Position numbers and translations under genes: made by a program. The notes beneath the pieces are model-generated. The model saw nothing but the letters and a program-made list of their open reading frames with translations, had not been told where the DNA came from and did no database searches. A DNA stretch of 63,232 bases, counting the filler, from Stramenopiles sp. TOSAG23-6 (Eukaryota): NCBI GenBank assembly GCA_900128565.1. It is 31 parts of 31 records of this genome, joined end to end, with 100 filler letters (N's around TTAATTAATTAA, not from the genome) between each part and the next. Parts side by side here need not be neighbours in the genome. Positions count along the whole stretch, not along the records: positions 57,253 to 59,180 come from LT638443.1; 30 more parts are not named here. The stretch is one strand, 5' to 3'. Positions within the stretch are counted from its first letter, which is position 1. The number at the start of each line of letters is the position of its first letter. This document shows positions 1 through 63,232 of this stretch, one piece after another.

Positions 1-91
1 ATTTCAAAAAAAAAAACTAAAATTTGTTAGGTACAAAATTTACTATAAAAAAAATTTCAATTTTTTTGTAAAAAAAAAAAATAAAACATAC

Positions 92-1962
92 ATCCCATCT
101 GTAATCCAATAAATCGTGCAAATCATATAAAGTGCAAATACCATCATTTGCTGCTTTTGTTTCGTAACCATTAATGTGAACAAGCCATTTTTTTCGTATT
201 TCTAATTGAATGATTGCTTTTTCAAGCTTATATTTTTCTACTTCAAACATTCGAATATACTGTGAAAAAATATTTTAAAAATTCATTAGACATTTTGTTA
301 GGTATGAAATTTGTATGAAACTTTTATGAAATTCAAAAAAAAAAAAATCAATTGAAACCCTAACCCTAAGGGTAGGCTTATAACTTTGGGTTAGGCTTAC
401 GTAGGGTTTACTATAAAAAACGTACATAGATTGAATGTAAATGTCCTTCCAAAACATTCTCATATCTATCGAAGCATTATAGTCTATGGAATCATCTTTT
501 TGATCTATTTCTGTTTCTCCATTTTTAATTTGCAAAATTTCTATATGTCGAGATTGTAAAGTTTGAAATACCTCCTTTGTAATCTTTGCCTTTATATCTA
601 AAGGTATATCTAAAGGTAATTTGATATCTGCAGATATAACAGGTCCTGCTTTTTCTTCTTTCTCAAAAACATCATATGATTGAAGTATTTCTTTGAGATC
701 ATCAATTTTTTCAGGAATAGGAAAATGAATATCAGGGCAATTTGGGTTTTCTTTCATATCCATAAAAGTCTTTTGGAGAGCTTTCTTCATATCTTCAATG
801 GAATTTATATTAATTGGTTTGAAGAATTTTTTAAAACTTTTTTTAAAACAGTCAACATATGTTTGATTTTCTAAAAGTGCTGCATGTAATGCTCTTTCTG
901 AATTCTTCAAGATATCACCTAACAATGATGCTTCATCTTTTTTTGTAGGAAGTTTCATGAGGGCTAAAATACTTTTCAGTGTGGTCTCATAAAATTTATC
1001 TTCAGCTTTTACAGTTATCCCATTCTTATATTGCTTGCCGTACAATATTTCTAATAAATCATCCCTTTGTTTATCAACCGATTCAATTTCCTTTTGAACT
1101 GTATCCAATGTATCAATTTCAGGATTTATTTGTACCTTTTTTAAGTGAGTATATATTTGGTCATCATTGGGAAACGACAATGCACGAAATCTAGGTATGT
1201 CTACATTTGCTTTTACTTTTTCAAGTTGACGTTTAAGTTTTTCTGTTAAATCTTTTTGCTCAGCCGTCGGCAAGACTACATTACTATTTAGTTTTTGAAT
1301 ATGCATTTTGACTTGTTGTTCAACTTCTGCAATTTCTTTATATCGTTTCATTTTTGCTTTTACTTTTAAAAGTTGACTTGTGAGCTTTTTCTTGGCATCT
1401 CTTTGCTCATCAGTCGGCAAGAGAATTTCGCTGTTTAGTTTTTCTAATTGCATTTTGACTTGTTGTTCAACTTCTGCAATTTGATTAAACTTTGACATAT
1501 CTACATTTGCTTTTACTTTTTCAAGTTGACGTTTAAGTTTTTCAATCAAATCTTTTTGCTCATTGGTCGGCAAACTAATATTATGTTTTAGTTTTTGAAT
1601 ATGCATTTTGACTTGTTGTTCAACTTCTGCAATTTGATTAAACTTTGACATATCTACATTTGCTTTTACTTTTTCAAGTTGACGTTTAAGTTTTTCAATC
1701 AAATCTTTTTGCTCATTGGTCGGCAAACTAATATTATGTTTTAGTTTTTGAATATGCATTTTGACTTGTTGTTCAACTTCTGCAATTTGATTAAACTTTG
1801 ACATATCTACATTTGCTTTTACTTTTTCAAGTTGACGTTTAAGTTTTTCAATCAAATCTTTTTGCTCATTGGTCGGCAAACTAATATTATGTTTTAGTTT
1901 TTGAATATGCATTTTGACTTGTTGTTCAACTTCTGCAATTTGATTAAACTTTGACATATCTA
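92..1962 (-). CDS. Partial coiled-coil protein with 51-aa tandem repeats; exons 426-1962 and 92-254
   Basis: Long ORF. Removing 255-425 (GT..AT) joins ...DIYIQS-I-RMFEVEK in frame. Next donor at 91. Confidence 0.7.
255..425 (-). mobile_element. Introner-like intron, GT..AT
   Basis: Exon ...TCTAT|GTACG ... CATACCTAAC ... TTTTCACAGTATAT|TCGAATG; restores the frame. Confidence 0.8.
1200..1962 (-). repeat. 153-bp coding tandem repeat (about 3.3 perfect plus about 2 degenerate copies)
   Basis: MSKFNQIAEVEQQVKMHIQKLKHNISLPTNEQKDLIEKLKRQLEKVKANVD repeated verbatim. Confidence 0.95.
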
Positions 1963-2062
1963 NNNNNNNNNNNNNNNNNNNNNNNNNNNNNNNNNNNNNN
2001 NNNNNNTTAATTAATTAANNNNNNNNNNNNNNNNNNNNNNNNNNNNNNNNNNNNNNNNNNNN
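1963..2062. other. Artificial contig spacer (44 N + TTAATTAATTAA + 44 N); first of 30 such spacers, roughly every 2 kb
   Basis: Identical 12-mer giving stops in all six frames, centred in 100-nt N blocks; gene content changes abruptly across each spacer. Confidence 0.98.
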
Positions 2063-2165
2063 TTTTTTTTTTTTTTTTTTTTTTTTTGGTTTTCATACGA
2101 AATTTCGTACCTAACAAAAAAAATATTTTTTTAGTAAAAAAAAAAAAATATTTTTTATAATACAT

Positions 2166-2297
2166 GAAGTTGAAAAAGATATTGCGTTGCTGATTCGTAA
2201 AAAAGATAAATTACTATGTGACATTTTAACACTACATGGTGAACTGGAAGAAATGGGTATTGTATACCAAAAACCAAAATATTCCGTTGTGCAGTAG
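2166..2297 (+). CDS. Terminal exon of an unknown gene
   Basis: Follows an intron-family 3' end (AATACAT); open frame EVEKDIALL...VVQ then TAG. Confidence 0.55.
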   Translation, partial: EVEKDIALLIRKKDKLLCDILTLHGELEEMGIVYQKPKYSVVQ

Positions 2298-2430
2298 CTA
2301 AAAATAAAAAAAAAATTGTTTTTTACTAATCATAAATTATATTTTGTTTTTTACTAATCATAACGTATTCATTTGTAATATTTTTTTATAATAATATAGT
2401 TAATATAATATTGTATTCATAAATATATTA

Positions 2431-3075
2431 TCAACAACATTTTTTCTTCTTATTATGACTTGGATTTTGGAGTTTCAATGGTTTTTTTGCGTCTTTATTT
2501 GAAGATAATTGACCATAACGAATTGAAAGTCCAACTAATTCACTAAATGTTTCTGAAATATTTTCACCAGTTAAAGCCGATGTCTCCTTAAATAAAGATG
2601 TATCTCCAAATCTTTTTGAAGTAAACTTTCTTGCCTCAGATATAGACACTTTGCGATTCTCAGGTACTCCACCTTGATCAGATATTACACAGTCTAATTT
2701 GGTGCCTATGACACCAACTATAATATTAGGATTGCCGCACTCTTTTTGAATTTGTGTTTCCCAATATTTCAATTCATCAAATGATTTTCGATTTGTTATA
2801 TCATAGCATATCAAAACACAATCAGCAGATTTATAATAAAGTGGTAGAATTGTGCGATAGACTTCTTGCCCTGCAGTATCCCAAATTTCAGCGGAAACCT
2901 TAATTTGTTTGTCATTTACAACTGTAGAAATTGAAGTTTTGAGAAATGCTACTCCTATTGTTGCTGAGGACCCTTCCTTGAACTCTTGCTTCACAAACCG
3001 GACAACAGCAGATGTTTTTCCTACCCCAGACTCTCCAACAACAACAATCTTTAATTTTTTTATTGGGATATTCAT
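2431..3075 (-). CDS. Rab GTPase (Rab5/21/22-like), intronless
   Basis: GESGVGKT P-loop, TIGVAF effector region, WDTAGQE, TKLD, ETSA and C-terminal CC. Confidence 0.95.
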   Translation of the reverse strand: MNIPIKKLKIVVVGESGVGKTSAVVRFVKQEFKEGSSATIGVAFLKTSISTVVNDKQIKVSAEIWDTAGQEVYRTILPLYYKSADCVLICYDITNRKSFDELKYWETQIQKECGNPNIIVGVIGTKLDCVISDQGGVPENRKVSISEARKFTSKRFGDTSLFKETSALTGENISETFSELVGLSIRYGQLSSNKDAKKPLKLQNPSHNKKKKCC

Positions 3076-3290
3076 AATGGGTACCGCAGTAAACACAATT
3101 TGAAAGTAGTAAACAGTAAACACACAGAGAAGAGAAAGAAAGAAGAAGTCTTCTTGCTTTTAAAAAAAATTTAAATGTTTGATTTTTCGTTTTTTTTAGG
3201 ATTATACTATTTCATAAAATTGAGATTAATCTTTATTCTTTTCCCCCGTTGAAAAGCGATAAACAAATGAATAGATAAACAAACAACTAC

Positions 3291-3924
3291 ATGTATCGTC
3301 GATTGTCCCTTAGTGGCGCAGGATGGTTATCACCATGGCACATTGGAGTTTTGTCTGGTCTTAGAACTTGTGACATATACAATCCTTTGAAGAATCCAAT
3401 ATATGGCGCTAGTGGGGGTGCTCTTGCAGCTGTGGGGATTGCTTGTGGAATAAAAGAGTACATTCTGTTAGATAATGTTAAAGAAATGGCAGAAACCTGT
3501 CGAGTTTTAAATGTTTTCCCTCATTCTGGTCTCCTGGAAAAAGCTTTGAATAAAACATTACCAGACAATGCTGCTGAAATTTGTAACCAGAGTAGTGTTC
3601 ACATAGCTATAACTCGTGTGTGGCCAACACCACATTTTTCACCTATACTAGTATCCAATTTTAAAAACAAACAGGAACTTATTTCTGCACTTGTAGCTTC
3701 GTGCTTTTTATCTTTTAACATCTTTGCTGTAGGTTTTTAGATGCTGCATTTCAAATTTATTTTTTCATACGAAATTTTGTACCTAAAGATCTTTTTCAAC
3801 TTTTTTTTTTAAATACCTAACACATTTCCATTGTAAACAATATATTTTCATTGTTTATGATACAAACCAACCCAATGCTACACTAACCTACAATGGTTAT
3901 AAAAATTGGAAAGCCATTGATGGT
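3291..3924 (+). CDS. Patatin-like phospholipase (PNPLA family), partial and intron-containing
   Basis: LSLSGAG..HIGV, GASGG nucleophile elbow, ASCF, then a downstream exon ending WKAIDG (DGG motif) at a donor. Confidence 0.85.
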
Positions 3925-4121
3925 GTATGCTATTTTTTTTTTCAAATTCTATTTTTTTTTTTTTGGTTTCGTACGAAATTTTGTACCTAACGTTTTTTTT
4001 TTCAAATATTTTTCCAAAATANNNNNNNNNNNNNNNNNNNNNNNNNNNNNNNNNNNNNNNNNNNNTTAATTAATTAANNNNNNNNNNNNNNNNNNNNNNN
4101 NNNNNNNNNNNNNNNNNNNNN

Positions 4122-5530
4122 ACCCAAAAAAAATACTACCAAAAATCAAACCAAATAAAGGGTATCCCATATTCTTAGGTAAGTCATGCACCATTTTAAT
4201 TGATTCTTTGTACGCATTTGTTCGGTTAATAAAAGTTAACATTATTAGCCTAATTGAATAAAAAGCTGTGAAAAATGCAGAAATAGTACCTAGTCAGTGC
4301 GCAAAATGCCCTTTGATTGTAAAACTTCCGTAAGCTAGCTCAAGTATTGCATCTTTAGAATAGAATCCTGTAAGAAAAGGGAAACCCATTAAAGATAAAG
4401 AACCTGTAAACATCATAGTTACGCATATCTTGTTCATCTGCTAATGCATGTATAACAGAACCAGCAGTTAAAAATAGTAAGGCTTTAAACCAAGCGTGGT
4501 TTGCAAGGTGAAAAACACTAACATTATAGTTAGAAATCCCACAAGCAAAAACCATATAACCTAATTGGCTACAAGTTGAATATGCAATAACTCTCTTAAG
4601 GTCATTTTGTACAAGTGCGGTTGTAGCTGCAAAAAAAGCAGTCATAGCACCTATACAAGTAATTACAATCAAAGCTACCGGAGCATATTCTAGTAGAGGT
4701 GAGCACCTTACTAATAAAAAAACTCCTGCAGTTACCATAGTTGCTGCATGGATTAAAGCAGAAACAGGTGTGGGCCCTTCCATAGCATCAGGTAATCAAG
4801 TATGTAAACCTAGTTGAGCAGATTTACCAACAGCCCCTACAAATAAGCAAAGGCAAATTATTGTTAATGAATTAAAGCTTAAATTTAAAAACGTAAATGT
4901 TGTATCTAAATTCATGCTATAATAAGGTATTAAAGCAAATAAAGTAGCATAGTTTACGGTTTTAAAATAATAAAAAATTAAAAGAATTCCTAGCACTAGT
5001 CCAACGTCTCCTACACGGTTTACAATTACAGCTTTAATTGCTGCTTTATTTGCTTGTAACCGGGTGTGTCAAAAATTAATTAAAAGGTAAGAACATAGCC
5101 CTACACCTTCTCATCCGACAAACATCTGAATTAAGTTGTCAGCTGTTACTAAAATTAGCATAAAAAATGTAAATAAAGATAAATATGCCATAAATCTTGG
5201 TATATGGGGGTCTGCACTCATATAACCTGTTGAGTAAGCGTGTACAGTGGTTGAAACACCTGTCACTACAACAAGCATTGTAACTGTCAAGCTATCAAAA
5301 ACCAGCCCTCAAGAAAAATCCATCATTTCGTTATTTATTCAAGTAAAAGTTTTAAAATAACAAGGTGTGCTGCATAAAGCAACTTCATAAAATGCTATTA
5401 ATGAAAATAAAAAACTCGTAAAAACACCAATAGTTGTTATATTTGTAGCACCTTGTACTCCAATAAAGCGACCACCGAAGCCAGCCATTATAGAACCTAT
5501 TAAAGGTAATAAAATTATTAAAATATACAT
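4122..5530 (-). CDS. nad5: Mitochondrial NADH dehydrogenase subunit 5, 3' truncated, TGA=Trp, with an internal deletion/frameshift near 4420
   Basis: HT(TGA)[54 protein letters not shown]; in-frame TGA at conserved Trp positions. Confidence 0.97.
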
Positions 5531-5605
5531 TTATATCTTTTTTAATATGAAAAATTTTTACATTTTTCTACTCAAGTGGTTTTTGTTAATATTTATTAGA
5601 TAAAA

Positions 5606-6079
5606 CTAAATACGCCGGTATTTTTTACCTCGACAACCATTATGTGGTAATTTACTTAGATCAATTATAGCCCCACATTTTTTCTTTAATCTTTCAATTT
5701 TATAAAATTTTTTGAAAAAAAATTGTCTATGAATTCCGAAACCGTTTACGTATAAAANNNNNNNNNNNNNNNNNNNNNTTTACTTCTTTAGTTTTAAAAA
5801 AATTTATGATAAGTTTTCTAGCAGAGAAAGCATTTTTTCTATCATGTTTTTTAAATCCAAAATTACCTGTTGTAAGGGTAAAAATAGGTTCTCAATTTTT
5901 TTTTAAAAAACTTATACGTATATTTTTTAATCTAAAATCTAAATAAATAATATTAGTATAGTTTAAAGGTTCTGTATTTTTAAAATCATATAATGAAAAA
6001 AAATAATTATGATTTTGTATATTTTTGATTTTATTATTATTTTTAATTTTTAAATATTTTTTTAAATCAAGATTACTCA
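5606..6079 (-). CDS. rps11: Mitochondrial ribosomal protein S11, partial
   Basis: Manual translation gives GFKKHDRKNAFSA ... IIDLSKLPHNGCRGKKYRRI*; start not located. Confidence 0.85.
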
Positions 6080-6256
6080 NNNNNNNNNNNNNNNNNNNNN
6101 NNNNNNNNNNNNNNNNNNNNNNNTTAATTAATTAANNNNNNNNNNNNNNNNNNNNNNNNNNNNNNNNNNNNNNNNNNNNAACTGTTTTTCCAAAATATTT
6201 TTTTATAGGAAATTTTGTACGTAAAATTTTTTTTTTTTTTTTCTCCAAAACCCAAA

Positions 6257-6288
<32 letters not shown>

Positions 6289-6298
6289 CACAATGTAG

Positions 6299-7358
6299 TA
6301 TCAAATAAAGAAAAACCCTACAACATCTACAACATCTACAACATCTACAACATCTACAACATCTTCAAATGCTTTACTAAACGAACGAGAATGGATCAAA
6401 ACTGCAATCTCTTCAAACGATGCAGTCGGTACAAAAGTAGGTACAAACATTAATTTCATTGAGAATGCAGCACAAAATACAAAGCATACAAACATTAATT
6501 TCATTGAGAATGCAGCACAAAATAGTGATTATAAAGATGCGTGGATTTCGTGTTCACAAATACGTAAATTGGTTTTAGTTTGGGACAGTTTGCATGTTCG
6601 AACTCAATGGAGATATAATTTTGAATATGTGTTAAACATATTACCAAAAGATGATTTTACATTTAATGACTTTTTCTCCACAATTCGACTTCTCGCGTCA
6701 CGAAATCAAAGTAATTTTGTCCTTCAGAAGGATTTCGTGCAGTTTTTATTTGACACTCATTTGAATAAAAATCATTCTGGTGTTGCAGACGCGGAAACAT
6801 TTAAATCCTGTTGGTCAATCATTCAATTGCAAATCAATAGGTACTATGTATGTTTTNTTTTTTTTTTTTTTTTAGTAAATATTTTTTTTTTTTTTTTTAC
6901 GGAAATTTTTTTTTCGTAGTAAATTTTGTACCTAAACCTAAAAGATTTTTTTTTTCAAATATTTTTCCAAGATACATGAAGAGGCTACTATATCAAAAAA
7001 CAAATTTATTGGTACAACATCATCATCATCAATGCTGAAAGATCAATCGACACATATGTTTAATTTCTTTTTTTTTTTTTTTTTTCGGTTAAAAAAAAAA
7101 AATCGATTTTTTTTTTTGGTTTTTTTTCGTAAAAAAATTTTGTACCTAACAAATTTTCAAAATTTTTTTGAAATATTTTTCCAACATACACTAAAACAAA
7201 TGACTTTGAACGAACGAGAACGAAAATATTTAAAATTTTTAGTGATTGTTTTTTTTCTTTTTTTTGCTTCTTTAATTTTTTCTTGTTTAATAAATACCAG
7301 GACAGATGCATTCTCCATTTTAAACTCGGATAATAATCTAAATATTGTAAAATTGGAT
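6299..7358 (+). CDS. Unknown multi-exon protein with a transmembrane segment
   Basis: Exons separated by family introns 6848-6977 and 7054-7191; KYLKFLVIVFFLFFASLIFSCLI hydrophobic helix. Confidence 0.55.
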
Positions 7359-7643
7359 GTACGTTTTCAAAATTAATTTTTTTTTTTTTNANTTTTTTTT
7401 TTTCATACGAAATTTTGTACCTAAAAAAAAAAAAAAAAAAAAAATCTTTAATATGTCGTACTGTACATTGATGTCCAAAATGAAATATGCAATGGTTTGA
7501 ATAATGTACATTTACATCGTCACATGTCAAACACAAAGTCTGAAAAAAAAAATGGAAAAAAAAAAACCGACAAAAAAAAGAATTTCGAATTTCGACAAAA
7601 CAAAATTAAATCAAATTGTATTAAAAAAAAAAAAAAAAAAATC

Positions 7644-7946
7644 ATGAAAAGTTTTACTACCGGCTTAAAAGAAGATTCTACATCTTCTACTATAATCAAT
7701 GATACACATCCATCTACGTTTGATGATGAAAATATCAAAAAAAATGTTGAACATTCATCATCAACATCTAACCCTAAGGATAATGTACAAAATGCAAAAA
7801 ATGATAAAAATGATGAGAAAAATACTGCATTGATTGCTGCATCTTTACAATATGTTGTGAAACAAATGGAAACATTAACTGATGCTATTCGAAATATTGA
7901 CGAACGGCTTAAAGTTCAAGAATCTCGTGTAAGTCATTTTTTATGA
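7644..7946 (+). CDS. Fragment resembling the POC1 C-terminal coiled coil
   Basis: SLQYVVKQMETLTDAIRNIDERLKVQESRV resembles the POC1 LEHIVGQLDVLTQTV..LEERL motif (from memory). Confidence 0.4.
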   Translation: MKSFTTGLKEDSTSSTIINDTHPSTFDDENIKKNVEHSSSTSNPKDNVQNAKNDKNDEKNTALIAASLQYVVKQMETLTDAIRNIDERLKVQESRVSHFL

Positions 7947-9057
7947 TGAATTTCAAATTTTTTTTTTTCCGAATTTTTTTTTTTTTGGTTTTCATACGAA
8001 ATTTTGTACCTAACCAAAAAAAAAAAAAAAAAAAAAAAAAATTTTTAAAAAAAAAAATTTTTTTTTTTTTTTTTTTTTTAAAAAATTTTTTTACCAAAAA
8101 AAAAAAAAAACATACATGTTCAATGATGGACCTGATNNNNNNNNNNNNNNNNNNNNNNNNNNNNNNNNNNNNNNNNNNNNTTAATTAATTAANNNNNNNN
8201 NNNNNNNNNNNNNNNNNNNNNNNNNNNNNNNNNNNNGAGGAAAGAACCTAAATACCGATATGGTGGATATGGGACCGTGAAAGCTTAGAAAAGCTTAGAG
8301 TGGATAGACTTTAATTCACAAGAAGTCAAGCCGACGATGACAGAGAGTTGGAGGTGGACATGAGTTCAAACACAAATGTCGACTAAGGCCGGTCCGTGGT
8401 ACCAGCAAGGCAACATCCCGGTGCCATGAGTCGATGATGTATATTACACGGCAGCCGGAATAGGCNNNNNNNNNNNNNNNNNNNNNNNNNNTACCTCCAC
8501 CACTACCTAGAAAAAACAGATCTGAGTTCCTTTTCAATTATAACAAGTAAACGCACGCTTTCTATATACTCCTCTGTGTACGATACTTTGTTCAAATATA
8601 AATTAATATTGATTGAAGCAACTTAAAATTTTAAAATCCCATGTGGATAAATATACCAAGTCATGCTTCAGCTTTTTTTGGAATTATGCAATACACAACT
8701 GAGCTGAAGGAAAAATCTTAAGAATAACGATATCTTAACTATCGTGGCGATAGGGGTAAGTTTTCCTACGTTCATATTACAAATCGCTCTAGCTTTTATT
8801 GCATACAAAATGTGTGTGGCGATTTATTATAGTAAAGGNNNNCAACAAAGTTTCATTCACCACATTATAAGACGTACTGAGAAGGCAGATTTTCCAGAAA
8901 GTAAAAAATACTTTTAATTGCCAATTTTGTAAACGTAAAATATGGATTAGTGTAGTGATTTGTGAATCTTCGTGATTGTAAAGAAAGAAAAAAAGAAGCT
9001 ATTTAAAATTCTGAATTTATTTGCAATTGCAATTCTTTTAAGTAGCCAAAAACTAAC

Positions 9058-10193
9058 TCAAGATCTGTTTTTTCTAGGAAGTGGTGGAGGTAACTGTTTC
9101 CCCTTATTTCCCGATCCTATTTCTACAGCAGTTTCGAGCTCTCCTTTGAATTTTACAGATTTCCTTTTATTTTGCATGTGTAATTCAACATCTGCCTTTC
9201 TCAATGCTTCATGTGTAAATATCAGTAGAGGCGAAATCAAAAATAAAACTATTAGTGAAATTATTGCACCTGATTCAAGTCGAACTCCTTCATTTTTATC
9301 AGCTACTCTTTCAGATACTAAATCATTGTATAATGCTGTAAAGACAATAACAGTTACAAATGTTAATGAGAGACTTGCATATGCATTCCATCTACAAACT
9401 GCTTTACATATTTCTTGGGAAGGTAATTTCATAAACATGATTATGACAGAACACGCTAATATGTTAGACTGTCTTCCAAGGTAATTTAGAATATTAAGTA
9501 GACAACCAACACCACTTGTAATTGCAAGAATTATCATAGATGCACGGCATATTGAAAGTTCTGTTGTACCACGAGCAACTGCCTGTTTGGAGTCAATACA
9601 ACTTTCACCACTAGCACATGCGTTCCATAATCCTAATTTCAAATGTACACCACCAATGACCTCAAGTTCGATCCAAGTTCCTGAATTGAGAATAACTACT
9701 AAAATAAATAATGTAATTTCTAATAATATAGAAGAAATCGCCCATTGACCTTTCCAAAATTGTAAGCTAAATAAAAATTGTCGGAGTTTTGGACCTAATG
9801 AAGAACACTTGCCAAGAAATAGAGATATAACAAGTACAAAACATGCTATTCCAATGAAAGAAATAAAGACTGTAGCAGTAACTCTACTAATATTTTCATT
9901 TCTGTCTGTCTTGCCTAAATCAATCCATGGTCTTGCTGTATCTTTACATTGACCATTTGCCCAACAATATTGATCTTTATTACAATCAGCAGTAGTGTCA
10001 TAGTCATTCAAAGAGCAACGGCATCTTGCATGTAATATTTTGTTACCTATATGAAGACATTTAATAGCAGGTTCACCTTGACCAGGACATACGTATGTAT
10101 CCCAACCCTCATCTAACCCTGTTCCTAAGACAAGATCACTTGCTGATTTTGCCGCACTCCACAAATTACAGTGTTTTGTTGTAGTATGCCATG
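9058..10193 (-). CDS. Multi-pass membrane protein with Cys-rich ectodomain and claudin/PMP22-like W-GLW-C-C motif, 5' truncated
   Basis: TWIELE..LGLWNAC..ESC, several hydrophobic helices, C-terminal PPPLP. Confidence 0.65.
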
Positions 10194-10552
10194 NNNNNNN
10201 NNNNNNNNNNNNNNNNNNNNNNNNNNNNNNNNNNNNNTTAATTAATTAANNNNNNNNNNNNNNNNNNNNNNNNNNNNNNNNNNNNNNNNNNNNAAATCTG
10301 ATCACACGTCACGCGTTTGTCACAAATCTGCTGACCTCCACTACACTGCCCCTCATAATTCACTTACCCATTGTATAGTTATATTATGAAATAAAAGAAA
10401 TAATAAAACTTAAGTCAAGTATATTTTCCGAGAAAACCATTTTTTCATACGAAATTTTGTACCTAACGAAAGTTTCAAACCCTTCGAAATATTTTCTTAA
10501 ACAAACCGCATATGTGTTGTACATTGTTGAAGGAGGTTCCACCGCATTGTCT

Positions 10553-10727
10553 AATCCCCCTTTGCACTTTCATCCTCGAAAGCTCGCAATAGAATCTCAT
10601 GATAGAATGTATTTGTATAGCGCCCACCTGCGGCGCTAAATCCCCCGTTGCACTTTCATCCTCGAAAGTTTTGAATAGAATTTCGCAATGAAATGTATTT
10701 ATATAGCGCCCACTCGCGGCGCTAAAA
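10553..10727. repeat. Two imperfect ~86-bp direct repeats, each ending in a GC-rich hairpin
   Basis: TCCCCC.TTGCACTTTCATCCTCGAAAG ... TAGCGCCCAC..GCGGCGCTAAA occurs twice. Confidence 0.85.
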
Positions 10728-10845
10728 CACTTAGTGGATAACCCACTGGTTGTTGCCCTCACAGGTGCTGCCCCATAACTGTTCCACATCTGACACAGAA
10801 TCCAATACAACAGCTGCACCATAAAGAGTACCCTGCCCCATAGTA

Positions 10846-12249
10846 CTACCTGTACTGATGGTACACATAAGCATTATCTACTGCTTGAATATCATGATCA
10901 TTACCCTCAGATCCTGATACCTTACCATCTGCAGCAGCAATAACATCATCAATACCATCACCTAGAGAAGAAACCACTCGCATTTTCCTGAATCGTAGAT
11001 CCTCCGTATTATGTATTGCATGCAACCGTCGCAAGAATGCTGCGTCGGCATCCTCTTCCACTGGCGCGATGGCTTCAGATGATACTTCTTCCATTGGTGA
11101 TTCCTGTATACTCAGCTTCCTAAGACGACTCGCAGAACGCTCCAAAAATTTGCTACGCTTTTCCCTTTCATCAATTAACTCTTGTCCTATTGGGTGTCGA
11201 AACTTACAGGACCCTCCATAGCTGCAATTACCATCTAAATATGCCCAGCAACACTTCATCTTTTGCTGGTTTTGAGCAGTGGAGTTCTGTCCAGTTACAT
11301 TATTTTCTTTACCAGACTCTTGAGCCAGCTCGCGCTCTTCTACTTCATCAATATCTTTCCTCTTTTCCAATGGACTTATGTTGCTAGAAATACCCAAGAA
11401 CGACGCCAACTGGCCTGCAACTTTCATTACTTCATACGTGGCTTTAAAATCTTTCCTAATGATATCGAGCGTAAGCATTACTACCTGTTCTGGGTCGCTC
11501 AATTTAGATATCGCCATCCAAGTGGCGTCTTTATTGCGAATTAGCCGCTTATATTTGTCACGAAACGCTTCAGGCCGTAATGCATTAGTGATATGATACA
11601 CAATGGTTTTACCATGAAAATTGCATGGAAACTTTTCCATTAATTTAAATACTTGGTCTACAAAATTGGATATTATCCCTTGCCAACTAGCTTTCGATAA
11701 ATCCATTTTTAAATTCTGGAAAGCACTTTCAGCTTGTAACTCCAGATCGTGGTCCACATGCTTTAGGCTGAAATACCGCTTCAGCTGCTTCTGAGACGGA
11801 GAAGTATCCGTCACAATGCCCATTCGATGCTTTTGACCATTTATTAGAACATCAGTTCCCAAATGCTTAGGAGCATTGAAGACTAATACTTTAAAGAAAT
11901 CCGGCGTCATCATTTGCTCAATAGGTACCTCAATAACTTGCAGACCACTTAACCTAGCGGTCGATAGTTCTTGGTAGTATCGCTCCAACTGACGACCGAA
12001 TCGATTCAGGTCGCCGGTTGCTACACTTTTAAGTGAAGGGACTTTACATTGTTCTGCCTTCCCATTCAATATCTGAACAAATGAATGTTCATCTTTCCGC
12101 GCCTCCAGCTTAAATCTCTGTTGGACACCGTTATGTACATGCAACGCATGTCTTCGCAATCCCATTGAGGATTTTACCACCGCATCTTCACCAAAGTCTG
12201 AACCATAACTTATCGATTCATCCTCAACACTCGCATTCTCGGAGTTCTC
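10846..12249 (-). mobile_element. Retrotransposon Gag-like ORF with a CCCH zinc finger; no pol visible
   Basis: Higher GC, intronless. Helical region ending HITNALRPEAFR, then CWAYLDGNCSYGGSCKFRH. Confidence 0.5.
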
Positions 12250-12557
12250 NNNNNNNNNNNNNNNNNNNNNNNNNNNNNNNNNNNNNNNNNNNNTTAATTA
12301 ATTAANNNNNNNNNNNNNNNNNNNNNNNNNNNNNNNNNNNNNNNNNNNNATAAATATGTATTCAAAACAGCCATAAACAAATGCTGGTTAAAAGTTAATA
12401 AAATGTAATATCCCCAAGTTTATTTTTATAAAGTTTCCCCAAGTTTATTTTTATAAAGTTTTAAATTTTGGAAACACCGATAATAGTCAATAATAAGATT
12501 TTTAATAACCCTCTCAAAAGGCTGATGAAAACGAACATATTTTGTACAAAAACTTTA

Positions 12558-14301
12558 CTATATGCCGGTCTCTTCGCCAAAATTTATATCGAATGGTTTT
12601 GACTTAAAAATGGAATTCCAAAATAGTTTTTCGTCGTTTGCACGGATGTCTTGTATTATCTCCTTGGCGTGCGGATTGTAGTCATGATGCGGGTCTAATA
12701 GCTTTATTAATTTAGTATTTTTATTTGATTTAGCAATTTGTAGAGGTGTCCATCCATTTTTTTCTGGAATACTAACATCAGCATTGTTATCTAACAGTAG
12801 CTCCACCAATTCAATATTTCCAATATTTGCAGCTATTAGTAGAGGTGTCCATCCATCTATATTTGGAATATTCACATCAGCATTGTTATCTAATAGTAGC
12901 TCCACCAATTCAATATTTCCAATATATGCAGCTACTAGTAGAGGTGTCCATCCATTTATATCTTGAATATTCACATCTGCATTGTATTCCAATAATATTT
13001 TTACAACTTCAACTGGGTTTTCAATCTCAGATGAACGGGCGATAGCAGTGTATAATGGTGCAATGCCTTTTACATCTTGCGAATTAACATCAGCATCATT
13101 ATTTAATAGTAGTTTCATCATATTTTGTTTTCCATACCATACTGCACTTCCCAGAGGTGTAATTTCTTCATCACTTTTCTTGTTAATATCATCCCAGTCA
13201 TATTCCGAACAAGTTTCTTCGTTCATTTTCTTTGAGTATATGATATCATCATAAGTATTAAATGCTGCAAACTTGTATGACATTTTTAGCTTTTGCTTCT
13301 TAGAGTCTTCTTTTTCCATGTGTATATCTTTCAAGTTAATTGCTTGAACCTCTCTTAAAAATGTATTCATTGAAATGTGCGAATTATTTTGAAATGCAAC
13401 TTCTGTAATAACAGTTGCAAGGTATCCTTTTGGTTGTGTTCCAATTGATCCAACAATTGCAATGTTATCTTTTTGTGCTTTAGGCATTGTTTCAACATAA
13501 TCTACGATGAGACTTCCGTAGCAAGAACCTGCAACTATGATAACTTTTGTTTCATCTGTAAATTTCTTTAATATACGTGCAATGAATTTCTCTGGTTCAA
13601 ACGCTGCACATTCTCCAGCAGGACGACTAGCGCAAACTAGAGCACCACTTTTGCATCCATGTGTTGAAACATAAATCATTACAAGAGCAGCATCGTTTTT
13701 TATTATAGTATCTTTAGGAACAAGCATCGAGTTTGTTAATGTCTCCGTTTTGAGATTTGCTTCTTGTCCTAAGAGTGTTCCAAGAATACAATGAATGAAA
13801 CCTTCAAACACATAATGATTATTTGGCTCACCATCATGAATCCAATAACCAAAAACATTTTGTGCTGGTTTTTGTTCTGCTTTTATTATATCATTAGCGT
13901 ATTTAAAACTGTCCGTTGCTAGAATATTTTGATTTAGTAGATGTTTAATTATTGTATTGTATTCAATTTCATGGATATTTTGTAAATTAGTTCGTGCTGT
14001 TTTCTCATTCAAAAGAGATTTTGCTTCTGCACGACCACGACGTCCACGTACAATTGCTTGTAACTTAGTCGCAGCAGTTTTTGGACCTTCTTCAGTGAAA
14101 TGTTCTTTGGCAAAAATTTGAGAGTCATATAGAGGTTCTAGAGGTTTAACATTCTGTGGATATATATCTTGTGATATAGCTTGTATAATATTTAGAATAT
14201 ATTTTCCTGGACTCTCTTTATGATCTGTAATGTTTTGTTGAGATGCTGCTTCTTTTGCTGCATCATGGGATCGTAGAGCCGTATATTTATTCTCTAATTC
14301 T
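12558..14301 (-). CDS. IQ motif + caspase/haemoglobinase-fold-like domain + ankyrin repeats, 5' truncated, intronless
   Basis: The frame is open upstream of the listed ORF: AATKLQAIVRGRRGR (IQ). Also MIYVSTHG and VIIVAGSCYG, and about 5 GWTPL-type ankyrin repeats. Confidence 0.8.
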
Positions 14302-14490
14302 NNNNNNNNNNNNNNNNNNNNNNNNNNNNNNNNNNNNNNNNNNNNTTAATTAATTAANNNNNNNNNNNNNNNNNNNNNNNNNNNNNNNNNNNNNNNNNNN
14401 NTGTTAGGTACAAAATTTCGTACGAAAAAAAAAATAAATTCGAAATTGAAAAAAAAAAATAAAAAGGTAAAAATTGAAATGAAAATGTAC

Positions 14491-16299
14491 ATGAAGTAAT
14501 TCACTAGCAGCAACTTTTGCACGTCGGTTCGTTGATGACGTAGCTACTTCAGTGACACGTGGCAATAATGTATCTAAAAATAAGTCGATTCTAGTATCCG
14601 AATCTAATGGTATTCTTATTTTAACACGTTTCTTTTCATCCCACTTGACAGCTTCCTTTAACATTGTATTGATTTGACCAACAACAAGATTACTTTTCCC
14701 ACCTAATTTACCTAAAAACTTTAAGATTAAGAGTTGTACATTTTCATTCGTATCATTATGAATAGAATTTTTATGGTTAGGGTAAAGGTTAGTATCATTC
14801 ATATCATTATATTTTACGTTTTTACTATTTATTAATTCTTCGCGATTTTTATTATTTTTGGTACCTTTTTCATCTGTTGACTGTTTTAAGTTTGATAGTG
14901 TATTTGTTGTGTTTATTTTATCAGTTTTTCTTCTTCGTCTTTTTGTCGATGCTGAAAGTTCTCGTGAATGAATTGTTTTGTTTGCTGTCGAATCTGCGGA
15001 AGACGTTGATAAATATTCATCAAAAATAGGTAAAATAGTACCCAAGTAAATACTCATATCATTAGGAAACCAAAGAAGCCATCTTTCTAAAGTATGTACA
15101 GCTAAACAGGCAAGTGGCGGATGCGACAAACCTGCTCGTAAAGCCTCTTTCACAGCACCAATAAATAATTGAATACTAAGTCTACCAACAAAATGTTTTG
15201 GTGATTTCAAGACAAAACTAATAGCTGACACAAGTAATTCATCGCGAAATTCATGTAACCGATTTAAAACTTCCCTAATAAACTCTAATAATAATAAACT
15301 GTACAAAAATATGTTTAGAAAAAAAAATGTTAGCTACAAATGTTTGTATAAAAACAAATTTAAAAAAAAAATGATAAAAATGTACATTTAAATGTACATT
15401 TAAATATGTACATTTAAATGTACATTTAAATGTACATTTACAAAAAAAAAAATAGCAGGTACAAAATTTCGTAACAAACAAAACAATACAATACAAAACT
15501 TCATGAAAAAAACATACAAGTAGAACATCCCAGAAAAGAAACATTATGTTTTTGACAATGTAGTTGTGATTTTTTTTTTTTTTTTTTTGAGCCATACGAA
15601 CGAAACGACAAATCATCAAAGCATTTTTGAGTATTGCATATACTCACGATTAGCTGTAATAATTTATAAAAACCAGAAATTTCAGGAAATCGTCGAGCGA
15701 GATTTACAATTTCTTTTATCAGTAATGCTGCCCATTGAATGAATAGCCGAGATTGACAAACACGAAATAACCCATTTTCCGTATCACAACAGAAATCAAT
15801 TAAATTAAGAAATAAAGCGTAATCTTTGGGATTTCGTGGGATGTAAATCACTTCACCATCATTAATATTTAAATCGTTTTTTACTTCTACTTGACTGAGA
15901 TCAAATCTCTGCATCATTTGAATAATATCATTTACAAGTTGACCAAACAATAAAACACAAACACTAAAATGTTTAGAAGAATCAATCTTTGAATAAGAAG
16001 GTTGTATTTTGGAAAAATATTTAAAAAAAAAATCTAAAAAAATTCGTTAGGTACAAAATTTTTATAAAAAAAAAAACATTTAGTAAAAAAAAAATAATAA
16101 AACATACTTGATGCACAGCAATACTAGGAGGTTTCAATAGAGACATCCACATAGGGAGGTAATAATACAGTAGCCTAATGTCTCTTGTATTATGATTGAA
16201 CGTATCAATGGTTTGTTCATTACCTACATGCATTTTTTGTACTGACAAAGTTCTAATTAAACCATGGATGAGAATATGTTGAAACAGTACTGGAAGGAC
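14491..16299 (-). CDS. PRKDC: DNA-dependent protein kinase catalytic subunit, internal fragment, multi-exon
   Basis: HGLIRTLS, PKDYALFLNLIDFC, PEISGFYKLL, FRDELL, FLGKLGG, FLDTLLPRVTEVATSSTNRRAKVAASELLH. Confidence 0.92.
16002..16107 (-). mobile_element. Introner-like intron, GT..AA, in DNA-PKcs
   Basis: CATCAA|GTATGTTTT ... GTACCTAAC ... CCAAAATACAA|CCTTCT; phase-0 join AVHQ-PSYSK. Confidence 0.8.
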
Positions 16300-16453
16300 A
16301 TGTATTTTGGAAAAATATTTCAAAAAAAAAACTTAAATTTGTTAGGTACAAAANNNNNNNNNNNNNNNNNNNNNNNNNNNNNNNNNNNNNNNNNNNNTTA
16401 ATTAATTAANNNNNNNNNNNNNNNNNNNNNNNNNNNNNNNNNNNNNNNNNNNN

Positions 16454-18227
16454 TCATGACCATATCATTATCATCTTTATTATTATTAGATTCTTCTATT
16501 TCCAATTTTTCACGAGGTTGAGATTTCATGTCACCATCTTGTTGTGGTGAACTACAAAATATTTTTCGAATGTTTTCAACCATATTAAGATTTGGATTTT
16601 CAAAAATATTTTTTTTCCCAGATAATGACGAAGTAGAGGATGTTTTCTTCTCCTTTTCTGCACGCTCAGCAAGGGCAACCTGAAGCATCTCATATTCACT
16701 AGAATTATCTAAAATCCACATCATTGCAATTTGAATATCATAATGAAATCGTTGAAGTAAATGAACACAAACGAGTTTATCATACCCCATTTCAACCATT
16801 TGAGCGACACTAGCATGTTTTTCATTGCTATTCACTGAATTCTCCAGATCGGCCTCTTCAGCATCTTCATTTTCTTCACTGCTACTATTATCACTTGCCG
16901 AAAACGAATCTTGTGTTTTAGAATATACATCAAAAATATCTCCAGATACAGTTTCGGATTCCAATTCCATGTCGCTACACTTGGAAATTGTATCATCCAA
17001 TGGCTCAGGACCCACGACATCCAAATTATACATTTGCTTATCTTCTTCCTGTGATTCGTTGTGTAATAAAAATGTATGTAGAAGACGCGATGTATGTTCT
17101 AATTTTGAAATAGAGGATGTTTGCCACGCACAAGGCAATCTAGTTTTAGTTGTAGTAGTTGACAATTCTGGCAACGGTCGATAGATAATGGCAACGATAT
17201 TTTTAATTAATTCTGTATATTTGTTTGAAGAACTTGAATCAGTCAAACCAAACCCACTATGTAATACATTAACTGCACTACGAAGACACAAACTTTCTAA
17301 TAATCTTTCAAGAGAATTATTTTTATCATCATCTGATGTGTTGGATGATGCATCATTTGTGGTGTTTGTTATCGATGTCGATTGTTGCAGATACAATCCA
17401 CATAGGACAAGTAATTCATTTNNNNNNNNNNNNNNNNNNNNNNNNNNNNNNNNNNNNNNNNNNNNNNNNNNNNNNNNNNNNNNNNNNNNNNNNNNNNNNN
17501 NNNNNNNNNNNNNNNNNNNNNNNNNNNNNNNNNNNNNNNNNNNNNNNNNNNNNNNNNNNNNNNNNNNNNNNNNNNNNNNNNNNNNNNNNNNNNNNNNNNN
17601 NNNNNNNNNNNNNNNNNNNNNNNNNNNNNNNNNNNNNNNNNNNNNTTTATCCATATATACTGTTGGAGAATCAGACATAACTATGCAAGCACTAGGATTG
17701 TTCCATTCATTTGTCAAAGACACAACTGTGCCATATTGTTGAGCATTATCTAAATTCTTTCCAAATACAGTATGTTTTGCATGCTTTTCATTTACCGAAT
17801 CATGTCCATGAGATTTCAACTTACCGAGATCAACACAAGAATTCTTTATTGCTACAACAGAGCCAGGTAATACCTCAATACCCGTAGAACTGAATAATAA
17901 TAATAGAGTTATAAGAGTGTTATTGCAAGTAAATTGTTCTTGCAAATTAATACCAGACTTATCACCCGAGCAATTCTTGGTATGTACACCAACAGATTCT
18001 GAAAATTTATGAACAAAAACATTTCTCCAAGAATCATTAGGTAATAATTTTCGTATAGTATCAATGATAAAACAACATTCTGTTGTTTCTCGAATATTTT
18101 GGCAATCCCATTTGTCTATAATAACATTTTGTACAAAAGGAAAAATTATATTTGTATAAATTTGTAAATAAATTTCGTATTGAATGGGTAGGGAAACGTT
18201 AATCGGTGTATGTAGTGATTCATTCAT
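16454..18227 (-). CDS. Fragment of a large protein with a UBA domain (possibly a HERC/HECT-type E3 ligase)
   Basis: VAQMVEMGYDKLVCVHLLQRFHYDIQIAMMWILDN (UBA signature). Confidence 0.6.
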
Positions 18228-18512
18228 TACAGGATTTGGTATTAATATTTCATACCATGGTAATAAAATATCAATTAATTGTGTTGAATTGTCTTTTTCT
18301 TTTTCGTTACACTGTTGATAATTTGAATTTGTTTGTTCATTTTGTTCATCTGAAAATTTTGAAAATGAAAATATTATTCCAAAAGCACAAACAAAACTAA
18401 AAACTNNNNNNNNNNNNNNNNNNNNNNNNNNNNNNNNNNNNNNNNNNNNTTAATTAATTAANNNNNNNNNNNNNNNNNNNNNNNNNNNNNNNNNNNNNNN
18501 NNNNNTGTAATT

Positions 18513-20455
18513 GTGTACATTTTACAGTGCTGTTATTGCATTAAAAAAGTGTATGGAGCCGACCAACGTGATGAAGTTGGTAATGCAAGGCGACCTTTGG
18601 GTGGTGGTGGAAAGTTTGCGGCGGATCAGGCTTATTCTGCAAGTGCCAATCATCTAGGACATGATTCACAGTTTAGTGGTGAAGGGCCACATGAACGAGT
18701 AGCTGGTCCATGGCAACATCCTCAAGTATCGACTCCGGTTGCACCGTGCTATCTTTATGGATCAGGTACACATGATCTATCTTCGGCTCATGGTCATGGA
18801 TGTGGTGGTGGTGCAAGGCAACCTTTGGATGGTCATCAGGCATATTCTGCATATGCTAATACAGAACACGTTTCAAGGTTTGGTGTTGAAGGACGACAAG
18901 TACAACCGTTTGGTCCATGGACACAATTGACGCTTGACCCGTGCCATGTTCTTCCGCACGGTGCAGTTGATCCACATAGGGCACCACAACTTAATGGTCA
19001 AGCAGTTGGCCCTTGCCTACTTTCGNCTTCTTCGGTAGAATCGGCTGCAACAAGATATTCTGGTAGTGTGTATGGTACTGTGTATGGGGCGGNTGATCCA
19101 CGATTGTCACAAGCCAGTTTTCAAAAGTCTCGGACGCCGCTACTTTTACATCAAACTGGAACTGTATGTCCCCAAATGAACATAGATTTAGAAGAAATAT
19201 TGAGAGAATTTTCAANACAAAAGGTTGCTGGAGAAAAGAAAAGCGACTACACGACAAGGCTGAAANAGAGCGTAAATATTATTGTCCGAGANGTTTTCCC
19301 TGACGCAACACTTGTACCGTACGGTTCTTCGGAGTATGGATTATTTATACCAGGGGGTATTAGTGATATCGACTTTATNCTAACATGGCCCGGGCCCGAT
19401 TCTACACCTAAAGGGACCGCTCAAGAACTCTTAAAAAAATTAGAAAGTTATCTGAAAACGAAATTTGAAGATGTGAATTACGTACCGTCACGTCATTTTC
19501 CGTTGGTATCATTTACTNTAGATGGAACCAAAATTGAAATACTGATTGGTAAACCCGATCATACTGGCAACATGGCAACGAAACAGATACAAAGAGTTTT
19601 CAAAACTTTAAGACCCAAGAAAATAAGGGAGCTCAATATATTGCTCAAGCTATTTTTNAATAATAATAAGCTAAATGGTTTGGGTTCACTAACATCATTT
19701 ATGCTGGTTCAAATGACACGATTTTTCATTGAAGTGTATGTAAAGGAAACACCTGAGATTGGTGATCTATTAGTTCAATTCCTGAAAATGTTTGGCACAA
19801 GTAGTCCATTCATTCGATCTAGTACACCTGACAGCGAATTTTATGGAATGGGGTTTTCGCCAGTTAACGGACAAGCATATTTTGAGTCGAGGAGAATAAG
19901 TCCACGGGAGCATTTATTTATTCAAAACCCATTAGTTTCTAAATTTGAAAATGCAGCACGAAATGTAGGGCAAATACAAATACTTAATATTCAGAGTGCA
20001 TTTGAAAAATTATACAATCAATTGACAAGAATATATGGGGATTGTGACATGAAAGACAAAAAAAAAACTTTGAGAGCAACATTTGCTTTTCCTTGCCTTG
20101 ATGGAGACGCAGCTTGTGTAGTCAGTACAAATGAGGATACAAAACATGATACAGTATCAAGAGCGTTGGTCGGAGAAGCTCAACGAAGGAACCCTCTCAG
20201 CAGTATTCATAACATTCCAGGTTCAAAAGATATAAAACCAAGGAACCCAACAGGATCAAAGGCTGAAGCAACCGCTGTAGTGGTTGTGGTAGAGGCAGCA
20301 GCAAAACAAGAAATAAAATCAAGGAAACCAGCAAGATCAAAGGCTTATGCAGCAGCAAAAGCAACCGATGCAGAAGAGGCTGCAGCAGTAAAGCCAAAAG
20401 CAAAGCCAAAATCAAAAAAAAAGGAAAAACAAAAGAAAAAGAAAAACAAGAAAGC
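18513..20455 (+). CDS. Non-canonical poly(A)/terminal nucleotidyltransferase (Trf4/PAPD5/Cid1-like), intronless
   Basis: PYGSSEYGL..GISDIDF Pol-beta motif; LFIQNPL..NAARN PAP-associated domain. Confidence 0.85.
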
Positions 20456-20656
20456 NNNNNNNNNNNNNNNNNNNNNNNNNNNNNNNNNNNNNNNNNNNNT
20501 TAATTAATTAANNNNNNNNNNNNNNNNNNNNNNNNNNNNNNNNNNNNNNNNNNNNAAAATTTTGAAAAATTGTTAGGTACAAAATTTCGTACGAAAAAAA
20601 AAATAAAAAATAAATTCGAAATTGAAATTCGAAATTGAAAAAAAAATAAAACAAAC

Positions 20657-21141
20657 ATGCTCATGGCTCCGCCTTGAGCAGTGAGTCGTCCACGTACTAA
20701 ATCTAATGGATATGTGAATATTACACTCATTATACCGGCAGATGCACCAACACTTAATTTTTGTAATGCAGTTAATTTGTTTTTTGTATTTTGTGTATTT
20801 TGTGTAGTTGACATTTTCAAAACATTACTTTTGAAAAGTTCAAAAAACATGAATTGGGAACCAACGTATGGAAATACACGAATTACATTAGTTCCATTTC
20901 CCCGATAGAAACCACGGATACCTTCCTCACGCCAAATAATCCGTAGCGAATCGCTCACACTATTGTATTTACTTTGACCACCATGTTTTTTCAAAGTGAC
21001 ATATTGAACTTGGTACAGAATCTTTAAGCGTTCAAGTGGTGAAACTACAGTACGTGAAATGGCACCCGAAATTCCCCCCACAACTAAACGAGCAAGATCA
21101 CGAGTAGATAAGAAATTGACTTCTTTGTTTGATGATGCCAT
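20657..21141 (-). CDS. Mitochondrial carrier (SLC25; adenine nucleotide/CoA carrier-like), first exon
   Basis: PLERLKIL, GFYRGNGTNVIRVFPY and YPLDLVRGRL signature motifs. Confidence 0.93.
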
Positions 21142-21474
21142 TGCCGTAATCTTGAAATTGACTCAACTCAAAACGTATGATGAGGAGGTACACGAATAAA
21201 GCTGTTACTAATAGGATGGAAATAATTATTCAGAATGGTTCATGCTAATCTGCTAATACTATGAGTCTATGACTTGGAAGAGATTTTGATGAAATAAAGT
21301 TGTGATGTTTTTGCGGCCATCGATCGGCCAGATCACGAAATTTCGGAAATTCGAATTCGGTGATATTTGCTACCCCAACATTATTATTTTTTTTCTTTGC
21401 TAACTTTGTCTGATTTTTCATCTAAACAATAGATAAAAAGCATACGCAATAATACAGTATATTATCTTCTTTTG

Positions 21475-22237
21475 ATGGAAAGAATGTATCCATACTTTAT
21501 TCTTTTTCTCCTACCTGTTTTTACTACAGCCGGTGTCCCTGTTGTCATTACACTAAAAGCAACCCAAATATTGAACGAATTTATTACGAATAAACAACAA
21601 CGTGTTGTTAGATTTGGAAATACAATTGATCAAAATGAAGATTCTAGACATAACAAGATTGATATATGTTTACATCTGTTTTTAGACTCACATGAGTGTC
21701 TTTATGAAAGCTATCAATCAAATAAAGAAATGCCTGACTTTTATAGAGACTGGTCAAAACGTCCAAAACATTTCGATAACCCAAACAAAAAAGAATCTGA
21801 AAAAGACGAATTTGATCATGAAGAGAATGTCGATACTTCAGCAATATTCAATCCAACAACAAAACTTAATTTAAATCCTAATCAAAGAACTTTTATTCAT
21901 ACTAAAATAGATGACTTTAACGGTGTATTATTTCTAACTACAATTTTTCATGGTGTTCGTGATACTAGACAAATAAATCTATTGAGAAAAACACAATTAA
22001 ACACTAAATCAGTGGAAGGAAATGCAAAACAACAATTAAAGACTGAATCCACTAAATCCGCGAGAGGAACTAAGTCGATTTCTTCAATTCCTTCAATTCT
22101 TTTAGATCTCAACAAAATAGACAAAATAGTTTTAGAATTTAATAGTACTAAATATAACCCTAACCCTAAAAGTATAAGTAATATTATTGATAATTCTTCT
22201 TTACGTTATTTATTGATTTTGAAGGTCAAATTACATT
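21475..22237 (+). CDS. Hypothetical secreted protein, first exon
   Basis: ORF with a hydrophobic N-terminus ending at a family donor (GTATGTTTT). Confidence 0.5.
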
Positions 22238-22463
22238 GTATGTTTTATATGAATTTCTAATTTAATTTTTTTTTTTTTTGGTTTTTTTTCGTAAAAAAAT
22301 TTCGTACCTAACGATTTTTTTTTTTTGAAATATTTTTTCATAATACTTGCTTTTTAAAAAGTGAATTGACTGAAACATGTGAGCATCAATGTACGTACGT
22401 TTTCATTTGGAATTTCAATTTTTTTTTCATAGTAAATTTTGTACCTAACAAAAAAAAATCAAA

Positions 22464-22503
<40 letters not shown>

Positions 22504-22603
22504 NNNNNNNNNNNNNNNNNNNNNNNNNNNNNNNNNNNNNNNNNNNNTTAATTAATTAANNNNNNNNNNNNNNNNNNNNNNNNNNNNNNNNNNNNNNNNN
22601 NNN

Positions 22604-23632
22604 GCTATGATTATTTCTTTTTATTACAGGTGATGTATCATTATCGCTATGATTATTTAGTGGTGTTTTTTTAGGAATTACAAGAGGGGATAAATCAATT
22701 TTTGCCGTTATATTTTTCGTATTTTGAGATTTTTCCACTTCTTCAGATTGCACACCGACCAAATTTGATTTTCTGAAACCATTCCTAGACGTAGCAGCAC
22801 TGGGTGAATTCGATGATGTGGGACATAGTTGTGGAGAAGGTACAAAAAACTTTACTAAAACATTCATTTGCAACTCGTCAAAACGAAACCCTGAATGATC
22901 TTTTTCTGGACACCGAAACTCAATTGTAGAACATTTTGGAGATGCATATTGTACAAGTGGATCTGTCACTGGAGACCGTGGTGATACTTCATCCATGGAG
23001 TGTATACTATCATCAGCAATTTCAGAGTCTTGAGTATACTCAAAGGTATCACGGTTAGGATTGGTCTTCTGTCGAAAATATTTCCAATTTACAACTGCAA
23101 AATAATCAATAACACGACTTGGCGGTGGAGGTAAAGGTTGAATAAAACGCCTTTTTCGCCGAAATGGTGACTCTAATGAACCAATATAATTACGCAAGTT
23201 CTGATTTGAACTATTATTTGCTGCAGGAGACTCTACGTGAAGACTGTCCTTAGAATCCAAGAAACTTAAAAAGTGCATAATTAGCCGAGCTGCTTGTCGT
23301 GTACTCGCTACATCAAGGGGACAAAGACCCATATTATTTTTAGCGTACATACTAGGCGTAGCATTCTGCTTTACTAATACTCGTATACACTCAGAATGTC
23401 CACTTGCAGCAGCGATGTGTAGAGGTGTGTTCAAAGAGGAGTCAACTGAGTTTACAGATTCTGGAAATTTTTTGGCTAGATAGGTAACCATATTTTGGTG
23501 ACCTGCAGATGCCGCTATGTGTAATAAATCAGGCATCATACTATCAAGAGGCCCAAGTTTACGAATCCTTTTCACATTGCCAATTCTAACGTTTTCCAGA
23601 ATTTCATTCCTCTGCGAAGAGTTAAATGACAT
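22604..23632 (-). CDS. Ankyrin-repeat + uDENN domain protein, N-terminal part
   Basis: LLHIAASAGH, NTPLHIAAASGH; RVIDYFAVV ... FRCPEKDH...VKFFVP (uDENN-like). Confidence 0.75.
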
Positions 23633-23936
23633 CTTGAGATCAAGAGAGTAAAAAGAATGCGAAAAAAAAATGAATGTTTCCAAAGAAATTTCAAATCTAG
23701 TTTTCAAAAAAACCGAAAAACCAAATAATTCATTCAGCTTTTTTTTTGTTTTCCAGCGGCCAGGCAGGACACAGGTTTCTGTTAGTACTTAGCAAAACAG
23801 AAGCAAACGGAGGATGCAAAGAATGCTTTAACTGCAATTGCTGGAAAGAAAATTATATTTGATTGATTAAAGAGTTTACATTACAGATGAATGGTTATTT
23901 TTATTCAATTTTGATAATTTGCGTTATCATGGCTAC

Positions 23937-24550
23937 TTATGGTGGAGTTGGTGAACTTACTTTGCTCACTTCTGGACTTTTTCTTCCCTTTTGTATAGAA
24001 GCAACTGCTGGTGTAAATATCCGTGAGGGGGCCTTTGAAGGTATTTTTGGATTCCATTCTTCAAAGGCATTTTCAGATTTCTGTATTTGTTGTTTTGCGT
24101 TAGCAGAGGCTTCCTTCAGAAGTTCAATTGTTGGCGTAAGATATTCCCTAACTGTTATTTTATCCCCTACTTTAAATCTAGATCTACGTGTCTTGGCGCC
24201 GTGTTCCTTAAAAACAGCTTTAAATACGTCCCCAAAGGTTTCTCCGTCCTCAAAGTCATCAGCTATACTCCAGCTCTCAACTTGCACGCCATCTTTGTCC
24301 GTGTAGGTTTTTGTAGCGTTCAAACTTGTCCTTGCCGCAGTTAATGCTCTTATAGCATCGAAAGTATGCTGGCGGGCACCCTTGAGGTCTTTTGTGTCGA
24401 ACATATCTTTTGCTGCTTCTATCTCTAATATTTGACCAAATGATTTCTCCATTTTCCCGATAACTTCGCGCATGAACATATCAAGGTCATGAACTATCTT
24501 AGGGGTTACTTTGTCACCCCTTGCATCGCGTAGATCAGCCAAACTTGCAT
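23937..24550 (-). CDS. Hypothetical protein, C-terminal part
   Basis: Open frame of about 200 aa with natural composition. Confidence 0.55.
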
Positions 24551-25479
24551 NNNNNNNNNNNNNNNNNNNNNNNNNNNNNNNNNNNNNNNNNNNNTTAATT
24601 AATTAANNNNNNNNNNNNNNNNNNNNNNNNNNNNNNNNNNNNNNNNNNNNAAATTTTTTTTTTTTTTTTTAGTTTTTTAAAATTTCTTTTCATACGAAAT
24701 TTTTTTCCTAACATTTTTTTTTTTTTTTTTTCAAAATTTTTTTTTTTTTTTTTCATAGGAAATTTTGTACCTAACAAAAAAAAATTTGAAAAAAAAAAAA
24801 ATATTTTTCACTGTATAGGGGATATCCTTATAATGGATTTGGAATGATGAATCCATATCGTATGGGACAAGGCGACGACCCCCCAAAACATCCGATGGCA
24901 AAAACTGCAGGTGCTGCTGCTGGTGGCACTGCTGGTGGTGCTGAAGCAGCTTAAGATATAACATAAAAAACCCAAAAAAACTAAGATTTCTCAAATTATT
25001 TTCTTATTTGAAATTCTCCCGAGATTTTTACATCAATCATTGCATACCAAATGGTGTTATGTACGAAAAATTGGTACGAATATACATTTCATATAATATT
25101 GAATAAAATGTACAGTATATATACTTATTGTATATGTTTTATTTGCGTAGATTGAGATTTGACAGATTTGAGTGTATTTTTTTTTGGGCTTTTTTTCTTC
25201 CATTTTTGTGGAGGAACAAACCTGTTTTGTTTTTTTTATTTTTGAATTTGAATTTGAATTTGCACCGTGTGTGTGTGTGTGTTTGTACTCCTACACGTAG
25301 TAGTTCATACATATTATACATATTATACATACATACATATATACTAAAACAAAGCAACACGTATACACGTATTGAACACTGTATCCGTAGTACACTTCTA
25401 CACCTCCTCTCGCCTCCTCTATTGATTCTTTTATTGATTCTATTATTGATCAACAACATCTTGCAATATCTATCAATAT

Positions 25480-52029: not shown

Positions 52030-53036
52030 CTATTGGTGCTGCAATTTAGTGGACAACGTTGACATTGCTTTTTTCTTACCATCAGGAACCAAAAAACAAA
52101 TCATGGGTTTGTCTTGAGAAATATATGGCCTATCAACACGGAAATACCCACGGCGCTCAATTTGCATGACGTCACCAGCTTTCAAACGTCGCATATGAGA
52201 ATCAGCAAACATCTTGGAACCAACTTTTGTAGGATGTATTTTAGATGTCAGAAAATCCATAATATCATCTCCTTGTTCCATTTTTTTCTTTGTTACAATA
52301 TGTCCAAATTCAAACGCTTCAATCGGCAATAAATCATCAGTTTTTGCAACCCATGTTAACTTATGTTTAGTTAATTTAAAATCACCTTTTAGATGTAAAT
52401 GACCTTCAATACCAGTAATTTTTGAGGAGTTTTGAGGATCTCTAATTATTTTATCAACAACAGCATTGCCCCATCTCATTAATGTCACTTCTTCGCCATC
52501 TTGTAATGTCATTGCATCATCATGTATTTTGAAAAAATATTTCACAAAAAAATCGTTAGGTACAAAATTTCGTACGAAAAAAATATTCGAAATTGAAAAC
52601 AAATAAAACAAACATGTTCAATATACAAAGTCTTTGAGATAAATTTCACTTGTTTACCCATTTCTGGTCGTTTGGGGTGTAGTGCAACTGTAATTCCTGC
52701 GGAAGAGCATTCGGTAATTTCATTAAAATTTTTCAATGTGAACGGAACTTTATTCTCACAATCAATTGCCATATATCGAGGTGAATTTCGATCAAGAACT
52801 TTCCGATTACTACTCCAAAATTTATCCCATTCCATATCAACAATACGTCGAGAAAATCCCTGTTCTAAAATGAACTTTTTCACTGCATCAAGTTGAACAC
52901 CTCGGCGAAGTATGCCTTGTACTGTAGGAAACCTAGGATCATCCCACCCTTCAACTTCACCCATATCTACTAACGCACCAAGCTTTCGTTTTGACATTAC
53001 GGTATACTGAAAATTCATACGAGCAAAGTCTTGAAT
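52030..53036 (-). CDS. Cytosolic glutamyl-tRNA synthetase, C-terminal exons
   Basis: TVMSKRKL, GWDDPRFPTVQGILRRG, GEEVTLMRWGN, QIERRGYFRVD. Confidence 0.95.
52522..52613 (-). mobile_element. Introner-like intron, GT..AT, 92 nt, in GluRS
   Basis: GAACAT|GTTTGTTTT...TTCGTACGAAATTTTGTACCTAAC...AAAATACAT|GATGAT gives LYIEH-DDAMTL; the element contains no AG. Confidence 0.88.
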
Positions 53037-53327
53037 ATGTATTTTGGAAAAATATTTCAAAAAAAAAAAAAAAATTGTTAGGTACAAAATNNNNNNNNNN
53101 NNNNNNNNNNNNNNNNNNNNNNNNNNNNNNNNNNTTAATTAATTAANNNNNNNNNNNNNNNNNNNNNNNNNNNNNNNNNNNNNNNNNNNNTGGAGTATTT
53201 AGTATATATGATAAAACTTTTGTAAAGTAATGAATAACCTATCAAAATCAGATTACAAACAAATCATCATAGAAATTGTATTTATTTTTTGATGAATAAT
53301 AATTTGTTTATTTGAACTTTATCACGC

Positions 53328-53897
53328 TCATTTTTTTCTTCTTTTCTTACTACGCATTTTATCAAGAAGTTGCTGCTGCTTAGCAGAAATTTTCTTCCGA
53401 TTAGTGTTTAAAGGAGGCGAAGAAGGATTTGTTAATTTGAGTTTTTGACTATTTTTTTTCTTCTCTTTCACAAAAATACTGCCAGTATTCGCGAGTCTAT
53501 TTATCCACGATGGGAACTTTGGATTGTCTAATAACTCCTCGCATAATGATTTTGAAAAATGATTGCAGTTATTTGTGACTAGTGAATAGGAAGATGGTGG
53601 GTATTGTTTCCTTAATTCTCGAAGTATTTGAGTGAATTCTCTGTTAGTTTTACTACTTTCACCCAACAAAATTGTCTCCTTAAAAACTGCTGGTGGGGAA
53701 ACTTGTTTAGGAGAATGATAGAATACACCACTTTGTCCACTAAATGTGTACTCTTTACCACGATATACTACTCCACTGTGATATGCACCGAACCCCAATG
53801 CAGAGGTAACTCTATTTGAGCTATGGAGGTCATACACGTTTAGTTCAACAGAGTACGTCCTTCCGTCAAAAGTCGAACGACTATCACCTGCTCCCAT
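53328..53897 (-). CDS. DeSI/PPPDE desumoylating isopeptidase, intronless
   Basis: LNVYDL, AYHSGV..EYTF, YSLVTNNCNHFS, PSWINRLA. Confidence 0.95.
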   Translation of the reverse strand: MGAGDSRSTFDGRTYSVELNVYDLHSSNRVTSALGFGAYHSGVVYRGKEYTFSGQSGVFYHSPKQVSPPAVFKETILLGESSKTNREFTQILRELRKQYPPSSYSLVTNNCNHFSKSLCEELLDNPKFPSWINRLANTGSIFVKEKKKNSQKLKLTNPSSPPLNTNRKKISAKQQQLLDKMRSKKRRKK

Positions 53898-54251
53898 TGC
53901 AATTATTCCAATGCCAAATGTTTCAATGGCATTGTGTACTGTACAGTTGAAAATGCGATAATTTTGTATTCATAATGAATCATAGTACCAAATACCAAAT
54001 TTCGAAATTCGAACCGCATTATATGATACCCGGTACCCACAAACCGCCGATGGTCAAAAATGAATCAAATTCATGAATCTAAATCAAAAAAGAAAAATAA
54101 AACATAAAAGAAAAAAAAAAGTGTGTTGACTCGTCCATTTCCTANNNNNNNNNNNNNNNNNNNNNNNNNNNNNNNNNNNNNNNNNNNNNNNNNNNNNNNN
54201 NNNNNNNNNNNNNNNNNNNNNNNNNNNNNNNNNNNNNNNNNNNNNNNNNNN

Positions 54252-55063
<812 letters not shown>

Positions 55064-55222
55064 GTACGTTTTATTTTTTTTTCAATTTCAAATTTATTTT
55101 TCGTACGAAATTTTGTACCTAANNNNNNNNNNNNNNNNNNNNNNNNNNNNNNNNNNNNNNNNNNNNTTAATTAATTAANNNNNNNNNNNNNNNNNNNNNN
55201 NNNNNNNNNNNNNNNNNNNNNN

Positions 55223-57152
55223 ATATTTGTCTTGATTAGTACAATCTATAAAATACTTCAAACAACATCAACAATATGACAAATATGAAAGAAATAAATA
55301 TACAACAATGATATCAAATATATTTGTCTTGATTCGTACAATATATACAATACTGAAAACAACATCAACAATATTATAATTATAAAACAAATGAATAAAC
55401 GACAATGATATCAAATATATTTGTCTTGATTAGTACAATCTATGAAATACAACAAACATCATCAACAATATCACAATTATAAAACAAATGAATAAAGAAC
55501 AATGATATGAAATATATTTGTCTTGATTAGTACAATCTATAAAATACTTCCAACAACATCAACAATATTATAATTATAAAACAAATCAAAAAACAACAAT
55601 GATATCAAATATTATTGTGTTGAGGTTTACGACATAATACCTACCAGAAGTTTTGTCTAGGATATCATAATAAAAAAACACATGAATAAACGACAATAAT
55701 ATCAATTATCGTTGTAATGATTTGAACAATATATAAAATACGCGCATCAACTATGTCAAACATTTTACAACTATAAAACAAATGAATAAACAACAATGAT
55801 ATCAAATATATTTCTCTTGATTTGTACGATCTATAAAATACTTCCAACAACATCAACAATACTATAATTTTAAAACAAATGAACAAACAACAATGATATC
55901 AAATATATTTGTCTTGATTTGTATAATATATAAAATACGGAAAACAACATCAACAATATCACAATTATAAAATAAATGAATAAACAACAATGATATAAAA
56001 TATATTTGTCTTGATATGTACAATCTATAAAATACGCAAAACAATATCAACAATATTATAATTATAAAAATAATGAATAAACAACAATGACTTCAAAGAT
56101 ATTTGCCTTGTTGAGTACAATCTATAAAATACTTACAGCAACAATATCAAAAATATTATAATTATAAAACAAATGAATAAACAACAATGATATAAAATAT
56201 TGTTGTATTGATTAGTACAATCTATGAAATACGAAACACAACATCAACAATACCACAATTATAAAACAAATGAATAAACAACAATGATGTAAAATATTGT
56301 TGTATTGATTAGTACTATCTATAAAATACTCCAAACAACATCAACAATATCACAATTATAAAACAAATGAATGATATCAAATATATTTGTCTTGATTAGT
56401 ACAATCTATAAAATACTCCAAACAACATCAACAGTATCACAATTATAAGACAAATGAGTAAACAACAATGATATCAAACATATTTGTTTTGATTAGTACA
56501 ATCTATAAAATACATCAAACAACATTAACAATATCACAGTTATAAACGAAATGTAAAAACAACGATGATATCGAATATAATTGTCTTGATTTGTACAATA
56601 TATAAAATACAATAAAAAACATTAACAATATCACAGTTATAAACGAAATGTAAAAATAACAATGATATCAAATATATTTGTCTTGATTAGTACAATGTAT
56701 TAAATACTGAAAACAGCATCAACAATATCACAATTATAAAACAAATGAATAAACAACAAAGATATCAAATATATTTGTCTTGATTAGTACAATTGATTAA
56801 ATACGTAAAACCACATCAACAATAACATAATTATAAACAAATGAATAAACAACAATGGTATCAAATATATTTGTCTTGATGAGTACAATTTATGAAATAC
56901 GGGAAACAACATCAACAATATCACAATTATAAAACAAATGAATAAAAAACAATTATATCAAATATATTTGTCTTGATTAGTACAATCTAAAAAATACTCC
57001 AAACAACATCAACTATATCACAATTATAAAACAAATGAATAAACAACAATGGTATCAAATATTGTTGTATTGATTTGTACAATATATCAAAAACGGCCAA
57101 CAACATCAACATTATTATAATTATAAAAGAAATGAATAAACAACAATGATAT
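55223..57152. repeat. AT-rich ~97-bp satellite, about 20 diverged copies
   Basis: Unit ~AACAACATCAACAATATCACAATTATAAAACAAATGAATAAACAACAATGATATCAAATATATTTGTCTTGATTAGTACAATCTATAAAATACTCCA. Confidence 0.95.
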
Positions 57153-57335
57153 NNNNNNNNNNNNNNNNNNNNNNNNNNNNNNNNNNNNNNNNNNNNTTAA
57201 TTAATTAANNNNNNNNNNNNNNNNNNNNNNNNNNNNNNNNNNNNNNNNNNNNAAAAATCTAAAAAAATTTGTTAGGTACAAAATTTTTTTACCAAAAAAA
57301 AAAAAAAATCGAATTTGAAAAAAAATAAAACATGC

Positions 57336-59126
57336 ACGTCGAAGCATCGGAAAGAATTTACGTCTATCACTATTTCCAATACGCCTGGCAGGACTAGCAT
57401 TTTTGAAACTGTCTTGCATAGTATTTGTATTATTTTCAGAGATAATACTTAAACGTTTTTGTATACTTTTTGTCGGGGTACTAAATAATTCAGCATCATG
57501 TTTGATTTCATTCTGGTTATGTTCATCTTGATACAAATCTTCGTCCCAACAACTTCTGCAGCCCCTAGTATTATGGATAATGAAAAAATATTTCAAAAAA
57601 AAATCATAAATTTTTGTTAGGTACAAAATTTCGTATGAAAAAAAAAATAAATTAGAAATTCATATGAAAACGTACACTACATCTACAAATACATTTCTTT
57701 AGCTCCTTCATCCAAGAAAGAGTATTTTCATCTGTGTCTGCGGCAAAGAATAATCCATGTTCGCTATGAGGGATATCCATATAAAAACATTTCGTGCTAC
57801 GACATAAATTACTATTTACTTTACCATTCGTTTCAATATTCTCCAGAGATCTGTATTTTGGAAAAATATTTCAAAAAAAATCTAAAAAAAATTGTTAGGT
57901 ATAAAATTTCGTACGAAAAAAAAATCGATTTTTTTGTTAAAAAAAAAAAATAAAACATACATTGTACAACCAGCAAGATTCACAATACGATGACAATGAG
58001 TATTAGTACCATTTCGTTTTTGTGAAATATCCTTTTTGGTAATATCATCAAATTCATACAAACACCCATTTCGAATCACAATCAGTCTACATCGCCATTT
58101 TCTTGTTTCTCCTGTTTTTCTCCAAAGTTTCCCAGACTTTTGCCAAACAAGAAAATCAGCAGCATGTATTTTTGGAAAATATTTAAAAAAAATTTGTTAG
58201 GTACAAAATTTCGTACGAAAAAAAAATCGAAATTCGAAATTGAAAACGAACATTTGGAACACCTGAAAGTAAAAATCTTTCTGAAAGAGTATGAACAGCA
58301 CATCTCATCATACTTGATTCACGGGACTCTGTTAAAGTAAATAAATCAGATATACTTACATTATACATGTATTTTGGAAAAATATTTCAAAAAAAAAAAC
58401 TAGAATTTGTTAGGTACAAAATTATATAAAAAAATAAATTCGATTTTTTTGTAAAAAAAAAACATAAAACATACATGATCAGATTACAATATTCTGGATT
58501 GATAGACGCGATAGTACGTAATAGTGTTTTAGCACTCTCTGAAATTTTATTTGTTGTAGAAGAGCGACAATTTGATAATTTTACTAATTGTCCAAGAGGC
58601 GATGGCATCTCAGAAAAATATTGAGACATCCCACGTATTGTGAAAAAATATTTCAAAAAAAAAAACTAAAATTTGTTAGGTACGAAATTTCGTATGAAAA
58701 AAAAACATTAAATTAGAAATTCATATAAAACATACACGTGGCCATTGTGAATCGAAATCATTTGAACTCTTTCTAAGATGTTCACTTGATTTTTGTTTTT
58801 TTCGATATTGTTCAATAAATTTTTTGGGAAGTTTTTTACCCAAGAATGTATTTTGGAAAAATATTTCAAAACAAATCTAAAAAAAATTATTAGGTACAAA
58901 TTTTCGTAGGAAAAATAAATTCGATTTTTTTGTTAAAAAAAAAAATAAAACATACATATCTCACAAGTCAGAGGATAAATACATAACAGACTTAACAAAT
59001 TACACGCCATTGAAACGATATATGAAGAGTCTTTCATATACAATATTCCAAGTAACTCACCCAGAGCAAGGTCAAATTGAAAATGGGATTCGTTCTGAAG
59101 AGACTCTCCGTGATCTCCTTTCATAT
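57336..59126 (-). CDS. PH-domain protein, 7 exons separated by family introns
   Basis: Spliced: KSGKLWRKTGETRKWRCRLIVIRNGCLYEF..IVNLAGCTIS..LFFAADTDENTLSWMKELK. Confidence 0.85.
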
Positions 59127-59280
59127 ATGTATTTTGGAAAAATATTTCAAAAAAAAAAAACTTAAATTTGTTAGGTACAANNNNNNNNNNNNNNNNNNNN
59201 NNNNNNNNNNNNNNNNNNNNNNNNTTAATTAATTAANNNNNNNNNNNNNNNNNNNNNNNNNNNNNNNNNNNNNNNNNNNN

Positions 59281-60189
59281 GTTACCATCATTGAATTTAA
59301 GGCCAGAAGAAAAAAGTTTATAAACTGCTCGAGATATTTTTGACGATGAATACTTTCGTGGTGCGCTTCCACCAATAACAAGTGTTGCTGTTCCTGCGCT
59401 TCCACCCGTAGCAAGGTGGGATTCGCTGCTCTTGAAGCGGATATCTTCTTGACCATCTTCAACTTCGTCTGCGTTTCTAAACGTGAATATGATGTTCGTA
59501 GTACATTCTTCCACAATTATTTCTGTCAATTTTACTCCATTACTAGCTGTGATTTTTTTAACTGCATTGCAAATTTCAATCGCCATGTTTTTAAGATCAA
59601 TTTCCCCCGAAAACTAAATTTCAATTTTAGTTTCGAAAGTTTTCTTACCATCACCATCATCACCTTCTTCATCATCAGCGGCATCTGCTGGAAGTTGTTC
59701 TCCTTCACCATTAGCATCACCTTCTTCAACACCAGCGGCAGCAGCACCACCACCACCGGCATTCAATTCCGCATCTGCTGGATGTTGTTCTCCTTCACCA
59801 CCAGCGGCAGCACCACCATCAGCATCACCTACTTCATCAACAGCGGCAGCAGCAACACCATCAGCAGCAGATTCCGGTGATCCTGCTATTTTTGTTGGAC
59901 GTATTTTTGTTTGACGTTCTTCTTCACCACCATCAGCATCACGTTCTTCATCAACAGCGGCAGCACCACCACCAGAATCGCCAACAAGAGGAAAAATCTC
60001 TCCAAAATCCACTTTAATATATCTAGCATCTACATTATATTCTTTTGCAATTTTCTCTATATACTTTTTTCTCAACTTTTTTTTCAACTTTTCTGTTTCA
60101 ATTTTCGTTATATCTTGATTTTCTAAAATTTCCGAAAAACTTAGCTCCAAGCTGCCAGGGGACAAGGTAATACAATCAAATCCACCCAA
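59281..60189 (-). CDS. Acidic Ala/Gly-rich repeat protein, with an apparent frameshift near 59600
   Basis: AAAVDE.DADGG repeats; two consecutive ORFs in different frames. Confidence 0.5.
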
Positions 60190-60663
60190 TGGTTAGGGTA
60201 CAGCATGTTAATGAGTATAGATAGCTTATTCAGATACGTACATTTTCAAAAATTTAACCGTTCGATTTGAAAAAAACCGTTAGGGTTAGGGTTTGCCGAT
60301 CCATCACATGTCATGTGTATGTGTCATTGACAGAAATTTATCGGCACGAGGTCACTCCCGCACACAGAACAGAAGTCAAAAGAAGTAAGTTATTANNNNN
60401 NNNNNNNNNNNNNNNNNNNNNNNNNNNNNNNNNNNNNNNNNNNNNNNNNNNNNNNNNNNNNNNNNNNNNNNNNNNNNNNNNNNNNNNNNNNNNNNNNNNN
60501 NNNNNNNNNNNNNNNNNNNNNNNNNNNNNNNNNTTTTTCAACACATAATGATAATGAACCCCTAACCCTAACCCAAACAGATTCAACTGTTACAGAGTCC
60601 CACTCGATTAGTAGCAAGCCCAAAGTAAAACAATACACTCCACCAACAAAGTTTTTTGATAGA

Positions 60664-61207
60664 TTGCGGGAGTTTTATTCCGCAAGAAGACTTCGAAAAG
60701 TTGGATTTGCGACTAATTCTAATATACCAACGGTAAACTCATCGTTAAACATTGAAGAGCGAGAAAAGTTATATACGGAACAGGAAAGAGCGTTTAATAT
60801 CAGTGTGGATGCAATACAAGCAAACGGTCAGTATCTACCTTGTCTGCAATTAGGATGTACAAGTTTTTTTAGTGGTGTTGTGTTTGCTGGCTTCTTCGCC
60901 GGTCCGCTTGGTGCTGCGTATCATGCGCTTCTCGCTCCTCCAAAATTAATATCAGTCCAACATGTTTTTAAAGCTGCTTCCTTATCAAGTATTCGTTGGG
61001 GTATCCGATATGGTACATTTTTAGGTATTTTTCGTATGTTGAGTTATAGCATCGACAGAATAGTAGAAGAAAGGTCACCAGAGACTTTGGGGTTATCCGC
61101 GGGAATAGCTGGTGCTACTGCTGCGTTTTGTCCAAAATTTCCTTCAGAAGTTTCAAATCCGAAATTTGGATTGAATTCTATTCGATATATTCATAATTTA
61201 CCAGTAT
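60664..61207 (+). CDS. Tim17/Tim22/Tim23-family-like membrane protein
   Basis: Gly-rich TM1, WGIRYGTFLGIF...IDRI, SAGIAGA pattern. Confidence 0.6.
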
Positions 61208-61409
61208 NNNNNNNNNNNNNNNNNNNNNNNNNNNNNNNNNNNNNNNNNNNNTTAATTAATTAANNNNNNNNNNNNNNNNNNNNNNNNNNNNNNNNNNNNN
61301 NNNNNNNAAAAAAAAAAAAAAAATTTAAAACAAAAAAATTTTATAGGAAATTTTGTACCTAACAATTTTTTTTTTATAGTAAATTTTGAAATATTTTTCA
61401 AAAATACAT

Positions 61410-63001
61410 TTATGCTATTGCTTTAAATGCTGTACAAAATGTTATTTCTACTACTACTACTGAGTTGAATTACTTTGGTGATGAAAATTTTAAAAATAGT
61501 GAAAATTTTAAAAATAGTGAAAACTTTAAAAATAGTGAAAATTTTAAAAATAGTGAAAATTCTAAAAATAGTGAAAATTCTAAAAATAGTGAAAATTTTA
61601 AAAATAGTGAAACTGATGAAATAGAAAGAATGGAACAACAGTCCATTGAAATTGCTATTCAACAAGTTCAACATTTCATACAACAAAAACAAATAAGAAA
61701 ATTAAAACATATTGCAAAATTAGCTGCTCTTGGTGCACTTCAAAATGCAACTTATGTATGTTTTTTTTTAAATTTTGAAATTCAAATTTTTTTACTATGA
61801 TTTTTTTTTTTGTTTTTTTATAAAAATTTTGTACCTAACAATTTTTTTTAGATTTTTCTTGAAATATTTTTCCAAAATACATGGTGTTCATACAAAAGAT
61901 TACACTATTGATAAAGAAGCCCTTATAATGGCTGCAATAAGCGCTTGTAAAGCAACACAATGTGAACATTGGCTAGCATTAAAAATTGGTACAAAAATGG
62001 CTTTATATATATATAATCAAGAAATTAAACATCTTTATAAAAAAGCAAATAAAGATGGACATTTGACAAATCAACTTGATTCAATTGCTGTGGAAAAAGT
62101 ACGACATTGTTTTGATGTACAAATGGACCAAGAAGAGACTCAAGAAGAAGTTTTTTTGATGGTATGTTTTTATATCACGATTTTTTTTTTTAAAATTTTT
62201 TTTTTAAATTTTTTTAATTTTTTTTTTGTATGAAATTTTTTTTAAAAACAAAAAATAATTTTTTTTGATTTTTTTTAGAAATATTTCTTCACAGGATAGA
62301 TTATGTCTAAAGGTGTTGATGAGACAGAAGCTCATCAAATTGCTGAAAATGCAGTATTTCGTGTTTTAGAGGACATTGAAACATTGGATAGGGAACGCAA
62401 TGAAGAAATATTGTACGTTTCATTTTTTTTTCACATTTTTTTTTTTGTCGTAAATTTTTTTTTTTTTTTTTTTTTTTTAGTAACCCTAACCCTAATAATT
62501 TTGAAAAAAAAATTATTTTTCTTCACTACATAAAACGTATCAAAAAAGGAAAAGAAATTGTCAAACTTGCTGAAATAAAACAAGGTAAAATATTTGATGC
62601 CTACCAAGTTGCATTTGTTATGCAACAAAATGCAGAGCAAACCCTCAGAGACGTTCAAAATGATATGTATGTTTTATTTATTTTTTTTCGTACAATTATC
62701 TACAATTTTTTTTTGTAGGAAATTTTGTACCTAAACTAAAAAAATTTTTTTTTTTTTTTGAAACTAAAAAAAAAAAAAAATTGAAATATTTTTTTTGTAG
62801 GAAATTTTGTACCTAACAATATTTTTTTTTTTGAAACTAAAAAAAAAAAAATTGAAATATTTTTTTTGTAGGAAATTTTGTACCTAACAATTTTTTTTTT
62901 TTTGAAATATTTTTCCAAAATACATGGCGACTGCCGTTTTACCTTTTCAAAAAAAAGATGCTGCTAGACAACTTTCAATAGCACAAAAAGAATTGGCGAA
63001 T
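61410..63001 (+). CDS. Unknown helical protein, 5 exons, with NSENFK repeats
   Basis: In-frame joins across introns 61756-61882, 62162-62299, 62413-62531 and 62667-62925. Confidence 0.7.
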
Positions 63002-63068
63002 GTACGTTTCTTTTTTTTTTCAATTTTTTTTCTAAATATTTTTTTCATACGAAATTTTGTACCTAAAC

Positions 63069-63105
<37 letters not shown>

Positions 63106-63232
63106 AAAAAAAAAAAAAAAAAAAAAAAAAATTTTTTTTTTTTTTTTTTTTTTTTAATTTTTTTTCTAAATTTTTTTTTCATACGAAATTTTTTTCCTAA
63201 AAAAAATTTTTTTTTTTTTTTTTTTTTTTTTT

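What the first reader, a model, noticed from the sequence alone, without database searches (positions are those of the whole stretch)
57253..59180. One PH-domain gene carries eight family introns with GT-AT, GT-AG, GT-GT and GC- ends
Seen on the minus strand: 58846-58955 GT..AT, 58633-58735 GT..GT, 58367-58474 GT..AT, 58164-58251 GT..AT, 57851-57960 GT..AG and 57573-57675 GT..AT, plus a GCATGT donor at 57335 and an AT acceptor at 59127. All six complete removals keep one open frame and build a recognisable PH domain. Lengths are 88-110 nt and density is about 4 per kb. This is the best single locus for testing the system.
Basis: seen in the sequence. Interest (0 to 1): 0.8.

Follow-up and report, generated by a model that had tools for sequence, protein, structure and literature searches.

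The report
AT-ending introns with a matching U1
A gene of a marine protist is interrupted by copies of a short, transposon-like intron that mostly ends in AT instead of the near-universal AG, and the only U1 splicing RNA found in this genome has a changed recognition end that fits these introns, although no RNA read yet shows the cuts.

Summary
Their removal gives one 389-codon frame; only 2 of 729 nearby acceptor combinations do. They belong to a family with over 5,000 motif copies in a marine-stramenopile-like genome; 93 of 129 sampled copies are GT-AT and 7 end in AG. The two bases before the donor repeat the intron's last two, an exact 2-nt duplication typical of transposon insertion. Conserved proteins favour the GT register over AT-AC. 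New here: U2, U5 and U6 pairing sites are standard, but the only U1 found has three changes (U2A, U5G, C9A) that complement AT|GTAYGTTT; canonical GTAAG donors show no excess. Best reading: an introner family spliced by a retuned major spliceosome. Limits: RNA runs gave no junction in this gene; the PH domain spans only the one GT-AG intron; three other introns have in-frame AG alternatives, so this is not the best test locus. The scan noted the GT-AT family before on other DNA of this genome; the notes shown to me did not mention U1.

The parts
59127..59180 (-). 3' part of a family intron, cut by the contig end; branch motif and CAT end
58956..59126 (-). exon 1 of the contig (171 nt, one open frame)
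   Evidence: one RNA contig of run X4 covers 59005-59129
58846..58955 (-). intron 1, AT|GT..AT, 110 nt; branch A about 58890; internal AG at 58877 gives a stop
58736..58845 (-). exon 2
58633..58735 (-). intron 2, GT|GT..GT, 103 nt; duplicated GT; in-frame AG alternatives at -33 and +24
58475..58632 (-). exon 3
58367..58474 (-). intron 3, AT|GT..AT, 108 nt; in-frame AG alternative at +12
58252..58366 (-). exon 4
58164..58251 (-). intron 4, AT|GT..AT, 88 nt; in-frame AG alternative at +27
57961..58163 (-). exon 5, first half of the PH domain (model positions 2-43)
57851..57960 (-). intron 5, AT|GT..AG, 110 nt; register-discriminating
57676..57850 (-). exon 6, second half of the PH domain (model positions 63-104)
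57573..57675 (-). intron 6, GT|GT..AT, 103 nt; none of 4 nearby AGs keeps the frame; register-discriminating
57336..57572 (-). exon 7
57253..57335 (-). 5' part of a family intron with GC donor (GT|GCATGTTT) and branch motif, cut by the contig end

Best explanation
These are copies of a short non-autonomous DNA-transposon-like element (about 100 nt, ends GTAY...ATAC) that inserts mostly at AT and duplicates two bases. The major (U2-type) spliceosome removes it from its own GT to the end of the downstream duplicate, which restores the original coding sequence and yields GT-AT introns (GT-GT or GT-TT where the target was GT or TT). U1 has changed so that its 5' end pairs with the upstream duplicate and the donor (AT|GTAYGTTT); U6 ACAGAGA and the U2 branch pairing work unchanged. 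The 3' cut is set by the element's fixed branch site, about 43 nt upstream, and its conserved last 20 nt, not by scanning for AG. Shown in sequence: ends, frame, duplication, U1 sequence, protein-level register. Inferred: transposition, actual splicing, the functional role of this U1, and how the 3' end is recognised.
For: Frame: 2 of 729 at the locus; 115 of 124 sampled copies open at the predicted length against 33-39 at +-1 or +-2, 26 antisense, 10 unspliced. Family: 5,206 exact matches of a 19-nt branch pattern, 0 for the reversed control. Ends: GT-AT 93, any AG 7 of 129; 59 of 122 non-AG copies hold no AG at all. Duplication: 92 of 129 match against 65.7 in shuffles; 14 of 44 against 1.8 where the upstream pair is not AT; 0 of 100,000 shuffles reached either; positions -3 and +1 are not correlated. 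Register: a TT|GT..AT intron in a carnitine acyltransferase gives V in the GT register and D in the shifted one, and homologs show V in 9 of 24 rows, D in none, 7 gaps; two AT|GT..AG introns of inositol-phosphate synthase give I (101 and 97 of 120 homologs) against S (none); one shifted junction makes a stop. U1: Rfam match E 3.2e-13 with Sm site, three changes against the consensus at positions 2, 5, 9; mean Watson-Crick pairs 9.3 of 12 against 7.1 for canonical U1, and 3.6 in the shifted register; the exon base -1, not used in calling, is T in 110 of 129. Canonical donors GTAAGT and AGGTAAG occur at 0.87-0.95 of expectation in 521 kb. U2, U5, U6 standard; U12 and U6atac not found.
Against: No RNA junction in this gene: four runs covered intron-family sequence and one 125-nt exon piece. 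Copies were called with matrices seeded on window introns, so pairing counts at +1 to +8 are partly circular, and 129 calls came from 750 loose branch hits. Frame cannot exclude +-3 shifts (112-114 of 124 open). The U1 scores 54.1 bits, under the gathering score of 69.5, and a canonical U1 could lie in unassembled DNA. The inverted repeat is only 3-4 nt, and no transposase gene with these ends was found among 5 Harbinger-type hits. Only one non-AG intron was register-tested against fetched homologs. An AT target preference alone would also put AT before the donor, so exon-side fit to U1 does not show cause.
Confidence: 0.72

Rival explanations
1. The true register is two bases upstream: AT..AC introns (minor-spliceosome type or U2-type AT-AC), with the downstream duplicate left in the exon.
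For: At 92 of 129 copies both registers give the same mRNA; the element ends in AC or AT; an A-first, C-last pair is known to be tolerated (recalled).
Against: Conserved residues favour GT at 3 of 3 junctions tested with homologs and one shifted junction makes a stop. U1 pairs 9.3 against 3.6 bases. The end keeps AT more often than the upstream copy: 19 against 7 discordant pairs (counts; binomial p about 0.03, my arithmetic). U12 and U6atac not found (incomplete assembly).
Confidence: 0.06
2. Ordinary GT-AG splicing at nearby AGs; the CAT ends are only transposon ends and small pieces of element or exon are gained or lost.
For: Introns 2, 3 and 4 have in-frame AG alternatives; 39 of 122 non-AG copies have an AG between branch site and end; a public gene model splices two AG-ending copies (P0121).
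Against: Introns 1 and 6 have no frame-keeping AG with their donors (other donors were not enumerated); 59 of 122 copies contain no AG; the carnitine acyltransferase intron has no AG and its exact removal restores the conserved motif.
Confidence: 0.05
3. Splice signals changed first (U1 and acceptor rule), and the introns are ordinary old introns that converged on strong signals, not transposon copies.
For: Short inverted repeat, no matching transposase found; diverged and AG-ending copies share the signals; the middle of the introns is mostly T and A runs.
Against: Exact 2-nt duplication also for TT, GT, AC and AA targets; alignable 30-nt branch block and 20-nt end block with two linked subtypes; thousands of identical 19-mers.
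Confidence: 0.1
4. Removal is not spliceosomal or is structure-guided, as for euglenid nonconventional introns, or the elements are excised at DNA level.
For: Ends are weakly complementary; RNA contigs hold much unspliced family sequence.
Against: Folding is no better than shuffles in 5 of 6 introns (z -0.6 to +0.9; one at -2.1); donor, branch site and U tract fit U1, U6 and U2.
Confidence: 0.07

Closest known systems
Non-canonical U2-type introns of Fritillaria borealis and F. pellucida (PMC13326754; read: abstract, section 21, first part of section 26)
   Same: MITE-derived introns removed by the major spliceosome; 3' AT frequent (34% and 44%); the sequence before the donor repeats the intron end; minor spliceosome absent.
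   Different: There the donors are mostly non-GT and diverse, and the paper says U1 was not the route taken (m6A changes and duplicated U2AF instead). Here one family keeps GT and the U1 sequence itself is changed; different eukaryotic supergroup.
Introners of Micromonas pusilla and stramenopiles (passages of the review PMC11282704 and of PMC12130899)
   Same: Short non-autonomous elements that bring the donor and take the acceptor from the target-site duplication, restoring the coding sequence.
   Different: There the duplication is 3 nt and supplies a normal AG; here it is 2 nt and supplies AT, GT or TT, which needs an altered acceptor rule. The inverted repeat here is very short.
Co-evolved U1 of Entamoeba and Mastigamoeba balamuthi (bioRxiv 10.1101/2022.06.08.495308; 12 passages read)
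   Same: U1 pairing region changed to fit an atypical donor; the ACGUAC core here equals the one reported for M. balamuthi; extended pairing at +7 as in Entamoeba.
   Different: The passages describe changes opposite intron positions only. Here C9A also fits exon position -1, and the acceptor is not AG.
+4 pyrimidine donors linked to loss of METTL16 (PMC10581693; abstract and section list)
   Same: Donor +4 is C or T in 127 of 129; METTL16 family not found.
   Different: A section heading there states no compensatory U1 change in those yeasts; absence here rests on an incomplete assembly.
U12-type AT-AC introns, including the Physarum expansion (recalled)
   Same: A shifted reading gives AT..AC ends; conserved branch motif.
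   Different: No RTATCCTT-like donor, U12 and U6atac not found, protein evidence favours the GT register.

Membership tests
U2-type spliceosomal intron | GT donor that pairs with U1 and with U6 ACAGAGA at +4 to +6 | tested here: met
   122 of 129 start GT; +5 G in 114, +6 T in 126; U6 box standard; calling was seeded on this motif
U2-type spliceosomal intron | branch site complementary to U2 GUAGUA, followed by a U tract | tested here: met
   GTACCTAAC in 96 of 129, 34-65 nt before the end; U2 standard
U2-type spliceosomal intron | YAG acceptor | tested here: not met
   7 of 129 end in AG, 97 in AT
U2-type spliceosomal intron | removed from mRNA through a lariat | tested here: inconclusive
   no junction in four RNA runs; lariats cannot be seen in contigs
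Introner (DNA-transposon-derived intron family) | many similar copies at unrelated sites, sense to the host gene | tested here: met
   5,206 motif matches, some on duplicated contigs; sense frame open 115 of 124, antisense 26
Introner (DNA-transposon-derived intron family) | target-site duplication that supplies a splice site | tested here: met
   exact 2-nt duplication
Introner (DNA-transposon-derived intron family) | terminal inverted repeats | tested here: inconclusive
   only GTAT/ATAC, imperfect beyond
Introner (DNA-transposon-derived intron family) | autonomous partner with the same ends | tested here: inconclusive
   one transposase family searched; 5 hits, 2 distinct loci, no matching ends seen
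Introner (DNA-transposon-derived intron family) | recent gain: empty sites in relatives or strains | not testable with these tools
   no relatives held; no homolog of the PH exon
U12-type intron | RTATCCTT-like donor and U12, U6atac snRNAs | tested here: not met
   donor GTAYGT; 0 matches for U12 and U6atac in an incomplete assembly; the U12 donor motif is recalled
Fritillaria-type non-canonical system | duplicated, divergent U2AF subunits | tested here: inconclusive
   no U2AF1-like protein recognised among 16 CCCH-finger matches (judged by eye); U2AF2 not searched
Fritillaria-type non-canonical system | unchanged U1 5' sequence | tested here: not met
   U1 differs at positions 2, 5, 9
Euglenid-type nonconventional intron | stable end-to-end RNA structure, no pyrimidine tract | tested here: not met
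   fold not better than shuffles in 5 of 6; U tracts present
PH domain (PF00169) | match over the whole model above the curated cut-off | tested here: inconclusive
   two halves in order, 22.3 and 15.7 bits, cut-off 25.1; the joined product was not scanned

The most novel reading that the evidence does not exclude
A transposon takeover has rewritten this organism's default splice code from AG|GT...AG to AT|GT...AT: the single U1 was re-spelled to read the transposon's target duplication and donor, canonical GTAAG donors have all but gone, and the acceptor is found without AG, possibly without U2AF1, by the element's own end block.
Probability: 0.45. Interest if true: 0.92.

Novelty: new variant of a known kind. 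Interest (0 to 1): 0.8.

Why it matters
The terminal AG is among the most conserved signals of eukaryotic genes. A lineage in which most sampled introns end in AT while the donor stays GT isolates the 3' problem: how does a near-standard spliceosome dock U instead of G, and skip nearer AGs? A U1 fitted to a transposon's ends would be a direct case of mobile DNA and core spliceosome changing together, testable with existing marine RNA data and with swap experiments in yeast or cultured cells. It also means that standard gene models for this lineage are wrong at many genes (one example).

Tried and rejected
RNA: five seawater metatranscriptome runs held 0.06-0.18 of the words; four were laid. 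Cover fell on intron-family sequence from other loci; exons 2-7 had none, which says nothing about transcription. The joints listed link intron copies to each other and are repeat artefacts (72 joints were not shown). One X4 contig covers 59005-59129 and has 26 unaligned letters where the intron would continue, a weak hint of a splice at 59127 whose letters I could not see; 17 unaligned letters at its other end are unexplained. Relatives: no longer homolog of the PH exon. Register checks through solved structures failed for two exons, so the ion-channel (M versus N) and PIGA (V versus G) junctions rest on recalled motifs and are not counted. Prp8 has no family intron, and its alpha-finger region matches human. 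Slu7 is present. The motif counts at the end included metagenome loci and were redone. A larger sample of contigs could not be fetched, so counts rest on 521 kb of 21.1 Mb. Rfam found nothing in the window.

Full report
Setting. The window is 31 contigs of about 2 kb joined by N spacers; the finding fills one of them, 57253-59180. The assembly holds 21.1 Mb in 6,236 contigs. Two proteins from it have as best named hit a EukProt record labelled GSMAST32, followed by oomycetes and brown algae; I read this as an uncultured marine stramenopile (MAST), an inference from the label.

Observation. The six introns, their ends and lengths, the GC donor at 57335 and the AT acceptor at 59127 are as stated. 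Removal gives one 389-codon frame. Moving each acceptor by -1, 0 or +1, 2 of 729 combinations stay open. Pfam PH matches exon 5 (model 2-43) and exon 6 (63-104) in order, each under the cut-off, so the domain crosses only intron 5, which ends in AG. With the given donors, introns 1 and 6 have no frame-keeping AG within 45 nt; introns 2, 3 and 4 do. AGs 10-13 nt after the branch site in introns 1, 3 and 5 would give stops and must be skipped.

The family. A 19-nt branch pattern occurs 5,206 times in the assembly and its reversed control never; some contigs are duplicates. In 521 kb (window plus fetched contigs) I called 129 copies from 750 loose branch hits, with matrices for donor +1 to +10 and acceptor -14 to -3 seeded on window copies; the last two bases and the exon side were not scored; five of the six focal introns are in this set. 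Median length is 102 nt. Classes: GT-AT 93, GT-TT 8, GT-GT 7, GT-AG 6, GT-AC 5, GT-AA 3, AT-AT 3, four singles. The branch A lies 34-65 nt (median 43) before the end. Of 124 copies with enough flank, 115 leave an open frame at the predicted length, 33-39 at +-1 or +-2, 112-114 at +-3, 26 on the antisense strand and 10 unspliced. Of 122 non-AG copies, 59 contain no AG at all.

Two-base duplication. The two exon bases before the donor equal the intron's last two in 92 of 129 copies (65.7 in shuffles), and in 14 of 44 where they are not AT (1.8 in shuffles); no shuffle of 100,000 reached either value. Neighbouring positions are uncorrelated. This is what a 2-nt target-site duplication leaves. The inverted repeat is only GTAT/ATAC, the introns fold no better than shuffles in 5 of 6 cases, and the Harbinger-type transposase genes found do not show these ends.

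Register. The duplication makes GT..AT and AT..AC equivalent at most sites. Where the two pairs differ, proteins decide. A TT|GT..AT intron without any AG in a carnitine acyltransferase gene (L079:3328-3418) gives V or D; among 24 aligned homologs (2 of 26 hits left out as long repetitive proteins) 9 have V, none D, 7 a gap, and the next exon aligns from its first residue. Two AT|GT..AG introns in inositol-phosphate synthase give I or S; homologs have I in 101 and 97 of 120 (15 and 12 lacked the motif), never S. One shifted junction makes a stop (L069). The end keeps AT more often than the upstream copy (19 against 7 discordant pairs), as expected if the end is the splice site.

Spliceosome. 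U2 (GUAGUA), U5 loop 1 and U6 (ACAGAGA) are standard. U12 and U6atac were not found. The only U1 found, twice on duplicate contigs, lies between U2 and U4 in a packed U5-U2-U1-U4 cluster. It aligns over the whole Rfam model with an Sm site (54.1 bits, under the gathering score 69.5; E 3.2e-13) and starts AAACGUACAUG where the consensus has AUACUUACCUG. All three changes fit the donors: A2 faces +7 T (128 of 129), G5 faces +4 C or T (52 and 75), A9 faces exon -1 T (110). Mean pairing is 9.3 of 12 bases against 7.1 for the canonical U1. The intron-side counts are partly circular; the exon-side one is not. Canonical donor words are not enriched (GTAAGT 197 seen, 206 expected; AGGTAAG 31 and 36), while family donors are 2.5-3.5-fold enriched. 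METTL16 was not found, Slu7 was, and no U2AF1 was recognised among 16 CCCH matches; absences mean little in this assembly.

RNA. Four seawater metatranscriptome runs, kept as contigs, gave no junction in this gene; 173-1,730 records per run lay almost wholly on intron-family sequence, which may be pre-mRNA, excised introns or DNA. Splicing is therefore inferred, not shown. An earlier scan note reports RNA support at two other copies; I did not check it.

Mechanism. Most likely (0.72): insertion at AT with 2-nt duplication; U1 pairs across AT|GTAYGTTT; U6 and U2 act as usual; the second step uses the downstream duplicate, located by the branch distance and the conserved end block; the exon is restored exactly. 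How U at -1 is docked, where G normally pairs with the first intron base (recalled from spliceosome structures), is open. Whether the U1 change came before or after the spread cannot be told without relatives.

Comparison and novelty. It works like the introners of Micromonas (acceptor from the duplication; PMC11282704, 9 passages; PMC12130899, 8 passages) and like Fritillaria introns (3' AT, major spliceosome; PMC13326754, abstract, section 21, first part of section 26), but fails the AG test of the first and the unchanged-U1 feature of the second. U1 fitted to an atypical donor is described for Entamoeba and Mastigamoeba (10.1101/2022.06.08.495308, 12 of 23 passages), without an exon-side change in what I read. 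PMC10581693 (abstract and section list) links +4 U to METTL16 loss. PMC7789003 and PMC12621601 I saw as search listings only. Six searches of the held library showed no paper on GT-AT introns or a changed U1 in MAST; the library lacks most subscription journals, and I did not open the introner surveys' supplements, which could list this family. The scan has noted the GT-AT family many times on other pieces of this genome; the 16 notes shown did not mention U1 in the lines I saw, and a look-up by the snRNA sequence found nothing.

Verdict. Real; new variant of a known kind; interest 0.8. The locus is a fair example but a poor test; the changed U1 is the main addition.

Noticed in passing
L006:9-645 (G000:C1146): U5, U2, U1 and U4 genes lie head to tail with only 2, 23 and 5 nt between them, which suggests one processed transcript; U6 is elsewhere (L003).
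   Followed up: partly
window 57253-59180, runs X1-X4: Hundreds to over a thousand RNA-library contigs per run carry unspliced intron-family sequence with foreign flanks, also in poly(A) libraries: retained or excised introns, or DNA carry-over.
   Followed up: no
window 55164-57152: Tandem array of about 97-nt units, some 20 copies, filling a whole contig.
   Followed up: no
L225:1-3498 (G000:C2432, C2433, C2439, C2440): Harbinger-type transposase gene facing a second ORF, identical on four contigs; one intron-family branch motif lies between them.
   Followed up: partly
L032:6116-6140: Prp8 reads RPFLLDPME near the RNase H-like catalytic stretch, unlike the usual motif (recalled), but it lies beside ambiguous bases and may be an assembly error.
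   Followed up: no
L083:1378-2928: The public model P0121 splices the two AG-ending family introns of inositol-phosphate synthase, runs into the third intron, and drops two stretches of an open exon.
   Followed up: partly
window 24701-24764, 26203-26269, 34035-34068, 62724-62877: Some copies carry two or three branch blocks in tandem: nested insertion, slippage or misassembly.
   Followed up: no
L019:192-3171: Ten family introns in 3 kb of one gene; contigs C13 and C14 are near duplicates.
   Followed up: no
L037:197-290, L023:9680-9772, L069:6898-7003, L072:1033-1132: A few copies start with AT or GA instead of GT (7 of 129 non-GT, including one GC).
   Followed up: partly
window 59003: A weak GT site 48 nt before the donor of intron 1 is in frame with it; an RNA contig stops aligning two bases away.
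   Followed up: no
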